A DNA stretch of 64,000 bases, taken from NCBI GenBank assembly GCA_019058315.1, contig JAHPZH010000001.1, forward strand, positions 631,536 to 695,535, given 5' to 3'. Origin of the DNA: Candidatus Helarchaeota archaeon (lineage in GTDB: Archaea > Asgardarchaeota > Lokiarchaeia > Helarchaeales > RDOG01). Shown in pieces: positions 1 through 64,000 of this stretch; within the stretch, counting starts at the first letter, position 1, and the number at the start of each line of letters is the position of its first letter. The notes beneath the pieces were generated by a model. That model ran no database searches. It was not told the origin of the DNA and saw only the letters and a program-made list of their open reading frames with translations. A program made the translations under genes and the position numbers.

Positions 1-20
1 CCATACTAGCGTACTCCTGC
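1..20 (-). tRNA. 5' fragment of a tRNA gene truncated by the window edge (isotype undetermined)
   Basis: Reverse complement GCAGGAG-TA-CGCTAGTATGG resembles an acceptor stem plus D-arm. It shares CTAGTATGG with the D-arm of the adjacent tRNA-Pro and starts 1 nt after that gene's CCA. Confidence 0.6.
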
Positions 21-21
21 A

Positions 22-100
22 TGGTGGGATCGGCAAGATTTGAACTTGCGATTGCTTGATCCCAAATCAAGAGTCCTAAACCATACTAGACCACGATCCC
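22..100 (-). tRNA. tRNA-Pro(UGG), CCA encoded
   Basis: Reverse complement: acceptor GGGATCG/CGATCCC-A-CCA, anticodon arm CTTGA-TTTGGGA-TCAAG, T-arm GCAAG-TTCAAAT-CTTGC. Confidence 0.93.
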
Positions 101-110
101 CAGTATAAAG

Positions 111-248
111 TGGAAGGAAGGGGTTTCGAACCCCTGAACTCCTACGAGATTAGATTTCTCACAGACCTTGAGTGTCGTTCTTAGTATCGTTCTTGACCGA
201 TAATAAATATCTTAAGTCTAACGCCTTTGACCACTTGGCTATCCTTCC
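111..248 (-). tRNA. tRNA-Leu(UAA) with a 55-nt intron at canonical position 37/38 (intron 156-210)
   Basis: Acceptor GGAAGGA/TCCTTCC-A, D-arm GCC-AAGTGGTCAAA-GGC, anticodon stem TTAGA/TCTAA with CT-TAA-G^intron^A, long variable arm, T-arm AGGGG-TTCGAAA-CCCCT. Confidence 0.9.
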
Positions 249-688
249 AATATATAGTGTAAAATTGGAAATATTGATAGAATTTAATAGAAATCTAGTT
301 AGTATAAGAAGAAGTAGAAATTTTTTCGGATGTATTTTTTAATGTTCACCAAGAATGTCACTGAAACAACGATTCAATAATCCAATGAATTAATAGGTAA
401 ACCGTTCGGCATAACCACTACCACGGTTGAGCCTCCATGTAGACGACTGTTGTTTCATCTTTTTTAACACATCCTTATAAAGTAATAAAAAAAAATCAAA
501 CATAGTATTTAAACTTATGGAAAATTACTGTAATGAATAAAAAAAATGAAAAATATTATCCCAATTCATTATAAATTAGTGAAATTACATTTAGGGTCAA
601 ATTCTAATTATGATTTGTACAAGTTATTATTTAATTAAATTAAACTATTTAAATAAAAATTTCAGAATTTAATTAAGGAAGGTAAAAA

Positions 689-1759
689 TTGGATTTTTTA
701 TTATTAATTTTAATATTAATTCAAATTATAATTCTGGGAATTTTGACTATATTTTTAACAAGATTATATATAATAACGAGATACTTGCCAATTATTTCCT
801 TGATACTTTTTTCTGGTTTATTTTTAATAAATTATACATTTTTTATTCCAATTTCATGGCTTAATGAGTTCGAATTTGAAATGGCAAAATTTATTCTGGA
901 TTTAACTTCATATTTAACATTCATTTCATTTCCATTTTTAATTTTATTTGTTGAAGGGATAAAAGGACGTCCATTTTCTCCAATATTTATTTCATACTTA
1001 TCATTAAATGCATTTACTATAGGCTATGCAACAGGATCCCGCTGGTATTACATATATCAAGGTTCTTGGATCCAGCTATACACTTTTGATCTCGATCTTC
1101 TGTCAACTATACTTTTGTCTTATTTGTTTCTAATCGTATTTTTAAGATTATTTCAATTTATATTGGATAAAAGTAGTGGTAGACCAAAAAAAATGGCAAT
1201 TATCGTAATTTTTGGACTTTTATTCGCGATAATAGGTGGTTCTTTCTCTTTATCTTCTAATATTATGTATTTTTCATTGGTAAATGTATTAATCGGAACA
1301 TCAATTACCTCCTTTGCATATTTAAAAGAACCCAATAGTTTCTTTTTATCGAATACTAATATAAAAGCTATTATGCTAATCAATAATAAAACAAAAGTAA
1401 CATATCTTACTATGAGTTTAAGTGAAGATGATAAACTAGTTATAGCAGCATCAGGAATAGGGGGTATTATGAGCTTTCTTCAAGAAATATTAGATGTAAA
1501 AAATCCTCCACTTGATCTTATCCATAAAGACTCGGGGTTCTTATTAGAGCATAATTATGAAAATGAAGTATCAGCCATTCTAATTCTTGATAAAATTGAT
1601 TATTTACTTCGATCTCCTCTCAAACATGCACTCTCATTATTTATTAAAAAGTATAAAATGGAATTAGATGGATGGAATGGACATTTAGAACCCTTTAAAA
1701 ACTTTAAAGAAGATCTCCAAAAAATTTTCAAATTTGCTTTACCCGTTTCAAAAGAATAG
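689..1759 (+). CDS. Multi-pass (about 7 TM) membrane protein with a C-terminal soluble longin/roadblock-like domain
   Basis: About 7 hydrophobic segments in the first ~215 aa, then a soluble alpha/beta domain (GIGGIMSFLQEIL...F..KY...F...L..IF). Same architecture as 48447-49556. Confidence 0.55.
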   Translation: MDFLLLILILIQIIILGILTIFLTRLYIITRYLPIISLILFSGLFLINYTFFIPISWLNEFEFEMAKFILDLTSYLTFISFPFLILFVEGIKGRPFSPIFISYLSLNAFTIGYATGSRWYYIYQGSWIQLYTFDLDLLSTILLSYLFLIVFLRLFQFILDKSSGRPKKMAIIVIFGLLFAIIGGSFSLSSNIMYFSLVNVLIGTSITSFAYLKEPNSFFLSNTNIKAIMLINNKTKVTYLTMSLSEDDKLVIAASGIGGIMSFLQEILDVKNPPLDLIHKDSGFLLEHNYENEVSAILILDKIDYLLRSPLKHALSLFIKKYKMELDGWNGHLEPFKNFKEDLQKIFKFALPVSKE

Positions 1760-1856
1760 AAATTTATTATATTCTTATCAAAGCAAAAATAATAGATGGG
1801 TATTTTATATAAAACAATTTATTAATTATTTAATAAAATAGCGTGGAGAAAAATTA

Positions 1857-2408
1857 ATGAAATTAGTTATAGCAATAACAGGCGCTTCTGGGATGATATA
1901 TGCCAGAAATTTACTCCATTATTGTAAGGATAAATTTGAAGTTCATTTAATCATTTCAAAGCCTGCCGAAATCATATTAGAACAAGAATTAAAAATTAAA
2001 AAAGAATATTTTCGAGATTATGCTAAGAAAATTTATTCTCCTGATGATATAAAAGCACCGTTAGCCAGTAGTTCATTCAAAGCAAATGCCTATATCGTTG
2101 TTCCATGTTCAAATAAAACTCTTGCATGTATTGCTAACGGAATTTCTCTAAATCTTATTACGCGGACCTGTGAGGTGGCATTAAAAGAAGATAGGAAACT
2201 CATAATTGTCAATAGAGAAACCCCTTTAAGTTTGATTGCTTTAGAAAATATGGTAAAGTTAAAGAGAGCAGGAGCTATAATTCTTCCTGCTATGCCAGGA
2301 TTTTATCATTCTCCAAAAAACTTAGATGATATAGCTAATTTTATTGTTGGCAGAATATTAGATCAATTAGATTTAAGTCATAATTTCGTTAAATATGAGC
2401 CCATATAG
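1857..2408 (+). CDS. ubiX: Flavin prenyltransferase UbiX
   Basis: AITGASG, PLASSS, VPCSNKTLA, RETPL and PAMPGFYHSP motifs. Confidence 0.95.
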   Translation: MKLVIAITGASGMIYARNLLHYCKDKFEVHLIISKPAEIILEQELKIKKEYFRDYAKKIYSPDDIKAPLASSSFKANAYIVVPCSNKTLACIANGISLNLITRTCEVALKEDRKLIIVNRETPLSLIALENMVKLKRAGAIILPAMPGFYHSPKNLDDIANFIVGRILDQLDLSHNFVKYEPI

Positions 2409-3198
2409 TTGGTGTAAGCGTTTGAAAGAATTAATTTTAATAAAAATAGGAGGGGCTTTAATTACAGATAAAAACCAAGAAACTCCTACTGCCAACTTGA
2501 CTAATCTCCGTAGGATCGTGGAGGAAATTAAGGAGGGGTTCGATCCAAATGTTAATAATTTAGTTCTAATTCATGGAGCAGGGTCATATGGTCACCCCAT
2601 AGTGAAATCCACTGGAATAGATAAAGGAATAAAGAATGATAAGCAAGTTTTAGCATTTGCTAAAACACAAAAGCTCCAAAATGAATTAAACGCAATCGTT
2701 TGTGAAGAATTAGAATCTATAGGCTTACCCGCTATACCATTTCAACCCTCCGCTTCAGCTGTTATGAAAAGCGGAAAATTAATTTCTCTAAACGTCAGTT
2801 TAATAAAAAATTTACTAAATCTCTCATTAATCCCAGTTTTATATGGTGTTCCCGCATATGATGTGGTTCAAGGTTGTTCTATTTTATCGGGAGACCAAAT
2901 AATTACATATTTAGCAAAAAATCTTGAACCAAAGAGAATTATTCTTGCCACAAATGTTCCTGGTGTATTAAATAAAAAAAATGAGGTTATTAAGCGAATT
3001 GATAAAAGTAATTTTGAAACCATAAGACCTCTTTTAGAAAATGTAACAATACCTGATGTAACTAGAGGGATGTTAGGTAAAGTCGAAGAACTTTTACAAA
3101 TTAAAAATATTGCCTCGGAAATTATCGGGGGAGAACCTGGAACTATAAAAAAAGCTTTAAAGGGTGAGAAGGGATTAGGAACTATAATAATTGGATGA
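2395..3198 (+). CDS. ipk: Isopentenyl phosphate kinase (amino-acid kinase family); true start probably a few codons downstream
   Basis: IKIGGALITDK, HGAGSYGH, ILSGDQI and DVTRGMLGKV motifs; mevalonate-pathway neighbours. Confidence 0.9.
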   Translation: MSPYSWCKRLKELILIKIGGALITDKNQETPTANLTNLRRIVEEIKEGFDPNVNNLVLIHGAGSYGHPIVKSTGIDKGIKNDKQVLAFAKTQKLQNELNAIVCEELESIGLPAIPFQPSASAVMKSGKLISLNVSLIKNLLNLSLIPVLYGVPAYDVVQGCSILSGDQIITYLAKNLEPKRIILATNVPGVLNKKNEVIKRIDKSNFETIRPLLENVTIPDVTRGMLGKVEELLQIKNIASEIIGGEPGTIKKALKGEKGLGTIIIG

Positions 3199-3210
3199 GG
3201 AAGTGTTTTT

Positions 3211-4101
3211 TTGCCAAGTAAAGAACTTGAAAAAATTATCAATATGATTAAGTCCCGTGAGCTCGCAGAAGATCGCACAATGGAAGAAATGAGAGCGGAT
3301 TCGGAAGAATGGGCACAACAATTCCCAGTTGCTTCTAATACTGATTGTAAACCAATAAAAGTGGGAAATATTGATGCTGAATGGGTAATAAATTCTAATG
3401 CGAAGGATGATAGGGTGGTGTTATTCCTTCATGGAGGTGGGTATTTATTAGGTTCTATAAATACTCATAGGGCTTTAGCTTCGGACATCTCTAAATCCTC
3501 CGAAGCACAAGTATTACTTATAGCATATAGACTGGCCCCTGAACATCCCTATCCCGCGGCAGTTGAAGATTCTAAAGCTGCATATCGTTGGTTACTAAAA
3601 AAAGGATATGAACCATCTCAAATTGTAGTCGCTGGAGATTCTGCTGGAGGTGGTTTAGCAGTTGCGATTTGTGTTGCATTGAGGGATGAAGGAGTTAAGC
3701 TCCCGGCTGCTATAGTGAGTCTTTCACCATGGATCGATATGGAGGCAATAGGAGAATCTATGACAACTAATGCTGAAATTGATCCGAATGTTCAACGTGA
3801 CCCTCTTATTGAAATGGCAAAAGTATATCTTGGTGGTGCAGATCTTCGAACTCCGTTAGCAAATCCTTTATATGCAGACCTTAAAGGTTTACCACCAATT
3901 CTAATACAGGTAGGAAAACGAGAAACCCTACTTGATGATTCAACTCGTCTTGCTGAAGTAGCAAAAAAAGCAGGTGTAGAAGTAATTTTAGAGCCTTGGG
4001 AAGATATGATACATGTATGGCATAGATATGCTTATATATTACCAGAGGGAAGAGAAGCTATCAAGCGGGTTGGGGACTTCATTCGCCTACATACTGGTTA
4101 A
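3211..4101 (+). CDS. Alpha/beta hydrolase, HSL-family esterase/lipase
   Basis: HGGG oxyanion motif, GDSAGG nucleophile motif, YRLAPEHPYPAA, E..LLDD and HVW. Confidence 0.92.
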   Translation: MPSKELEKIINMIKSRELAEDRTMEEMRADSEEWAQQFPVASNTDCKPIKVGNIDAEWVINSNAKDDRVVLFLHGGGYLLGSINTHRALASDISKSSEAQVLLIAYRLAPEHPYPAAVEDSKAAYRWLLKKGYEPSQIVVAGDSAGGGLAVAICVALRDEGVKLPAAIVSLSPWIDMEAIGESMTTNAEIDPNVQRDPLIEMAKVYLGGADLRTPLANPLYADLKGLPPILIQVGKRETLLDDSTRLAEVAKKAGVEVILEPWEDMIHVWHRYAYILPEGREAIKRVGDFIRLHTG

Positions 4102-4162
4102 GTATTTTAATACTTTAGATTATTATTAAAGCAGTTGAAAGATTAATTGAATTTTAGCTAAG

Positions 4163-5434
4163 GTGAAATATTTGAATTTTAGGGAATACCTTAAAACCAT
4201 AAAATTTCGTGAAATCAAGAAGGATATTAATCCCAAATTTGAAATGGCCGCTATCCTCAAAGAATTAGATGGAATACCAGTATATTTTACCAAATTAAAT
4301 GTTGTTGGAAACATTTTTTCAAATTTAGAGCTATTATCTCAGAGTATTGGATTAAAAAAATTTGATGATTGGATCCCAAAACTCATTGAAGCTCAAGCTA
4401 AACCGGGGAAAATAATTGAAAAGGGAACACCTAAAGATATGCATCCCATTGAAATTACTGATCTTCCAGTTTTAACACATTATGAAAATGATGCAGGGGC
4501 GTATATTACCAGTGGTGCAGTGATTGCCCAAAGAGGAGAAAGAAGGAATGCATCTGTCCATAGAATATTAATCATCGATGAAAATACATTGGTTATGAGG
4601 ATTGTAAGACGCCATTTATATGATATATTTGTGGATGCTAAAGAACATGGTGAAAATTTACCTCTTTCTATATGTTTAGGTATTCCTCCTGCTGCACAAA
4701 TTGCCGCTGCAACTTCAATTCCTCCAGATCAATATGAAATGGAATTTGCTGCTGCATTAAATAATGGTAAACTTGAAGTTTTTCAAGGACTCCCAGAAAG
4801 CGAAATAATAATTCGTGGTGAACTTTTACATGATGAAGAAATAGATGAAGGACCTTTTTATGATATTGCTAGTAAATACGACATTGTTAGAAAACAACCA
4901 ACTTTTAAAATAGATTCCATTTTGGCTAAAAAAGATTTTATATATCACGCTTTGCTTCCAGCTTGTAATGATCATCTTTTCCTTATGGGGCTTCCCAGAG
5001 TTCCTTTTATTTATGAAGAAACAAGAAATTCAGGTGTTGATGTTAAAAATGTATATTTGAGCCCTGGAGGCTCTGGATGGCTAAAAGCAATTGTTGCTAT
5101 TAATAAAAAGTCCGAAAATGATGTAAAAAAAGCCGCAGATGCGGTATTAAGAGCTCATAAAAGTGTCAAATATATAATTATTACAGATGATGATATTGAT
5201 ATCACTGATAACCTTCAAGTAGAGAGAGCCGTCACCTTAAATAGCCTTTTTACAAAAAATAATCCATTAATATTAGAAAATGTTTATGGTTCTTCCTTAG
5301 ATCCTCGAGCGAAGGATGACATTGGCTCAAAAATGATCCTCGATGCTACTAAACCTCTCCAAAAAAGAGAATTAAGCTTTGAAAAAGGTGGGATTCCGAT
5401 ATCCCAAAAACGTTTAAAGGAGTTATTAGACTGA
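4163..5434 (+). CDS. UbiD-family prFMN-dependent decarboxylase, probably anhydromevalonate phosphate decarboxylase
   Basis: YITSG, NASVHR, DEGPF, DDDIDI and GSSLDP...KMILDAT motifs; clustered with ubiX, IPK and AcnX. Confidence 0.88.
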   Translation: MKYLNFREYLKTIKFREIKKDINPKFEMAAILKELDGIPVYFTKLNVVGNIFSNLELLSQSIGLKKFDDWIPKLIEAQAKPGKIIEKGTPKDMHPIEITDLPVLTHYENDAGAYITSGAVIAQRGERRNASVHRILIIDENTLVMRIVRRHLYDIFVDAKEHGENLPLSICLGIPPAAQIAAATSIPPDQYEMEFAAALNNGKLEVFQGLPESEIIIRGELLHDEEIDEGPFYDIASKYDIVRKQPTFKIDSILAKKDFIYHALLPACNDHLFLMGLPRVPFIYEETRNSGVDVKNVYLSPGGSGWLKAIVAINKKSENDVKKAADAVLRAHKSVKYIIITDDDIDITDNLQVERAVTLNSLFTKNNPLILENVYGSSLDPRAKDDIGSKMILDATKPLQKRELSFEKGGIPISQKRLKELLD

Positions 5435-5436
5435 GT

Positions 5437-6879
5437 TTGAAAATTTATACAAAACAATCAATCTCCTTACTTGACGGAATAGACCGCAAAACTGGAATTA
5501 TTACCCAGAAGGGTCATGAATTAGAGGGTAAATGTATTGCTAATTCTGTGTTAAGGTTTCCAAAAAGTACCGGATCTACAGTTGGAGTTAGCACATTATT
5601 AGAATTAAAAGAGAATTCTGTTGCTCCAAAAAAAATAATCTTAGGTAAACCAGATTCAAATGTTATTGCAGGTTGTATTTTAGCTGAAATACCAATTGAG
5701 GTTGAAGGAATTAAAATAAAAAAATTAACTGAAAGAGAATTGGGTAAAATACAGCATTTACCAAAATATTTGCAAGATATTTTAATAAAAGAAGCAGAAA
5801 TTTCTGGGGCTGAAGGATTTATTCAAATAGATAGTGTTCAAATAGCTGGAGTATCATATAAAACTGTTGGAGAAGGTGGTCTAAAAGCTATAAAATACTT
5901 GACTGATAAAGGTGACAAAGTTAAAGTTCCTACTACTTTAAATCCTTCCGGAATGGATTTAGAAGAGTGGAAAGAACAAGGAATTTCAGCTAATTTTGCA
6001 GAAAAACAGCTTGAAATAATTAATGCATTTAAAAAAATTGGAGCAATTCCAACTGCATCCTGTATACCTTATAGTTTAGGAAATTTTGCTCCATCTGGTA
6101 GACATATTGCATTTGGTGAAAGTTCCGCAGTAAATTATGCAAATTCAGTTCTAGGATGCAAAACAAACCGTGAGAATTCGGTTAAGACTATTATTTCTGC
6201 ACTTTCAGGGTATACTTTGAATAATGGTATGCATTTATCTGAGAATAGAAAACCAGATTGTGAAATTCATGTCAAATGTGAGTTAAATAGTTTTTCTGAT
6301 TATGGTGCTTTGGGTTATTATGCAGGGGAAAATTCAGAAATACCATATTTTACCGGGATTTCTCCTAATTTATGGGAATTAAAAGCTATATCAGCAGCCA
6401 GTGCTGCAGTAGGTTCAGTATCCCTGTTTTTTGTAGAAGGAATGATCTCTACGGATGAAAATAATATTAAAAAGAAAATTAATTTTGGAAAGAAGGATTT
6501 AAATTCGATTTATAAAAAATTAAATACAACAGATAAAACTCCTGATTTAATTACCGTAGGTTGTCCACATTACGATATGTTTGAAATTAATATGGTTGCA
6601 CGTTTATTAGAAGATCGAAGATTAAGAATTCCTTTTTGGATTATGACTGCGAATTTGTTTAAAGAACAAGCAAGACAACTTGGTTTTAAGAAAATAATTG
6701 AGAAAGCAGGTGCAAAATTATACTCTGATACATGTATGGTTGTTGCACCAATAGAAGATCTTGGTTTTAAAATAACTGCAACAAACTCCGCAAAAGCCGC
6801 AAAATATTTACCTTCTTTTTGTAAGCAAGAGGTAATTTTTAAACCTTTAGAAATATTAATTGAGCTTGCTTGTTCATAA
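5437..6879 (+). CDS. Aconitase X / phosphomevalonate dehydratase, small (DUF126) and large (DUF521) subunits fused
   Basis: N-terminal GIDRKTGII...FPKSTGSTVG swivel domain, then QIAGVSYKT, TTLNP, SCIPY, ESSAVNYANSVLG, GCPH, DTCMVVAP and TNSAKAAKY. Confidence 0.9.
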   Translation: MKIYTKQSISLLDGIDRKTGIITQKGHELEGKCIANSVLRFPKSTGSTVGVSTLLELKENSVAPKKIILGKPDSNVIAGCILAEIPIEVEGIKIKKLTERELGKIQHLPKYLQDILIKEAEISGAEGFIQIDSVQIAGVSYKTVGEGGLKAIKYLTDKGDKVKVPTTLNPSGMDLEEWKEQGISANFAEKQLEIINAFKKIGAIPTASCIPYSLGNFAPSGRHIAFGESSAVNYANSVLGCKTNRENSVKTIISALSGYTLNNGMHLSENRKPDCEIHVKCELNSFSDYGALGYYAGENSEIPYFTGISPNLWELKAISAASAAVGSVSLFFVEGMISTDENNIKKKINFGKKDLNSIYKKLNTTDKTPDLITVGCPHYDMFEINMVARLLEDRRLRIPFWIMTANLFKEQARQLGFKKIIEKAGAKLYSDTCMVVAPIEDLGFKITATNSAKAAKYLPSFCKQEVIFKPLEILIELACS

Positions 6880-6888
6880 AAATTTAAC

Positions 6889-7359
6889 TTAATCAACATC
6901 AACTGGTATCTTACACTTATTACATCTTTTAGCTCCACGAAATAACTTATTACCGCATTCTGGGCAAATATATCTTTTTTCTTCTTCTTCAACCCATTTT
7001 TCAGTTCCAAGCTCTCGCCATTGTGGGATAGCACGCTGAATAACTTTTTTTCCTACTGGAATTGGGAAATTATTTATCATTTTACAAGGCCAATCATCGC
7101 ATTGATGGCAACCTTCAATCCCTTTTTTTATTGTACAATCTTTAATTGGGCAGGTTTTACAAACGCTAAAAACAACCCCATCCGAAAAACAACCTGTACA
7201 TTGGATCTCATCTGGACTTGATGTAAAGGGATAAACCTTTACTAATAATTTTTTAAATTTTGGATTATTATCTCTATGTGCAATATAAATGGCACAAACT
7301 CCGCAATATAAACCACATGGAGCTAATAATTCTTTTTTTACTTCTGTCATTTTTATCAT
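6889..7359 (-). CDS. DUF3795-type Cys-rich protein with a C-terminal zinc ribbon
   Basis: APCGLYCGVC...CTGC...C..CPIKDC...GCHQCDDWPC, followed by CPEC...CNKC. Confidence 0.8.
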   Translation of the reverse strand: MIKMTEVKKELLAPCGLYCGVCAIYIAHRDNNPKFKKLLVKVYPFTSSPDEIQCTGCFSDGVVFSVCKTCPIKDCTIKKGIEGCHQCDDWPCKMINNFPIPVGKKVIQRAIPQWRELGTEKWVEEEEKRYICPECGNKLFRGAKRCNKCKIPVDVD

Positions 7360-7447
7360 TTTACCTTTTTAAATTAATTATTTGAATTTTTTTTAGAAAT
7401 TTATTAATTCAAAAAAATATATATAATACTGCAAATAGAATAAAGGA

Positions 7448-8323
7448 GTGCTTCTTTTGAGATTAGGTGCCCATATGCCAATTGGTGGTGGAATCTATAA
7501 AAGTATTGAAAGAGGAGAAGGAATAGGTTGTGAATCTATTCAGATCTTTACGAAATCAAACAGGCAATGGACTGCAAAACCACTCAAAAAAGAGGACATT
7601 GAAAAATTCATAGAAACGAAGAAGAAATATGAATCAAAAATTTTTCCAATCTTTGCTCACACTAGTTATCTAATTAATCTTGCCTCCCCTGAAAAGGAAA
7701 CTTATGATAAATCCTTTAATGCAATGCTTATTGAATTAGAGAGAGCAGAAGCGTTAGAATTATCTTATTTAGTGTATCATCCAGGTTCACATCTTGATAA
7801 AAAAAATCCTAAGACTGGTTCAGAAAAAGGCATTAAACGAATTGCGAAAGCCATCAATGAATTACATGAGAAGACAGAAGGGTATAAAGTAATGATTTGC
7901 CTTGAAACAATGGCTGGTCAAGGTACAAATATTGGTAGGAAATTTGAGGATTTAGCTCAAATAATTAAATTAATTACCGACGATTCTCGAATAGGTGTCT
8001 GTTATGATACCTGTCATTCATTCGCCGCTGGGTATGATATTCGAACTGAAAAAGCTTATAATAAAACATTTGAAGAATTTGAAAGCGTTATAGGTTTTGA
8101 TAGGCTTATAGTCTTTCATATAAATGATTCTGTGGGTGAATTAAATCGTCGTAAAGATCGACATGAACATATAGGTAAAGGTAAAATAGGAAAAGCAGGT
8201 TTTAAACTCCTTCTTAATGATTCAAGGTTCAAAGATCTTGGTGGCACATTAGAAACACCAAAGGGAAAAGAATTAGCTGAAGATGTTGAGAATTTAAAAG
8301 TTTTAAGAAGTCTCTATGATTAA
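7448..8323 (+). CDS. nfo: Endonuclease IV (AP endonuclease)
   Basis: GAHM, QIF, HTSYLINLAS, HPGSH, LETMAGQG, DTCH, HINDS, DRHEHIG and LETP motifs. Confidence 0.96.
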   Translation: MLLLRLGAHMPIGGGIYKSIERGEGIGCESIQIFTKSNRQWTAKPLKKEDIEKFIETKKKYESKIFPIFAHTSYLINLASPEKETYDKSFNAMLIELERAEALELSYLVYHPGSHLDKKNPKTGSEKGIKRIAKAINELHEKTEGYKVMICLETMAGQGTNIGRKFEDLAQIIKLITDDSRIGVCYDTCHSFAAGYDIRTEKAYNKTFEEFESVIGFDRLIVFHINDSVGELNRRKDRHEHIGKGKIGKAGFKLLLNDSRFKDLGGTLETPKGKELAEDVENLKVLRSLYD

Positions 8324-8332
8324 GATCTAAAT

Positions 8333-9562
8333 TTAATTTGTGTATTGCTTAATTTTTTTAGTTATTTCATCAATTTCTCTTTCAAAGTTTTCAAAATCAG
8401 CTAATTTTAACCCGGGCATTTTCATTTGTGTTCTTAAGTATTCTATTTCTTTAATAAAACCATCTATTATTCTTTTTTTACAGAAAGCAACAACTGCTTG
8501 TGTCCCCCTTGAATATGCATCTTTGTCCTCCTGATATGAAAAATGATAAGATGATATGTTAAAAATTTTTAAATTAATTAGATTCTCTAAACCTTCAAGC
8601 TTTTTAATATTCTTATTATTAAAGACTCTTAATTCTTGTAATTGAGAAAGCTTTCCTAATCCTTCTAATTTAATAAGTTTATTATTATCCAGAGATAATT
8701 TCTCTAGTTGGGAAAGCTCATCTAATCCTTCAATTTTTGAGATCTTATTATTATTTAAATTTATATCTAATAACTGGGCAAGTTTATCTAGATTTTCTAA
8801 ATTACTTATCTTATTTGAAGAGAGATTTAATTCTTTTAACTGTGTTAATTTCTCTAATCCTTCAATTTTAATAATTTTATTCGCAGAAAGGTTTAAAGTC
8901 TGCAATTGGGAAAGTTTACCTAATCTTTCAATCTTTACGAGTTTATTTTTTCTAATATTTAGCTCTTCTATTTGTATAAGGTCATCTAATTCTTGTATCT
9001 GTGTAATTTGGTTATAATCAATGCTAAGCTTTTTCAATTGAGAGAGATTCTTTAATCCCTCTATTTTAATAATTTTATTTCTTCCAAGATCTAATTCTTG
9101 CAATTGAGGAAGGTTTTCAAGTCCCTCTATCTTTTTTATTTGATTAGTACTAAGATCTAGTATTTTTAATTGTTTTAGATTCTCTAATCCTTCTATTTTC
9201 GAAATTTTATTATTTTTAAGGATCAATTCTTGTAATTGAGAAAGATTTTCTAACCCTTCTAGCTTTTTTATATAATTATTTTTCAGTTCTATTCTTTTTA
9301 AATTGGTTAAATCTTCTAAATTTTCCATATTATCCAAATAATCATTTGTGGCTCTTAATTCTTGTAAATTTTTAAGATTTACAATTAATTTAGGAAGACC
9401 TTTGCCGCTAACGTTTATTCTAGTAAAAGTCGGAAATTTTAGGCTCGTAACATGCCCCTTTTTATCAATTTTATAACTTCTGGTTTTTACATATTTGTTT
9501 TTCTCAAATTCGGAAATTGTTTTTTTTTCTCCTGAATCCTTGATTTTATCGATTTTTTTCAT
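8333..9562 (-). CDS. SDS22-like leucine-rich repeat protein
   Basis: Tandem 22-aa repeats LENLxQLxELxLxxNKIxKIEG. Confidence 0.92.
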   Translation of the reverse strand: MKKIDKIKDSGEKKTISEFEKNKYVKTRSYKIDKKGHVTSLKFPTFTRINVSGKGLPKLIVNLKNLQELRATNDYLDNMENLEDLTNLKRIELKNNYIKKLEGLENLSQLQELILKNNKISKIEGLENLKQLKILDLSTNQIKKIEGLENLPQLQELDLGRNKIIKIEGLKNLSQLKKLSIDYNQITQIQELDDLIQIEELNIRKNKLVKIERLGKLSQLQTLNLSANKIIKIEGLEKLTQLKELNLSSNKISNLENLDKLAQLLDINLNNNKISKIEGLDELSQLEKLSLDNNKLIKLEGLGKLSQLQELRVFNNKNIKKLEGLENLINLKIFNISSYHFSYQEDKDAYSRGTQAVVAFCKKRIIDGFIKEIEYLRTQMKMPGLKLADFENFEREIDEITKKIKQYTN

Positions 9563-11106
9563 TTAAATTCCTTAATTTCACTATATATTTTATCAATTTC
9601 TCTTTTCATATATTCATAATCTAATTTTTTCAATCCATTCAAATTAAGTCGTGCTTTTAACTCCTTTAATTTCTCGGTAAGCTCATTTAGTTTTCTTTTT
9701 CTACAATATTCAACAAAAGCCGCAGCTATTTTAAATGTATTATGTATTTTATTAATTTTTTTATTTACTTCTTGATCCTCAGGCGATAATGAATCTGAAG
9801 GAAACCATATATTATTTAATTTAGATAAGTGTTCTAAACCCTCGATCTTTTTAATCGGATTACTTCCAAGTTGAAATTCTACTAATTCAGATAGAGTATC
9901 TAACCCCTCAATTTTTGTGATTTGATTCTTATGAAGCTTTAAATATTTTAATTGAGTAAGGTTTTCTAATCCTTCAATTTTTTTGATCTGATTATGAGCA
10001 AGCTCTAAATTTTTTAATTGCGCTAAATTTTCTAAGCCTTCGATTTTTTGTATCTGATTTCCATGTATATTATCACCAAAATATAATTCTTTTAATTTCT
10101 TAAGGTTATTTAATCCTTCTATTTTTGTAATTTTGTTAGCTTGAAGAGACAATTCTTCTAATTGAGTAAGATTCTCTAAACCTTCCAATTTTTTTATTGA
10201 ATTAAATTCAAGTTTTAAATATTTTAGATTCAATAAATTTTCTAGTCCCTCAATTTTGGTTAATTTATTATGCCAAAGAAATAATTCTTCTAAAAGTGAG
10301 AGGTTTTCTAATCCTTCAATCTTTTTAATATTAGTATATCTGACATCTAAACGTTTTAATTGGCTGAGATTTTCCAAACCCTCTAACTTGTTTATCGGAT
10401 TTTTTCCAATGAATAAATATTCTAATTGTGTTAGGTTTTCCAATCCTTGGATTCTTGAAATTTTATTTTCACCCAACCATAACCTTTTTAATTTTGTGAG
10501 GTTCTCCAAACCTTCTAACTTTGAAAATTTATTCCCTCTAATCCCCAAACCTTCCAAATTTAATAGGTTATTCAACCCTTCAATTTTTTTGATCTGACAA
10601 TCATCAAGATGTAAATTTGTTAATTGGGAAAGGCTATCTAACCCCTCTATTTTCTCAATCTTATTCTCGGAAAGAGATAACGATTGTAATTGAGTTAACT
10701 TATCTAAACCTTCAATCTTTGTAATTTCATTATAATATAAGCTTAAATTCTTTAATTGAGTGAGTTTATCTAATCCTTCAATTTTCTTTATACTCAAATA
10801 GTCTAACTGCAATTCCTCTAATTTTGTTAACCTTTCCAACCCTTGTATTTTTTCAAGATGCCCTACACTTTCAAGCTCACCCTCCCAAAAATCATAAGTA
10901 TCTCCACGAAGGGTTAATCTTTGTAAATTTGAAAAATTTCCGATGATATCCAAACAAATTTTTCCTATTGGGCCTTCTTTCACTTCAATTACAATAACAT
11001 TTCCATTATCGACTTGAAAATTATAGGTTTCTAATTTCATTTCCTTGAGTAATTTTTTCATATCTTCTCTTTCGGTCAAATCCTGAATCTTTTCCAACTT
11101 ATCCAT
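9559..11106 (-). CDS. SDS22-like leucine-rich repeat protein (paralog of 8333-9562)
   Basis: Tandem 22-aa LRRs; C-terminal cap (AFVEYCRKR...REIDKI) matches the neighbour's (AVVAFCKKR...REIDEI); 4-bp overlap. Confidence 0.92.
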   Translation of the reverse strand: MDKLEKIQDLTEREDMKKLLKEMKLETYNFQVDNGNVIVIEVKEGPIGKICLDIIGNFSNLQRLTLRGDTYDFWEGELESVGHLEKIQGLERLTKLEELQLDYLSIKKIEGLDKLTQLKNLSLYYNEITKIEGLDKLTQLQSLSLSENKIEKIEGLDSLSQLTNLHLDDCQIKKIEGLNNLLNLEGLGIRGNKFSKLEGLENLTKLKRLWLGENKISRIQGLENLTQLEYLFIGKNPINKLEGLENLSQLKRLDVRYTNIKKIEGLENLSLLEELFLWHNKLTKIEGLENLLNLKYLKLEFNSIKKLEGLENLTQLEELSLQANKITKIEGLNNLKKLKELYFGDNIHGNQIQKIEGLENLAQLKNLELAHNQIKKIEGLENLTQLKYLKLHKNQITKIEGLDTLSELVEFQLGSNPIKKIEGLEHLSKLNNIWFPSDSLSPEDQEVNKKINKIHNTFKIAAAFVEYCRKRKLNELTEKLKELKARLNLNGLKKLDYEYMKREIDKIYSEIKEFK

Positions 11107-11168
11107 TAAATCCGCTCAAATATTACATTTTTCTCTTTTAAATCCCTGATTCTTTTTGCTTTTTTCAT
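11106..11168 (-). pseudogene. 20-aa mini-ORF, probable N-terminal remnant of a third LRR paralog
   Basis: MKKAKRIRDLKEKNVIFERI* resembles the LRR N-termini MKKIDKIKDSGEK and MDKLEKIQDLTER; its TAA overlaps the next ATG (TAATG). Confidence 0.5.
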
Positions 11169-11284
11169 TTGAATCATCAAAGTAATGTGTAAAATTCTTT
11201 TTATGTTTTTAATAATTTAATAATTTGAGTAATATAAAATATTAACAAACTTTCCATAAATCTTTCTTAAATAGAGGAAATCGC

Positions 11285-12085
11285 TTGTTAAAAATTGTAT
11301 TTACAACCGATTTGCATGGTAGAAAGTATAAATATAAAAAATTTTTTAACTTAGATGCAAATATTTACATTATTGGAGGAGATTTGCTCTCTATTGGAGG
11401 AAGTTTTACTCAAATTTATCAAAATCAAAAAAAATTTACAGAAGAAGTTATATATAAACTATTAAAAGAAAAAGAAGGATCTTGTGAAATTCTAATAATG
11501 TCTGGTAATAATGACTTACCATTTTTTGAAAATTACATAGAAAAATGGGAAAATGAGGGATTATGTAAACAATTACATGGCAGAAAGTATAATTATGATG
11601 GAATTGAAATAATAGGATTTAAATATGTTCCCCCTACACCCTTTATATTTAAGAACTATGAAAGAGGGGATGAAAGAGATATAGGCCACCAAATCTTAAA
11701 ACCCGTATTATTTGACAGAAATGGGAAATACACAATAATAAATTTTGAAGATTATTTAAAATCAAATAAAACTATTTCTGAATTATTGGAAGAGTTGCCA
11801 AAACCAGCAGACTTTTCTAAAACAATATATATAATGCACACTCCACCATTTAATTGTGATTTGGACAGAGTTCATGATGGAAGGATTGTAGGATCTATTG
11901 ATATTAGGAAATTCATTGAAAAAAATCAACCAAAATTAGTATTATGTGGGCATATTCACGAAAGTAGGGCCCAAACGCGTATTGGAAGTACAATATGTAT
12001 CAATGATGGGCAGATCGGTAACAAACTTCATTATGTAAGTTTTGAAATAAACCGAGGACAAGTAAAAAATATAATTTTGAAATGA
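11285..12085 (+). CDS. Calcineurin-like metallophosphoesterase (Icc-related)
   Basis: TDLHG, GGD, GNND, HTPP and GHIHE motifs. Confidence 0.9.
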   Translation: MLKIVFTTDLHGRKYKYKKFFNLDANIYIIGGDLLSIGGSFTQIYQNQKKFTEEVIYKLLKEKEGSCEILIMSGNNDLPFFENYIEKWENEGLCKQLHGRKYNYDGIEIIGFKYVPPTPFIFKNYERGDERDIGHQILKPVLFDRNGKYTIINFEDYLKSNKTISELLEELPKPADFSKTIYIMHTPPFNCDLDRVHDGRIVGSIDIRKFIEKNQPKLVLCGHIHESRAQTRIGSTICINDGQIGNKLHYVSFEINRGQVKNIILK

Positions 12086-12148
12086 ATTACATAATATAAT
12101 TAAAATCTATATCAATTAAAAAAGAAAAAAAGGTATGAGAAATTAAGA

Positions 12149-13915
12149 TTACTGCTTTTTCATCTCCCGATCTCGTAATGCACGACGCATTACCTTGCCC
12201 ACAGCCGTCTTAGGTATAGATGAGATAAACTCCACCTCTCTGGGGTACTTATAACCAGCTATATTTTCTTTAGCCCATTCAATTATTTCTTCTGTTGTTG
12301 TGTCTTTAAAATCTTGTTTCAATTTGATAAATGCCTTGATTTTTTCTCCAGTTAATTTATCTGGAATGCCAATTACTCCGACTTCTAAAACTGCTGGATG
12401 CTCATAAAGACTAGCTTCGACTTCTGCTGGTAAAATTCTATATCCTTTATATTTGATCATTTCTTTTGAACGCCCAGAAATGTAAAAATACCCATTTTCA
12501 TCCATCCGACTAATATCACCAGTCCTAAGCCAAATTTTTCCTTTTTCATCTTTAATCAAAACTCGTGCGGTAGCTTCTGGATTCTTCCAGTATCCTTTCA
12601 TTACTTGTGGTCCTCTAATTAAAAGCTCGCCATCTTGTCCTGGTTCCAATTCTTCTAATGTATCTAGGTCTACAATTTTAACATCGGTATCGATAATTGG
12701 TAAGCCTATAGAGGCAGGAATCCATTTTGCCCAGCTTTGAGGTTGCATGTGGGTACCAGGACTACATTCAGTTAATCCAAAGACTTGACGAACTTGAACT
12801 CCAGCTACTTCTTCCCACTCTTTTGCAACAGCTGGAGCTACTGCTGCACCACCTGCTGCTACTCTATCTAATGAAGTTAAATCTCGTTTTTTAAAGTCAG
12901 GATGGTTTGCAATCATAATATACATAGTAGGTACGCCAGAAAAAGCCTCAACTTTGTACATTTCAATTGATTCTAAAATGGATGCAATATTTAAAGAATC
13001 ATAAACAATTAATTGTGTTGCAGCGGCTGAATAGCCGAGGATTGAGATCATACCAAATGTGTGACATAAGGGAAGAACCATTATAAAAGATATTTTTCCA
13101 TAATTTTTATCGAGATATTCCTCTTTAAATTCATCCATAAAATTCCCCAATTGACTAAGATTAGCAAGAATGTTAAAATGAGTCAAGATGACTCCCTTCG
13201 GAAGTCCCGTTGTCCCTCCTGTATATAATAAACAAAATAGATCTTCTTTTATATTAATTGGAATTTTTTCTTCTAAAGGTTGATATTTTTCGAGTAACTC
13301 ATGAAAATTTAATATTTCTACACCAGGAATTTCTCTTGTTTTTCCTTCATCTTCTATATCTTCTTTTATGAGAATAATTTTTTCAAGATCAAATTCTTTA
13401 CTTGAACGCTTAAATAGTGCAAAATTCTTTTCATGGACTACTGCAATTTTAACATCGCCACAATCTCTTAAAATGTGGGATACTTCGAGCTTTTTTAGTA
13501 AAGGATTTATTGGAACCAAAACTGCGCCTAATTTTGCGCATGCCCACATAGCAATAACAAATTCTGGGCAATTTTTTGAATTTAATGCGACTGGAATACC
13601 CTTTTTAACACCAAGATCTCTTAAGGCATTTGCCATCTTCTTTGAATAGTATAGAATTTCTCGATAGGTATATTTCTGCTCTTTTGGTTTAAAATTTATC
13701 GCAACATTGTTTGGAAAATTCATCGCCACTAGCTTTAATACACAAAATACACCATTATATTTTTCTATAGCATCATAATTCAAGGTTTTTGGCATCCATT
13801 CAGGATAATTTTTATACCAAAGTCGATCGGGTCTTACCCATGGGCTTGGGACATCAAATTTACCGGTTCCTTCACCTGGATCAACTGGACATTCTTCATC
13901 AAATTCAAATTTCAA
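12149..13915 (-). CDS. Long-chain fatty acid-CoA ligase (ANL adenylate-forming family)
   Basis: YTGGTTGLPKG, FGLTECSP, LRTGD, GRSKEMIK and PKTAVGK motifs. Confidence 0.93.
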   Translation of the reverse strand: MKFEFDEECPVDPGEGTGKFDVPSPWVRPDRLWYKNYPEWMPKTLNYDAIEKYNGVFCVLKLVAMNFPNNVAINFKPKEQKYTYREILYYSKKMANALRDLGVKKGIPVALNSKNCPEFVIAMWACAKLGAVLVPINPLLKKLEVSHILRDCGDVKIAVVHEKNFALFKRSSKEFDLEKIILIKEDIEDEGKTREIPGVEILNFHELLEKYQPLEEKIPINIKEDLFCLLYTGGTTGLPKGVILTHFNILANLSQLGNFMDEFKEEYLDKNYGKISFIMVLPLCHTFGMISILGYSAAATQLIVYDSLNIASILESIEMYKVEAFSGVPTMYIMIANHPDFKKRDLTSLDRVAAGGAAVAPAVAKEWEEVAGVQVRQVFGLTECSPGTHMQPQSWAKWIPASIGLPIIDTDVKIVDLDTLEELEPGQDGELLIRGPQVMKGYWKNPEATARVLIKDEKGKIWLRTGDISRMDENGYFYISGRSKEMIKYKGYRILPAEVEASLYEHPAVLEVGVIGIPDKLTGEKIKAFIKLKQDFKDTTTEEIIEWAKENIAGYKYPREVEFISSIPKTAVGKVMRRALRDREMKKQ

Positions 13916-14035
13916 TTTTTGTTTCTCCTTTTAAAGTAACAAATAATTAAAATAATTATTATATCCTCATTTCTTATGAATACTTTATATAATTATCTAA
14001 AATTTAATGCGATCTAAATAAATAAATGACTTAAA

Positions 14036-15184
14036 ATGACAAAATACAGACTAGTTGCTTTATCTGATTTACATCTAGGTCATGAATCATGCCTTTTAAG
14101 AAATGAAGGATCTATAGAAGGTTTAAATGAAGCAATTATTGCTATGCAAACTAAAGATATTAATGGGCCTGAAATACAAGAAATTGAAACTTTAGTCTTA
14201 ATAGGTGATATAATCGATGCCGCATTATGTAGAGCTAATGATATGTATGAAGCTGCAGGATCTTTTTTCAGAGAATTAACAAATAGAATAAAGATAGGAA
14301 AAATTGTAATAATTCCAGGAAACCATGATAGAATTTTATTAAAAGATGCCACTGATACACTTCAGAATTCGGGAACACTAACTCAATATTTTGATGGCGT
14401 ATTTCCTGTCGAGGGTCTCGATATTGATTTGGAACCTGAATTATTTAATATTTCGATAAATTACTACCAAAATTTATCACTACTTCAGCTTTATGGCTTA
14501 AAAAATTATCAAAATCAACTCAATGTTGGAAAAAAAACCAAAATTTATTTTGCTAACCCTATTTTTTATGAAAAAATTGGAAATAAATCGTTTATATTTA
14601 ATCATGGACTCCATATGTATATGGATTATTTTCAATTAATTTCAAAAGCACAAACTCTCAAAGAGATTGAAAATAATTCTATAAACATTGTTACAACTAT
14701 TTGGAATAACAGAGGAGATCACGATCTTACAATACAAAAGAGTTTTTGGACAGGAGTCCAATTTTTCCATTCACAATTACTAAAATTTAGAAATATAACA
14801 GATTTTTGGTATAAGCCATGGACATTATTAAAAAAAGAAAAATCACGATGGAATAGAAAATTTAATCCCTTTAGAAATTTAATTGATAATCCAAAAATTG
14901 AATTTTTTCGAAAATTATGGTCAATATTCAAAAAAATCCCTGATAAAAATATTTCAAAAAATAATATGGTATTTGTCTATGGTCATTTACATACTTCTGA
15001 ATTCAAAGAATTTTATGTAGACAATACAATTGGGAATGTGGTTAGCTTTAATACAGGAGCATGGAATACTTGGCATAAAAAACTTAGACCCGATTCATGT
15101 ATCCTCACTATTGATAATAAGGAATCTAAACTCTGGAGATATCAATACCCCAAAGATCTAGTAAAAAGTTTAGCTCCATTTTAA
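14036..15184 (+). CDS. Calcineurin-like metallophosphoesterase
   Basis: SDLHLG, GDIID, PGNHD, NHG, GHLH and NTGAW motifs. Confidence 0.85.
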   Translation: MTKYRLVALSDLHLGHESCLLRNEGSIEGLNEAIIAMQTKDINGPEIQEIETLVLIGDIIDAALCRANDMYEAAGSFFRELTNRIKIGKIVIIPGNHDRILLKDATDTLQNSGTLTQYFDGVFPVEGLDIDLEPELFNISINYYQNLSLLQLYGLKNYQNQLNVGKKTKIYFANPIFYEKIGNKSFIFNHGLHMYMDYFQLISKAQTLKEIENNSINIVTTIWNNRGDHDLTIQKSFWTGVQFFHSQLLKFRNITDFWYKPWTLLKKEKSRWNRKFNPFRNLIDNPKIEFFRKLWSIFKKIPDKNISKNNMVFVYGHLHTSEFKEFYVDNTIGNVVSFNTGAWNTWHKKLRPDSCILTIDNKESKLWRYQYPKDLVKSLAPF

Positions 15185-15397
15185 AGTCATTTTAATTAAG
15201 GAAAAATTCTAAAAAGTAAATTGTTAATAAAATTTTTTCAGCTAAAGTTTGCAACTTTGCTATTTTTTATCCGCAAAATATAGTTTTATATAATGCGAAA
15301 TTCATAATATAAATTGGATTTTTCTTGAATATCACATTTTTTACAATTAAACTTGAGAATTCTTAATGGTTCAAATTTCATTATTTACTGATTTTGG

Positions 15398-16369
15398 TTG
15401 AGAATTATGATAGAAAAACTAGATCGAGACGGATTTGTACTAGATTTTCAAAAAATTAATGCTCAACCAATTGAATTTTATGATGATACTATTGGTGAAT
15501 TAGTTTCACAAGACATATATCAAGTAGCACGTAAAGATGACCAATATAAAATAAATATAATTAAAAAATCAAGAAATAAAGGTAATGAAATATTTAGACT
15601 GACTGTAAACCAAAAGGAGTTAGATGAAATCCTATGGGGTTTACCTAAAGAACTATTTTATGGTTTAAGTGAAACAAGAGATGAATTCAAAAAAGAAATG
15701 GAATCTTGGAATTCTGAAAATTTAGGCTCTAAATTCTTTATTACAGATAATGATGCTTTACCACTATATAGTAGAGGTGTTCTAGTTCAACACGATGAAA
15801 TAATAAATTCATATGTAGTAGGAAAATTATTACCTATTTATGAAGAATTCGGGGAAGAATTTGTAGGAGAAAAGCCATTTACAATATTATTTGCGAGACC
15901 TGAATCATTTGCTTATATTTTTGATAATGAAATTAATATATCAGTCTCTTTTACTGAAATAAACTCAATTTTGCATTTAAATAAACTATACTTGGCTGCA
16001 GCCAAAGTATTTTATGGTAAAAAAAGCCATGAATTTCGATTAAATTATGCAATTTCTGATTTTATTAAAGCAAGCTTTGATTTAAATATTTCAAACTTAT
16101 CATGTGTCATATTTAACCAAGATCTAGAGCTTGAATTTTCAAATATGGATGATTTTGAAATTGATTGCCTGGAGAAATTAATAAAATCATTTCCAAGGAT
16201 AAAAGATGAGTTAAAAATTGAAATTCAAGATTCAATTATAGGTGGGAATAATAATTCTTATGGAATGGGTATTACTAATAAAGGTATAATTGTTATTAAA
16301 AATGAACTCCAAAGTTTCTCAATTATTAAGCAAAAATTTATAGAAAATGCACTCCCAATTAGACCATAG
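15398..16369 (+). CDS. Hypothetical protein
   Basis: Long acidic soluble ORF with no recognised motif. Confidence 0.6.
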   Translation: MRIMIEKLDRDGFVLDFQKINAQPIEFYDDTIGELVSQDIYQVARKDDQYKINIIKKSRNKGNEIFRLTVNQKELDEILWGLPKELFYGLSETRDEFKKEMESWNSENLGSKFFITDNDALPLYSRGVLVQHDEIINSYVVGKLLPIYEEFGEEFVGEKPFTILFARPESFAYIFDNEINISVSFTEINSILHLNKLYLAAAKVFYGKKSHEFRLNYAISDFIKASFDLNISNLSCVIFNQDLELEFSNMDDFEIDCLEKLIKSFPRIKDELKIEIQDSIIGGNNNSYGMGITNKGIIVIKNELQSFSIIKQKFIENALPIRP

Positions 16370-16463
16370 AATCATATTATAAGATACCCAAGCTGATTTG
16401 TTTTTTAAGTAGCTAAAAAATATTTACGAATATTTTTGTATTTTATCAACTTAACTGATAATA

Positions 16464-17717
16464 ATGCAAATAATTCATTGTCCATATGGTTATTTTCCTT
16501 CCATTTCAGGAGCTGAGCTTTATATACAAAGAATTTCAGAAATTTTGTTAAAGAGAAAACATAAAATTAAGGTTTTTTGTTCTAATGCAATTGATTTTCA
16601 AGCCTTTAGATCGCCTAAAGGAAAAATAATATCAGAACTAGAGAGAAAAGTTAATAATGTCGAAATAAAAAGGTTTAAAATCGAATATTCTAAATTTATT
16701 AACTTCATTAAATTAATTCTAAATACTTCTCTAAAAGAAATATTAAATAAAATAAGTTTTTTGAAATTTAACCTAATAGATCTGCTTAAATTTGTAAAAA
16801 ACGGTCCCTCTATTCCCGATTTTTTCAGATCACTATTAAAACAAGATGCAGATATTTTCCATACAACTGCTATTCCTTATTTAAATATAATATTAACATT
16901 AATTGCTGGCAAATTAAAAAAAATACCAATTATTTGCACTCCTTTCTATCATTTTGAAAATGAAAGATATCAAGATCCTTCTTTTTCTCGTATTTTAGGT
17001 GAATTTAACAAAATTTTAGTCTGCTCAAAGGCCGAAAAAAACTATTTAATTGAAAATGGAATAAAACCAGAAAAAATTAAACAAATACATATGGCGGTTG
17101 ACTTGCATAAATATGAAAAAGCAAAAAAAAATTGGTTTTTTGATAAATACCCTATACAAGGACCAAAGATTTTATTTTGTGGTTATAAGAATATTGAGAA
17201 AGGAGCAATTAGCATTTTAGATTGTATTAAATATGTAGTATCTGAAGTACCAGACACTAAATTCATTTTTATTGGACCTAGCACTAAGGTATTTAATATA
17301 AAAAAAAGAAAATTAGGTGATTTAAGAGAAAATATCGTTAATATTGGAGTTCTGCCTTACGATGCAACCCTCAAACGTGGAGCATTTGCTGCGTGTGATA
17401 TGTATCTTATGCCTTCTAGAAGTGAAGCATTTGGTATAGCTTACTTAGAGGCGTGGGCTTGTAAAAAACCAGTTATAGGTGCAGATATAAGGGCATCAAT
17501 AATTGAAGATGGTCAAGATGGTTTTGTAGTTCCATTTAATTCATCTCCTAAATTATTAGCTGAAAGAATTATCAAGTTAATAAAAGATGAAAAACTAAGA
17601 ACTGAATTAGGTTTGAACGGTTATAATAAAATTAAAAAGAATAATTGGACTTGGGAGCATTTGGCAATAAAAATTGAAAATATATATAAAGAGGTGATAA
17701 ATTCTAGTGAAAACTAA
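16464..17717 (+). CDS. GT4 (GT-B) glycosyltransferase
   Basis: N-terminal SGAE; PSRSEAFGIAYLEAWACKKPVIG motif. Confidence 0.93.
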   Translation: MQIIHCPYGYFPSISGAELYIQRISEILLKRKHKIKVFCSNAIDFQAFRSPKGKIISELERKVNNVEIKRFKIEYSKFINFIKLILNTSLKEILNKISFLKFNLIDLLKFVKNGPSIPDFFRSLLKQDADIFHTTAIPYLNIILTLIAGKLKKIPIICTPFYHFENERYQDPSFSRILGEFNKILVCSKAEKNYLIENGIKPEKIKQIHMAVDLHKYEKAKKNWFFDKYPIQGPKILFCGYKNIEKGAISILDCIKYVVSEVPDTKFIFIGPSTKVFNIKKRKLGDLRENIVNIGVLPYDATLKRGAFAACDMYLMPSRSEAFGIAYLEAWACKKPVIGADIRASIIEDGQDGFVVPFNSSPKLLAERIIKLIKDEKLRTELGLNGYNKIKKNNWTWEHLAIKIENIYKEVINSSEN

Positions 17718-18930
17718 AATTTCAGGGAATCCTATCGCTACAATTAGACAAAATGAGGCATATATTGATGGATTTTCTACAAAAAAAATGATAAAAGAAT
17801 TTGGTACTCCATTATTTGTATATTCAGAAAATAAGATTCGTTCTAATTGTTCAAATTTCTTACAAATACTCAAAAAATTTTTCCCAAAACTATTAGTTTT
17901 ATATTCTTTCAAGGCAAATTATCTCCCTCAAATTTGCGAAATAATAAAATCTGAAAAAATAGGTGCGGAAACTGTCACCTCTTTTGAATTAGAATTAGCG
18001 ATTCAGCTTAAATTTGATCCAAAAAAAATTCATTTAGGTGGTGTATATCTACCTGAAGATACATTAAAACTGGCATTACAAAATAGGATAGGATTAATAT
18101 CTGTCTGCTCATTAACACAACTTAATACCTTAATTAAATTAGCAAAAGATATCGATAATACTCAAAATATTGGAATTAGAATCGTTTCACCTAAATTTGA
18201 TCGTAGAATAGGTATAGTTTCAAGTAAAGATAATTTTATGAAAATTAATGATACTTTATCAAAATCTCCCAATCTTAAATTAACAACTCTTCATTCACAC
18301 TATGGTACACAAATGATGAAACCCTCAATTTTCAAAGATAATGCTAGATATGCTCTAAATACTGTATCCTTAATGGAGGAAGCTGGGTTAAGCATAAGGC
18401 AACTCAATCTCGGAGGGGGTTTTCCAGAAGCTACAATTATGAATAATAATAATCTTGAAAAAATCGGAAAGGATATTTCTGAATTGATAAAGGTATGTGG
18501 TTACCCTCATCTAGAGATTATCTTCGAACCTGGTCGTTATATTATCGGAGATGCTGGAATATTATTAACCAGTGTAATTGACGTAAATTTTGAAAATCAA
18601 CGATGGATATACGTAGATGCAGGAACAAATATCTGTCCAATTTGGGCAAATAATAATCTCAGATTTTTTTGTGCAAATAAGATCAATTCACCTCATAATA
18701 TTCCTGTTAATATAGCAGGACCTCTTCCTACGTACATGGATGTTCTTGCAAAGAAAGCTCCATTCATAAAAAATATTGAAATTAATGATACACTCATGAT
18801 TTTAAACACTGGGGCATATAACCTATCTTGGGGTACTCTCTTCCCATTTCCACAACCTCCATGTATTCTAATTAAAAATAATCAACTGGTTGAAATAAGA
18901 TCTCGAAAAAATCCATCCTTCATACTTTAG
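17707..18930 (+). CDS. PLP fold-type III decarboxylase (LysA/ODC-like, non-canonical)
   Basis: FGTPLFVY, YSFKANY (PLP Lys), HSHYGTQ, NLGGGF, EPGRY and NTGAY motifs. Confidence 0.85.
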   Translation: MKTKISGNPIATIRQNEAYIDGFSTKKMIKEFGTPLFVYSENKIRSNCSNFLQILKKFFPKLLVLYSFKANYLPQICEIIKSEKIGAETVTSFELELAIQLKFDPKKIHLGGVYLPEDTLKLALQNRIGLISVCSLTQLNTLIKLAKDIDNTQNIGIRIVSPKFDRRIGIVSSKDNFMKINDTLSKSPNLKLTTLHSHYGTQMMKPSIFKDNARYALNTVSLMEEAGLSIRQLNLGGGFPEATIMNNNNLEKIGKDISELIKVCGYPHLEIIFEPGRYIIGDAGILLTSVIDVNFENQRWIYVDAGTNICPIWANNNLRFFCANKINSPHNIPVNIAGPLPTYMDVLAKKAPFIKNIEINDTLMILNTGAYNLSWGTLFPFPQPPCILIKNNQLVEIRSRKNPSFIL

Positions 18931-19026
18931 ATTCAAAAATAAAATAAGATTATTAAGATGAAATAAATATAAAATCATTAATTGTAATGTTTTGTTTTAT
19001 TTAGATATTATAACGCGGTTGATGAT

Positions 19027-19452
19027 ATGAGTGAAGAACGTTTCAAAAAATTTATTGGTTATAAATTGAAAGATGGAAAATGGACATTACCTTCAGAAAG
19101 AATGAAGCAATACCAAACAGCTGTAGGGGATACACGCCCTGAATATATGTCAAAAAATCCTATTTCCAGTCCCGCTTTTACTTGTGTCCTTGTTCTTGAA
19201 GCTAGAAAACAACATGTAAAAGACGTCCCCGGATTGAATATTGATTATACTAAAGTTCTTCATGCTACACAAGCTTATGAATTCTTTAAGCCATTGAAAG
19301 CTGGTGCAGAAATAGTAACCAAGAATTATATTTCTGATATATACATCAAACGTGAAAAACTTTGGATCGAAACTACCATAGATTGTTATGATGGCGATGA
19401 TTTATGTGTCAAAGTAATAAATAAAATAGTCGTGCGTAAGGGTGGCTTTTAA
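19027..19452 (+). CDS. MaoC-like hotdog-fold dehydratase subunit
   Basis: YQTAVGD..P, SPAF, VLHATQAYEFFKPLKAG. Confidence 0.8.
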   Translation: MSEERFKKFIGYKLKDGKWTLPSERMKQYQTAVGDTRPEYMSKNPISSPAFTCVLVLEARKQHVKDVPGLNIDYTKVLHATQAYEFFKPLKAGAEIVTKNYISDIYIKREKLWIETTIDCYDGDDLCVKVINKIVVRKGGF

Positions 19453-19477
19453 AAGTAAAAAATAAAGTAAAAAATAA

Positions 19478-20890
19478 TTATGCCACTAATTGTAAAACTC
19501 GATCATATGCCTCTAACGCTTGATCTATAATTTCATTTGTATGAGCCATTGTTGTATAACCTCTACTGCCAGCAAGTGTAAAAACACCCTCTGTTAGTAG
19601 GGCAGCTTGAAATTCGTCCATTACTTTTTTACGAACATTGATTTGGTTAAAGATATCAGGATCTGAAAGTTTTAAAGCTAAAGGAGCACCTGTTTCTATA
19701 TGAAGCACTGATTTAAAATTAAATGCAACAAAGGGCAAATTATATTTTTCAAAAAGTTCTTCCAATCCTTTAGTAAGCCTGTCGCCTGCCGCAGCTGCTT
19801 TTTCTATGGCATTAGTTTCTGCGATTGCTTTAATTGTATGATAACATGCTGCACAAGTTATTGGGTTTGCAGTTACTGTACCACCAGTATATGTCCTTTT
19901 TTTACCTTTTTCTACACCCTCAATTCCTGCAGCGAAATGGATCATAACATCTTCTCTACCACCAACTCCTCCACACATTGGGAATCCATGCGTTATAATT
20001 TTTCCAAAAGCCGTTAGGTCTGGTTTTACATTATAATATTCCTGAGCTCCGCCCATTGCCATTCTGAACCCCGATACTACCTCATCAAAGATTAATAATG
20101 CTCCATTTTCATCACAAACTTCTCGTAAAATTTGATTCCATCCCGGCTTTATCGGATGAGTTCCAGATTCTCCACCAAGGGGTTCTACAATAATAGCAGC
20201 AACATCATTTTCATATTTTTTGAAAACTCGCCGAAGCTTTTTTTCATTATTAGGTGGTATTGAAAGAGTGTGTTTAAGTACTGAACTTGGGATGCCATGT
20301 GATTCAATTGCTTTGATTCCTGGGATATGCATGTCATATACCAATTGATCTCCCCAACCGTGATAAGACCCTCCAATTTTAATTATCTTATTTTTCCCGG
20401 TAAATACTCTTGCAACTCGAAGTGCTGCCATATTTGATTCGGTTCCAGAAGCAAAGAACCTAAATAACTCAACAGATGGAACATATTTCTTAATTTGTTC
20501 AATCGCTTTTATTTCGTATTCTGAAGTAACGCCGTGTGCAGCTTGGTTATTTTGCACGACTTCTGCCACAGCATCACGAATGGGAGCATAATTATGCCCT
20601 AAAATTATTGGACCGCCACAACTTAAAAAATCTATATATTGGTTGCCATCTACATCCCACATATAGGGACCTAATGCCTTATCTATTACTACGGGATATG
20701 GATGTTTAATGCTTAAATTATGTTCTAAACCGCCAGGAATTAAAGTCTTTGCTTTTACAAATAATTCCTTAGATCGAGGAGTTAAATCTTCAAATGCTCC
20801 AATTACTTTCTTCATTTTTTCAGGTGCAATTCTAAGAACGGGCTGCGTAACAAGCTCTCTTAATCTTCTAACAATCTCTTCATATTCCAT
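19478..20890 (-). CDS. Class III aminotransferase (glutamate-1-semialdehyde aminomutase-like)
   Basis: WDVDGNQYIDF, SGTES, SYHG, LIFDEVVSGFR and DLTAFGK motifs. Confidence 0.9.
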   Translation of the reverse strand: MEYEEIVRRLRELVTQPVLRIAPEKMKKVIGAFEDLTPRSKELFVKAKTLIPGGLEHNLSIKHPYPVVIDKALGPYMWDVDGNQYIDFLSCGGPIILGHNYAPIRDAVAEVVQNNQAAHGVTSEYEIKAIEQIKKYVPSVELFRFFASGTESNMAALRVARVFTGKNKIIKIGGSYHGWGDQLVYDMHIPGIKAIESHGIPSSVLKHTLSIPPNNEKKLRRVFKKYENDVAAIIVEPLGGESGTHPIKPGWNQILREVCDENGALLIFDEVVSGFRMAMGGAQEYYNVKPDLTAFGKIITHGFPMCGGVGGREDVMIHFAAGIEGVEKGKKRTYTGGTVTANPITCAACYHTIKAIAETNAIEKAAAAGDRLTKGLEELFEKYNLPFVAFNFKSVLHIETGAPLALKLSDPDIFNQINVRKKVMDEFQAALLTEGVFTLAGSRGYTTMAHTNEIIDQALEAYDRVLQLVA

Positions 20891-21087
20891 TTTTTAACAT
20901 CATCCAATAATAAAAATAATTCTCAATGATTATAACAATTAATATTTGGTTAAAAACTATATTATCATTTTTTTTATGAAATTTTAGATATCAAAAAAAA
21001 TCTAATAAATTCAGAATCCGTAAATAGAATTATGCTGATTTTGGATTTGATATAATTAAAAAAAAAGGATTTTTAGAAATAATAACT

Positions 21088-22404
21088 TTATATTGCAGTT
21101 TTTTTGGCACCCCAAAGACCCATTGCAACGCCCAATTCTCTATGATCTTTTGCATATTTTGCTAAAGGTATATTTTCCATGGTAGCATCTATTGCTTGGC
21201 GAAATGCCATCGCACCTGATCGAGGACCATCTGGATGTGCGTGGATTCCTCCGCCAGAACCAATAACAATATCATTACCTAAAGTCTTCATACATTTATC
21301 AACCATCCCTGCAGTAATTCCTCCTGAAGGCATCGGAAACATTGGCTTAATGTTTGCCATAGGAAACCGACAGTTTCGGGCAACTCTTGTGAATTTTTCA
21401 GATATTACAGAGGCTTTACCATAAGGGGCAGGATGTACAACTATATCTGCACCGCACAACCGTGCAAATTTAGCTAATATTAAATGTGAACTTACTCCAT
21501 GCCAAGGACTCATATACATAGCTCCCGCATAATCCATATGTGCTAGAATCGGAACTTTCACACTTGGATCGCTAGAGAGTTTCCTTAAAACAGGTAATCC
21601 CATAACTAGGTAATTAACCATCAATGCATTAGCTCCTAATTCTTGAGCTTTATCCGCATTTTCGAAGAAGTTTTCTAAATTATCTGTTATGTTTACTGTA
21701 AATAGAGTATCTTCTCCTGATTCTTCCTTGGCTTTGTCCACCTCTTCCATATAGGCAGGTACTCTTTGTTCAAGTGTATTAAAATTTTGATTTGCAAGCA
21801 ACTCATCATCTTTGATTACGTCACAACCTCCCACAGCAGCATCAAAAAATAATTCTCTAAATGAATCATTCCAAGTATAGACACAGGGTTTTATCATGTT
21901 ATTTAGCAAGGGGCGTTTAGGAATATTCAATCGTTTTCTAACACCTTCAATACCAAATTTCGGACCTTTGAAATCCTTCAGATAAGATTTCGGGAACCTA
22001 AGATCTACCATTTTCAAATCTCCACCCATACTTATATTACCAAAGGTGGCAGTTAACATCATAGCTATTTGATTCGCCATATTTATTACTGGAAATGCTA
22101 TTGAAATTGCATACGTACGTTTTGGTTCTTCTTTTTTACCAGGTCGTTCAAATTCATAATCCGGTAGTTGAGTAGCCCAAAGTACTCGCGCAACATGTTT
22201 TTTTCTAACTTCTGGTGTTTCTGCTGGGACAGGAGTCCATGTACCAGTACTCTGTTCAATTGCTAATGCAGGACCTATAAGATCCACATTGATATTTGCA
22301 TCCACCATTCCTATATATGTCCCAATTATATAATCTTCAAAATCAATACCATCTGGAAGTGCCCAAGGCTCAGCCATAAGATCTGGTGGTTCATATTCAC
22401 TCAT
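21088..22404 (-). CDS. RuBisCO-like protein (form IV RLP)
   Basis: EQSTGTW, GPKFG, MIKP, DVIKDDE, PSGG and GGGIHAHPDG motifs. The Lys177 and Arg295 equivalents are replaced (IKPC, AHM). Confidence 0.9.
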   Translation of the reverse strand: MSEYEPPDLMAEPWALPDGIDFEDYIIGTYIGMVDANINVDLIGPALAIEQSTGTWTPVPAETPEVRKKHVARVLWATQLPDYEFERPGKKEEPKRTYAISIAFPVINMANQIAMMLTATFGNISMGGDLKMVDLRFPKSYLKDFKGPKFGIEGVRKRLNIPKRPLLNNMIKPCVYTWNDSFRELFFDAAVGGCDVIKDDELLANQNFNTLEQRVPAYMEEVDKAKEESGEDTLFTVNITDNLENFFENADKAQELGANALMVNYLVMGLPVLRKLSSDPSVKVPILAHMDYAGAMYMSPWHGVSSHLILAKFARLCGADIVVHPAPYGKASVISEKFTRVARNCRFPMANIKPMFPMPSGGITAGMVDKCMKTLGNDIVIGSGGGIHAHPDGPRSGAMAFRQAIDATMENIPLAKYAKDHRELGVAMGLWGAKKTAI

Positions 22405-22732
22405 TTCATTTCAAAACTCCTAAATTAATTTATATTATTTATTTAATAATTAGATTAAAATTATTTAACAATTTTTAATTTAAAAAAAATTTCAATTTGA
22501 AATGCATTTTTAAATTAAAATTTTATCTTAATTACTTTATTTAATATGACTAAAAGGGAAATAATACTAAATTAGATAAGAATTTAAAATCTTAATAAAT
22601 TTTGAATAGAAATATTAAATTTAATAACAAAAGGATTGCAAAACAAATATAAATAAAAAAAAATGAAGGTTCCTCATTAAATTTTAAATATGTCAAAAAA
22701 GTGATATTATTGTACTATATTAGGGATGATTC

Positions 22733-23584
22733 ATGAATTCAGATTCTGAGGAAAAACGAGACCGGATTGGCTGGTTTCAACTCCAACTTCTTTTACAGTT
22801 AGCTTTTAGACCTAAATATGGATATGAGATAATTAATGAAATGAAGATTAATGATATTAAGATTTCAACGGGTCAAGTATACCCAGCCTTAAAAAAATTA
22901 GAAAATAGTGAATATCTGAAAAGTTTTTCAAAAAAAGGAAAGGCTGCAAGGCGAAAATACTACGAAATAACTAAGAAAGGGTTAGAAGCAGTTCGAAATA
23001 CAATTAAACCCATGATATTTAACTTACTCCCAGCTGTTTACACACTACTTGCTGATATTAAAAAAAATATTTTCGATATTGCTGAACTTAAAGAAGGCGA
23101 TAAAGTATTAATATTTTCCGACCCAATTAAACAACCACTTCTCGATTTGGCTCGAATCGTAGGCTATGACGGTGAAGTATATATAACAGTAAATACCCCC
23201 GCAAGTTTTCAAACCGTAAATGATTTCGCTTTATTTTATAATCTTGAAAAAGTCATTAAACCTGTAATTTTAAATGATAAATTTAAGATTCAATTAGGAA
23301 GTAACATTGTAGATCATGGAGTTTTTATGCTTTTTCAACGTCAACAAAGGCAAGCAGCCCAAGAAATTCTGAATGAAATAAAAAGATGTACTAAAAAAAA
23401 TTCAGCGGTTTATATTTTATCAACTGAACCTGGTCTTTTTAGTGAAACTTTTTTGAACTTCTTTGATTTCAGTTATGGTTATGAACAAGAAGAAATTATG
23501 GATTTCTGTAAAGTTGCTGGGCTTAAAATTGAAAGCGTAGATGATATTCAAAGAATTTTTATCATAAAATGTAGAAAAGAGTAA
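22733..23584 (+). CDS. PadR-family regulator fused to a methyltransferase-like Rossmann domain
   Basis: YGYEI...GQVYPALKKLE...RRKYYEITKKG, then LKEGDKVL...LARIVGYDGEVY...LNEIKRCTK. Confidence 0.8.
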   Translation: MNSDSEEKRDRIGWFQLQLLLQLAFRPKYGYEIINEMKINDIKISTGQVYPALKKLENSEYLKSFSKKGKAARRKYYEITKKGLEAVRNTIKPMIFNLLPAVYTLLADIKKNIFDIAELKEGDKVLIFSDPIKQPLLDLARIVGYDGEVYITVNTPASFQTVNDFALFYNLEKVIKPVILNDKFKIQLGSNIVDHGVFMLFQRQQRQAAQEILNEIKRCTKKNSAVYILSTEPGLFSETFLNFFDFSYGYEQEEIMDFCKVAGLKIESVDDIQRIFIIKCRKE

Positions 23585-23784
23585 AAAAATATTTTAGGCT
23601 ATTGATCAGATTTTTTTTTTTTACCACTTTTATATTTAAATTAACGAAAGTTGGGAATTTATATAGATCAATGTGGTTTTGAAAGTAGTTAAAAGACCAT
23701 TCGAGCTATATAAGCAAAAATTCTTCCTTGATGAAATTCTTAAATAATGTTTAAAGAATTTGTTAAATGATCTTATATAAATAG

Positions 23785-24039
23785 GTGAGAATAATTTCAA
23801 TTGAAATAAAAATACAAATAATAATACTTGGGATTTTTTTGCTCGTTGGTGGGATTCTTATAGCTATCGGATTAATCTATCTTATACCACTTATACCAGA
23901 ATTTTCATTTAGCAAATTATTGTCAAGTTCAAAATATCTATTTTCAATACTCTTTTCTAGCATCTTACTAGCAATTGGAGTTGCTTTTGTTATAATCTGC
24001 ATCCATGTTACAAATATAATTAGGAAACATCGAAAATAA
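23785..24039 (+). CDS. Small two-TM membrane protein
   Basis: Two hydrophobic helices and a basic C-terminus. Confidence 0.55.
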   Translation: MRIISIEIKIQIIILGIFLLVGGILIAIGLIYLIPLIPEFSFSKLLSSSKYLFSILFSSILLAIGVAFVIICIHVTNIIRKHRK

Positions 24040-24116
24040 GATATGCTTTTTATTCAATTTTAATGCTAGAAAAACTATACTATGCCTTTTTTCCATCTGT
24101 TTGATTTTTAATTTGC

Positions 24117-25067
24117 CTAAGTTATATCTCTAATTCCATCACTTGTTATTTCAAATACTATTTCACCCTCTGGTAAATAAGGTGAATCAATTAGACGTGC
24201 ACTTCTTTCATTTCTCCTTATTCGTCTCAAATAAATACGAGTTTGAGCTGCATGAGCTAAAATATTACCTCCTGTAGGCTGCGAAGCATCGCCATATGAG
24301 ATTGAAGGATCTGCTTGAATTTGATTTGTGATAAAAACTGCTAAATCATAAGTACTTGCCAAATTCTGGAGAAGATGAAGATATTTATTTAATTTTCCTT
24401 GACGTTTTATTAAAGATTCTGGTCCTAAATATTCAGCACGAAAATGACCGATAACAGAATCAACTATAATTAAACGTGCATTCATTTTTTTTAAAATTTT
24501 AGGTATCTGTTTCGTTATAAAAATTTGATGCTCTGAATTATATGCTCTTGCTACTAATATGTTTTTTAATATTTCCATTGGATGGAGAGAAAGTGCAGAA
24601 GCCATTTCTACAATACGTTCTGGACGAAAAGATCCCTCACAATCAATAAATATCGCACCTGCATCAAGTCCTCCCTCATCCTCAGGGCGTTGTACATTAA
24701 CAGCTAATTGAAAAGCTAATTGAGTTTTTCCAGAACGAAATGCACCATATACTTCAGTGATTGATTGCGATTCTATGCCTCCCCCTAATAAACTGTCTAA
24801 GTTATATGAACCAGTAGTTATTCTACTAATTTTAGTTCGTTTATCATAAATAGAATCCGCTGCTTCAAATGGAGATCCCAATTTTTTTCTCGCTTTTTTT
24901 ATAATTTCTTGTAAAGTAGTTAAACCAATAGCAGATTCATCAGCAATCTGCTCTGGATTAGAAAATGCAAGGCTCTTTACATCAACATATCCAAGTTCTA
25001 TTAACTTTTTTGCAATATTTTTAGGAATACCCGGCAATCCTTTGATCTTAACATCATTTTCTTCCAA
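24117..25067 (-). CDS. radA: DNA repair and recombination protein RadA (Rad51/Dmc1 family)
   Basis: N-terminal HhH (LPGI), LLGGGIE, Walker A GAFRSGKT, FRPERI, Walker B LIIVDS, TNQ, GGNILAH and DSPYLPEGE. Confidence 0.92.
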   Translation of the reverse strand: MEENDVKIKGLPGIPKNIAKKLIELGYVDVKSLAFSNPEQIADESAIGLTTLQEIIKKARKKLGSPFEAADSIYDKRTKISRITTGSYNLDSLLGGGIESQSITEVYGAFRSGKTQLAFQLAVNVQRPEDEGGLDAGAIFIDCEGSFRPERIVEMASALSLHPMEILKNILVARAYNSEHQIFITKQIPKILKKMNARLIIVDSVIGHFRAEYLGPESLIKRQGKLNKYLHLLQNLASTYDLAVFITNQIQADPSISYGDASQPTGGNILAHAAQTRIYLRRIRRNERSARLIDSPYLPEGEIVFEITSDGIRDIT

Positions 25068-25248
25068 TTTCGAATCTTCTTCCCTTACTTTTATTCTATT
25101 AATTGTATGATACCACCTAATATTTCTACTTTCTTGTATAATTTTTATTTTATCAATTTTTAGTCCTTAATAAAATTAATAAATTAATAAAAGATTTAAA
25201 TCCCATAAATTAAATTTAGTTTTCAAAACGTTATTTAGGCGAAATTTT

Positions 25249-25983
25249 TTGAGAATAATACCTGTTATTGACATTCTAAAGGGAGATGTAGTTCATGGAA
25301 AAATGGGAGAGAGGAATAAATATGTTCCAATCAAAAGTGTAATTTGTAAAGACTCTGATCCCCTGAATGTAGCGAAATCTTTTAAATCAAAATTTAATTT
25401 TAAGGATCTATATATTGCTGACTTGGATTCTATAATGAGGGAGAAAATGGAATTTGATTACATTAATAATATTGCTAAATCCACAGGTATGCGAATTATA
25501 ATGGACGCAGGCATTACAACCGTAGATGGATCTGATATCTTATTTCAAAATGGAGTTAGCATCGTTATTATAGCGACCGAAACTCTAAAAAGTTTTCACC
25601 AACTGGCAGAAATAGTCAATGAGTTTGGACCCGAAAAAATTATCACAAGTATTGACCTTTATGAAGGAAAATTAATGGCAAAGAGTGCTGGAATTAATAA
25701 ATTATCTCCAATAGATGTCGCTACTAAAATTGAAGAATTAGGAATAATTGAAACAATAGTCTTGGAGCTTACAAGAGTCGGATCTAACCAAGGTGTCACA
25801 TTAGAATATATAAAACAAATTCAAGAGAAGACAGATTTAAAAATAATAACAGGTGGTGGAGTAAGAATAATTGAGGATTTATATAATTTAAAAAAACTTG
25901 AGCTTTCTGGGTTATTAATCGCCACAGCCTTTCATAATGGTTCAATTAGACCTGAAGACATAAAAGAATTCTATTCATATTGA
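25249..25983 (+). CDS. HisA/HisF-related TIM-barrel protein
   Basis: IIPVIDI, LYIADLD, DAG, IATET, SID, RVGS, GGGVR and ATAFH motifs; HisA-related subfamily rather than canonical HisA. Confidence 0.8.
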   Translation: MRIIPVIDILKGDVVHGKMGERNKYVPIKSVICKDSDPLNVAKSFKSKFNFKDLYIADLDSIMREKMEFDYINNIAKSTGMRIIMDAGITTVDGSDILFQNGVSIVIIATETLKSFHQLAEIVNEFGPEKIITSIDLYEGKLMAKSAGINKLSPIDVATKIEELGIIETIVLELTRVGSNQGVTLEYIKQIQEKTDLKIITGGGVRIIEDLYNLKKLELSGLLIATAFHNGSIRPEDIKEFYSY

Positions 25984-26074
25984 TATTTTCTAGGGAAAAA
26001 TGAAAATAATTAAAAACCCTGAGTTTAATTTCGATTAGTGCATATTTATTATATTCCTAAAGTAAATTTTAATA

Positions 26075-26887
26075 TTATATATTAAAAACTGATTTAGGAA
26101 TTACTTCTAAATTCCATTTTGTAATGAATTTATCTCTTTTATGTTTAATCTTAGAGTCATGGATAATGGAAACTGGAATAAGTAAGCACATCATTATGAA
26201 CGGTTGCATTATTAAGCTAAAAGTACCTTGCCATGGAATATTATAAATAATTGTTTTATAAATTTCGATGCCAAGTCCGATTGGGGTGGTAAAACCTATA
26301 AATCCCGCCCAAGCTGAATTATAGTAATGTCCAACCCCTTCAATAGTTGGAGGATATCTTTTATTTCTATATTTCTTTTTCCTAATACCTATAATGCCCG
26401 TGTCTTGTAGAATCCAACTTCCACTTACTACAACACATGAAACTGGTAAGAAAAGCAAATTTAATGATATACTTGGTAATACATTCTGAAAATAGCTCAA
26501 ATGTGTTTCTGTAGGTGTAATAAAGGCTTGAAACATAATTAATAGCGAATAACAGAACAAAGCTGGGATTGCAAGTCTATATAAATAATCGAAATTTGAA
26601 AATTCAGTTCCTGGTTCAATATTTTTATAATCATACTTATTTAATTTAATAATTTTATGTAATGGGAAATAAATAGACGTCATAAAATCTCCGAATAAAA
26701 AATAAACTCCAATTAGATATAAAGGTTGAAATGTTGCAAGTAACAAAAAATCTATTGGTGCAGTACTCGGAATAAATAAAGCTAAATCTTCATTAGGATA
26801 TAGAATAAACATCATAATTTGACCAAATAAGATCATGGAATATCCACAAAGAAATATTAAAAGAATTTTTTTCATACTATTCACCAA
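26075..26887 (-). CDS. Hypothetical integral membrane protein (about 6 TM)
   Basis: Multiple hydrophobic helices. Confidence 0.65.
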   Translation of the reverse strand: MVNSMKKILLIFLCGYSMILFGQIMMFILYPNEDLALFIPSTAPIDFLLLATFQPLYLIGVYFLFGDFMTSIYFPLHKIIKLNKYDYKNIEPGTEFSNFDYLYRLAIPALFCYSLLIMFQAFITPTETHLSYFQNVLPSISLNLLFLPVSCVVVSGSWILQDTGIIGIRKKKYRNKRYPPTIEGVGHYYNSAWAGFIGFTTPIGLGIEIYKTIIYNIPWQGTFSLIMQPFIMMCLLIPVSIIHDSKIKHKRDKFITKWNLEVIPKSVFNI

Positions 26888-26986
26888 AAAACTTTAATTT
26901 AATTTCCAATCAGATGACAAAAATTTATCGTTCCTTTTATAATCAATATTAGGCATAATTATCAAAGCCATATTAAATTAATAAAT

Positions 26987-27799
26987 TTAAATGTTTCCGC
27001 ACGCCTCACAGCCTGAACGTCTTTTTTGAAAAATATTCTGAATTTTAACTTCTTCTTCGAGTGAAATCCTAATTTTTGGAATAATTTTGCCATAATTAAG
27101 GATATACTTAAACCCTTGATCCACTTGTAGACTAGCGACAATATTCATTGTAGATGCTAGACTTGCCCCACAAGGTAATTTAGGTATTTCTTCTTGTTCA
27201 TTTTCAGGTTCGATATAAACCAAAGTATCAGGGCTATAATAACATTCTAAACATGGAGTTTTACCAGGAATTACTGATATAATAATACCTCTTAATGCAT
27301 TTTCACTAGTTCCACCATCAATAATTGGTTTTCCTTGTTGTACTGCATATGCATTGACCTCGATCCTTGCCTCTTCATTATCAAAACAAGTGAAAATGAT
27401 GTTACTTTGACTAATCAAATCTTCCAATTCAGGCCAAGCAATTACATTATTTTTATAAGCCTCAGTCTGAATATGAAATTTTTTATCTACATTTCTTGCG
27501 TTTCGTATCTCTTTTAACTTTTCTGCTAAAACAAAAGCCTTTGATTTATTTATGTCGTTTCTATTATAAACTAATCTATTAAAATTTTCTTCTTCCACAA
27601 CATCTTTGTCTATTATTATTATTTTTCCGATGCCAGTTCTGGCTAAAATTTGGGCTACAATTACTCCTAGCCCACCTGCACCGCATACGAGAGCAGTCTG
27701 TGATAAAAGTTTATTTATATCATATCCCATAAAAATAATTCGTGAGAACATTTTAGGTGAATTCAGGGCCAGATTCGTTCTATCTTCAATTGGGATCAT
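26987..27799 (-). CDS. E1-like activating enzyme (ThiF family), UBA5-like
   Basis: GAGGLG, DKD, NFNRL, CFDNEEAR, GTSENALRG (UBA5 GVSENAVSG), PCLEC, catalytic CGASLASTM (UBA5 CAASLPTTM), KYILNYG (UBA5 KFLLNFG) and terminal CEAC. Confidence 0.9.
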   Translation of the reverse strand: MIPIEDRTNLALNSPKMFSRIIFMGYDINKLLSQTALVCGAGGLGVIVAQILARTGIGKIIIIDKDVVEEENFNRLVYNRNDINKSKAFVLAEKLKEIRNARNVDKKFHIQTEAYKNNVIAWPELEDLISQSNIIFTCFDNEEARIEVNAYAVQQGKPIIDGGTSENALRGIIISVIPGKTPCLECYYSPDTLVYIEPENEQEEIPKLPCGASLASTMNIVASLQVDQGFKYILNYGKIIPKIRISLEEEVKIQNIFQKRRSGCEACGNI

Positions 27800-27808
27800 T
27801 TTATTACC

Positions 27809-28930
27809 TCAACCATATCTCATAAATTTATCTAAAGTTGTATCCGAATCTTTTTTATTATCCTTCCCTTCTAATTTGCTCAATCTTCTCTCAATATCTT
27901 TAATAGTATTATGAATTTTTTCAAATTGTTCATCAATATTTCTTAAACTGCGAGTATGAAGAGAAATTTCTTCTAAATCTCTTCTCAAAGAATTTACACT
28001 TTTTTTTAATTGTTCAAAATTCTCGATTTTCCCCTTTTGTTTTTCGAATTCTTTCTCCTTTAATATTAGTACTTTTCCTACCATCTCTGATAATTTTATC
28101 TTTTTATCAAGCTCTTTATCTCCAGAAAATAATTCTAAAGTTGGAGAAATTTTAAAATCTTTAGTTATTTTTTCATAAAGATCTTCAATTTTTGCATTCG
28201 CAGGCAAAAAAAATCTATAAGCTATATCGAAATTTTGCCCCAATTTAATATCAATTGGAACAAATGGGATAACTTCTATTTCATCAATGTTCAATAGTAT
28301 TTCTTTATCTGGAATTTCTTGATAACCATATATAAAAATGGGTCGCGAGAGACATTTTCCAACTTCATGAGCCGCATTACTAATAAAATTAAATCTTAGA
28401 TCTTGTATTTTAGAATTTTTTGGTCCGCATAACTGGAAAGTTATTGGGATTGTGAAATGATAAATTTTTAATCTTTCTTCTCTATTGAGATTCCTGATTT
28501 CTATTTCAATTTTGTGAACTTTATCATTAACGGCATTAAATGCTACTAATTCATCTGGATTTAAAACATATATTATGAACACATTTCTATTGTGACTATC
28601 ACGAGCATATTTTGTAAATGTCTCTTTATCTGTATTGCTAAAGGTCAGCATTCTTCCTGGATGTTTATGCATATTCCCTAAAATTTCTAAGCCGATCGGT
28701 AATCCCGCTCTAAGCCTAAAATCCTTTGCAAAGTCAGTTTCTACATATGTGGGTCCTTGTTCATAATAATCAAATTCAATTAAATCATAACAATAAGCAG
28801 TTTTGCCACGAATTAACCCAACAATATAAAATCCAACTTCTGAGCTGGTTTTTTGCCCTTGTTTAATTGCGTGCTTATATAAAAAATTGGGTAGAACTAC
28901 CTTTTCAATTATTGGTCCATTTTCATCCAA
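27809..28930 (-). CDS. JAB/MPN+ metalloprotease with probable ubiquitin-like domains and a C-terminal coiled coil
   Basis: EVGF...HKHPGRMLTFSNTD fits E-HxH-x7-S-x2-D. Downstream beta-grasp-like segments (LPANAKIEDLYEKITKDFKI...LELFSGDKELD) and a heptad-rich tail. Confidence 0.85.
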   Translation of the reverse strand: MDENGPIIEKVVLPNFLYKHAIKQGQKTSSEVGFYIVGLIRGKTAYCYDLIEFDYYEQGPTYVETDFAKDFRLRAGLPIGLEILGNMHKHPGRMLTFSNTDKETFTKYARDSHNRNVFIIYVLNPDELVAFNAVNDKVHKIEIEIRNLNREERLKIYHFTIPITFQLCGPKNSKIQDLRFNFISNAAHEVGKCLSRPIFIYGYQEIPDKEILLNIDEIEVIPFVPIDIKLGQNFDIAYRFFLPANAKIEDLYEKITKDFKISPTLELFSGDKELDKKIKLSEMVGKVLILKEKEFEKQKGKIENFEQLKKSVNSLRRDLEEISLHTRSLRNIDEQFEKIHNTIKDIERRLSKLEGKDNKKDSDTTLDKFMRYG

Positions 28931-29059
28931 ATTAATTCCTCTCCTTAAATTGAAAGAAGGTATCGAATATAAATATAAGACTTCGTGAGAAAAATAAATT
29001 TCCTAAATTCAATTACAAATTCTGAATTTGAATAAATATTATTTAATGAGGTAATAGTA

Positions 29060-29269
29060 TTGGCAGAATCGGTTTATAAAGTTATAGAAGTAGTTGGTTC
29101 ATCGGAAAAAAGCTTTGAAGATGCTATACAAAACATAATAGATAAAGCTGCTAAGACTTTACGTGACTTAAGGATTGCAGAAGTTATACAATTTGATGTA
29201 AAAATTGAAGATAATAAAATAGTCTTATATCGAGCTCGAGTACATCTTTCATTTAAAATGGAAGAATAA
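29060..29269 (+). CDS. Dodecin (flavin-binding)
   Basis: SVYKVIEVVGSSEKSFEDAIQN...YRARVHLSFK. Confidence 0.93.
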   Translation: MAESVYKVIEVVGSSEKSFEDAIQNIIDKAAKTLRDLRIAEVIQFDVKIEDNKIVLYRARVHLSFKMEE

Positions 29270-29333
29270 TAAATCTAAAAATCTATTTTAAATCACTTTT
29301 TTTTTAATTTATCTTGTAAAAATTGCTTTGTTA

Positions 29334-30569
29334 TTATTCTTCTTCTTTAATTAATAATATTAATATGAAGACAATTGCCAATAAGATTGTCTGTAATATT
29401 AATGCTGGGAAATAATCTTCACTAATTGGCAATTTCAAATCTTCTAATCCTAAAATGAATAAGATACCACCGATTTGTCCTACCATCATTAAGATTCCAT
29501 TTGAAGTGGCTTCTGGGACCGGTTTTGTGGCATCAACTGCGTATTCTAAACTGACAGGAGAGGCCGAGATCAAACCAAATCCAAAAATAAAACCTAATAA
29601 CCCCAATAGAATAGGATCTTTCGTAAAAGAAATTCCTAATAATGAAATCGTAGCAATTATAACTGAAATATTAAGTAATATTTTACGTTTTTTGTATTTA
29701 TCAGATATAATTGACATAATTAAGCTTCCTATTATGCCTCCTAATAAAATTAGAAGCCCAAATAGACCTGCAAATGCAGAATAATGACCTTTTGGAATCA
29801 CTATTCCTTCGATAAATGTTAATATTGTGTTGAAAATGCCTAATCCTATTAAAAAAGTAATTATTAATATCCAAAAATTAAAATTAGAAAATAATTTCTT
29901 TAGGCCTTCAAACATAAGAACTTTTTCAACGGTCACTTCTCTAGATGGTGGCGTAGGTGGTTTATTTTTTATAAAAATAATATAAATAATTCCTAGACTT
30001 AATGATAGAATTCCATACACATTTAACATATTTTGAAAATTAGGAAAATTATTCAATATTTCTATAAGATTGACACCTCCAACTATAAATGGAGTGATAA
30101 ATAGACCCATAGCAGTGCCTAAAAAAACTGATATTAATGCTATACCAGTTGCAGTGGTTCTTTCTGAAGGTTCAAACCAATTTGCAGATAATTTAGTTAT
30201 GCTATTTAACATAAATGGTTGTCCAATTGCGATACCTATTTGGAACAATAAAACAAGATCATAAGAACCAACTGAAAAAATACGTAAAAATCCACATACT
30301 GCAATAAACAAAGTACCGATTATCGTTCCGATTTTAAAATCATATTTATCTAATATCCAAGAAGCAATAAAAGTAACTGGAATGTAAACTACCATAAATA
30401 CTAAAGATAACAAATAAATTGATAATTCTTCAACTCCGTAGAATAATTGTGCTGCTGTGGTTACTGTTGCAAAACCTATCCATAAGATTTGAAGAACCAT
30501 ATTAACTAGCATAAATAAAATTAGTACAACCCAACGATATCCATAAATTTTTGGTTCAGTTTCAGTCAT
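29334..30569 (-). CDS. MFS transporter (FLVCR/SLC49-like)
   Basis: About 12 TMs; YGYRWVVL, IGQPF, SANWFEPSERTTATG and PVPEATSNG. Confidence 0.9.
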   Translation of the reverse strand: MTETEPKIYGYRWVVLILFMLVNMVLQILWIGFATVTTAAQLFYGVEELSIYLLSLVFMVVYIPVTFIASWILDKYDFKIGTIIGTLFIAVCGFLRIFSVGSYDLVLLFQIGIAIGQPFMLNSITKLSANWFEPSERTTATGIALISVFLGTAMGLFITPFIVGGVNLIEILNNFPNFQNMLNVYGILSLSLGIIYIIFIKNKPPTPPSREVTVEKVLMFEGLKKLFSNFNFWILIITFLIGLGIFNTILTFIEGIVIPKGHYSAFAGLFGLLILLGGIIGSLIMSIISDKYKKRKILLNISVIIATISLLGISFTKDPILLGLLGFIFGFGLISASPVSLEYAVDATKPVPEATSNGILMMVGQIGGILFILGLEDLKLPISEDYFPALILQTILLAIVFILILLIKEEE

Positions 30570-30745
30570 AATAACCTCTCATTAAAGTAATTTATAAAAA
30601 TTGTTATTTACAAATTTTTTAAAGATTAGTAAAATCACTTTTCTTATTTTTCTTTAGTGTAAATTTCTTTTTAAAGATCCAGTTATCAATTCTTTTGAAA
30701 GCATAAATGTGAATAAAATATCTAATAAATTACGGAGCAAACGGA

Positions 30746-31204
30746 ATGTCATATAAATGTGAAATTAAAGAAAAGTCCACACAACCTACACTAATAATCC
30801 GGAAAAAAACATCTGTACAGAACTTATCTGAACTATTAGGAAAATCATATGGCGAAATTATTATATATATCATGGAACTAGGGGAACAACCTTCAGGACC
30901 TCCCTATGTTGCATATTATAATACGGATATGCTAAATTTAGAAATTGAAATTGGTTTTCCGGTTTCTAAAAAGTTTTCTGATAAAGGTGATATTAAATCA
31001 AGTGAGATTCCTGGAGGAAAATTCGCAAATTGTCTCTATATTGGTCCTTATAATGAAATTGCAGCAGCTTATAATGCTCTTACAGAGTGGATTGAAAATA
31101 ATGGATATGAATCAACAGGAGTTGCATATGAAATATATCTAAATGATCCAAGAGAAACCCCACCTCATGATTTAAAAACTCAAATTATGTTTCCGCTTAA
31201 ATAA
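30746..31204 (+). CDS. GyrI-like small-molecule-binding protein
   Basis: EIGFPV, IPGGK, GPYNEI..AY..L and YEIYLNDP motifs. Confidence 0.9.
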   Translation: MSYKCEIKEKSTQPTLIIRKKTSVQNLSELLGKSYGEIIIYIMELGEQPSGPPYVAYYNTDMLNLEIEIGFPVSKKFSDKGDIKSSEIPGGKFANCLYIGPYNEIAAAYNALTEWIENNGYESTGVAYEIYLNDPRETPPHDLKTQIMFPLK

Positions 31205-31301
31205 TTAAGATTAAAAAAAATTGGGTTTAGTACTAATATGAACTATTGTTGAATAGAATAAATAAAACTCTTTTTTATTTTTTTAATATTCAGTAAATAA
31301 A

Positions 31302-31790
31302 TTATTTTACCACTAACACTGGACATTTTGCATGGTTTACAACTTCATTACTAACGCTACCTAGGAAAAATCTCTTAAGTCCACTTAGACCTCTGCTTCC
31401 TATAACTATAAGGTCCATTTTCTCATCTTCAGCAATTTGAATGATTGTATCTGCTGGTCTTCCTTCCATTAACTTGGGTTCAATTTCTAGATCAGGTTTT
31501 TTTTCTCTTGCCTTTTCGACAGCTTCAGCTAAAAGTTTTGCAGTAGAATCCATCAATTCCTTTGAATAAGTTTCAAGAATTTCTCCAGGAACAGGTGTCC
31601 CAATCATTCCTAGGGGTGTTGTGGCGTGATGGGATACACTTAAAACGGTAACTTTTGCTCCACACTTTTCTGCTAAATCAAGTGTAAAGTCCAAAGTTTC
31701 CTGAGCGTGTTTTGAACCATCAAATGCTACCAAAATTTTTTTCATCATTCTTTCACCTCCATATATATAAAAAAAGAATAATTTTCTCAT
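31302..31790 (-). CDS. Universal stress protein (UspA family); likely start at MMKK near 31748
   Basis: KILVAFDGS, DLIVIGSRG and LGSVSNEVVNHAKCPVLVVK motifs. Confidence 0.95.
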   Translation of the reverse strand: MRKLFFFYIYGGERMMKKILVAFDGSKHAQETLDFTLDLAEKCGAKVTVLSVSHHATTPLGMIGTPVPGEILETYSKELMDSTAKLLAEAVEKAREKKPDLEIEPKLMEGRPADTIIQIAEDEKMDLIVIGSRGLSGLKRFFLGSVSNEVVNHAKCPVLVVK

Positions 31791-32120
31791 ATAAAAATCC
31801 TTTTATTAAAATAAGATTTAAAATAGTTAATTTTCCTCAACCTATTATAAAAAAAGAGCGTTTAATTTTATTAAAAAGAGCCTTATTCATTGAAATAGAC
31901 TTCATATCTTCTCGCTAAAGTAAATAAAATAGTTATTTGAATATACTCCCTTTTTTCTTAATCTGATAACCTTAAAAATCATAATTTACTTAGGAATTTC
32001 GAGAAAAATATTTTCGAAAAAATTCACTTATCATACTCGCAATAATAAGTAAAAAAAGATAATTTGAATTAAATAAAAGAGAATATTATAGTATAAATTA
32101 ATTAAAATGAGGTTATTTAT

Positions 32121-32387
32121 ATGAGTGAAGAGGTTGTAACTTTAACATTTGAGAATGCCGCAACTAAAAAGGAATGGAAAGTCCCAGCTGTTTCTTCAGA
32201 GTTGATGAGGGATTATGTAGGTCAAGCAGCAAAACAATTATTTAAACCAATCCCTGCTAGAGTAGGGATTGCAACTAAAGATGGTCAAATCGTTCAAGAT
32301 TGGGGCGATAAATCAGTAAGTACAGTTTTAGAACTATATCGAACTAATTCCTTCGTTTTGGGAAGCCCAGATCAACTTGGTTTCTAA
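32121..32387 (+). CDS. UFM1-like ubiquitin-fold modifier
   Basis: 88 aa. AAKQLFKPIPARVGIATKDG aligns by eye with UFM1 AAEEFKVPAATSAIITNDG; C-terminal PDQLG-F with UFM1 PRDRVG-SC. Confidence 0.72.
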   Translation: MSEEVVTLTFENAATKKEWKVPAVSSELMRDYVGQAAKQLFKPIPARVGIATKDGQIVQDWGDKSVSTVLELYRTNSFVLGSPDQLGF

Positions 32388-32407
32388 TTTTTCTTATTGG
32401 TGTAGGC

Positions 32408-32956
32408 ATGGGTGAAGATAAGGACTGGCTAGATACTTCTAAATACATTGATAGCATTAGTATCGATTTTGATAGGGATTATCTCTCTAAGCATTTTCTA
32501 GATTTATACCAATTAAAAATAAAATCTCAAGTTATCATCAAAGAGCTACCAAAGTTTAAAAATACAATGAACGTAAGGTCAACCAATTGGCAAAAGAGAG
32601 TTGAAGAAGAATACGAAATTTTCAATATATTAAAGGGAAGATATATTGAACGCATTGGTTTTGCAGTTTTCAATGATTTAAAAGCAGTAGATTCCAACTC
32701 AAGAAAATGGACAGCGATGTATTATCGATCAAAACAATCTAGAGGGATTAATGTAAACATTACTCTAAGCTTGACGTATCCAAGAACTTTTCCTACCGCT
32801 TTGAGAAATGTTGGTGATCGACACTTAACACCTGGTGCAAAATGCTTTGGTGATTTAAAAACACGTTGGGCAAGAGATGGTAGTATGGGTATTTCGCACT
32901 TTTTAGTTATTATCGGCTATTATTTTGCAATAGAAAAACAAAGCCTTCGAGTTTGA
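32408..32956 (+). CDS. UFC1-like E2 conjugating enzyme (copy 1)
   Basis: IKELPKFK...WQKRVEEEY, TYPRTFP and KCFGDLKTRWARDGSMGISHFL, versus UFC1 SEIPVLK...WVQRLKEEY, TYPTTAP and [24 protein letters not shown]. Confidence 0.8.
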   Translation: MGEDKDWLDTSKYIDSISIDFDRDYLSKHFLDLYQLKIKSQVIIKELPKFKNTMNVRSTNWQKRVEEEYEIFNILKGRYIERIGFAVFNDLKAVDSNSRKWTAMYYRSKQSRGINVNITLSLTYPRTFPTALRNVGDRHLTPGAKCFGDLKTRWARDGSMGISHFLVIIGYYFAIEKQSLRV

Positions 32957-32963
32957 AAAATAA

Positions 32964-33494
32964 ATGCCAATAGATATAAAATTATTTGATGTAGGAAGTT
33001 CTATCGGTTATTGGGATTTTATCCGTGATGTTCCTTTATTTAAAACAGTTGCGACTACAAGTAGTAGTAAATGGAAAGAAAGGTTGAAAGAAGAATATGA
33101 AAAATTAAATTATCTGGCAAAATTAACTCAAAAAAATATAATTTTTGACAAAATAGAAGAAGATCGCTCAAATAAAAAAATATTTAACTGTGAAGGACAC
33201 TTTCCTTCTGGAAGAAAAATAACTTTTAATATTCGATTGCCTGTTAGATATCCAAATTCCATTCCTATTGCCGAAAATTTCTATATCCGTGATTGGTATG
33301 TAGGACTTGACAAATTTAAAGCTGCATGTTTTGGTAAAATAAAAGAAAAATGGCGAAAAGATGGTCGTATGGGTTTGGTTCACTTTTTGGTAATGCTTGC
33401 ACATTATACAACTTTTGCTGCATTTAGTATAAATACACCAAAAGTATCAAATTCAAAAAAGAAAAAGAGGTTAAAACAAAAAAGGCTTGGTTAA
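32964..33494 (+). CDS. UFC1-like E2 conjugating enzyme (copy 2)
   Basis: RDVPLFKT...WKERLKEEY, LPVRYPNSIP and ACFGKIKEKWRKDGRMGLVHFL; basic C-terminal tail. Confidence 0.8.
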   Translation: MPIDIKLFDVGSSIGYWDFIRDVPLFKTVATTSSSKWKERLKEEYEKLNYLAKLTQKNIIFDKIEEDRSNKKIFNCEGHFPSGRKITFNIRLPVRYPNSIPIAENFYIRDWYVGLDKFKAACFGKIKEKWRKDGRMGLVHFLVMLAHYTTFAAFSINTPKVSNSKKKKRLKQKRLG

Positions 33495-33497
33495 AAA

Positions 33498-35120
33498 ATG
33501 GAAGATGAAGATAAATATAAAATAGAAAAAATTGGAACGCCTGCAGGAGATGCTGCCTCTGCACAAAGCGTAGTAGATGCAATAAATTATATCTTATTGA
33601 AATTAAAAGAATTAGATGATTATTATACTGATAAACTAAAATTTCTTGATATTTCCTCCCTAGATCCGATGATAGAAGGAATACATGATAAGATCAATGA
33701 CTTAAAAATAACCCAAGACTTACTTACCCAAAAAATTTCCGAATTAGAAAAGGGAGAAAATATAAATAATCAAGTTTCCAATCAAACTTCAGTAATTACT
33801 CCAGATGCTGATGAGTCTGAAATAATCAGCGATTCACAAGAAATAAAAGAAATGGAAAGCAAAAAGACAAAAACCATCGATAAAAGTAATTTAGAGGATT
33901 TACTTAAGACAATTTTGAATCTACAAGGTGATTTAAGTCTCCTAAGTACATCTAAATTACCAGAAATTTATTCGATTTTACCCTATGAAGAAATTAAAAA
34001 ATCCCTTGAAGAGCTAGGTGGTTATATTGATCAAAAGGATCTTTTAGGATTAACGTTCAGTTTTTTAACATTACCTGATACGGAAATTCCAAAAAATTAT
34101 AAAATTATATTATATGGACCTGAAGGAAACGGTAAAACTTCCATAGTTCATGCATTAACAAAAAAATATGGGTATTCATTAATTCTAATAGATTTTCCAA
34201 AATTAATTACATATTCAGAGAATAAACAAATTCAGGAATTAATTTCTTTTTTCAAAAGTATTAAAGAAAATCAAGAGATCAAGCCTGCAATCTTATTTCT
34301 AGATAATCTTGAAATGATCACTGGAAAGCTATCTTCAAAATACATAATAAAAACCTTAATTCTTGAGATGGAAAAAATAAACCTAGCAGACCATAGAATT
34401 TTAATTGTGGCTGCTACAAGAGATTTAGAACAAATTGGAGAAGAAGTTTTAAAAAGTTTTGACGATTTTGTAGAATTTTCTAATCCTGATGATTTAGAAA
34501 AAAGTAAAATATTAAGAACACTTTTAGACGAAGTTAAATTAGAAAATGGATTAGATATTGATGAACTAACAAATAATTTGGCATTTGATATTGATACTAA
34601 AGACTTTTCATGTTTAGATTTAGAAAATATTTTAAAAATTGTAAAATTTTTATTGATAAAGGAAAGTAGAAATTACGCTATCAAAGCTGATTTTGATAAA
34701 GCTTTACAAAAAATAAAAAGTAGAAATAAGTTAATAAAACAAGAAAAATCAACAAAAACAGAACAAATTTCTGAAAAAGTAGAAAAAATTCAGAGCTTAG
34801 AGGATGAAATCACAAATTTAAAAAATATGATGTGGACATCTAAAGGAATTCTCAAACATAGTTTAAGGCTCGCATTATCTGAGAATTTTGATTTTGTACA
34901 TAGATTATTTAATTTATTTAAAGGTAATAATGCACCATTCACGATCAAAGAAGCAAGCAAAATTCTAGGAATTTCAATTACTGAAGCAAAGAAGGTTCTA
35001 AATAAAGATTCATTTCAAATAATTTTTCCCAAGATCATGAATACGTATCAACCCGCATTTGATCAGGTATTATTTGATGAAATCTCGTTGGAAATTGGCT
35101 TTGGGCTTCAAGGTGATTAA
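33498..35120 (+). CDS. AAA+ ATPase (classic clade, degenerate) with an N-terminal coiled coil and C-terminal HTH-like region
   Basis: Walker A YGPEGNGKT, Walker B ILFLDNLE and degenerate SRH AATRDLEQIGEEVLKSFD. Confidence 0.8.
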   Translation: MEDEDKYKIEKIGTPAGDAASAQSVVDAINYILLKLKELDDYYTDKLKFLDISSLDPMIEGIHDKINDLKITQDLLTQKISELEKGENINNQVSNQTSVITPDADESEIISDSQEIKEMESKKTKTIDKSNLEDLLKTILNLQGDLSLLSTSKLPEIYSILPYEEIKKSLEELGGYIDQKDLLGLTFSFLTLPDTEIPKNYKIILYGPEGNGKTSIVHALTKKYGYSLILIDFPKLITYSENKQIQELISFFKSIKENQEIKPAILFLDNLEMITGKLSSKYIIKTLILEMEKINLADHRILIVAATRDLEQIGEEVLKSFDDFVEFSNPDDLEKSKILRTLLDEVKLENGLDIDELTNNLAFDIDTKDFSCLDLENILKIVKFLLIKESRNYAIKADFDKALQKIKSRNKLIKQEKSTKTEQISEKVEKIQSLEDEITNLKNMMWTSKGILKHSLRLALSENFDFVHRLFNLFKGNNAPFTIKEASKILGISITEAKKVLNKDSFQIIFPKIMNTYQPAFDQVLFDEISLEIGFGLQGD

Positions 35121-35185
35121 AAATAAATGAAATAGCCAATAAGCACAAGTCTCCTGAAATGATTTTTGCTAGGAAGTGAAATCCC

Positions 35186-38100
35186 ATTTCAAATTTAAAA
35201 AAAGTCATAATAACAAATTTTAAAACCTTTTTGGGTCGCCACGAGTTAGAATTCCCAAAAAAAGGACTTAGTGTTCTAATTGGTCCTTGTGGTTCTGGAA
35301 AATCTAATGTGTTAGATGCTATTCTTTTTGCAATGGGAATTATTGATGAACGCCGGAAAAATACAGTATTAGAGGTTATTACAGAGGAGCATGAAACACA
35401 TAAACAGTTGGCAAATGCTGCAGAAGTAGAATTAATATTTGAAAATTTAGATGGTGTTCATTCTGAGAATGGGGGAAAATTAAATATTTCAAGGCAATTG
35501 AGAATCCCTGCAAGTGGTCAATTTTATAGCATCTATAAAATGAATGGTAATGAAAGTACAAGATCTGAAATTTTACAGACTTTAAACAAATTTGGAATTC
35601 AACCTGATGGATATAATATTATAAAACAAGGTGAAATTTCAACCCGAATGAAAGATACTCCTGAAAGTAGGAAACAGTTAATAGAAATTGTCTCAGGATT
35701 ATCAGAATTTGATCCTATGATTACAGACGCGGAAAGCAAAATCGATAATTCTCGTAACAATTTAAAACAAATCGATCTTTTACTGAAAGAATCTAAACGC
35801 CAATTATCTGAATTAGAAAAAGAGAAAGAAAGAGCTTTAGAATATAAAGAAATGGAGTCTAAATTAAGTCAATTAAAGGGATTAAAAATACAATATAGAA
35901 AATTTCAATATTTGGAAGATATTAAAAATTTAAAATTGGAAATTGGAAAAATTAAAAAAATTATTCAAGAAGTTGAATCAGAATCTGATAATCTCTTTCA
36001 AAATCTCAAAAAAAATGGGCAAAAAATTGAAGAATTTAGGCAAAAAATTACTGAACTTGAGAAAAATCGCAGTTCTCTTACTGGACATGCTAAATCTATT
36101 GACGATCAAATTCGAGAAATTGAACTAAAAATAAAACAAAACGAAGAAAAGCGTAAATATCAAAAGAAAGATAGAAAGGAAGCACTTCTAAGAGAAATTC
36201 AAAAATTGGAATCAAAAAGACTAGAAATTTCTTCAAAAATGGAAGAAAATGTTAAGAAAAACAATAAAATACAAGGAAATATTCGAGAAGTTCGAGATGT
36301 ATTAGAAAAATATAATAAAGAGCTTCCCGAATTACAAAGTAAGAATAAAGCTATTATATTGAAAATTAGTAACCTGAAAGATGAAATTAATAAACAAACC
36401 AGATTGAAAGATAAAATCGACAAAGAAGTTAGTGAATTACGAATTCGAAAGGATCAATCAGACTCTAAATTCGAAGAAGTCTCAGTAGATTTAGAAAGAA
36501 AAAACAGAAAATTAACTCAAATTAATTCAGAAATCAGTAATATGGCGACAAGAAAGAAAAATTATATTCAAACTATTAACTCAATTACGAAATTTTTTCA
36601 GGAGAGTTTAATAGAATTAAAAGAATTAGAGAAAAAACAACCCATTTTAGACCGAGATCTTAAAGATATGAAAGAATCATTGAAAAAATACGAAGAAGAA
36701 ATGAAAAGTTTGAAACCTCGTTACTCAAGCGATATCAAAGTTATTCTCGAAGGACGAGATAGTGGTAAACTCCCAGGATTAATTGGGACAATATTAGAAT
36801 TAATTAATATAAAAAATATTAATCCAAATTATGCAAAAGCTATTGAAGCAGCTATTAGTGATTATTTTGAACATCTTGTAGTTGAAAATTTTAATGCTTC
36901 AAAAAAAGTAATTGAATATGTAAAAGAAAAAGAATTAGGAAAAACAACTATATATCTTTTAGATAAGATTAAAGGGTGGGATGAAAAAAAACTTCCAATT
37001 TCCACTGGTATTATAGATAAAATGATTAATCTTGTCAAATTTGAGGAAAAATATCGTCAATTATTATCTTTCGTGTTTAAAGATACTGTATTGGCTCAAG
37101 ATTTAGAGACTGCATATAAAATCCATGAAGATTTTAGAGTTGTTACCTTGGAGGGTGAAGTTATTGAACGTAAAGGATATATTATAACCCAAGGAAGATT
37201 TGAACCCAAATTTCTCCTATTATCTGAATATTATAAGGTAAAAATTAAAGATCTTGAAGAAAGAATCCTAAATAAAAGTAAAGAATTGGAAGATATTACC
37301 AGAAAAATAAACAAAATATATGTTAAAAGAGAAAAAGAAGTAAAAAGAAAAGATGAATTAAATAGGTCTATAGGTCAAATTGATGGTAAACAAGAAGAAA
37401 TTATTAATACAAAAGCTGAGCTGGAACAAGATATTGAGGATTTAAGGCATCAAATAAATATTTTAAATGATAATATTGTTGATTATCAAGTAGAAATACA
37501 AAATAAACAAATGGACTTAGCAAATGCATTTAGTGGATTAGACGCTTTGAAATCAGAAAAAGAAAAACTAGATAAAGAATTAAAAACGACAGAATATGGT
37601 CCCATAGAGAAAAAAATAAGAGAAAATAATAATAAATTAAAAAAATTACGAAAAGATGTTAGAGATCTCGAGAAAAAAAGAAACAATTATCGAAATCAAT
37701 TAGTTGATGTCGATTCAAGCATTAAGATTTATAGAGAACGCTATAATTATTCAATTGCAAAAATAGATGAGTTAGATAATGAAAAAGATTCACTAGAAAA
37801 GCATATGGAAGAATTACTTTCAAAAATGGAATCGCAAAATACTGAAATCGCTGAAATTTACTTAGAAATACAAGAATTGGAGAGGGGACAGAAGAAATTA
37901 CAAGATGAAATGGAACTAAAAAAGGAGGAACAGGGTTTTAAAAATAATCAGATTTCCAAGTTAAATGAAAAAATTCATAGTTTAAATAACACAATTGCCA
38001 GAAAAGAAGCATTTATTGAAGAATCCGAAAGCAAGTTAGCCGAGTTAGGAATTGAGTATGATGAAATTCAAAAAATCGATATTGAAAACGTAAATGCTGA

Positions 38101-38758
38101 TATTTATTCATTGGAAAACCAAATGAAATTATTTGGATTAGTCGATCCTAATGCACCAATTAAGTATGAGCGGGAAAATTTAAAATATGAAGAAAGAATT
38201 ACAAAAAAAGAATTATATACAAGAGAGTTGGAAGAGGCTATGAATACATTTTCTGATCTAATTGAACAAAAGAAAACTAAATTCCTTGAAACTCTTGAAA
38301 AAATCAATATTCACTTAAAAAAGGTTTTTAATTACTTCTATAAAGAAGGTACAGCGAAGTTAGTTCCTCAAATTATTAAAGATCCGTTGAATTCAGGAAT
38401 AGAAATCGAAGTAGATTTGGGTTCTGGTATAATAAATAATATCAAAAGCCTTTCAGGTGGGGAGACTAGCTTAGTAGCTATCTCCGTCATCTTGGCTATT
38501 CAAGAATATGAAGGAAGATCTGCACCATTCTATTTCTTGGATGAATTGGATGCACACCTTGATAACACTAAGGGCGAAAAATTGGCCCACCTTATTGCAA
38601 AAATGGCCAAAAATCATCAATATATAATTGTCACCCCAAAAAACAAATATTTAGCAAAATTAGCTAATAGAGTTTTTGCTTTATCAAAAAACGAAAAAGG
38701 ATTTAGTTCCCTACAGTACATTTCCCAAAAAGATTTTGAAAAAGTGGAGGCAACATGA
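35186..38758 (+). CDS. smc: SMC chromosome segregation protein; start extended upstream of the called TTG at 35231 to a probable ATT at 35186
   Basis: In-frame upstream LKKVIITNFKTF, Walker A GPCGSGKSN, Q-loop IIKQG, long coiled coils, hinge (GLIGTILELI...VTLEGE), signature LSGGE and Walker B/D-loop FLDELDAHLD. Confidence 0.93.
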   Translation: MSNLKKVIITNFKTFLGRHELEFPKKGLSVLIGPCGSGKSNVLDAILFAMGIIDERRKNTVLEVITEEHETHKQLANAAEVELIFENLDGVHSENGGKLNISRQLRIPASGQFYSIYKMNGNESTRSEILQTLNKFGIQPDGYNIIKQGEISTRMKDTPESRKQLIEIVSGLSEFDPMITDAESKIDNSRNNLKQIDLLLKESKRQLSELEKEKERALEYKEMESKLSQLKGLKIQYRKFQYLEDIKNLKLEIGKIKKIIQEVESESDNLFQNLKKNGQKIEEFRQKITELEKNRSSLTGHAKSIDDQIREIELKIKQNEEKRKYQKKDRKEALLREIQKLESKRLEISSKMEENVKKNNKIQGNIREVRDVLEKYNKELPELQSKNKAIILKISNLKDEINKQTRLKDKIDKEVSELRIRKDQSDSKFEEVSVDLERKNRKLTQINSEISNMATRKKNYIQTINSITKFFQESLIELKELEKKQPILDRDLKDMKESLKKYEEEMKSLKPRYSSDIKVILEGRDSGKLPGLIGTILELINIKNINPNYAKAIEAAISDYFEHLVVENFNASKKVIEYVKEKELGKTTIYLLDKIKGWDEKKLPISTGIIDKMINLVKFEEKYRQLLSFVFKDTVLAQDLETAYKIHEDFRVVTLEGEVIERKGYIITQGRFEPKFLLLSEYYKVKIKDLEERILNKSKELEDITRKINKIYVKREKEVKRKDELNRSIGQIDGKQEEIINTKAELEQDIEDLRHQINILNDNIVDYQVEIQNKQMDLANAFSGLDALKSEKEKLDKELKTTEYGPIEKKIRENNNKLKKLRKDVRDLEKKRNNYRNQLVDVDSSIKIYRERYNYSIAKIDELDNEKDSLEKHMEELLSKMESQNTEIAEIYLEIQELERGQKKLQDEMELKKEEQGFKNNQISKLNEKIHSLNNTIARKEAFIEESESKLAELGIEYDEIQKIDIENVNADIYSLENQMKLFGLVDPNAPIKYERENLKYEERITKKELYTRELEEAMNTFSDLIEQKKTKFLETLEKINIHLKKVFNYFYKEGTAKLVPQIIKDPLNSGIEIEVDLGSGIINNIKSLSGGETSLVAISVILAIQEYEGRSAPFYFLDELDAHLDNTKGEKLAHLIAKMAKNHQYIIVTPKNKYLAKLANRVFALSKNEKGFSSLQYISQKDFEKVEAT

Positions 38759-39417
38759 GTAAAAATCAGAAAATAACTGGTAAAAAAGTCAAACAAATTA
38801 TAAGATTATGTCAAAGTGCTTTAAAAGGAAAAACTAAATTAGAAGATGCTGATTTATTAAGCTTTCTGCCTACCCTGAGAACCAGGATCCAGAAAGGAAG
38901 TTTTGATTTTACCTCAATAAAAGCTTTTTCCTTAAGTTCGCATGTCTTAGACCTTAAGACAAGAAATTTATTAGGGGAATTCGTTAAAAATGAGGTTAAA
39001 TCTAAAAATAATCTGTTTGAAATACTTGATAATGAAGATTCATTAGAATCGGTTATTTTGTATCCTATTAACAGTTTTAAAGATTTCTTCATAGAAGAAG
39101 ACATTATTAAGGCATATAATGAACTCTTAATATTGCGTAGAAATAGACCTGATTATTCGGTTTTTGGCAAAGAAGGTATATGTGTTCAGAAAGAAAGTGA
39201 ATATGAGGAAGTAGATAGTTTTGAACAAGATAAAATAAATTTTTTCATGAGGCTGAATAAATTAAATAAAAAAGTTATCGATTTTAATTCTTTACAGACT
39301 AATTGGGAAGATGCTGTTATTAATCTCTTATATTTAGTTCACCTCTCACAAGAGGGTAAAATTAATTTGGAACAAAAATTACCTGATAATAAAATCTTTA
39401 TTAGATTAAGAAATTAA
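38755..39417 (+). CDS. scpA: Divergent kleisin ScpA-like protein
   Basis: Overlaps the smc stop; C-terminal winged helix VINLLYLVHLSQEGKINLEQ...IFI typical of kleisins. Confidence 0.72.
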   Translation: MSKNQKITGKKVKQIIRLCQSALKGKTKLEDADLLSFLPTLRTRIQKGSFDFTSIKAFSLSSHVLDLKTRNLLGEFVKNEVKSKNNLFEILDNEDSLESVILYPINSFKDFFIEEDIIKAYNELLILRRNRPDYSVFGKEGICVQKESEYEEVDSFEQDKINFFMRLNKLNKKVIDFNSLQTNWEDAVINLLYLVHLSQEGKINLEQKLPDNKIFIRLRN

Positions 39418-39418
39418 G

Positions 39419-39910
39419 GTGAGAAAATTTAATCATCAAAAAGCTCTTGAGGCTCTATTAATTCTAAGAGGAGAAACAGGAATTTCTGTAAATGATATTT
39501 ATAAAATTACTAAAATTAACGATATTGAATATAGCTTTTATTTATTAAATTTAATTGAAAAATCTTTAAATGATTCTTCCCTTTTTTTAAAATATAACCC
39601 TGCCAAAAAACGGTATTTCTTAGCTCTACCTAATGAATATTATAGTTTTTTATCCGAAAAAGATTTAATAAAATCACCTTTATCAAAAAGTGTTTTAGCT
39701 ACACTTGCCTGCATTATAATAGAATTGGAAGAAGGGGTAGTTACTGTTGAAAAATTAAAACAACTTAGAGGAAAAATGGTAATAAATCATTTAAAATCAT
39801 TGGAAAATGAAGGTTTAATTACAATATCTGAAGAAAATATTCTCCCCACTGATAAATTATTAACAAAAATTAACATAAATCAAGTAATCAAAGGAATAAA
39901 AGAAATATAA
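39419..39910 (+). CDS. scpB: Divergent ScpB-like (kite) protein
   Basis: KALEALL, LSKSVLATLACI and QLRG....HLKSLENEGLI; two winged-helix domains; follows scpA by 1 nt. Confidence 0.75.
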   Translation: MRKFNHQKALEALLILRGETGISVNDIYKITKINDIEYSFYLLNLIEKSLNDSSLFLKYNPAKKRYFLALPNEYYSFLSEKDLIKSPLSKSVLATLACIIIELEEGVVTVEKLKQLRGKMVINHLKSLENEGLITISEENILPTDKLLTKININQVIKGIKEI

Positions 39911-40383
39911 TTCTCTTATATAAAACTTGTGGAGGAGTTTCTCTATATTCTATTGAACGACCTACTATTATTTGATTATCATTAAGAAGTATAGAGAAAA
40001 TTTTTCCTTGGAAATATAAGCAATACTGATTCAAAGTAAACAAATATAACCATATAGATTATAAACATGATCACTAACACACTAATAATTACTCAAATCA
40101 AATTCTTGATTGTTTTTTCGTTCATAAGGGTTAACACTACATAAGTAAAAGATGCTATTTTTCTATCTTTTTGTGTTATATATGCTTTCAAATGACAATC
40201 AATTTTTAAATATTATAGCAATTTATCCAAAATTACGATTTTACATAAATTTGTGTAAGTATCTTTGAGAATTGTACCAGAAAATATTTGAATTGCTGAA
40301 TAAAAAATGAAAATTTATATAGTTAAATACAACTATATAAAAAATTCAAATTTAATAATTGGTAAACATTTTTAGGGATACTT

Positions 40384-42195
40384 ATGAAAAAGCAAACCAC
40401 AGCAATATTATTGATATGTATTATTGCTGGAGCTTCTGGATTTACTTTTGCATACATTTACATGACACAACAAGAAGGAATGGATCTTACATTGTTATTT
40501 TTGGTTATGATACCTCCAAAGATCAATACAGAGCCAGTTGTATTTATCTCTAAATGGGACACAACAAAAACAAGTTCGGGTTCAAGCGCAGTCGATCAGG
40601 TTAAATTGCCTTTGGTATCATTAGGAGATTATGATTTTACGGTTTATTGGGGCGATGGTACTCAAAATACAATTACAGCTTGGAATCAAACCGAAGTAAC
40701 GCACACTTATATTCCGCAAGGTGAGTATACTATTAAAATAAAAGGGAAACTAATCGGTTGGAGATTTAATAATGGGGGAGATCGTTTAAAACTACTTGAA
40801 ATTAGTAGATGGGGTTCCATTCAATTAGGAGATTCAAGCGATTATTTCTACGGATGCAATAACTTGAATCTTACGGCTATTGATAATTTAAATTTAACCG
40901 GGACGAGTAGTCTCCAAAATGCTTTTGGTGCTTGCAATAATCTCGGTAGCACTGGAAATATGAACGGCTGGGACGTCTCCAGCGTCACCGACATGAGCGG
41001 AATGTTCGTTGATGCAGGTTATTTTAATCAAAACATCAGTAGCTGGAATGTCTCTAGCGTCACCGACATGAGTGCGATGTTCTGGGGTACAAGTTCATTT
41101 AATCAAAATATTGGTAGCTGGAATGTCTCCAGCGTTATCGACATGAGCGGGATGTTCTATGGTGCGAGTTCATTCAATCAAGACATTGGTGGCTGGAACG
41201 TCTCCAACGTCATAAACATGGCATCGATGTTCTGTACTGCGAGTTCGTTTAATCAAGACATTGGCAGTTGGGACGTTTCCAGCGTTATTGACATGAACTA
41301 TATGTTCTCTGCTGCGAGTTCATTTGCTCAAGACATCAGTAGTTGGGATGTCTCCAGCGTCACCGACATGAGCGGAATGTTTTTGGGTGCTAGTTGGTTT
41401 AATTCACCTATCGGCGGCTGGAATGTGTCCAGCGTCATAAACATGAATGCAATGTTCCAAGATGCGAGTGTGTTTAATGAAGACATCGGCGGCTGGAATG
41501 TCTCCAGCGTGACAAACATGGGATCGATGTTCCATTATGCGAGTTTTTTTGATCAAGATATTGGCAGTTGGAACGTCTCCAGCGTCACCGACATGAGCGG
41601 GATGTTCTATGGTGCGAGTTCGTTTAATCAAGACATCGGAGGCTGGAATGTCTCCAGCATCATAAACATGGGATCGATGTTTTTTGAAGCATTTTCATTT
41701 AATAAAGACATTGGCGGCTGGAATGTCTCCAGCGTCACAACCATGAATGGGATGTTCTATAATGCAATTTTATTTAATCAAAATATTAGCGGCTGGAATG
41801 TCTCCAGCGTCACAACCATGGCATCGATGTTTGCTTATGCAAGTTCTTTTAATCAATCCATTGGCAGCTGGAATGTCTCTAGCGTCATATTCATGACTGG
41901 GATGTTCAGTCAAGCGACCTCATTTAATCAGAACATCAGTAGTTGGAACATCTCCAGCGTCATAGATATGAGTAATATGTTCAATGGAGTAACTTTATCA
42001 ACAGCAAACTACGATAGTTTACTAATCGGGTGGTCGCAACTACCAGTGCAAAATAATGTACCGTTTCATGCAGGTGGTTCTACATACAGTGCAGCGCCGT
42101 CGCCCGCTGCTACTGGAAGAGAACACCTCACTAACTCCACTAGCTCCATCCCCCCTGGTCATAATTGGCAAATTACTGACGGTGGACCAATATAG
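40384..42195 (+). CDS. BspA/DUF285 repeat surface protein with an N-terminal membrane anchor
   Basis: Hydrophobic N-terminus, PKD-like VYWGDG...HTY domain and 14 repeats [20 protein letters not shown]. Confidence 0.9.
40966..41985 (+). repeat. Intragenic 75-bp tandem repeat (14 units)
   Basis: Units such as ggctggaatgtctccagcgtcaccgacatgagcgggatgttc recur at exact 75-bp spacing from 40966 to 41941. Confidence 0.9.
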
Positions 42196-42216
42196 AACGC
42201 TCCAGTTTTAAAACCA

Positions 42217-42239
42217 ATTTTTTTTCTTTTTTTTTTTTT
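42217..42239 (+). terminator. Oligo-T archaeal terminator
   Basis: Long T-tract about 20 nt after the DUF285 gene stop. Confidence 0.5.
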
Positions 42240-42474
42240 AATAATTTAATAATAGTATGAATTGGTTGTAGGTATTAAATAAATTGACTAGAAGACTTTT
42301 TTCTGGAAAAATAACTAAATATATAAAAAATATTAGTTCGTATTTTCATGGATTAAGTTTGATATTTCCCCACATATAAAATTTATAGCATTGGATTATT
42401 CATTAAATTTGATTCCAAATTATTGACAAGAATCAATATAAATGAAATCCTAAAAGGAATTAAAAAAATTAATA

Positions 42475-43407
42475 CTACATATGTAAAAGATGCTTATGTT
42501 TCAATCTTTTTGTGGCAGGATCTTTCAATCTTGCCTTTAATAATTTAATGATTTTTTGTTTATCTTCTTTAATATTACCAGATTCCCAATATTCGTAATT
42601 TGAATGATGGTCGTTATATACTTCACATTCTAGATCGTCATCTAAGTTTTCAATAATGGTCAATTGTTCTTTCAAAATTCCATAGGGTTCTACAATTTCA
42701 AATCTACCTTGATTGCAATCCTCCCATAGTAATGTCGTAGGCAAAATGTTGAGGGTTCTGAATCGAAATATAGTAGGACGCATTTCATTTAAAACCTTTG
42801 CTGTTTCAGTAGCATGTTCTTCAGTGTATTTTTTTCCTCCCAAACCTAATACGATATAAACAGAAATCTTTACACCAGCAGCCATGATCTTTTTTGCTGC
42901 TTTAATCATATTTTCAGGAGTTGTGCCTTTTTGCATCATCTTTAAAATTCGCCTACTGCCACTTTCAAGCCCCATATAGACAATATCAAGACCATGCTCG
43001 TGAATTTGTCGTAGCTCTTCATCACTTTTTCTTAAAATATCTAAATTTTTAGCATAACTACTGATCTGCTTGACATCTGGAAACAATTCTTTAATTTTAT
43101 CCAATACTTTTATTAATAATTCTGTAGGTGCAGAAAGTGCACTACCCCCTGCTAAAAAAACTTTGGAAACATACTCCCCATAAACTCTATGATAATATTC
43201 TAACTCTTTAAAAATTATCTCTAACGGTCGAACTCGATATCTTTGGATAATCTCATTAGTTCTAGTATTAAAATATACGCCGCAAAAACGACATCTTCCC
43301 CACCAGCATCCTTCAGTAATTCCTATTATTAGGGAATAAGCTTCTACTGGAGGTCGAATAAGTACCTTGTTTTCCAAGTCATCTGGGTTTAATCCTAATG
43401 CATGCAT
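42475..43407 (-). CDS. Radical SAM protein
   Basis: RPPVEA, GCWWGRCRFC cluster motif, FLAGG, YMGLESG and NDHHSNY. Confidence 0.9.
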   Translation of the reverse strand: MHALGLNPDDLENKVLIRPPVEAYSLIIGITEGCWWGRCRFCGVYFNTRTNEIIQRYRVRPLEIIFKELEYYHRVYGEYVSKVFLAGGSALSAPTELLIKVLDKIKELFPDVKQISSYAKNLDILRKSDEELRQIHEHGLDIVYMGLESGSRRILKMMQKGTTPENMIKAAKKIMAAGVKISVYIVLGLGGKKYTEEHATETAKVLNEMRPTIFRFRTLNILPTTLLWEDCNQGRFEIVEPYGILKEQLTIIENLDDDLECEVYNDHHSNYEYWESGNIKEDKQKIIKLLKARLKDPATKRLKHKHLLHM

Positions 43408-43620
43408 TTGTAAAGTCCTCTAAAATTCTTACTAAATATAATAATAAATTGAAAATAGAAAAATTTAACCCATGTTAATCATATCTGGTTATAATTTTAC
43501 AACTATCATTATTTTTTATTAAGCTAGAAAATGAAAGATATAGATTTTATTAAAATTTTGAAATTTTTTTTCTAATTTATTTATCCATTTCGAAATTGCT
43601 TTTATACAATACTTTTCTTT

Positions 43621-46425
43621 TTATAAATCTCCGACCCATTGGAATTGTGTATTAATATATTTATATACATGATAAGTATTTGCAAACGGTTTTTCTAGTA
43701 AAAGTCCAATTTCAGCTTTTCCATCGTCATCAAAATCTCCTGCTACCATTTTTATTGCTGGATTTCCTAATTTTTTCCTTGATAAAGTCTTCCATTTTTT
43801 CCATTGACGTTTTTTTGGATTCCATTTAAGAAAATGAACTTCATCTGTTTGGTTATTCGAGTTAAAATAAGCAAGTTCATCTTTACCATCTCCATTAAAG
43901 TCTCCCGATACTATTTTATCAGGTTCACCATCCCACTGCCATTCAGAATAAATTTTTAAGTATCCATGTTGACTTTCTGAAGTGGGAAAAGGTTCAGCGA
44001 AGTCTAAAACTATAATTCGTTTTTCAGGGCTATTATAAATATAAACTACTTCATCTGTTCCATCACCATCAATGTCTGCTATAATTATTTTACGTGTATA
44101 CGGAATGGGAATATGAGTTGTACCCCATCTATCAATTTGTTGTGGTTGCCAACTTGTTCCTAAATATCTTTGTAAAGAACAAAAAGTATGATTTTCAACT
44201 CTCTTCACGATTTTCCTATTATTTATCTTTATTCCAAGTTTTACACGTATAACGGCAGTTACAAGGATTAAATCACAGTTTAAGTCATTTCTATGAATTT
44301 TCTTAAGTATAGATTTAAGAACTTTAGTTTTACATATCACTAATTTACCACGCTCAATTAACTGATAGTCGGCAAGCTCAGGTGAATACATCGGTGGACC
44401 GAAACGCTCCCATTTATTCTCTGCGATATTGAACTTTGCCATATCAATACAATTTTGTCTGCTTGCTATAAGTTCTATTACTCCATCTCCATCTATATCT
44501 GCACCAAAGACTTGTTCAAATCGAATAGTTTTCGGATCCCAAACAAAAGCTGATTCTTCGGAGTCTTGGACAAGTCCCATTTTGAACCATTTTTTTTGAG
44601 TTAAGTCGTAATAAATAATTGTAAAATGATGATTTCTTAATCCTGCTTGTTGAACAGCAATTTCATCACAACCATTACCATTAAAATCACCAATTATCAG
44701 ACCTTTCCCATGTGGAATAATACCTGCTTCTATATCTGTATTCCACAAACTTTTAGTGACCCAATGTCCCCAATAAATACCTTCATTGTCAGTTCGTAGA
44801 ACTAAACACCAAAATGAAGGTATGTCAAGTATTTCAATTAAAGTATATAATGGATATCCATCATCAAACCTTATAGACCTTACTCGACCAGCTGGATGAA
44901 AACCTTTATGTGCTTGTTTTACGGCGGCAAATGCATCGAGAAAACCATAACCAAACAATAGACTATGACCATCCTCATCAGCAGTTATTTCGTATTTAGG
45001 AGAACGACGAGCTGTTCTTCGGATAATTTCTGCAATTTCTCTAGAAGAATAATTGCCTTGTTTCAGAATAAGCGCAGCTGTGCCAGATACTATGGCAGCA
45101 GCGACAGAAGTACCCCCATGACCATAACGGACTTCGGTAGTTGGGTTACCCTCTTTGTCTATAACACTCCATGCCCCATCTGGAACAGAAATATCAAGAC
45201 CAATCCCAATTTTACCAATAGGTTCTTCTAAATCTCGATTAGCAAGTCCAACAGCAAAAGTTGTTGGATTTCGGGCGATAGGTGTAATAGGTCGTTCTCC
45301 TGATGGACAATTTCCTGAGCTAACCGACCAAAAAACCCCTTTATTAATGTGAGAATACCAATTCATCCAATTAAACCAGCCACGCACATCCCTACTCTCT
45401 AACACTTCGTCAAAAGGAGGATGAAATGAATAATTTACTATACGCACCTTAGATTCGACTATTTGAACAAAAATATCAATCCAAGTTTTTCTCCCTAAGA
45501 CAAAATCAGTTTCTCCATCAATGATAATACTTCCAGTTAAACGCATAGGTGTAATACTCGTTCCTGAGCTGACACCATGAGGATATCCACTATTACTAGT
45601 TTCTTTGTTGCCGATTACACTACTCAACTCTGTTCCATGAGTATTATCATCTGGTGGATTCATTGGATCATTATCTCTCCTAACACTATCATATGCATAA
45701 TCAAAAGAAAAATTAATTTCAGGATGATTAAAGAAACCTTGGTCAATTACTATAACGCCATGTCCAGATGTTCCAAACTCCCAAGCTCTTTCAACATAAC
45801 TAAGTTGAAATATAGGAGTAGAAGGACCATCAGGATGAATACAGTCTGAAAGCATGGTTGTAAATTGTGACCCCGAATCTTTGGACGGTCTTTGGAGAAG
45901 ACAGTGGAAGTCTGGAGTAGCACACAATATTTCATCTTTATCCTTAAATGCTTTTGCGATTTTTAGTGATTTGTATTCTTCCCCTATAGGCATTCTAATT
46001 TGGAAAATAGGTAATTTCGGATATTTTTTAACAATCTTACCTTTAAATTTCTCTATTATTGAATGACATTTATCTTCAGTAATTTCTTGTCTAAAAAGTA
46101 AAAAGATATCACCAGTTGGAAAAATCAATGGATGAGAAAAATTTCCCGTTGGAGAATAAGCTTGAAGCGAATTCATTATAAGTCTTTGATTTTTCAATTC
46201 CTCAATAAATTTTAGATTTTTACCTCCTCTTAATATATCATTTTTCGATTTTGATAAATTTTTTGAATGTAAAATCAAAATCTTTTTTTCTGGGATTTCA
46301 ATCATTTTTACCCCATTTGGTTCAAATTTCTGATAAATTTCTCTTACTTTTTTAAATTTTTCGTCACTATCTAATTGACAGAGAATAATTTCTTTAACCT
46401 GGCGAAATTCAAAAAAATTATCCAT
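43621..46425 (-). CDS. S8 subtilisin-like serine protease with C-terminal FG-GAP repeats
   Basis: Triad VIDQG / HGT / GGTSVAA, oxyanion SSGN and repeated GDFNGDGKDEL-type motifs. Confidence 0.88.
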   Translation of the reverse strand: MDNFFEFRQVKEIILCQLDSDEKFKKVREIYQKFEPNGVKMIEIPEKKILILHSKNLSKSKNDILRGGKNLKFIEELKNQRLIMNSLQAYSPTGNFSHPLIFPTGDIFLLFRQEITEDKCHSIIEKFKGKIVKKYPKLPIFQIRMPIGEEYKSLKIAKAFKDKDEILCATPDFHCLLQRPSKDSGSQFTTMLSDCIHPDGPSTPIFQLSYVERAWEFGTSGHGVIVIDQGFFNHPEINFSFDYAYDSVRRDNDPMNPPDDNTHGTELSSVIGNKETSNSGYPHGVSSGTSITPMRLTGSIIIDGETDFVLGRKTWIDIFVQIVESKVRIVNYSFHPPFDEVLESRDVRGWFNWMNWYSHINKGVFWSVSSGNCPSGERPITPIARNPTTFAVGLANRDLEEPIGKIGIGLDISVPDGAWSVIDKEGNPTTEVRYGHGGTSVAAAIVSGTAALILKQGNYSSREIAEIIRRTARRSPKYEITADEDGHSLLFGYGFLDAFAAVKQAHKGFHPAGRVRSIRFDDGYPLYTLIEILDIPSFWCLVLRTDNEGIYWGHWVTKSLWNTDIEAGIIPHGKGLIIGDFNGNGCDEIAVQQAGLRNHHFTIIYYDLTQKKWFKMGLVQDSEESAFVWDPKTIRFEQVFGADIDGDGVIELIASRQNCIDMAKFNIAENKWERFGPPMYSPELADYQLIERGKLVICKTKVLKSILKKIHRNDLNCDLILVTAVIRVKLGIKINNRKIVKRVENHTFCSLQRYLGTSWQPQQIDRWGTTHIPIPYTRKIIIADIDGDGTDEVVYIYNSPEKRIIVLDFAEPFPTSESQHGYLKIYSEWQWDGEPDKIVSGDFNGDGKDELAYFNSNNQTDEVHFLKWNPKKRQWKKWKTLSRKKLGNPAIKMVAGDFDDDGKAEIGLLLEKPFANTYHVYKYINTQFQWVGDL

Positions 46426-46670
46426 ATTTTTACCTCCTGCGATTCTATTACTAATCCATGATGATTATAAATCGCTAATTATTTTAAAATTAATATAAAT
46501 TTTTATAAATAGTTTAAACCTTTTGAATTTATAAGACAATTTTTGCATAAGATACTAGTTTGGAGAAAATTCTAAATGAAATTTCAAATATTAATTAAGA
46601 TAACACAAGGAAATACATAGGATTAGAAGTAATATTATAATGAATTGAAAAAAGCAAAAGTCAAGCTAAT

Positions 46671-47354
46671 CTATTTTTCTTTATTAAGGCTTTCAACATA
46701 TTTTTTATATTGAGATGAAAAAGAAGTATGCATATTAAAAGCTTGACTTACTATGTTTTTACTATCTTTACTAAGAAGAAAAGCAATCCAATTTAATATG
46801 TGGTTTTTACGAGAGTAACTTTCATTATGTCGCTCCATAACATTCTCAATAACTGCCACTGTCGCTACAACCGAACCACTTACGGCCTCTAGATAATTTT
46901 TCGCAGTTTTAGGATTGTATAGAAATAAAAATCCTGCATAGGGCACATTATATGGACCCACTTTATCTGCTTGATATGTATTATTTTTTATAAGGAAAAA
47001 TGTTGGGGAGAATATTATTTTTGAAGTATCACCATGGTAATAAGGAAATATTAACTCCTTATCATCGTTTACTTCAACAATCCAACTGGAATATATCGAT
47101 CTTCTCCCTAGCTGGATTATATTGGTTAGTGGAACCTCCAATTCCTCTCCTAACAATCCAGTTTTTTTTCTAACTGAAATCAATTCAAAATCTTTTTTAT
47201 CTTTCTTTTCATCCTGTAAAACTAATAAAACAGGTCCTGCTTTTTTATATAACAGCTTTTTCGCAATTGCATGGTCTTTAAGACCTGGAGGGATATAACC
47301 CGTTTGTTCAATGATTTTTTTTAATTGCCTTTTTTCTTCTTCTCCAAGCTCCAT
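46671..47354 (-). CDS. Hypothetical protein
   Basis: Soluble ORF 10 nt downstream of the RAD55-like gene. Confidence 0.6.
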   Translation of the reverse strand: MELGEEEKRQLKKIIEQTGYIPPGLKDHAIAKKLLYKKAGPVLLVLQDEKKDKKDFELISVRKKTGLLGEELEVPLTNIIQLGRRSIYSSWIVEVNDDKELIFPYYHGDTSKIIFSPTFFLIKNNTYQADKVGPYNVPYAGFLFLYNPKTAKNYLEAVSGSVVATVAVIENVMERHNESYSRKNHILNWIAFLLSKDSKNIVSQAFNMHTSFSSQYKKYVESLNKEK

Positions 47355-47364
47355 ATTATCACAT

Positions 47365-48273
47365 TTATTCTACTTTAATCTTTTTTTTTGATTTCTTTTT
47401 ATCTTTCTTATCTGGCTTTATAACATCTATTCCATCCAAAATATCATCAAAAGATTCAGTAATAACCTTTATCATTTTCTCAGGAACTATTAAACCTTCT
47501 TCCCTTTTAATTTTACAAGTCAACCAAATGTTACGTGACTCAGTTCCTGATAATTTACGCACTCTGAATTGTTTTATAAGTAATCCTCTTTTCATTAAAG
47601 ACGGTTCAAATCGAAAATCAATAACACCATCTGCAAAATAATTTAGAAGGCTGGAAAATATCTCGAGCTGGGGTATTCCAATATTATTTACAGCGAAAAT
47701 TTGTATTAATAGCTCTTTACATAATCTCGCACGGAGAGTTTTAATGAATTCAAGAGCCCTTTCTTGGGTATGTAATGTAGCTAATTCAGTTAATGAATCA
47801 ATAACAAGAAGACCTTGATCTGCGATATCTAATTTATTTAAAAGTGAGGAAATTGTGCTTAAAGTATTATATAAATTCTCTTTAGGCTCACATGGAATAA
47901 TATCATCTTCTACTTCCTTCCATACTTTCTCGTTTATCATATGCATTTTGAGAACAGGGCTTCCTTTATCTATCATTCTATAACTGAAGCAATCGATAAA
48001 TTTTAATTTGTTTTGTTTTAAAAATGGGATTAGATCCCAACCTAGAGGATAAAATCTCTGAATAATTGATAGTGGGGAATCATCTAGTGCTAAATATATT
48101 ACAGGCTCGCCCGCAACTAATCTCCTATAAACAATCTCACATAAAAAAGCTCCCTTGCCTGTGCCAGGTTCTCCATTAATCAAAACGAACGAATTTCTAG
48201 GTATTCCTTCGGGTATAATTATATCAACAAATTCATTACCCGTCTTTACTAGTTGTATAAAGGAAGTTGACAT
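47365..48273 (-). CDS. RAD55/KaiC-like RecA-superfamily ATPase (single domain)
   Basis: KTG, GIP, GEPGTGK, FIDCFS, VIDSLTE, ADGVI and VRKLSG motifs. Confidence 0.88.
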   Translation of the reverse strand: MSTSFIQLVKTGNEFVDIIIPEGIPRNSFVLINGEPGTGKGAFLCEIVYRRLVAGEPVIYLALDDSPLSIIQRFYPLGWDLIPFLKQNKLKFIDCFSYRMIDKGSPVLKMHMINEKVWKEVEDDIIPCEPKENLYNTLSTISSLLNKLDIADQGLLVIDSLTELATLHTQERALEFIKTLRARLCKELLIQIFAVNNIGIPQLEIFSSLLNYFADGVIDFRFEPSLMKRGLLIKQFRVRKLSGTESRNIWLTCKIKREEGLIVPEKMIKVITESFDDILDGIDVIKPDKKDKKKSKKKIKVE

Positions 48274-48446
48274 TTTTAATCCCAGATTTAAACTACTAAT
48301 TAAATAATAATCAAACTTTTAATATTTTTGTGTGGAGATAAACAACATAAACAAGGTTAAATGAAGTGATTGAAATTAATAATCTAATATACTTATGAGA
48401 ATTTATTTAATTGAAATGAATAAATTATATTGTTAACCAACAGGAA

Positions 48447-49556
48447 GTGAATAGAATCCAACTTAATTGGTCCATTACTGTAATAATAGGCATTATTTCA
48501 ATTATTCCGGTATGTATTGCATTTATCATAACTTTTTCGCATTATATTAAAAATAGATATCAACACAATCTATTTTTTATGTTATTATGGTTGTTTAATG
48601 TTTCCTGGTTTTTACTGAATACTTTAGCTTTCCTCTTCTTTTCGCTTTGGGATCCGTATTTATCACGAAATTTGTTGGGTGTTACAATATTTATATTTCT
48701 ACCTATAGGTCTGATGTTAATTCTAGTAATGGATTCGATTTCACGAGAATATCTTGATTATAAAAAATTGATGGTTTGGACAGCAATAGCTACTACAACA
48801 ATTATTTTTTTGTTTGATCCAAATCAATATTATATACTTAATTCAAATAATATTCTTTATTGGGAATTAACCGGAGCTCTTGAGATCTGTTTCTCATCTT
48901 TATTTTTATTTTATGCAACATTATATTTTTATTACGCTGTTAGAATTTACTTAAAAGCACCAAAAACACTAAAGAATTCAGCATATCTCAATTTAATCTC
49001 TGCTCTTATTCAAATAATAATACTACCTATCCTAATGCAATTGGTTATTGATGGTGTATTAGTACCAGGATTCGAGTTAATTGGGTTTTCAATTTTTTCA
49101 TTACTAGTTTCTATTTCATTTGGTTCTCAACCATTAGCTTTCGTACTCCCATTTAAGGTAATAAGACTAACAGTTATTGAAACAAAGGGTGGCATACGTT
49201 TATTTTCACATGATTGGGTAAAAATGGATAATATAGTAGATGAAGACCTTTTTTCCGGCATGTTACAAGCAATTAGCCGAATATTGGACGAGTCCCTTAA
49301 AAGAGGAGACATTCGTGAAATAGCTTTGGAGAATGCTGTATTAATTTTAAAAAGAAGTAAAATATTTCCAGTAGCTTGTTTATTAGTCACCTCCAAATCA
49401 ACTATAATATTAAAACAAGCTTTGAACTCATTCGCAGAGAGTTTCTTTAAAAAATATTCTCAATTCTTTGAAAATTTTAGTGAAACAAGCAATTTTAACT
49501 CTGCTATTAAATTAATACATGAACGATTTTCGTTTGTTCCTCAATATGAGAAATGA
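48447..49556 (+). CDS. 7TM membrane protein with a C-terminal longin-like domain
   Basis: About 7 TMs, then VIETKGGIRLFSHDW...LFSGMLQAISRILDES...GDIREI...LNSFAESFFKKY. Confidence 0.7.
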   Translation: MNRIQLNWSITVIIGIISIIPVCIAFIITFSHYIKNRYQHNLFFMLLWLFNVSWFLLNTLAFLFFSLWDPYLSRNLLGVTIFIFLPIGLMLILVMDSISREYLDYKKLMVWTAIATTTIIFLFDPNQYYILNSNNILYWELTGALEICFSSLFLFYATLYFYYAVRIYLKAPKTLKNSAYLNLISALIQIIILPILMQLVIDGVLVPGFELIGFSIFSLLVSISFGSQPLAFVLPFKVIRLTVIETKGGIRLFSHDWVKMDNIVDEDLFSGMLQAISRILDESLKRGDIREIALENAVLILKRSKIFPVACLLVTSKSTIILKQALNSFAESFFKKYSQFFENFSETSNFNSAIKLIHERFSFVPQYEK

Positions 49557-49654
49557 TTTTAATAATATTAAATTAAAAAAGTAGGTTTCTGCAATATAAA
49601 ATCCTATACTAATAAAAATTCACTTGGACTTATATATTAGTCTGTAAAAATGAA

Positions 49655-49673
49655 TAATGGTTTGAAACCATTA
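49655..49673. promoter_or_regulatory. Perfect inverted repeat upstream of trxB, candidate operator
   Basis: TAATGGTTT-G-AAACCATTA, about 40 nt before the start codon. Confidence 0.35.
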
Positions 49674-49714
49674 ATTTGTTCTATTAAAAATCATCTTACA
49701 AGGAGATTAGAGTA

Positions 49715-50617
49715 TTGGAAGAAGAAGTATATGATGTTATCATTATTGGAGCTGGACCTGCTGGATTAACTGCAGGAATTTATACTATAAGAGCTAATTT
49801 AAAAACTATAATTTTTAGTGGAAAAAGTCCTCCTAGAATAACTTTAGCACATAAAATAGAAAACTATCCTGGTTTTATAGAATCCATATCAGGAAATGAA
49901 TTATTAGATAGGATGGAAAAGCAAACCAAAGCCCTTGGTGCTATTATAAGGGATGAAGATGTTATAAGCACTTATTTAGACAGTGATGAAAAGATGGTTT
50001 CTACAAAAAATAAAGTATACAAATCAAAGGTTGTAATTATTGCAACTGGTATGGGACCTCGGAGGAAAACTCTTGTGGGTGAGGAAAATTTTGTTGGTCG
50101 TGGTTTATCATATTGTGCAACATGTGATGGGCCATTATATAGGGGAAAAAAAGTAATTCTAATGGGAAATGATGAAGAAACAGGAGAAGAGGCTTTGGAA
50201 CTTTTAGGCATGGGAGTGGATGTCTCTATTTATACCAATGGTAAAGAATTTGAAGTAGAAGAAAGTCTGATAAACCAAATAAAAGAAAGGGGAATTAAGA
50301 TTGATATGAATTCAAAAATTAAGGAAGTTTTCGGTACTCAATCAGTAAAAGGAATAATATTAGATAATGACGAAAAAGTTGAATCAGATGGAGTATTTAT
50401 TGTTTATACTATACCTTCTTCTATGTTATTACAAAATTCAGGATTAAAATTAACAGAAGATAATCGACTTGATGTAAATAATCAGATGGAAACAAATATT
50501 AATGGTGTATATGCAGCTGGAGATATTGTATGTGAAGTAAAACAAATATCAACGGCAGTAGGAACTGGTGCGATTGCAGCACAGAATGCAATTAAATATA
50601 TCAGAGGATTGAAATAA
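49715..50617 (+). CDS. trxB: Thioredoxin-disulfide reductase
   Basis: GAGPAGLTAG, IENYPG, IATG, SYCATCDG and YAAGD motifs. Confidence 0.9.
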   Translation: MEEEVYDVIIIGAGPAGLTAGIYTIRANLKTIIFSGKSPPRITLAHKIENYPGFIESISGNELLDRMEKQTKALGAIIRDEDVISTYLDSDEKMVSTKNKVYKSKVVIIATGMGPRRKTLVGEENFVGRGLSYCATCDGPLYRGKKVILMGNDEETGEEALELLGMGVDVSIYTNGKEFEVEESLINQIKERGIKIDMNSKIKEVFGTQSVKGIILDNDEKVESDGVFIVYTIPSSMLLQNSGLKLTEDNRLDVNNQMETNINGVYAAGDIVCEVKQISTAVGTGAIAAQNAIKYIRGLK

Positions 50618-50620
50618 AAT

Positions 50621-52504
50621 TCATTCTTTAATTAAATCATTTATTATTTGATTTACTAATTTTCCGTCTGCTTTTCCTTTTAAATTCTTCATTGCAATTC
50701 CCATGAATGCTTTTTTGCCCTTCTTTTCAATAAAATCTTTATTTTCTTTAATTAATTGTTTAATTATTTCTGTTACCTTTTCTTTGGGAAGCATCAGTAA
50801 ATCTTTCTGTTCCGCTATTTTCAAAGCTGAAACTTTAGTTGTTTTTATTAAGCCTGCAATTACTTCTGTAATTCCTTCTTTGGCAATTTTATTTTGCTGT
50901 AGCAACCCCAGAACTTCCTCAAAAAATCTAGGCTGGATCAAATCCGGATCTAAATTATATTTTTTCTTAATTTCACTAGGAACTGAAAGTAATGTATTTG
51001 CTATAATACTAGCTTTTATTTTATCATATTTTTTTAATAATTCTTCAAATTGAGAAAGAGAATGAGAATGTATTATCTGTGTTGCCATTTCTTTAGGTAG
51101 TTTATATTCTTTTATAAAACGATTTGCCTTTTTTTCAGGCATCTCGGGTAAATTTTCTTTTATCTTGCTTAATAATTCATTTGAGATGGTTACTGGTTGA
51201 ATATCCGTTTCAGGATACATTCTAGCTGAACCCGGAAGTGGTCGAGCGTAAATGGTCGTTCCATCATCTTGTGCAAACCTAGTTTCTTCTGGAATTCCGA
51301 TAAGACATTGTTTTGCTCTTTCTATAAGAATTTTCGCCACTTCTTTGGATTGATTCTCTTCTCCTGCAATTATAAGAACTATATCTTCATCTGTTGCTTT
51401 TATTTTCTTTTTTAAATTTTCAAATTCTGTTTCCAATTTGTATTTACTCAAATCTTCATCAGTATGAATAAAACCTTGGACACCATGAGCTTTACAATAA
51501 TCAACAAATTCTTTTGCAAGAGTCTTTTTTTCATAAATGATTTTTTTCATAAGTCCATGGAATTTGGGTAATTCAGTAGCAATTATTCTACCTTTTTTCT
51601 TCAATACGTTTTTTATTATTTTCGAGCTTGAATTTTTAAAAATGTCTGTTACATCGATTATTTTTTCTTTAATTTCCTTTAATCCCTTATCTAATAATAT
51701 TTTTTTTATTTCTAATAGGTTTTTTTGTCTTAATACCTCGTTTTCAACTAACTTTGCAACTAATCTTAAATCCTGCAATCCTTTTATTTCTATCCTGGCT
51801 CCATCCTTTATTGAAACATTTACATCTTGTCGTATAGTTCCTAAACCTCTTTGAACTTTTCCAGTCATTCGACAAATCATACCTAAAGCTTCTGCAACTT
51901 CTCTTGCTTGGTCTGGATGGTGAATATCTGGATAAGTCCCAATCTCAACCAAAGGTATACCAAGTCTATCTAATCTAAACATCATTCTATTACCGGTCTT
52001 TTCTATTATTCCCGAGGATTCCTCTTCCAATTCAAGATCTTTTATTCTGACTGGACCATGGTTTGTGTTAATTAGCGAAGTTTCTTTTCCAATACCAATA
52101 TTCATAGTTCTTTGAAATCCACTTGTATTACTACCGTCTATGACAGTTTTTCTCATAACATGTACTTCATCTGGAATATATAGTTTTAACATCTCTGCAA
52201 TTGTTAAAGCAATTTCAAGCGCCTCAGAATTTACAGGATGAGGTGGTTCTTCATCCAACTCTACTAAACAAGTTTCTTTAGCGAAATAATCGTATATAAA
52301 TGTCTTGTCCCGAAAATATTCATATAAAGCTGCTGGGTCTACATCTCCAAGCTCGCCCGGAACTGCTCTTAACTTTCTTATTATTTTCTGGATTGCTTCT
52401 TCTTCTGTAATTTGAGGTCTACAATTACAAAATAATTTATATTTTGTATCTAACCTTTGATGTATTTCTATACCGCAGATCAACCCTACTTGTTTATAAT
52501 CCAT
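50621..52504 (-). CDS. gatE: Glu-tRNA(Gln) amidotransferase subunit E
   Basis: GIEIHQRL, KLFC, CLVELDEEPPH, MRKTVIDGSNTSGFQRT, LDRLGIPLVEI and RPLPGSARMYPETD. Confidence 0.97.
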   Translation of the reverse strand: MDYKQVGLICGIEIHQRLDTKYKLFCNCRPQITEEEAIQKIIRKLRAVPGELGDVDPAALYEYFRDKTFIYDYFAKETCLVELDEEPPHPVNSEALEIALTIAEMLKLYIPDEVHVMRKTVIDGSNTSGFQRTMNIGIGKETSLINTNHGPVRIKDLELEEESSGIIEKTGNRMMFRLDRLGIPLVEIGTYPDIHHPDQAREVAEALGMICRMTGKVQRGLGTIRQDVNVSIKDGARIEIKGLQDLRLVAKLVENEVLRQKNLLEIKKILLDKGLKEIKEKIIDVTDIFKNSSSKIIKNVLKKKGRIIATELPKFHGLMKKIIYEKKTLAKEFVDYCKAHGVQGFIHTDEDLSKYKLETEFENLKKKIKATDEDIVLIIAGEENQSKEVAKILIERAKQCLIGIPEETRFAQDDGTTIYARPLPGSARMYPETDIQPVTISNELLSKIKENLPEMPEKKANRFIKEYKLPKEMATQIIHSHSLSQFEELLKKYDKIKASIIANTLLSVPSEIKKKYNLDPDLIQPRFFEEVLGLLQQNKIAKEGITEVIAGLIKTTKVSALKIAEQKDLLMLPKEKVTEIIKQLIKENKDFIEKKGKKAFMGIAMKNLKGKADGKLVNQIINDLIKE

Positions 52505-52515
52505 AAATAAACTTC

Positions 52516-53874
52516 CTAATACAAATATTCTTGAACTTCTGTTCTTTCGGAAATCTCTCCAACCAAATTTTTATTAATTAGTTCTTTAACTTTTAAAGGG
52601 TCATAATTACCAAGAAGCCATTTTAATTTAATCAAAGCAACTTCAGGTAACATATCTTCTCCTGGAATAACACCAATTCTTTGAAGATCTCTTCCCTTAT
52701 CATAAACATTCATATTGATTCTCCCATAAAGGCATTGAGAGGTCATTACTACAATACAATTCTTCTCTACTAACGCTTCTAAATATTCAAAGATTTTAGA
52801 ATGAATTTGAGTAAATTCATCCTTTATATAGCCAGGAGTATGCCCAAGTCCTGTTCCTTCGAGAACTAATCCCTTATAATCATTATCTAAAAAGAATTTT
52901 AAAATGTCTGGATCGAAATCCGTATAAAATTTAACAAGTCCTACTTTTCCTTCTAATTTATCCATAAGTCTAAGCTTTCTTTTTTTATCTTTTTTGAGAT
53001 AACTACTGTTAAGAAATTGAATTTTATCTTTCAAATAATCTATTTTAGCCCATGGTAACGTATTAATTGGGCGAAAAGCGTCTCTACGAGATGTATGCAT
53101 CTTTCGTGTCTTACAAGCTGGATTAATAAATACAATTTTATCTTCAGGAGAGCCATGCATACAAATTGCAACACCTGCAAAATCACTCTGAGTAATAAAT
53201 TTTGAGGCACTAATAAGATTGACACCTGCATCGCTACTACCTCTATCTGAGCTGCGTTGTGCACCTACTATTAATACAGGAATTGGAAGATCTTGTAGCA
53301 TAAAACTAAGAGCAGCAGCTGTAAAATGCAAAGTATCTGTTCCATGTCCAAGGATTACACCATCAACTCCTTTTTCAACCTCTTTTACAATCTCTCTTGC
53401 CATTAACTGGTAATGTTCTAAACGAATATCTTCAGACCACATATTTGCAATTAGTCGAGCTTCAAAATTAACAATGTGTTCTAATTCTGGAAATAGAGTC
53501 AAAAGCTCTTCGGGGGTAAAAGCTGAAACAACACCCCCTGTTCGATAATCTAATCTGCTCGCAATTGTGCCTCCAGTATGTAAAATAGTTATATTTTGAA
53601 GATTTTTTTTCTTTTCAATCTTTTTTACAGCAAAATGTTCAAGTTCCCATGCTTCCGGCAACTTTTCAATTTTCATATTGGGTTTGTACCGAATTCCTAC
53701 ATTATATCCGCTCTTTATTTTCAGAACAATACAATCGGGATCTCCTAATTCACTCCGAGGAATTAAAATTCCTTCAAAGATATCTTTCTCATGAGTAAGT
53801 TTGATTTTATCCCCTTGTTTTATATCCATATCTTGGAATTTTTTTTGTAATTCACTAGAATAATTCTTAAGCAT
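52516..53874 (-). CDS. gatD: Glu-tRNA(Gln) amidotransferase subunit D
   Basis: KSGYNVG, TGGTIASRLDY, HGTDT, GAQRSSDRGSSD, RKMHTSRRDAF and GTGLGH. Confidence 0.97.
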   Translation of the reverse strand: MLKNYSSELQKKFQDMDIKQGDKIKLTHEKDIFEGILIPRSELGDPDCIVLKIKSGYNVGIRYKPNMKIEKLPEAWELEHFAVKKIEKKKNLQNITILHTGGTIASRLDYRTGGVVSAFTPEELLTLFPELEHIVNFEARLIANMWSEDIRLEHYQLMAREIVKEVEKGVDGVILGHGTDTLHFTAAALSFMLQDLPIPVLIVGAQRSSDRGSSDAGVNLISASKFITQSDFAGVAICMHGSPEDKIVFINPACKTRKMHTSRRDAFRPINTLPWAKIDYLKDKIQFLNSSYLKKDKKRKLRLMDKLEGKVGLVKFYTDFDPDILKFFLDNDYKGLVLEGTGLGHTPGYIKDEFTQIHSKIFEYLEALVEKNCIVVMTSQCLYGRINMNVYDKGRDLQRIGVIPGEDMLPEVALIKLKWLLGNYDPLKVKELINKNLVGEISERTEVQEYLY

Positions 53875-53895
53875 TTTAATACCCTAAAACCTATT

Positions 53896-54174
53896 TCAAA
53901 TTTTATTTGGATTTGAAACCATGACTTTAATTATATCTTGTTCGGGAAGAAAAGTTAATGTTTCAATAAGTCTATCATTAGGGAGAATTTCCCCCTTAAA
54001 TGTCAATTCAATAGTATATGAAGGATTTATCCTATAAACTTTACGTACTAATCCTTTTACTTTTCCTATCCGCCAATTACTTTTCACATTAATAATTTTA
54101 ATTTGTTGATCTTTTGGAAAATCAAAACATTTAAATTTTACATCAAATTCGTCAAATGGTTTCATAACACTCAC
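53896..54174 (-). CDS. Ubiquitin-like (beta-grasp) protein without a C-terminal Gly
   Basis: IINVKSNWRIGKVKGLVRKVYRI...IELTFKGEILPNDRLI matches the ubiquitin pattern (TIxxVKxxI...LIFxGKxLxDxRTL). Confidence 0.65.
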   Translation of the reverse strand: MSVMKPFDEFDVKFKCFDFPKDQQIKIINVKSNWRIGKVKGLVRKVYRINPSYTIELTFKGEILPNDRLIETLTFLPEQDIIKVMVSNPNKI

Positions 54175-54319
54175 AATTCTTTTTATTAGATTTATTTAAT
54201 TAGAATAAAATTTTTTCTTGTATTTCCCAACATTAAATTTAAATAATTGATTTTTGAAAATTCTATTAAGGACCAGTTAAAAGACTCAATTCTTTTAAAC
54301 GATTGGGGGTCAGAAAAAA

Positions 54320-54748
54320 TTGGAAGGTAAATATATTGCTCTTATAATTGTAGGCACAATTGTTCCAGCTGCAATAATTTGTGGTGCGATTGGAATATAC
54401 TACATGAATATGAGAAACAAAGAAAATATGAGATTAAATATTTTATTTCTATCTGTTATGCCAGTAGAATTTACAATTGAAATATCATCAAATGCAAATT
54501 GGTCAGGGTATTACGTAAGTGAATATTCATATAATTTCATTTCGGGTAACGGAAATGATACTTATCAAACAAAGGGATCACAAATCTATAGTTATATATC
54601 TTTAGATTCTGCTGGATCTTTGACAGTAAGTCTAAAGGCACTTGGGATAACAATTGATTCACAGACTACTATAGTAACTTCCAGTTATGTATATGTTTCG
54701 GGATCATCTCCATTAAAGAATTTACTTCTTCTATTCTTCCTTATTTAA
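54320..54748 (+). CDS. Hypothetical membrane-anchored protein
   Basis: N-terminal TM, Ser/Thr/Tyr-rich beta-like domain and hydrophobic C-terminus. Confidence 0.55.
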   Translation: MEGKYIALIIVGTIVPAAIICGAIGIYYMNMRNKENMRLNILFLSVMPVEFTIEISSNANWSGYYVSEYSYNFISGNGNDTYQTKGSQIYSYISLDSAGSLTVSLKALGITIDSQTTIVTSSYVYVSGSSPLKNLLLLFFLI

Positions 54749-54931
54749 TTTTTTTTTTTGTAATTTTTTTTGTAATATATAAATTTCCTCAATACTTCAA
54801 ATAATTAATTGGGATATAGAACCTCTTCGTATTTGTAAATGAAAAGAAGTAATGATTAAAAATTTATACTAAAATTCAATAAAGTATGATAAATAAATAT
54901 TTTAGAAATTAAACATGAAATGGTTTAAACA

Positions 54932-55126
54932 TTGGAAGATGAAAATAAATTAGAGCTTGGTAAACCCTGCCCATCTTGTGGTGAACTTAACTTAAAAGAA
55001 TGTGATATATGCAAAAAAGTAATTTGTTTAAATTGCGGCCCTTTTTTCAAAAAATTTGATTCAGATAGTTATCTATGTGAACCTTGTCATATTGAACTAA
55101 GAAAAAAAACGATTAGAGTTATTTAA
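54932..55126 (+). CDS. Small zinc-finger protein (4 CxxC)
   Basis: CPSC, CDIC, CLNC and CEPC. Confidence 0.7.
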   Translation: MEDENKLELGKPCPSCGELNLKECDICKKVICLNCGPFFKKFDSDSYLCEPCHIELRKKTIRVI

Positions 55127-55207
55127 TTCAATACAAAAATTATTCTTCTTTAAATTTTAGGGTTAAAAATACTGAACCGCCTCAAATTATAATTTCGTGA
55201 AATTAAT

Positions 55208-57184
55208 TTGGAAAAGAAATATAATCATTTAAAATCAAAAATTAATACGGTATTTGAAAAAACAGAAGAAAACGAGGCAAGAATAAATGCTTTAAAATAT
55301 ATACAAGATAAACATTTTAATTCTAATGTTGATTCAAAGAAATTTCAAAGAGAATATAAAAAAATTAAAGAAAAAAATATAAAAAAATTAGAAGAACTTC
55401 TCCCAAGAGCAATAAAACAACTAGAACAAAATGGTTGTAAAGTATTCCTAGTTTCTGATAAGGAAGATGCTTTGAAAGTCTTGAAATCCTTATTAACAGG
55501 TAAAATTATTGTTAAGAGTAAATTAAATACTGGAAAAGAAATTGAACTAACTAAAAATTTAAAGAAATGGGGTTATGAAGTAGTCGAAACAGATTTAGGA
55601 GATAGAATCGTCCAATTAGCAAATTCTTCATCCACACATCCACTTATTCCGGGTTTGCACATCTCTAAAAGGAAAATTGCCAATTTATTTAATGCTGATG
55701 AGGATATTTCAACTAAGGAATTAGCAAATATAGCTGGTAAACAATTAAGAGAACTAATATTGCAAGCTGAAGTCGGAATTTCGGGAGCTAATGCAATAAC
55801 TGCTGAAGAAGGTTTTATATGTTTAATTGAAAACGAGGGAAATCAACGATTGATTACAAGCCTTCCTAAAAAACATATTGTAATAACGGGGATTGATAAA
55901 ATCGTTGAAAATGGAGAAGAAGCCATTAAGGTGGCTAAAGCAGCATCTTTTTTTGGTTTAGGCGTCATCAGTGGGAATTATATTTCATTTATTATGGGCC
56001 CATCTAGAACAGGTGATATTGCTTTTGAAATTATAGAAGGAATGCATGGACCAAGTGAAGTTGATGTTATTTTACTTGATAATAAAAGAAAATTTATTGC
56101 ATCATCCGAATTTAAAGAAATTAATTATTGTGTAAATTGTGGAGGTTGTGTTAACTATTGTCCTGTTTATGAAGCTATAGGGGGCTTATTTGGAAGCGGG
56201 GGTGGAGGTAAACGTCTTATCTTCAATGGTATTTCAAAGAATTTAGAATATGCTTTTGATTATGGCTTAAATTTTTGTACTGAGTGCGGTCACTGTGTGA
56301 TCCACTGTCCAGGAGAAATAGATATACCAGATCTAATAATGAAAATGAGAAAAACTGCCGTTAAACAGGGGTTAATAATTCCAAAGCATAAAGAAATCGC
56401 CAATAGCATTAAAACCAATAACAATCCATTTAATGAAAAAAAACCCAGGAATCATTGGCTTAAAGGTAATAATATTCAAATAGATAAAGAATCAAAAACT
56501 CTATTTTTTGTAGGCTGTATGAGTTCTTATCGGACTCATGATCAAGCAATAAGTGCTGCTAAGATTATGAATGAATTGAATATTAACTTTGATTATCTAG
56601 AGGAAGAAGAACTTTGCTGTTCTGGGTTTTTGAAACGTATCGGATTCATTGATGAATTTAATGAAAATAAACAAAGGTTAGAAGAGATATTAAAAAAATA
56701 TGACCAAATAATAACAATTTGTCCTGGTTGTTATAGCGCTTTTCGTGAATTTTATTCAGATTTTTTAGAAAAAAATAATATTAAATTAAAACATTTAATC
56801 GAACTAATTGATTCAAAGAAATTAAAAGTTAAAACACAAGAAATTATCACAACTTATCATGATCCTTGTCACATTAGCCGCAAATTTGGCTTAACTGAAC
56901 CTCCAAGAAAGATCCTCACAAAAATTTCATCATTTAAAGAAATGGCACTCTCAAAAGAAAATAGTAAATGTTGTGGTGCAGGTGCTGGTTGTTTATCTGC
57001 ATTCCCTGAACTATCCGAGAGGATCGCTACTTCACGAATTGAAGAAGCATCTAATTTAGATTGCGATTATTTAATAACTACCTGCCCTTTTTGTGAATAT
57101 AATTTAAAAAAAGGTCAAAAAGGTAACATAAAAAAGATAAAAGTAATTTCTCTTCAGAAATTATTGGATGAGCTTTCTAGTTAA
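55208..57184 (+). CDS. LUD-domain + 2x[4Fe-4S] + CCG-domain oxidoreductase (LutB/LldF fused to an LldE/HdrD-like part)
   Basis: ETDLGDRIVQL, ENEGN, GPSRTGDI, HGP, CVNCGGC..YCP, CTECGHC..HCP, LCCSG, YHDPCH, CCGAG and CPFC. Confidence 0.9.
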   Translation: MEKKYNHLKSKINTVFEKTEENEARINALKYIQDKHFNSNVDSKKFQREYKKIKEKNIKKLEELLPRAIKQLEQNGCKVFLVSDKEDALKVLKSLLTGKIIVKSKLNTGKEIELTKNLKKWGYEVVETDLGDRIVQLANSSSTHPLIPGLHISKRKIANLFNADEDISTKELANIAGKQLRELILQAEVGISGANAITAEEGFICLIENEGNQRLITSLPKKHIVITGIDKIVENGEEAIKVAKAASFFGLGVISGNYISFIMGPSRTGDIAFEIIEGMHGPSEVDVILLDNKRKFIASSEFKEINYCVNCGGCVNYCPVYEAIGGLFGSGGGGKRLIFNGISKNLEYAFDYGLNFCTECGHCVIHCPGEIDIPDLIMKMRKTAVKQGLIIPKHKEIANSIKTNNNPFNEKKPRNHWLKGNNIQIDKESKTLFFVGCMSSYRTHDQAISAAKIMNELNINFDYLEEEELCCSGFLKRIGFIDEFNENKQRLEEILKKYDQIITICPGCYSAFREFYSDFLEKNNIKLKHLIELIDSKKLKVKTQEIITTYHDPCHISRKFGLTEPPRKILTKISSFKEMALSKENSKCCGAGAGCLSAFPELSERIATSRIEEASNLDCDYLITTCPFCEYNLKKGQKGNIKKIKVISLQKLLDELSS

Positions 57185-57212
57185 ATGTGAATGATAAAGG
57201 CGAAATTATATA

Positions 57213-58043
57213 ATGGAGAAAAAAATTAGAATTGGTTGCTCTGGTTGGTCTTATACGGGTGACTTGGGCTGGGTAGGTAAATTTTATCCTAAAAAAATTC
57301 CCTCAAATAAAATGTTTTTATTCTATTCTCAAATCTTTGATACTGTAGAACTCAATACTACATTTTATAATTTACCTAAAATTGGAACTGTCGAAAATTG
57401 GGCTCTAAAATCACCTAAAGATTTTCTTTTTTCTGTTAAATTCCCTCAAGATATCACCCATAAAAAAATTGGAAAGGAACCTGTTGATGAAGAAGATTTA
57501 ATGCCTTTTTTTTCTGTAATTTCTCCTTTAGAGCAAAAAATGGGTCCAATTTTAGTTCAATTTCCTCCAAGTTTCGAATTTAATCCAGAGCTGTTAGAAG
57601 ATATTTTAGTTTTATTACCTTCAACTAAGAAGTATGCTGTTGAATTTCGAAATCTGTCATGGTTGACATCAAAGACATATAAAATATTAGAAGAATATCA
57701 TGTAGCTTATTGTATTGTCGATGAGCCTTTGCTACCCCCTGATATTCATATTACCACAGATTTTGCTTATATAAGGTGGCATGGTAGAAGAAAAAGCCAT
57801 TGGTATAATTACTTATATTCTGAAGAAGAATTACAAGAATGGATTCCAAAAATCGAGAAAATTGAAGGCGAAATAAAAAATATTTATGGTTATTTTAATA
57901 ATCATCCTCATGGGCAAGCTCCAACTAATTGTAGACAACTTTTAAAGATGCTTGGTAAAGATACAAAAGATCCTAACACAATTACTGTTAAATCCCTAAC
58001 ATTATCCAAAGATCAGAAAAAATTAGATTCTTTTTTTTCATAA
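57213..58043 (+). CDS. DUF72 family protein
   Basis: IGCSGWSY, VELNTTFY, QFPPSF, AVEFRN, YIRWHGR and YFNNH. Confidence 0.92.
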   Translation: MEKKIRIGCSGWSYTGDLGWVGKFYPKKIPSNKMFLFYSQIFDTVELNTTFYNLPKIGTVENWALKSPKDFLFSVKFPQDITHKKIGKEPVDEEDLMPFFSVISPLEQKMGPILVQFPPSFEFNPELLEDILVLLPSTKKYAVEFRNLSWLTSKTYKILEEYHVAYCIVDEPLLPPDIHITTDFAYIRWHGRRKSHWYNYLYSEEELQEWIPKIEKIEGEIKNIYGYFNNHPHGQAPTNCRQLLKMLGKDTKDPNTITVKSLTLSKDQKKLDSFFS

Positions 58044-58055
58044 AATCTATCATTT

Positions 58056-58616
58056 TTGTCGAATAATCGACGATTTTTAACAATCTTTAAAAATCTTAAG
58101 AAAAATATCTCATCTATTAGAACAATTAATAAAGGAGGATTTAATTCCTTGAAATGGCGTTATCATGCACTCGTAAATTTTTTAATATTAGCACCTATCA
58201 CATATCTGACTTGGGGATCTCTTAATACAACTTACATTGATTGGTATATCATAGCAGCAGGAATAGCGGCTTTCTCTGGTCACTGTCCAGACTTTGATCT
58301 TATTCTAATGAAAATTGGACCATGGGTTCATAGAGATGTTTTATGGCATTCATTTATTATTCCAGTTATATCACCAGTATTGTTAATTTTTTTTCCCGAA
58401 GAATTCCTTCTATATTGTCTAGGTCTTTTTAGCATTGGCTATGGAGCTCATTTACTTTTTGACTTCTTTCCTAAAATGGAGCTCAGAGGTTTTGGACTAA
58501 TCCATGTCTGGTCTGATGCAAAACCAGAAAGCTGGTCTCTACGTTGGTTGGGATTAGGGTTCTTTATCTCCGTGGTCTCAGGGGCAGGATTAATTTTAAT
58601 AATTGTTTTATTCTAA
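58056..58616 (+). CDS. Membrane-bound metal-dependent hydrolase-like protein
   Basis: PDFD, HRDVLWHS and HLLFD motifs within TM segments. Confidence 0.7.
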   Translation: MSNNRRFLTIFKNLKKNISSIRTINKGGFNSLKWRYHALVNFLILAPITYLTWGSLNTTYIDWYIIAAGIAAFSGHCPDFDLILMKIGPWVHRDVLWHSFIIPVISPVLLIFFPEEFLLYCLGLFSIGYGAHLLFDFFPKMELRGFGLIHVWSDAKPESWSLRWLGLGFFISVVSGAGLILIIVLF

Positions 58617-58816
58617 TTTTCTCCTTTTTTTCTTAAATTATTCAAAATAAGTTCAAAATATTTTTACATTTACAAAAGATACGAAAAAAGTTAAGAAAAA
58701 TTTAATATTACTATATTAATTGATGCAATAATAATTTTATTTCTACAATTTATTTATAAATTCATATATTTAGAGCTAAAAGAAAGAGAAAAATGAATAA
58801 ATTATTGGAATTATAA

Positions 58817-59527
58817 ATGTCTGAAGAGATACAGCCTACAACGTTTTCAACTGTTACGTTTTTTACCACTTTAATTAGCACTTGTATAATATTAATAGCT
58901 TGGAAACGAATAACCGAATCTGTACAAGCTGAATTATTTTTATTATATTCCATTGATTTAGTGAACTTTATTTTACTGATTTTTAGTATCATATTTACTT
59001 TTATTGAGCTTGGTATTTATCTCGATTTAAGTCCATTATTTACTTTTTTAGATTTTATGCTGAGTATGAGTTTTGAATCAGGATTATTACTATTTTCATT
59101 TATTTTGATAGGACTTGGATTAATATTACTCTTCGTAGCAGCAATAATAACCAGCAAAATGAGAGAGAATAAACTTATTCCTGTAATTTTTATTTGGTCT
59201 TTGTTTATTTTATGTATTGGAGCTTTGTGTTTATGTATAATCGGTTTTAATGAAGTGAAATTTAATCTCAATAATGTGAAGAATTTACAAATTGTATCTT
59301 ATTTTTACTTAGATATCCAAGAAGCAGTCAGTATATTCTGTAAATATTTAAGTTTATACATATTGCTGGGGGTGGCTGGTTCCCTTCCTATGAATATAGG
59401 AATATTTTCTTTAATAACATTAGATATTTTATTGGTAATTGTAACTATATATTTGGATCGTCGTTATAAATCAATTAGTTCTAAAAATTATAAAACAACA
59501 GCAAATGATAAACCTCCTCAAGAATAA
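58817..59527 (+). CDS. Hypothetical integral membrane protein
   Basis: About 6 hydrophobic helices. Confidence 0.6.
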   Translation: MSEEIQPTTFSTVTFFTTLISTCIILIAWKRITESVQAELFLLYSIDLVNFILLIFSIIFTFIELGIYLDLSPLFTFLDFMLSMSFESGLLLFSFILIGLGLILLFVAAIITSKMRENKLIPVIFIWSLFILCIGALCLCIIGFNEVKFNLNNVKNLQIVSYFYLDIQEAVSIFCKYLSLYILLGVAGSLPMNIGIFSLITLDILLVIVTIYLDRRYKSISSKNYKTTANDKPPQE

Positions 59528-59727
59528 AAATTGTAATCTTAAGTAAATTGAAAAAAAGGAAATTCTCCTTAAAAAGTGTTTCAGCCAAAATTTCTTGGAA
59601 TTGTGTTTTAAAAATGGTTTATTAGATGAATTTATACTTCGATTTTTAAAATAAATAAGGAAAAATATCTTTCCTAAAAATATAAATATGTAACCATAAA
59701 TACTATAATCATATAATATAATCATTT

Positions 59728-60219
59728 TTGAAAGAGGGTGTTAACATGTCAGTACCAGTAAGTAAAGGCGGATCTATAATAATGTTGATTTTTGCTTTAA
59801 TTTTTTTAATTCCCGCTTTGGTTATCGTTGCAGTCGGAGGAGGCTCTAATCAGGCGTTAGGTGCGGCAGCTATTCTTGCACTACCTGGTGTTTTTAATCT
59901 AATTCAATATTTTAGGATATTATATAAATTAGATAAAAAGGAAAAAATTATGAAAGGTTTAGAAACACTAAGGCAATTACAAGCAGAAGAATATAGAAGA
60001 GAAGAAGTAGAAAACAGGAGAAGACTTTTGAATGACTATTTTTCAACAGAAAATCAACAAATCGAAACTATAAATGATAAAAAAAAGCAAATTACAGCTA
60101 AAATTCTACCAGGAAATCGGTGTCCTTTCTGTGAAAATATATTGGAAGAGGCTGATCGTTCAGTAATGCTAAAAGTTATAATTTGCCCTACCTGTGGAAA
60201 TTTAGTTGATACAAATTAA
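59728..60219 (+). CDS. Two-TM protein with a coiled coil and C-terminal zinc ribbon
   Basis: Two TMs, a charged helix and CPFC...CPTC. Confidence 0.65.
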   Translation: MKEGVNMSVPVSKGGSIIMLIFALIFLIPALVIVAVGGGSNQALGAAAILALPGVFNLIQYFRILYKLDKKEKIMKGLETLRQLQAEEYRREEVENRRRLLNDYFSTENQQIETINDKKKQITAKILPGNRCPFCENILEEADRSVMLKVIICPTCGNLVDTN

Positions 60220-60335
60220 CTAATTAAATCTTTTTTTTATCTTTTATTTGATAACGCAAATTATAGAAAATTAATATTTTCAAAATAATATTTTTTTATA
60301 AAATTTTTATTTAATTTGAAACAATACTTCAAGAA

Positions 60336-61211
60336 TTGATGATTAAAATGATACAAGGTGTTTATACTGCCATTATAACTCCGTTTTTTAGAAACTTGAA
60401 TGTCAATTATTCATTACTTGAAGAATTAACAAGATTTCAAGAGAAGAACGGGATCTCTGGCTTAGTCCCTTGTGGAACAAATGGTGAATACCCTTCTTTA
60501 ACTATTGAAGAAGCAAAAAGAGTTATAAAAACTGTTGTAAATGTTAAAAAAAACCTAACTATTATTGCTGGTGTAGGAAGAGCAAGCTTACAAGAGACTA
60601 TTGAATTAGCTAAATTTTCAGATGGTCTTAGTGATGCTATAATGATAGGAGTTCCCTTTTACTTTAAACCTGTTTCTGACTCTGGTCTTTTTCAATTTTA
60701 CTCTCGTGTTCTAGAGAATGTCAAATGTCCATGTTTTCTTTATAATATTCCCCGATATACCGGAATTTCGATTTCAACTGGATTAATTAAAAAATTAACG
60801 AAATTCAAAAATCTGGTGGGACTAAAGGACTCATCTGGTGATATAAAAAATTTAGAAAATTACATCAATAGTGTTCCAAAATTGAATTTCTTCAGTGGAA
60901 GTGATGCTTTAATCTTTCAAGGTCTAAAATTGGGGACAAAAGGTGGAATTAGTGCATTAGGTAATGTCTTTCCAAAAAAAGTTATGAATATTTTCAATGC
61001 ATACCAAAAAAATGATTTAAAAAGTGCGGAAAAAGAGCAAAATGAAATTATTGAATTAAGAAATTTATTCAAAGAATTTGGGACCATAGCTGGTTTTAAA
61101 AAATATCTTCAGGCACTTGGCTATGAAGAATCATTCGTTCGTCCTCCATTATCCGATTTGAGCAATGAGGATTTTTTGAAGTTAAAATCCTCTAATTTGA
61201 TTCATTTATAA
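60336..61211 (+). CDS. Dihydrodipicolinate synthase / class I aldolase family protein
   Basis: TAIITPF, CGTNGE, PFY, LYNIP, GLKDSSGD and VRPPL motifs. Confidence 0.9.
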   Translation: MMIKMIQGVYTAIITPFFRNLNVNYSLLEELTRFQEKNGISGLVPCGTNGEYPSLTIEEAKRVIKTVVNVKKNLTIIAGVGRASLQETIELAKFSDGLSDAIMIGVPFYFKPVSDSGLFQFYSRVLENVKCPCFLYNIPRYTGISISTGLIKKLTKFKNLVGLKDSSGDIKNLENYINSVPKLNFFSGSDALIFQGLKLGTKGGISALGNVFPKKVMNIFNAYQKNDLKSAEKEQNEIIELRNLFKEFGTIAGFKKYLQALGYEESFVRPPLSDLSNEDFLKLKSSNLIHL

Positions 61212-63800
61212 CGAACTAGCTTGCTTTATCCAACTTTCTAAATCTTTCAAACTAGGTAATCTGCTTACATCATTATGAGTTGAATTATAAGTTTCAATCT
61301 TATCAAGCAAATCTCTGGGATCTCCCGTATAGTTTCGTAAAGCATCTAAATCTACGCCTATTTCTACTAACAAATCGCTATATTGGCTTCCGATACCTTT
61401 AATTTTGTATAATTCCGCCATTTTTTTCCAGCGGGGCAAATTATATAAAAATTCTGCGATTTCTTCCTCAGTTAATCCATCTACATTAAACCTATATTCA
61501 ATATCCTTTAAATCTGTATTAATAAGGTCTCCAAGTTTAATAATTCCAATTTTTGCTAATCGAACCGTTATGGTTTGATTTAATCCCTCCAAATCACTGA
61601 CCGATATGTATTTAATTTTATCGATTTTATCTTCGTATTTTTCAACAAAAGTAATTCTCTCTAATGAAAGTGGTTTAATTACGGTTGAAGAACACCATGC
61701 GTTAGAAGTTATACCGTCCCTAGGAGTAGGAACATGGCAATTTTGAGGTAATAATGATATAGGTTGCCCTCCACCTTTCACTGTTTTTTCGTCAAACTGC
61801 AAAACTAATGCGTCATCTAAAATTTCATCCTTTAAATGCTTTTTAAATTGTCCATAATCTTCAAATAAATAGAGATATTGCAATTTCTCTTCTTTCATTA
61901 TTAATGCTTGACACTCGGGACAAACGATGTCCGTCATATCCTCCATAATGCTCTTCATTCTTGTACGACATGATGATTCACTTAAATCTTCAATTAAAAC
62001 TTTAACTGCAGGAATATTTGCTGGTAATACTGTCCTTTCGCCACAGACAACACAATAAAATGTTTTAGGGTCATTAAGCGATAAATATTCCTCGTAAATG
62101 ATAGCGGGTAATGGGGTATAGACAATGTCAACAGCATGGGAGAAAAATGCGATAAATTGTTTCCAATTAATAAAATCCATTCCAATTGCTGTGAATTTAA
62201 CTCTTGTTACCTGTTTATCAACATTTCTAGTATCTAGCCAAAACTCCTTCCAGTGCACATCAGTTGCAGTAAATGGAATCATTCGAACATCCTTTGAAGG
62301 ATTTCGCAAATCAATTAAAAAGTCAACTCTTTCACAATCTGGCATTTCATGTTTAAGATGCCACCGTTGAGCATTCATTCTAAGGTCAAACCACCAAAAC
62401 CAAATTCTTAAAACAACGAAATCATCACTAAAAAATCGAAATATTTCTGCAGTTGTCATCAGTAACGGATCATTAAAAACAGCTGACGTTAATCTTCCTT
62501 TTAATTCTCCAATTTGGTGTAGATCCCCATTAAATTTATAAAATACTCGAGCTTCCCCATCGGGATAAGATCGAACAACAATATTAGAGATTTTATCATG
62601 ATTTTTTACTGGAAAATATTTTATTTTCCATGGAGGCCACCATCTAGGATAATATTCAGGAATCATATTACCTTCAAATGTGATTTCTCGATATTCTTCC
62701 TTAAAGTATAAGAAACCTACTGTTTTCATTCCGTATTCGTATTTATAATTGGGATGAATGGGACAAAGAGGATCGTTAATATCTGGTATTTGTTTTTCCT
62801 CTTTTGGTCTTATGGCTTCGGGATATTTTAATTGAACTGTAAGTGTGGCAAGTAAATTTTCTTCACTTTTTGAAATTTCTTCAATTGCCTCAAAGGTAAC
62901 CGAATAATCAATTTGTTCCTTAATTGCTCTATCATGATGTCTGAGAAAGAAAAAAGCATATGATTCTGCAGGAGGATTAAACATGACAAAGCCCTGTTTC
63001 TTTCCCCCTCCAAATAAAGCAATAATACCTTTTCTAAGGTCATGTTCTATATTTTCATTATCCATTCCACAAATATAATTGCTCCATTCAACATTTTCAG
63101 CATAATAAAAAGTTGATATCTTAGGTCTGATTATAAGTTTTGTAACTGGTTCATTTACTAATATTCGAAGACGAACTGATGTAATACCCAAAAATGGAAG
63201 ATATTCAATATAATTATCCTCATTTTTTTTACCATAATTTTCTAATAGAAGTTCTACTTTTGGTTTTTTTTCTTCAATTTCTTTTTTTCCTTCCTTATCC
63301 TCCTTTTTTCTTTTCTTTTTCTGCTCCTTCTCAAGGGATTTTTCGGTTTTTTCTACTTCTTTATTATATTTTTCTCGATATTCTTTGAGTTCTTTTCTGA
63401 TTTTTAATCCAAAGTCTTCGATTTTACGGTGAAGCTCTTTCCATGGATAGATATCAATCGCGAATTTACGTTCGATTTTTTCATCTGGATCAAGTTTAAA
63501 AATAATATTTTCTAAAAAGTCTAGGTTTTTTTCGACTATCGTTAATTCAAGGTCTAATAATCTAAAGTTCTTTTTCTTTAAATGATTTTTAATCCTCTTT
63601 TTCACTCTATCTTCTATAAAATTGGAACTTTGTTCATAAAATACATCATAAATTTCTTTTTTTAACATTAAACTTTTTTCTGAGGACTGATCTTCTAATT
63701 TTGAATATAATTCTAATGCATACGTAAAATACCTATCTTCAATTGTATCTTTAATTTCAATCATCAATTTTTGGTCTTGATGGTCTTGCATTTTATCCAA
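61206..63800 (-). CDS. Large protein with a C-terminal DUF4332 (HhH) domain
   Basis: C-terminal LEGL...LAKIGI...MAELYKIKGIGSQYSDLL...RLPSLKDLESWIKQA; N-terminal coiled coil; internal CxxC pair. Confidence 0.7.
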   Translation of the reverse strand: MDKMQDHQDQKLMIEIKDTIEDRYFTYALELYSKLEDQSSEKSLMLKKEIYDVFYEQSSNFIEDRVKKRIKNHLKKKNFRLLDLELTIVEKNLDFLENIIFKLDPDEKIERKFAIDIYPWKELHRKIEDFGLKIRKELKEYREKYNKEVEKTEKSLEKEQKKKRKKEDKEGKKEIEEKKPKVELLLENYGKKNEDNYIEYLPFLGITSVRLRILVNEPVTKLIIRPKISTFYYAENVEWSNYICGMDNENIEHDLRKGIIALFGGGKKQGFVMFNPPAESYAFFFLRHHDRAIKEQIDYSVTFEAIEEISKSEENLLATLTVQLKYPEAIRPKEEKQIPDINDPLCPIHPNYKYEYGMKTVGFLYFKEEYREITFEGNMIPEYYPRWWPPWKIKYFPVKNHDKISNIVVRSYPDGEARVFYKFNGDLHQIGELKGRLTSAVFNDPLLMTTAEIFRFFSDDFVVLRIWFWWFDLRMNAQRWHLKHEMPDCERVDFLIDLRNPSKDVRMIPFTATDVHWKEFWLDTRNVDKQVTRVKFTAIGMDFINWKQFIAFFSHAVDIVYTPLPAIIYEEYLSLNDPKTFYCVVCGERTVLPANIPAVKVLIEDLSESSCRTRMKSIMEDMTDIVCPECQALIMKEEKLQYLYLFEDYGQFKKHLKDEILDDALVLQFDEKTVKGGGQPISLLPQNCHVPTPRDGITSNAWCSSTVIKPLSLERITFVEKYEDKIDKIKYISVSDLEGLNQTITVRLAKIGIIKLGDLINTDLKDIEYRFNVDGLTEEEIAEFLYNLPRWKKMAELYKIKGIGSQYSDLLVEIGVDLDALRNYTGDPRDLLDKIETYNSTHNDVSRLPSLKDLESWIKQASSL

Positions 63801-63957
63801 CCTTCCTCAAATTGGAATTTAGTAAATTTTTTTCATGAAATTATTTGTGAATATAATTTTATTTTATAATATCGAAGATAACCAATATATAATATTATTC
63901 ATGATAATTTCTTTTATATAAAAAAATTCGAAATATTCGGATTCTAGGAGAAAAAAA

Positions 63958-64000
63958 ATGTTTGACGTTATAACTTTTGGAGAAGCTATGATTCGACTTT
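63958..64000 (+). CDS. PfkB-family sugar kinase (KDG-kinase-like), N-terminus only
   Basis: SD aggag followed by MFDVITFGEAMIRL, a typical KdgK N-terminus. Confidence 0.75.
   Translation, partial: MFDVITFGEAMIRL

Follow-up and report, generated by a model that had tools for sequence, protein, structure and literature searches.

The window, i.e. the whole stretch of 64,000 nucleotides that was analysed, comes from a Helarchaeota-type Asgard archaeon and contains a locus for a ubiquitin-like conjugation system that is probably related by descent to core eukaryotic UFMylation. A UFM1-like modifier (Ubl), a UBA5-like E1, two UFC1-like E2 proteins (E2a and E2b) and a JAMM metalloprotease (JAB) are encoded together with an AAA ATPase and a divergent set of SMC, kleisin and kite proteins, and all nine genes were recovered at the positions given in the initial annotation (Table 1).

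Table 1. Genes of the conjugation cassette and the adjoining SMC block, with positions in the window
Gene product	Position	Strand	Remarks
UBA5-like E1	26987..27799	(-)	270 aa, adenylation domain only
JAMM/MPN+ metalloprotease (JAB)	27809..28930	(-)	373 aa
UFM1-like modifier precursor (Ubl)	32121..32387	(+)	88 aa
UFC1-like E2a (paralogue a)	32408..32956	(+)	182 aa
UFC1-like E2b (paralogue b)	32964..33494	(+)	176 aa
AAA ATPase	33498..35120	(+)	540 aa, coiled coil N-terminal
Divergent second SMC	35186..38758	(+)	start probably ATT 35186; Pfam SMC_N + SMC_hinge
Kleisin, ScpA-like	38755..39417	(+)	220 aa; 4-nt overlap with SMC end
ScpB-like kite subunit	39419..39910	(+)	163 aa; Pfam SMC_ScpB

The gaps of 20, 7, 3, -4 and 1 nt given for the series from Ubl to ScpB are exact. 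The figure of ~65 nt between the AAA and SMC genes holds only with an SMC start at ATT 35186. This ATT is preceded by aggaagtga and followed by the conserved N-terminal sequence LKKVIITNFKTF, and the earliest ATG/GTG/TTG is TTG 35231. The genes for Ubl, E2a and E2b run into the AAA-SMC block at a gap of 3 nt and therefore probably reside on one transcript with it in this genome. E1 and JAB are paired on the strand opposite to the Ubl gene, at a distance of 3.2 kb from it. Four unrelated genes (a dodecin-size ORF, MFS, GyrI-like and Usp) are situated in between, and close relatives of the window have other genes at this place.

The E1 had been described as UBA5-type as opposed to generic or sulfur-transfer ThiF/MoeB, and the comparison with solved proteins bears this out. 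All motifs quoted for it (FSRIIFMG, NFNRL, GTSENALRG, CGASLASTM and KYILNYG) are present and the protein matches Pfam ThiF at 1e-43. As a single sequence it finds UBA5 as the best solved relative (5e-26, 94.8 bits), followed by MccB (1.5e-17) and ThiF (4e-14), while with the family profile A6 the UBA5 match stands at 1.4e-41 (145.7 bits) versus 2e-28 (102.5 bits) for ThiF, 1e-27 (100 bits) for MoeB and 67.7 bits for Uba4. The lead of UBA5 over the next solved relative thus amounts to ~28 bits for the single sequence and ~43 bits for the profile. P0146, the nearest prokaryotic protein outside the E1 family, behaves in the opposite way (MoeB 178 bits, UBA5 80 bits); judged from this pattern it is a true MoeB and serves as a control for the assignment. 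The family itself is sharply delimited, with members at E <= 1e-54 and a subsequent fall to 1e-23. Its invariant C210 aligns with Cys250 of UBA5 (in 'gvCaaslpttm' of UBA5), so that, as in UBA5, the catalytic cysteine is located within the adenylation domain. C183 and C186 are also invariant and align with the CxxC of UBA5, and C264 is nearly invariant, the window protein reading GCEAC. Unlike UBA5, the archaeal E1 ends at residue 270, just past the second cysteine pair (GCEACGNI); the C-terminal UFM1-interacting and UFC1-binding sequences of UBA5 are absent and the match to UBA5 covers the adenylation domain only.

The 88-aa protein had been proposed to resemble UFM1 and to end in a single glycine plus phenylalanine, and both statements proved right. 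The C-terminus reads ...PDQLG-F (QLGF), and the AlphaFold2 model is a beta-grasp fold (pLDDT 91.8) whose lead Foldseek matches are UFM1 (6h77_Q and 5ia7; TM 0.74/0.83, rmsd 1.9 A). As a group, the UFM1 entries reach TM 0.7-0.83, with ubiquitin behind at about 0.6. Across the 11 members of the Ubl family, D-x-L-G is invariant at the end and is followed by 0-4 residues. Like UFM1, the archaeal modifier therefore has a single terminal glycine masked by a short extension. When the Ubl profile was compared with the PDB at E up to 10, ten of the eleven matches were UFM1, at a non-significant E of about 1, and the alignment to the UFM1 chains reaches the mature Gly83. Pfam Ufm1 (PF03671) gave no match for the window protein, 0.061 for one relative and none in a scan of the genome.

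E2a and E2b are 31% identical and carry the motifs originally listed for them (W..R..EEY, YP and C...W..DG.MG..HFL). The presumed active-site cysteine lies in AKCFG in E2a and in AACFG in E2b, where it is Cys122. It is invariant in the E2 family of 30 members, in which W..R..EE and YP..P are invariant or nearly so, and it is nearly invariant in a wider set of 73. C122 of E2b aligns with Cys116 of UFC1 ('gkiCl'), and the downstream W...G-I/L-A-H helix is shared as well. E2b matches Pfam UFC1 (PF08694) at 1.1e-4 with 22.3 bits, under the gathering score of 25 bits, and E2a yields no match to this model. The profile A3, built from the 30 sequences, aligns with UFC1 over nearly the full length at 2.4e-14 (Leishmania) and ~2-4e-12 (human), and the next E2 that is not UFC1 follows at 2.7e-4. 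At such E-values, the resemblance of the E1 to UBA5 and of the E2s to UFC1 greatly exceeds what chance would produce. An AlphaFold2 model of E2b (pLDDT 76.7) points in the same direction: its best 28 Foldseek matches are all UFC1 (TM 0.55-0.65) versus TM ~0.44 for other E2s. The E2 proteins accordingly fall inside the UBC fold with UFC1 as nearest relative, as first suggested. When 1.84 billion representatives were searched exhaustively, only 75 clusters of the family were found, and 37 of the 73 scanned match Pfam UFC1 at E <= 0.001 (best 6.6e-85). Unlike UFC1, the archaeal E2s occur in two or three paralogues and have no TAK motif; HPN is likewise absent from both, E2b reading GLDKFKAAC and E2a LTPGAKC, whereas eukaryotic matches read GKTAKMYRGGKIC. 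E2b has a basic C-terminal tail, KKKKRLKQKRLG, and a basic tail is kept in E2b-type proteins. In a quick E2 tree, E2a resides in a well-supported subclade of its own, in which the genes of its orthologues adjoin that for Ubl. Eukaryotic UFC1 forms one clade outside every Asgard subclade in this tree, a branching that favours neither direction of descent; an ancestral state of UFMylation, which the initial annotation saw in the locus, does not follow from it.

As noted before, the gene for the JAMM protease adjoins that for the E1, 9 nt upstream of it, and the protein displays the motif E31...H88-K-H90...S98..D101, with these five residues invariant in 14 orthologues. It further has a ubiquitin-like segment in its interior and ends in a coiled-coil tail. 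JAB has no match in Pfam, and its profile matches are weak, AfJAMM coming first (0.0075) and AMSH and Rpn11 after; positions 231-290 of the profile match ubiquitin variants at 0.014. In relatives, the JAB gene always adjoins the E1 gene.

The E2 family was found in 17 of 400 Asgard genomes. Genomes G119, G123, G124 and G125 feature Ubl-E2a-JAB-E1-E2b as a single compact operon. A JAB-E1-E2 arrangement is present in Njordarchaeales-type and related genomes, and in four of the five such loci that were inspected Ubl lies just past E2. The JAMM protease is therefore genetically linked to the Ubl, E1 and E2 genes across Asgard lineages. Of the complete pathway that had been claimed, Ubl, E1, E2s and JAMM protease are present, and neither an E3 nor a substrate was recognised: there is no E3 gene within the locus and no linked UFL1-DDRGK1-CDK5RAP3 ligase, although UFL1-like proteins are encoded elsewhere in this genome. 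A homologue of UFSP-type proteases was not found in the genome.

Established homology, active-site residues and gene linkage allow a series of chemical steps to be proposed. Phe88 would be trimmed off the UFM1-like precursor so that Gly87 is exposed, the linked JAMM protease being the most likely enzyme for this step. The E1 would adenylate Gly87 and then hold the tag as a thioester on Cys210, from where it could move to the invariant cysteines of E2a and E2b and onward to lysines of target proteins. The JAMM enzyme probably also detaches the tag. Possibly, the basic tail of E2b assists in tagging the SMC complex or chromatin.

UFM1, UBA5 and UFC1 of eukaryotic UFMylation are the best solved relatives, by profile or by fold, of the archaeal Ubl, E1 and E2s, respectively. 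The archaeal system differs in that its protease is a JAMM metalloenzyme and not a UFSP cysteine protease and in the arrangement of its genes as a prokaryotic operon. Beta-grasp modifiers, ThiF-type E1s and JAMM proteases are likewise combined in the prokaryotic operons of the Caldiarchaeum-type Ub/E1/E2/RING/Rpn11 system, of Asgard ubiquitin clusters and of SAMP-UbaA-JAMM. In those archaeal systems, however, the modifiers are GG-ended ubiquitin or SAMP proteins and the E2s are canonical UBC proteins or absent, while here modifier, E1 and E2 all belong to the UFM1 branch. Among prokaryotes, Ufm1-like proteins have been reported from Asgard archaea alone, where nine clades have them (Nat Microbiol 2026, PMC12962969; bioRxiv 2024.07.03.601958). 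The UFM1-like part is hence already published, and the 88-aa Ubl probably belongs to the family described there. UBA5, UFC1, JAMM protease, operon and SMC do not occur in the text of PMC12962969; compared with that report, conserved gene order here ties the modifier to its enzymes. Our literature search found no report of an E1/E2/JAB operon or of its adjacency to SMC genes. In a phylogenomic survey, UFC1 appeared as restricted to eukaryotes and UBA5 as derived from bacteria (EMBO J 2023), and the tag UFM1 alone has hitherto been traced to Asgard archaea. A cluster of Ubl, UBA5-like and UFC1-like genes would mean that the E1-E2-tag core as a whole arose earlier than eukaryotes and would reveal a version that operates with neither an E1 tail nor UFSP proteases and may also dispense with the UFL1 ligase. 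Its five small proteins make up a set that could be reconstituted in vitro.

The adjoining AAA-SMC-ScpA-ScpB block is a second, divergent SMC set in a genome that has a more canonical SMC locus elsewhere. The AAA ATPase (Pfam AAA 1.5e-17) has an intact Walker A motif and a Walker B motif with DN/EN instead of DE, a substitution kept in six orthologues; the nearest NCBIfam models, PAN, CdvC and Cdc48, all remain far under cut-off. The AAA gene always has this SMC paralogue after it. The SMC reaches 562.8 bits with TIGR02169, whereas the genome's other SMC (C11:659145-662588) reaches 661.6 bits, to which it is 25% identical; beside that other SMC, on contig C11, two stronger ScpB genes are located. 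For the 220-aa protein, Pfam and NCBIfam gave no match. The best two PDB matches of its profile are ScpA C-terminal domains (4i99_C 0.043, 5xns_C 0.059), ScpA is also, as no more than a lead, the label of the closest named clusters in the ESM Atlas, and its gene is placed between those for SMC and ScpB, all of which is weakly suggestive of a ScpA-like kleisin. ScpB exceeds the cut-off of Pfam SMC_ScpB (1.1e-10, 41.7 bits) and matches TIGR00281 at 4e-9. The make-up of Smc-ScpAB is thus found, one operon encoding SMC head and hinge, a tentatively assigned kleisin and the kite ScpB, with SMC, ScpA-like protein and ScpB all missing the NCBIfam equivalog cut-offs.

A functional tie between cassette and SMC block was originally assumed; what is seen is a conserved adjacency. 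Three families of one order have the SMC set beside the cassette, in varying orientations and with SMCs that are only 33-37% identical; other classes contain the cassette without this SMC. The adjacency is thus confined to a single order and is absent from G124 and the other classes. Among 161 genomes of the class, five have an AAA orthologue, and each of these five also has the E2 system (5 of 6 E2-positive genomes versus 0 of 155 others), but this co-occurrence is not independent evidence because it essentially represents one clade. Cassette and block may just as well be independent modules that are neighbours by chance in one order (Helarchaeota-type), here maybe on one transcript, with no action of either on the other, a reading to which we give an even chance. 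It agrees with G119, Njordarchaeales-type and other families, which have the cassette but not this SMC, with the operon in G124, which lies beside a histone-fold gene and other unrelated neighbours without AAA or SMC, with the otherwise freely changing gene order around the cassette and with the restriction of co-occurrence to one clade. Chance is less easily reconciled with an adjacency kept across three families despite differing orientations and such low SMC identity, with the mere 3 nt between E2b and AAA genes, with a basic E2b tail that would suit DNA binding, and with G128, which lacks E2, this SMC paralogue and the AAA orthologue together.

Functional coupling, e.g. by tagging of the SMC complex or chromatin, is accordingly a tentative reading and the somewhat less probable one. 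More speculative still, and rather unlikely as a whole, is a specific version for Helarchaeota-type Asgard archaea, in which a dedicated second SMC complex either receives the UFM1-like tag or recognises it. The basic tail of E2b would tether the enzyme to DNA, SMC, kleisin, kite or chromatin proteins would be modified, and the hydrolysis-impaired AAA protein could act as adaptor or extractor of tagged subunits. The whole would then be a forerunner, in prokaryotes, of SMC5/6 with its ligases and would hint at an ancient role of UFM1 in DNA-damage signalling. SMC5/6 itself carries SUMO and ubiquitin ligases (Nse2/Nse1). These eukaryotic ligases are subunits of the complex, whereas the link here consists of neighbouring genes alone. 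As for archaeal double SMC complexes, two SMCs are present in this genome as well; unlike in these and in SMC5/6, the SMC block here begins with an additional gene, that for the pseudo-AAA ATPase. If the second SMC complex were a target, archaea would have a link between protein tagging and chromosome organisation that echoes SMC5/6.

Bacterial E1/E2/JAB/Ubl operons serve in phage defence, and an antiviral or anti-plasmid role had also been considered; the locus would then be an island combining a Bil/Bub/CBASS-Cap2-like Ubl module with a Wadjet/Lamassu-like SMC. The patchy spread of the cassette (17/400 genomes) would fit, and PADLOC Cap2 E1-E2 models match the E1 at 5e-16 and LmuB and JetC models match the SMC weakly. 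These matches are limited to the generic E1 part and the SMC; none was obtained with PADLOC for the E2s, Ubl, JAB, ScpA or ScpB. The Cap2 models reach 56.8 bits as compared with 94.8 (single sequence) and 145.7 (profile) for UBA5, and the 562.8 bits of the SMC with chromosomal SMC models lie much above any defence model. The locus is flanked by housekeeping genes (RadA, HisA) that are syntenic in relatives, base composition is uniform, and a nuclease or other effector gene was not recognised in the locus. We therefore consider a defence role improbable and the earlier suggestion unsupported.

Least probable is a sulfur-carrier pair, with E1 and small protein acting like ThiF/MoeB and ThiS/MoaD or in dual use (SAMP/Urm1) and the E2-like proteins as non-catalytic adaptors: archaeal SAMPs do combine sulfur carriage and conjugation, and ThiF/MoeB/UbaA models give matches to the E1 of 1e-29 to 1e-20, each below its cut-off, but the E1 is specifically UBA5-like and has no rhodanese domain, sulfur-biosynthesis genes are not linked, the E2 cysteine is conserved throughout the family, and the JAMM protease and C-terminally extended Ubl precursor point to conjugation and processing.

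The window (G000:C3:631536-695535) belongs to a 5.8-Mb genome of 12 contigs and about 30% G+C, and the genes of the locus predict a real UFM1-type system of E1, E2, tag and protease in an Asgard archaeon; judged by sequence and structure models, this system shares homology with the UFMylation core. Close homologues of the window proteins carry the names Helarchaeota, Promethearchaeota, Lokiarchaeota, Jord-, Frey- and Njordarchaeales, which places the genome among the Asgard archaea. When re-derived from the window sequence, the open reading frames, motifs and intergenic distances of the initial annotation were all borne out with two qualifications, which concern the start of SMC and the split of the conjugation cassette. 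The Ubl-E2a-E2b-AAA-SMC-ScpA-ScpB run, where Ubl is the UFM1-like modifier, is on the plus strand (32121-39910). E1 and the JAB protease are set apart from it on the minus strand (26987-28930), with four unrelated genes (a dodecin-size ORF and genes for MFS, GyrI-like and Usp proteins) in between. In the SMC frame, no ATG, GTG or TTG is found ahead of residue 16 of the conserved N-terminus (window 35171-35231), and an ATT codon is the likely start (see table).

The locus is flanked by housekeeping genes (RadA, HisA) in an arrangement that is syntenic in relatives. This speaks against an antiviral or anti-plasmid defence island, a reading that we consider quite improbable also because PADLOC models match generic parts only, with weaker scores than those of UBA5 and of the chromosomal SMC models. 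In the relatives, HisA directly adjoins E1 without the membrane protein gene listed in the table, and the DUF285-repeat gene is missing from the corresponding place. A run search for RNA data returned sediment metagenome DNA only and no RNA.

Additional features in and around the locus, with strand or position
Feature	Location	Strand or position	Remarks
SMC start	window, ATT 35186	+	Shine-Dalgarno-like site aggaagtga before, conserved LKKVIITNFKTF after
Six-repeat DUF285 protein, 603 aa	window 40384-42195	3' of ScpB	"Mycoplasma protein of unknown function", E 8e-199
Multi-pass membrane protein, 270 aa	window 26075-26887	between HisA and E1	no family match
Third UFC1-like E2, 398 aa	L003:1492-2688 (G000 C11 ~449.9-451.1 kb)	-	N-terminal HEAT-repeat fusion, HEAT_2 1.5e-31
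Putative archaeal histone fold (by eye), 70 aa	L057:1327-1539 (G124:C204)	convergent with E2b	at end of Ubl-E2a-JAB-E1-E2b operon

The assignment of the E1 to the UBA5 type rather than to generic ThiF/MoeB proteins was upheld. Pfam returns ThiF only, while in a comparison with all solved chains five UBA5 sequences score best (5e-26), followed by MccB (1.5e-17) and ThiF/MoeB (4e-14, 7e-13). With a profile of 23 family members the preference for UBA5 (145.7 bits, 1.4e-41) over ThiF (102.5 bits) and MoeB (100 bits) is clear; the alignment covers the whole adenylation domain and pairs the invariant Cys210 with Cys250 of UBA5, and C183/C186 with its CxxC motif. The family is sharply delimited, with E-values falling from 1e-54 to 1e-23, and its nearest outside neighbour, at 32% identity, is the control P0146, a genuine MoeB that prefers the MoeB model (178 bits) to that of UBA5 (80 bits). 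The tail of UBA5 binds UFM1 and UFC1. As the archaeal protein ends at residue 270, it lacks this tail.

E2a and E2b had been described as UFC1-type enzymes, and profile and fold comparisons agree. As a single sequence E2b reaches 22.3 bits against Pfam UFC1 (cut-off 25) and 0.01 against UFC1 chains, and a profile of 30 diverse members retrieves UFC1 over positions 17-147 of 163, with E-values of 2.4e-14 for the Leishmania protein and about 2-4e-12 for the human one, compared to 2.7e-4 for the best non-UFC1 E2. The alignment takes in Cys116 and the subsequent W...G-I/L-A-H helix. The AlphaFold2 model of E2b (pLDDT 76.7) has UFC1 structures as all of its 28 top Foldseek matches (TM 0.55-0.65), other E2s lying near 0.44. 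E2a and E2b have neither TAK, the motif typical of UFC1, nor HPN, that of other E2s. The family was detected in 17 of 400 Asgard genomes by family search, and when 1.84 billion representatives were scanned exhaustively with HMMER, it made up only 75 clusters; 37 of the 73 clusters scanned match Pfam UFC1 at E ≤0.001 (best 6.6e-85). For a quick maximum-likelihood tree, domains of less than 100 profile positions (except for the UBC outgroup P0077) and exact duplicates were excluded. It contains one 22-row clade (SH-aLRT 98) outside every Asgard subclade, consisting of 20 rows with the eukaryotic UFC1 motif and two unlabelled by the motif filter, and gives no direction of descent between eukaryotic UFC1 and the Asgard E2s. 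E2a and E2b fall into two distinct, well-supported subclades, each together with the relatives' orthologues, and their duplication is thus old. The HEAT-fused third E2 of the genome retains the cysteine (FACFGKLESRW). Metagenomic family members (P0015, P0031-P0034 and others) also bear additional domains; the extra Pfam domains among the 73 scanned matches, i.e. Ras/Roc/Arf GTPase (two cases), HEAT, Roadblock/LC7 and RWD, suggest varied recruitment modules.

For the 88-aa Ubl, single-sequence searches of PDB and Pfam yielded no match, and a Pfam Ufm1 scan of the genome found none at E up to 10. The model is a confident beta-grasp fold (pLDDT 91.8) for which Foldseek lists UFM1 entries first (TM 0.74/0.83, rmsd 1.9 Å), with ubiquitin, ISG15 and Hub1 near TM 0.6. 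Relatives gathered by gene position end without exception in D-x-L-G followed by zero to four residues, namely none in G123-G125, F in the window protein and N, L, DDF or FIHY in others. Neither Lys nor Arg occurs close to the ...SPDQLG end of the window protein. A family profile matched eleven PDB chains at E up to 10, ten of them UFM1 chains aligned to the mature Gly83, at a non-significant E of about 1. The tails of E2b (..KRLG) and JAB (..MRYG) were discarded as conjugatable ends of general occurrence, both ends being unconserved.

The protease next to E1 (373 aa) possesses the full JAMM motif expected from the initial annotation, with E31, H88, H90, S98 and D101 invariant in 14 orthologues. 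It has no Pfam match; weak profile matches point to AfJAMM, AMSH and Rpn11. A segment inside the protein matches ubiquitin variants. A sulfur-carrier pair of E1 and small protein is a very improbable reading, since the invariant E2 cysteine, the JAMM protease and the masked glycine favour conjugation over sulfur transfer.

The system departs from eukaryotic UFMylation in protease, E1 tail, E2 motif and E2 copy number. Scanning the genome for Peptidase_C78 (UFSP) revealed no homologue, the sole match (E 0.068, 14.2 bits) staying far under the cut-off, and DDRGK matches were all sub-threshold and also arose in control genomes. Two UFL1-like proteins are encoded elsewhere (G000 C11:225662 and C1:161036). 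UFM1, UFC1 and UFSP2 have been reported as restricted to eukaryotes, UBA5 as present in prokaryotes, and UFL1 and DDRGK1 as dating from Asgard archaea (Picchianti et al., EMBO J 2023). Ufm1 homologues were later noted in nine Asgard clades (bioRxiv 2024.07.03.601958; Nat Microbiol 2026, PMC12962969), in a paper that mentions neither UBA5 nor UFC1. A literature search on UFC1 or UBA5 with Asgard or archaea, with most subscription journals outside its scope, brought up nothing further of relevance.

Twenty loci from other Asgard genomes were compared with the window proteins by sequence search. A single compact Ubl-E2a-JAB-E1-E2b operon occurs in G119, from another family of the phylum, and in G123, G124 and G125, while Njordarchaeales-type and related small genomes have JAB-E1-E2, with Ubl just past E2 in four of five loci examined. 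As this compact order recurs, Ubl, E2, JAB and E1 form a conserved unit of which the window cassette is a split version, a layout common to close relatives (E2 identity 75-78%).

In this order the cassette does have a second SMC complex as its neighbour, and this association is potentially the newest part of the locus. Two SMC operons per genome have been described for TACK and Asgard archaea. Here, the second SMC (C11:659145-662588) is 25% identical to that of the window. The window set is the divergent one, because the C11 protein scores higher with chromosomal SMC models (661.6 versus 562.8 bits) and is adjoined by two strong ScpB genes. The window ScpB is above the Pfam cut-off, and the putative kleisin is assigned from its gene position and from weak matches to C-terminal domains of ScpA. 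The AAA protein heading the block keeps Walker A (GPEGNGKT) and has LFLDN as Walker B (DN/EN in all six orthologues) and a variable sensor 1; this conserved ATPase probably binds nucleotide but is impaired in hydrolysing it. A complex prediction for ScpA, two ScpB and E2b scored 0.00, a "no answer" that is evidence neither way. In close relatives, an extra gene for 193-208 aa lies between AAA and SMC (L005:12166-12747, L006:12159-12785), with weak winged-helix matches (EAP30/Vps36 3e-4, RPA_C 1e-3); it is missing from the window, G126 and G127.

Of the functional tie to SMC originally put forward, the adjacency stood: G125, G126 and G127 have AAA-SMC(-ScpA-ScpB) next to the cassette, with varying orientations and SMC identities of only 33-37%. 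The cassette occurs elsewhere without the window-type SMC, and G124 lacks an AAA orthologue and has the histone-fold-like gene in the AAA-SMC position. In G123, AAA-SMC stands alone on its own short contig, and G128 (same family, 94% complete) is without E2, AAA and the window-type SMC paralogue. AAA orthologues occur in five of 161 genomes of the class, all five E2-positive. The co-occurrence is suggestive, but the positives are essentially one clade. For this reason, and because the cassette is found without window-type SMC, we regard functional coupling to the second SMC complex as possible rather than probable. In G119 (G119:C116:7772-11286), an AAA-like gene (1e-23 to the window AAA), unlinked to the Ubl operon of that genome, is located some 2 kb away from an ORF of 851 aa, which matches the SMC C-terminal head (2.5e-12). 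The whole genomes of G126 and G127 (93% complete) each yielded one SMC, the cassette-linked paralogue, which may be their sole SMC.

Follow-up and report, generated by a model that had tools for sequence, protein, structure and literature searches.

A conserved pair of UFC1-related E2 proteins in Asgard archaea, encoded with a ubiquitin-like protein, a UBA5-like E1 and a JAB protease

Two adjacent genes of a Candidatus Helarchaeota archaeon, here called E2a and E2b, code for E2-fold proteins that are closer to eukaryotic UFC1 than to other E2 families, by sequence profile, by fold and by phylogenetic tree. They belong to what is probably an Asgard sister family of UFC1; monophyly of the archaeal members has only 80% SH-aLRT support. 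Both proteins keep the cysteine of the E2 active site, and in related genomes, too, both lineages are encoded together, in most cases close to genes for a ubiquitin-like protein (Ubl), a UBA5-like E1 and a JAB metalloprotease.

Gene order and products of the locus

The analysed stretch of DNA, referred to below as the window, is 64 kb long and covers contig positions 631536-695535 of a host genome of 5.8 Mb with about 30% GC. Both E2 ORFs lie where the original prediction had put them, and the peptides it quoted, AKCFG in E2a, AACFG in E2b and the E2b tail SKKKKRLKQKRLG, are all present. The genes for Ubl, E2a, E2b and an AAA protein form a run of four ORFs on the plus strand, separated by 20, 7 and 3 nt; inspection of the sequence revealed no terminator-like site between these four genes. 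The JAB and E1 genes are on the minus strand, 3.5 kb upstream (Table 1).

Table 1. Features of the locus, in window coordinates.
Feature	Position	Strand	Remarks
E2a, UFC1-like E2, 182 aa	32408..32956	+	ATG 32408 to TGA 32956
E2a catalytic-position Cys146	codon 32843-32845	+	Invariant alignment column
E2a N-terminal extension, ~46 aa, acidic	32408..32545	+	Clade-wide DxISID...FL(T/D)(P/L)YQLKIK
E2b, UFC1-like E2, 176 aa	32964..33494	+	ATG 32964 to TAA 33494
E2b catalytic-position Cys122	codon 33327-33329	+	Invariant alignment column
E2b Lys/Arg-rich C-terminal tail TPKVSNSKKKKRLKQKRLG	33435..33491	+	Kept in 14/15 E2b-clade members
Ubl, 88 aa, C-terminus ...PDQLG-F, presumed modifier	32121..32387	+	Orthologs in relatives, single-copy
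UBA5-like E1, 270 aa	26987..27799	-	Pfam ThiF E=1e-43
JAB/JAMM protease, coiled-coil tail	27809..28930	-	HKHPx6SxxD motif; Pfam Prok-JAB weak, E=0.05
Cdc48/VCP-like single-domain AAA protein	33498..35120	+	Pfam AAA E=1.5e-17; starts 3 nt past E2b
SMC, ScpA-like, ScpB genes	35231..39910	+	Pfam SMC_N, SMC_hinge, SMC_ScpB

Orthologs of the Ubl end in ...PDQLG in three relatives and in ...PDMLGN in G119, a genome of the Freyarchaeota/Jordarchaeia, and the host genome has a single Ubl of this type. The Ubl was not recognized as UFM1 by sequence, either with the Pfam Ufm1 model run on the genome or with a Ubl profile run against PDB, and a search of the ESM Atlas returned generic β-grasp leads without a tie to UFM1. 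The E1, likewise the only one of its type in the host genome, has UBA5 as its best PDB match (E=5e-26, versus 1.5e-17 for MccB and 4e-14 for ThiF). A UBA5-like E1 encoded nearby is a point of likeness to the UFC1 system; unlike UBA5, however, the E1 of the window stops at the adenylation domain and has no UFC1-binding C-terminal (UIS/UBS) tail.

The protease of this gene set is of the JAB metalloprotease type, whereas the UFM1 system has the cysteine protease UFSP. The company of E1, Ubl and JAB (Rpn11-like) protease is shared with the ubiquitin operons of Asgard archaea and Caldiarchaeum. In the window, the JAB protein ends in ...MRYG; its orthologs end in YI, FI, VD or EG. The idea that this C-terminal Gly marks a second modifier was discarded, because the Gly is not conserved and there is a single Ubl gene. 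The AAA protein has Cdc48/VCP as its best PDB matches (E=9e-19).

Canonical ubiquitin-type E1-E2 sets are also encoded in the host genome, at sites outside the window. Unlike the UFM1 system, the cluster has no UFL1/DDRGK1 component. The original prediction had seen no E3 in the window and had proposed to look for UFL1-like proteins in the genome: the search with PF09743 gave no match within the 64-kb window, but matches above the cut-off were found elsewhere in the host genome, and for UFL1-like proteins the statement holds for the window and not for the organism.

Relationship of E2a and E2b to UFC1

E2a and E2b are 33% identical over 134 aa (BLASTP, E=9e-21), in keeping with their earlier description as diverged paralogs. 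Taken singly, both are distant from UFC1. Against the Pfam UFC1 model (PF08694), which has a gathering cut-off of 25 bits, E2a scores 14.8 bits (E=0.023) and E2b 22.3 bits (E=1.1e-4), both below that cut-off; in single-sequence phmmer searches of PDB, E2a has no match, its homology being seen only by way of a family profile, and E2b finds UFC1 at E of about 0.01, the alignment pairing the Cys of the two proteins, as the family-profile search also does. The profile built from an alignment of 26 family sequences retrieves every solved UFC1 chain in PDB, nearly over the full length and with E=3e-12 to 1e-9; with this profile the canonical UBC-fold E2s reach about 1e-5 to 2e-5, the best of them, UBE2L3 and UBE2N, standing at just about 2e-5. 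In the opposite direction, Pfam UFC1 matches 11 of the 26 family members at E<=0.01 (best value 4.4e-7), and Pfam UQ_con (PF00179) matches one of the 26 (E=0.006). When the family profile was run on a library of 1.84 billion proteins, eukaryotic UFC1 was reached at E=3e-7 to 1e-3; the family itself has 39 clusters at E<=1e-10 in this library, and its size at 50% identity is about 45 clusters among the 1.84 billion representative proteins.

Structural models lead to the same relative. The AF2 models of E2a (pLDDT 80.8, pTM 0.74) and E2b (pLDDT 72.5, pTM 0.67) have in common a helix, four strands, a loop, a short helix and a long helix. The first 28 Foldseek matches of E2a and the first 27 of E2b in PDB are all UFC1 (E=1e-5 and 3e-4, TM 0.6-0.7), ahead of canonical E2s, among which UBE2S comes out on top for both models. 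Eukaryotic UFC1 (PF08694; PDB 2Z6O, 3EVX, 3KPA) is the best match of both proteins by profile and by structure, and their assignment as UFC1-like E2-fold proteins stands. In each model, as in UFC1, the short helix behind the Cys leads on to one long helix, with which the chain ends. UFC1 structures are distinguished by an extra N-terminal helix, α0, and by lack of the C-terminal helices α3 and α4. In the E2a model, helix 34-46 precedes α1 and the chain ends after one long helix, 162-178; the E2b model shows no confident helix ahead of α1, and its residues 1-17 have pLDDT <50.

HPN-bearing E2s, of which three come from the host genome itself, served to root a tree in which eukaryotic UFC1 and the Asgard family are joined at 99% SH-aLRT to the exclusion of these outgroup sequences. 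The UQ_con E2s of the host genome carry WHPN and are not part of the clade formed by UFC1 and the Asgard family. The tree carries a long-branch warning, and this and the lower value for Asgard monophyly given above bear on the placing of eukaryotic UFC1 relative to E2a and E2b. Common to UFC1 and the Asgard family are an N-terminal signature, (I/L)P.(F/L)..A.P....W..R..EE, and, farther along the chain, YP..P, a W past the Cys, and G(I/L)AH.

In both proteins, the predicted catalytic Cys is there. C146 of E2a and C122 of E2b occupy the column of UFC1 C116, which shows no variation over an alignment of 58 sequences, eight of them eukaryotic UFC1; the other invariant columns of this alignment are R, E, Y and P, which makes five altogether. 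No member of either the E2a or the E2b clade has lost the Cys, in which respect E2a, E2b and all of their orthologs differ from the Cys-less UEVs, such as Mms2 and Tsg101. Each model has the Cys immediately before the short helix after β4, which by the order of elements along the chain is the UBC active-site position anticipated for it; canonical E2s, including those of the Asgard and Caldiarchaeum ubiquitin operons, have the same UBC fold with Cys in the β4-helix loop.

The surroundings of the Cys are less conventional. Inspection of the alignment confirmed that TAK and HPN are absent from E2a and E2b, which sets them apart from UFC1 and from canonical UBC E2s, respectively. TAK of UFC1 is T106-A107-K108, located 8-10 residues ahead of the Cys, and in the human enzyme T106, K108 and W145 form the oxyanion hole for trans-UFMylation (PMC12032130). 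In E2b, the spacing from Tyr-Pro to Cys is 26 residues, as in UFC1, and Y-V-G stands at the T-A-K positions. The active-site loop of E2a is 4 residues shorter than that of UFC1, with G-D-R-H at the TAK equivalent; the UFC1-length loop is thus a property of E2b only. In E2a, for its part, the seventh residue ahead of the Cys is a His (His139), invariant within its clade and not shared with E2b; E2a also has a YYxAxE motif (YYFAIE in the window protein), of which the Tyr and Glu fall into the columns of UFC1 W145 and E149, the Glu again being confined to E2a. Since both proteins lack TAK, their transfer chemistry may differ from that of UFC1.

Age, synteny and appendages of the pair

A search for the family over 400 genomes of the phylum gave between 18 positive genomes, with a single protein as the query, and 24, with a profile; matches are strong in 19 genomes. 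E2a and E2b are found in two separate, well supported clades of the tree (that of E2a has 8 rows and 99% support), both deeper than the order Helarchaeales. E2a of the window is 46-51% identical to its orthologs, and E2b 39-43% identical to its own. To judge from these sequences, the split between E2a and E2b predates Helarchaeales.

Gene order in relatives was compared with that of the window. The Helarchaeales genomes G123-G125 have Ubl-E2a-JAB-E1-E2b on a single strand, and in G125 this cassette runs on into AAA-SMC. In G126 and G127, E2a-JAB-E1 is accompanied by two E2b-type genes and by AAA-SMC-ScpA-ScpB, with Ubl on another contig, and the more distant G119 has Ubl(...PDMLGN)-E2-JAB-E1-E2. 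Wherever Ubl is within the cluster, E2a adjoins it; the AAA gene shares conserved synteny with E2b across 5 relatives, and the AAA-SMC-ScpA-ScpB order recurs in relatives of families f2 and f3. In other Asgard families, the gene for a UBA5-like E1 is found directly upstream of the UFC1-like gene. Among the compared relatives, direct adjacency of E2a and E2b is specific to the window genome; as JAB-E1 stands between the two genes in relatives, the adjacency seen here is best read as a local rearrangement that moved JAB-E1 away. The original prediction spoke of a tandem pair, and a reading of the two genes as a tandem duplication has to be corrected: they represent ancient lineages that normally flank JAB-E1. 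A recent tandem duplication was rejected on account of the 33% identity, the separate deep clades and the position of JAB-E1 in relatives.

The system is not found in every close relative. G128, a 94% complete genome from the same family but another genus, yielded neither E2 nor Ubl matches, and its best match to the E1 of the window is only 30% identical; with E2s, Ubl and a close E1 (over 30% identity) all missing from the matches in this genome, E2s, Ubl and E1 appear to be present or absent together.

Eukaryotes typically have a single UFC1; the host genome, in contrast, has the two paralogs described here and a third, fused one (C11:449941-450450), a protein of 398 aa with N-terminal HEAT repeats. 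Some members of the family in the protein library are fused to Roadblock-Ras or Ras domains. Such HEAT and Ras/Roadblock fusions would fit E2s that bring along their own targeting part.

E2a and E2b also have appendages of their own, an acidic N-terminal extension and a basic C-terminal tail, respectively, neither of which is a feature of UFC1. The acidic extension is found in 8/8 members of the E2a clade, with a length of 44-52 aa, or up to 70 aa by ORF call, and a C-terminal tail in 0/8 of them. In the E2b clade, 14 of the 15 members have a tail past the last helix with 6-13 K/R and at most 2 D/E, so that the Lys/Arg-rich tail, first noticed in the window protein, is a conserved character of the clade. 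Confidence of the models is low in both appendages, with pLDDT of about 50 in the E2a extension. The two appendages, one acidic and the other basic, are complementary in charge, which a heterodimer would fit equally well. The LG at the end of E2b, also pointed out previously, is present here and is kept in just 3/15 E2b orthologs; with this distribution, a role of the LG as a Ubl-like conjugatable end was discarded. The E2 UBE2S, which is ubiquitin-dependent and has HPN, carries a Lys-rich C-terminal docking peptide, and this peptide offers an analogy for the E2b tail.

Possible roles of two E2s beside one Ubl and one E1

We see about an even chance that E2a and E2b are two non-redundant, thioester-forming E2s that both work with a single Ubl and a single E1, their appendages directing them to different targets. 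In such a pathway, the JAB protease (or another peptidase) would trim the residue that masks the terminal Gly of the Ubl; the single UBA5-like E1 would adenylate the Ubl and hand it to one or the other E2, at C146 of E2a or at C122 of E2b, the conserved Cys in each case. Both E2s, we infer, can be charged, and the charged forms would not replace each other, each being steered by its clade-specific appendage to partners or substrates of its own. E2b would be a candidate for DNA-bound or SMC-associated targets, on which it may act in view of its basic tail, which may bind such a partner, and its place beside the genes for Cdc48-like AAA and SMC-ScpAB. Several observations count against two independent E2s: scores below the Pfam cut-off, absence of TAK, an E1 without the UFC1-binding tail, a Ubl not tied to UFM1 by sequence, and low model confidence in the very appendages that would do the steering.

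The same facts can be read with E2a and E2b as one unit, which we consider rather unlikely. They could form an obligate heterodimer in the manner of Ubc13-Mms2, with the difference that both Cys are kept, or a thioester relay, in which the E1 charges one E2 and the Ubl is passed to the other, the latter behaving as a Cys-dependent E3. Each of the six system-bearing Helarchaeales genomes has both lineages, as does G119; the E2a extension, being acidic, could pair with the strongly basic tail of E2b; and the cassette has no UFL1-like E3. The tail-less E1 also speaks for such a unit, for without the UFC1-binding tail at least one E2 needs some other docking route. In Ubc13-Mms2, the standard example of paired UBC-fold proteins, Mms2 no longer has the Cys; indeed, the known E2 heterodimer partners, UEVs, are Cys-less, but here both Cys are kept. 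Moreover, JAB and E1 separate the two genes in most relatives, where translational coupling is absent, and there are genomes of family f25 with a single UFC1-like gene and E1-E2 pairs in family f24 with no second E2 adjacent. An extended version of the one-unit idea, which we consider quite unlikely, is that a joint E2a-E2b machine (heterodimer or relay), made possible by the acidic extension and the basic tail, performs UFL1-independent tagging of SMC-ScpAB or DNA-bound proteins with the UFM1-like Ubl, and that the Cdc48-like AAA protein extracts the tagged targets; if true, UFMylation would have a chromosome-directed forerunner in prokaryotes whose catalytic core consists of two E2s.

It is unlikely, in our estimate, that just one of the two proteins serves the Ubl as its E2, the other being a regulator, such as a decoy or adaptor that binds E1, Ubl or AAA/SMC, with the Cys retained, for example, for redox sensing or for auto-modification on the Lys-rich tail. 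Such unequal roles would agree with the E1-E2 adjacency typical of the E2b position, than which no arrangement is more widespread in Asgard families, with E2a always adjoining the Ubl gene where that gene is clustered, and with the different catalytic surroundings, His and Glu being found in E2a only and the UFC1-length loop in E2b only. A non-catalytic scaffold, however, would not be expected to preserve the Cys and the W/G/H framework without exception in both clades over such a deep divergence, and the Cys has been lost in no member of either. We find it very unlikely that each E2 has a modifier of its own, the second being an unrecognised Ubl such as a β-grasp segment of the JAB protein. 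In the autophagy systems, the non-canonical E1 ATG7 works with two E2-like enzymes, ATG3 for ATG8 and ATG10 for ATG12, and by analogy one non-canonical E1 with two E2-like enzymes could be taken to resemble this pattern, the more so as the JAB protein of the window ends in ...MRYG. But this end is not conserved, with YI, FI, VD or EG in orthologs, the genome has a single Ubl of this type, and a second small Gly-ended ORF is not conserved in the cassette of the compared relatives.

UFMylation is seen as an invention of eukaryotes. In a phylogenomic study of 2023, UFM1 and UFC1 were confined to eukaryotes (Picchianti et al., PMC10183829). Ufm1-like modifiers have since been reported from nine Asgard clades (Koestlbacher et al., Nat Microbiol 2026, PMC12962969; bioRxiv 2024.07.03.601958), according to the accessible part of that work, which has no mention of a UFC1-like E2; these homologues are from the same organism group, and the Ubl encoded beside E2a is presumably one of them. 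The searchable literature, which is incomplete, contains no report of an Asgard UFC1, and the one article that mentions both, PMC10183829, calls UFC1 eukaryote-only. Against this incomplete coverage, UFC1-family E2s in archaea, without TAK and used as a conserved pair, appear to be new.

This locus and those related to it offer a candidate for the carrier enzyme that was missing beside the published Asgard Ufm1-like modifiers. As E2a and E2b keep the Cys and sit in a conserved set of tag, activator and protease, the carrier step that was considered eukaryote-only has archaeal relatives, and since the family shares an operon with genes for a UBA5-like E1 and a Ubl, the idea that the E1-E2-Ubl core originated in archaea can be tested directly in vitro. 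A family that does without the TAK oxyanion-hole motif is, moreover, a natural experiment on E2 catalysis. Finally, two E2s per Ubl and E1, together with the link to Cdc48-like AAA and SMC-ScpAB, point away from the ribosome/ER role that the system has in eukaryotes.

Gene order, modifier ends and the E2b tail

In relatives (loci L042-L044 and L046), the genes for the JAB protease and the UBA5-like E1 lie between those of the paired UFC1-like E2 paralogs, E2a and E2b, all on one strand; in the window they are found 3.5 kb upstream of the E2 pair, on the opposite strand, separated from it by genes for a dodecin, an MFS-like membrane protein, a GyrI-like protein and a Usp. The presumed modifier, Ubl, ends in ...PDQLGF in the window and in ...PDMLGN in G119, another Asgard genome; three relatives have an unmasked ...PDQLG end. 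These differing ends imply that the requirement for C-terminal processing of Ubl would differ among genomes. The E2b ortholog of G126 stops at ...TPR, exactly where the basic tail is expected to start. An in-frame TAG was reported by one search within the frame that it matched. This end could reflect either truncation of the tail or a problem in the sequencing.

Of the two SMC-hinge proteins in the source genome, the one encoded in the window operon matches the hinge better (82 bits vs 29 bits for the protein on contig C11), and either may be the housekeeping SMC. The SMC-ScpAB genes are closely followed by a gene for a DUF285-repeat protein.

Features compared in the window, the source genome (G000) and other Asgard genomes
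Feature	Location	Strand	Remark
JAB-E1, window	26987-28930
Ubl C-terminus, window	32382-32387
Ubl, relatives	L042:8193-8459; L043:4929-5195; L044:3779-4066; L046:6542-6799
E2b ortholog, G126	L041:8229-8762 (G126:C36)
SMC hinge, window	G000:C3:668308-668658		protein of about 1190 aa
SMC hinge, C11	G000:C11:660663-660974		protein of about 1190 aa
DUF285 protein, window	40384-42195	+	603 aa; six repeats (E=8e-199)
Third UFC1-like paralog	G000:C11:449941-450450 (L045:6942-8138)	minus	398 aa
UFL1-like (E3_UFM1_ligase, PF09743)	G000:C11:225662-226219; G000:C1:161036-161518		outside window
UBA5-like E1 paralogs, small-genome families	G289:C167:56-805 and 22057-23365; G290:C1:24214-25513; G283:C24:4304-5875

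Paralogs, fusions and apparent joint absence

The genome that encodes E2a and E2b has a third UFC1-like paralog, which keeps the Cys, carries N-terminal HEAT repeats (HEAT_2, E=1.5e-31) and is adjoined by neither an E1 nor a Ubl gene. The UFC1-like domain is also fused in metagenomic relatives (P0013, 456 aa; P0025, 362 aa; P0022, 398 aa), where its partners are Roadblock/LC7 with a Ras-family GTPase, Ras alone, or HEAT repeats; in the Ras-bearing fusions the E2 domain is joined to small-GTPase modules.

In G128, a 94% complete genome of the same family and another genus, we found no UFC1-like E2 and, with a single query for each, neither Ubl nor a close (over 30% identity) relative of the window E1; the three appear to be absent together from this incomplete genome.

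Candidate ligases and possible parallel systems

As candidate scaffold E3s for the UFC1-like E2 system of the window, the source genome offers two proteins that match UFL1 above Pfam's cut-off; DDRGK is weakly matched as well by the one on C1. In small-genome Asgard families, UBA5-like E1 paralogs that are close (41-53% identity) number two or three to a genome; a UFC1-like gene directly follows several of them, which suggests multiple parallel systems in these families.
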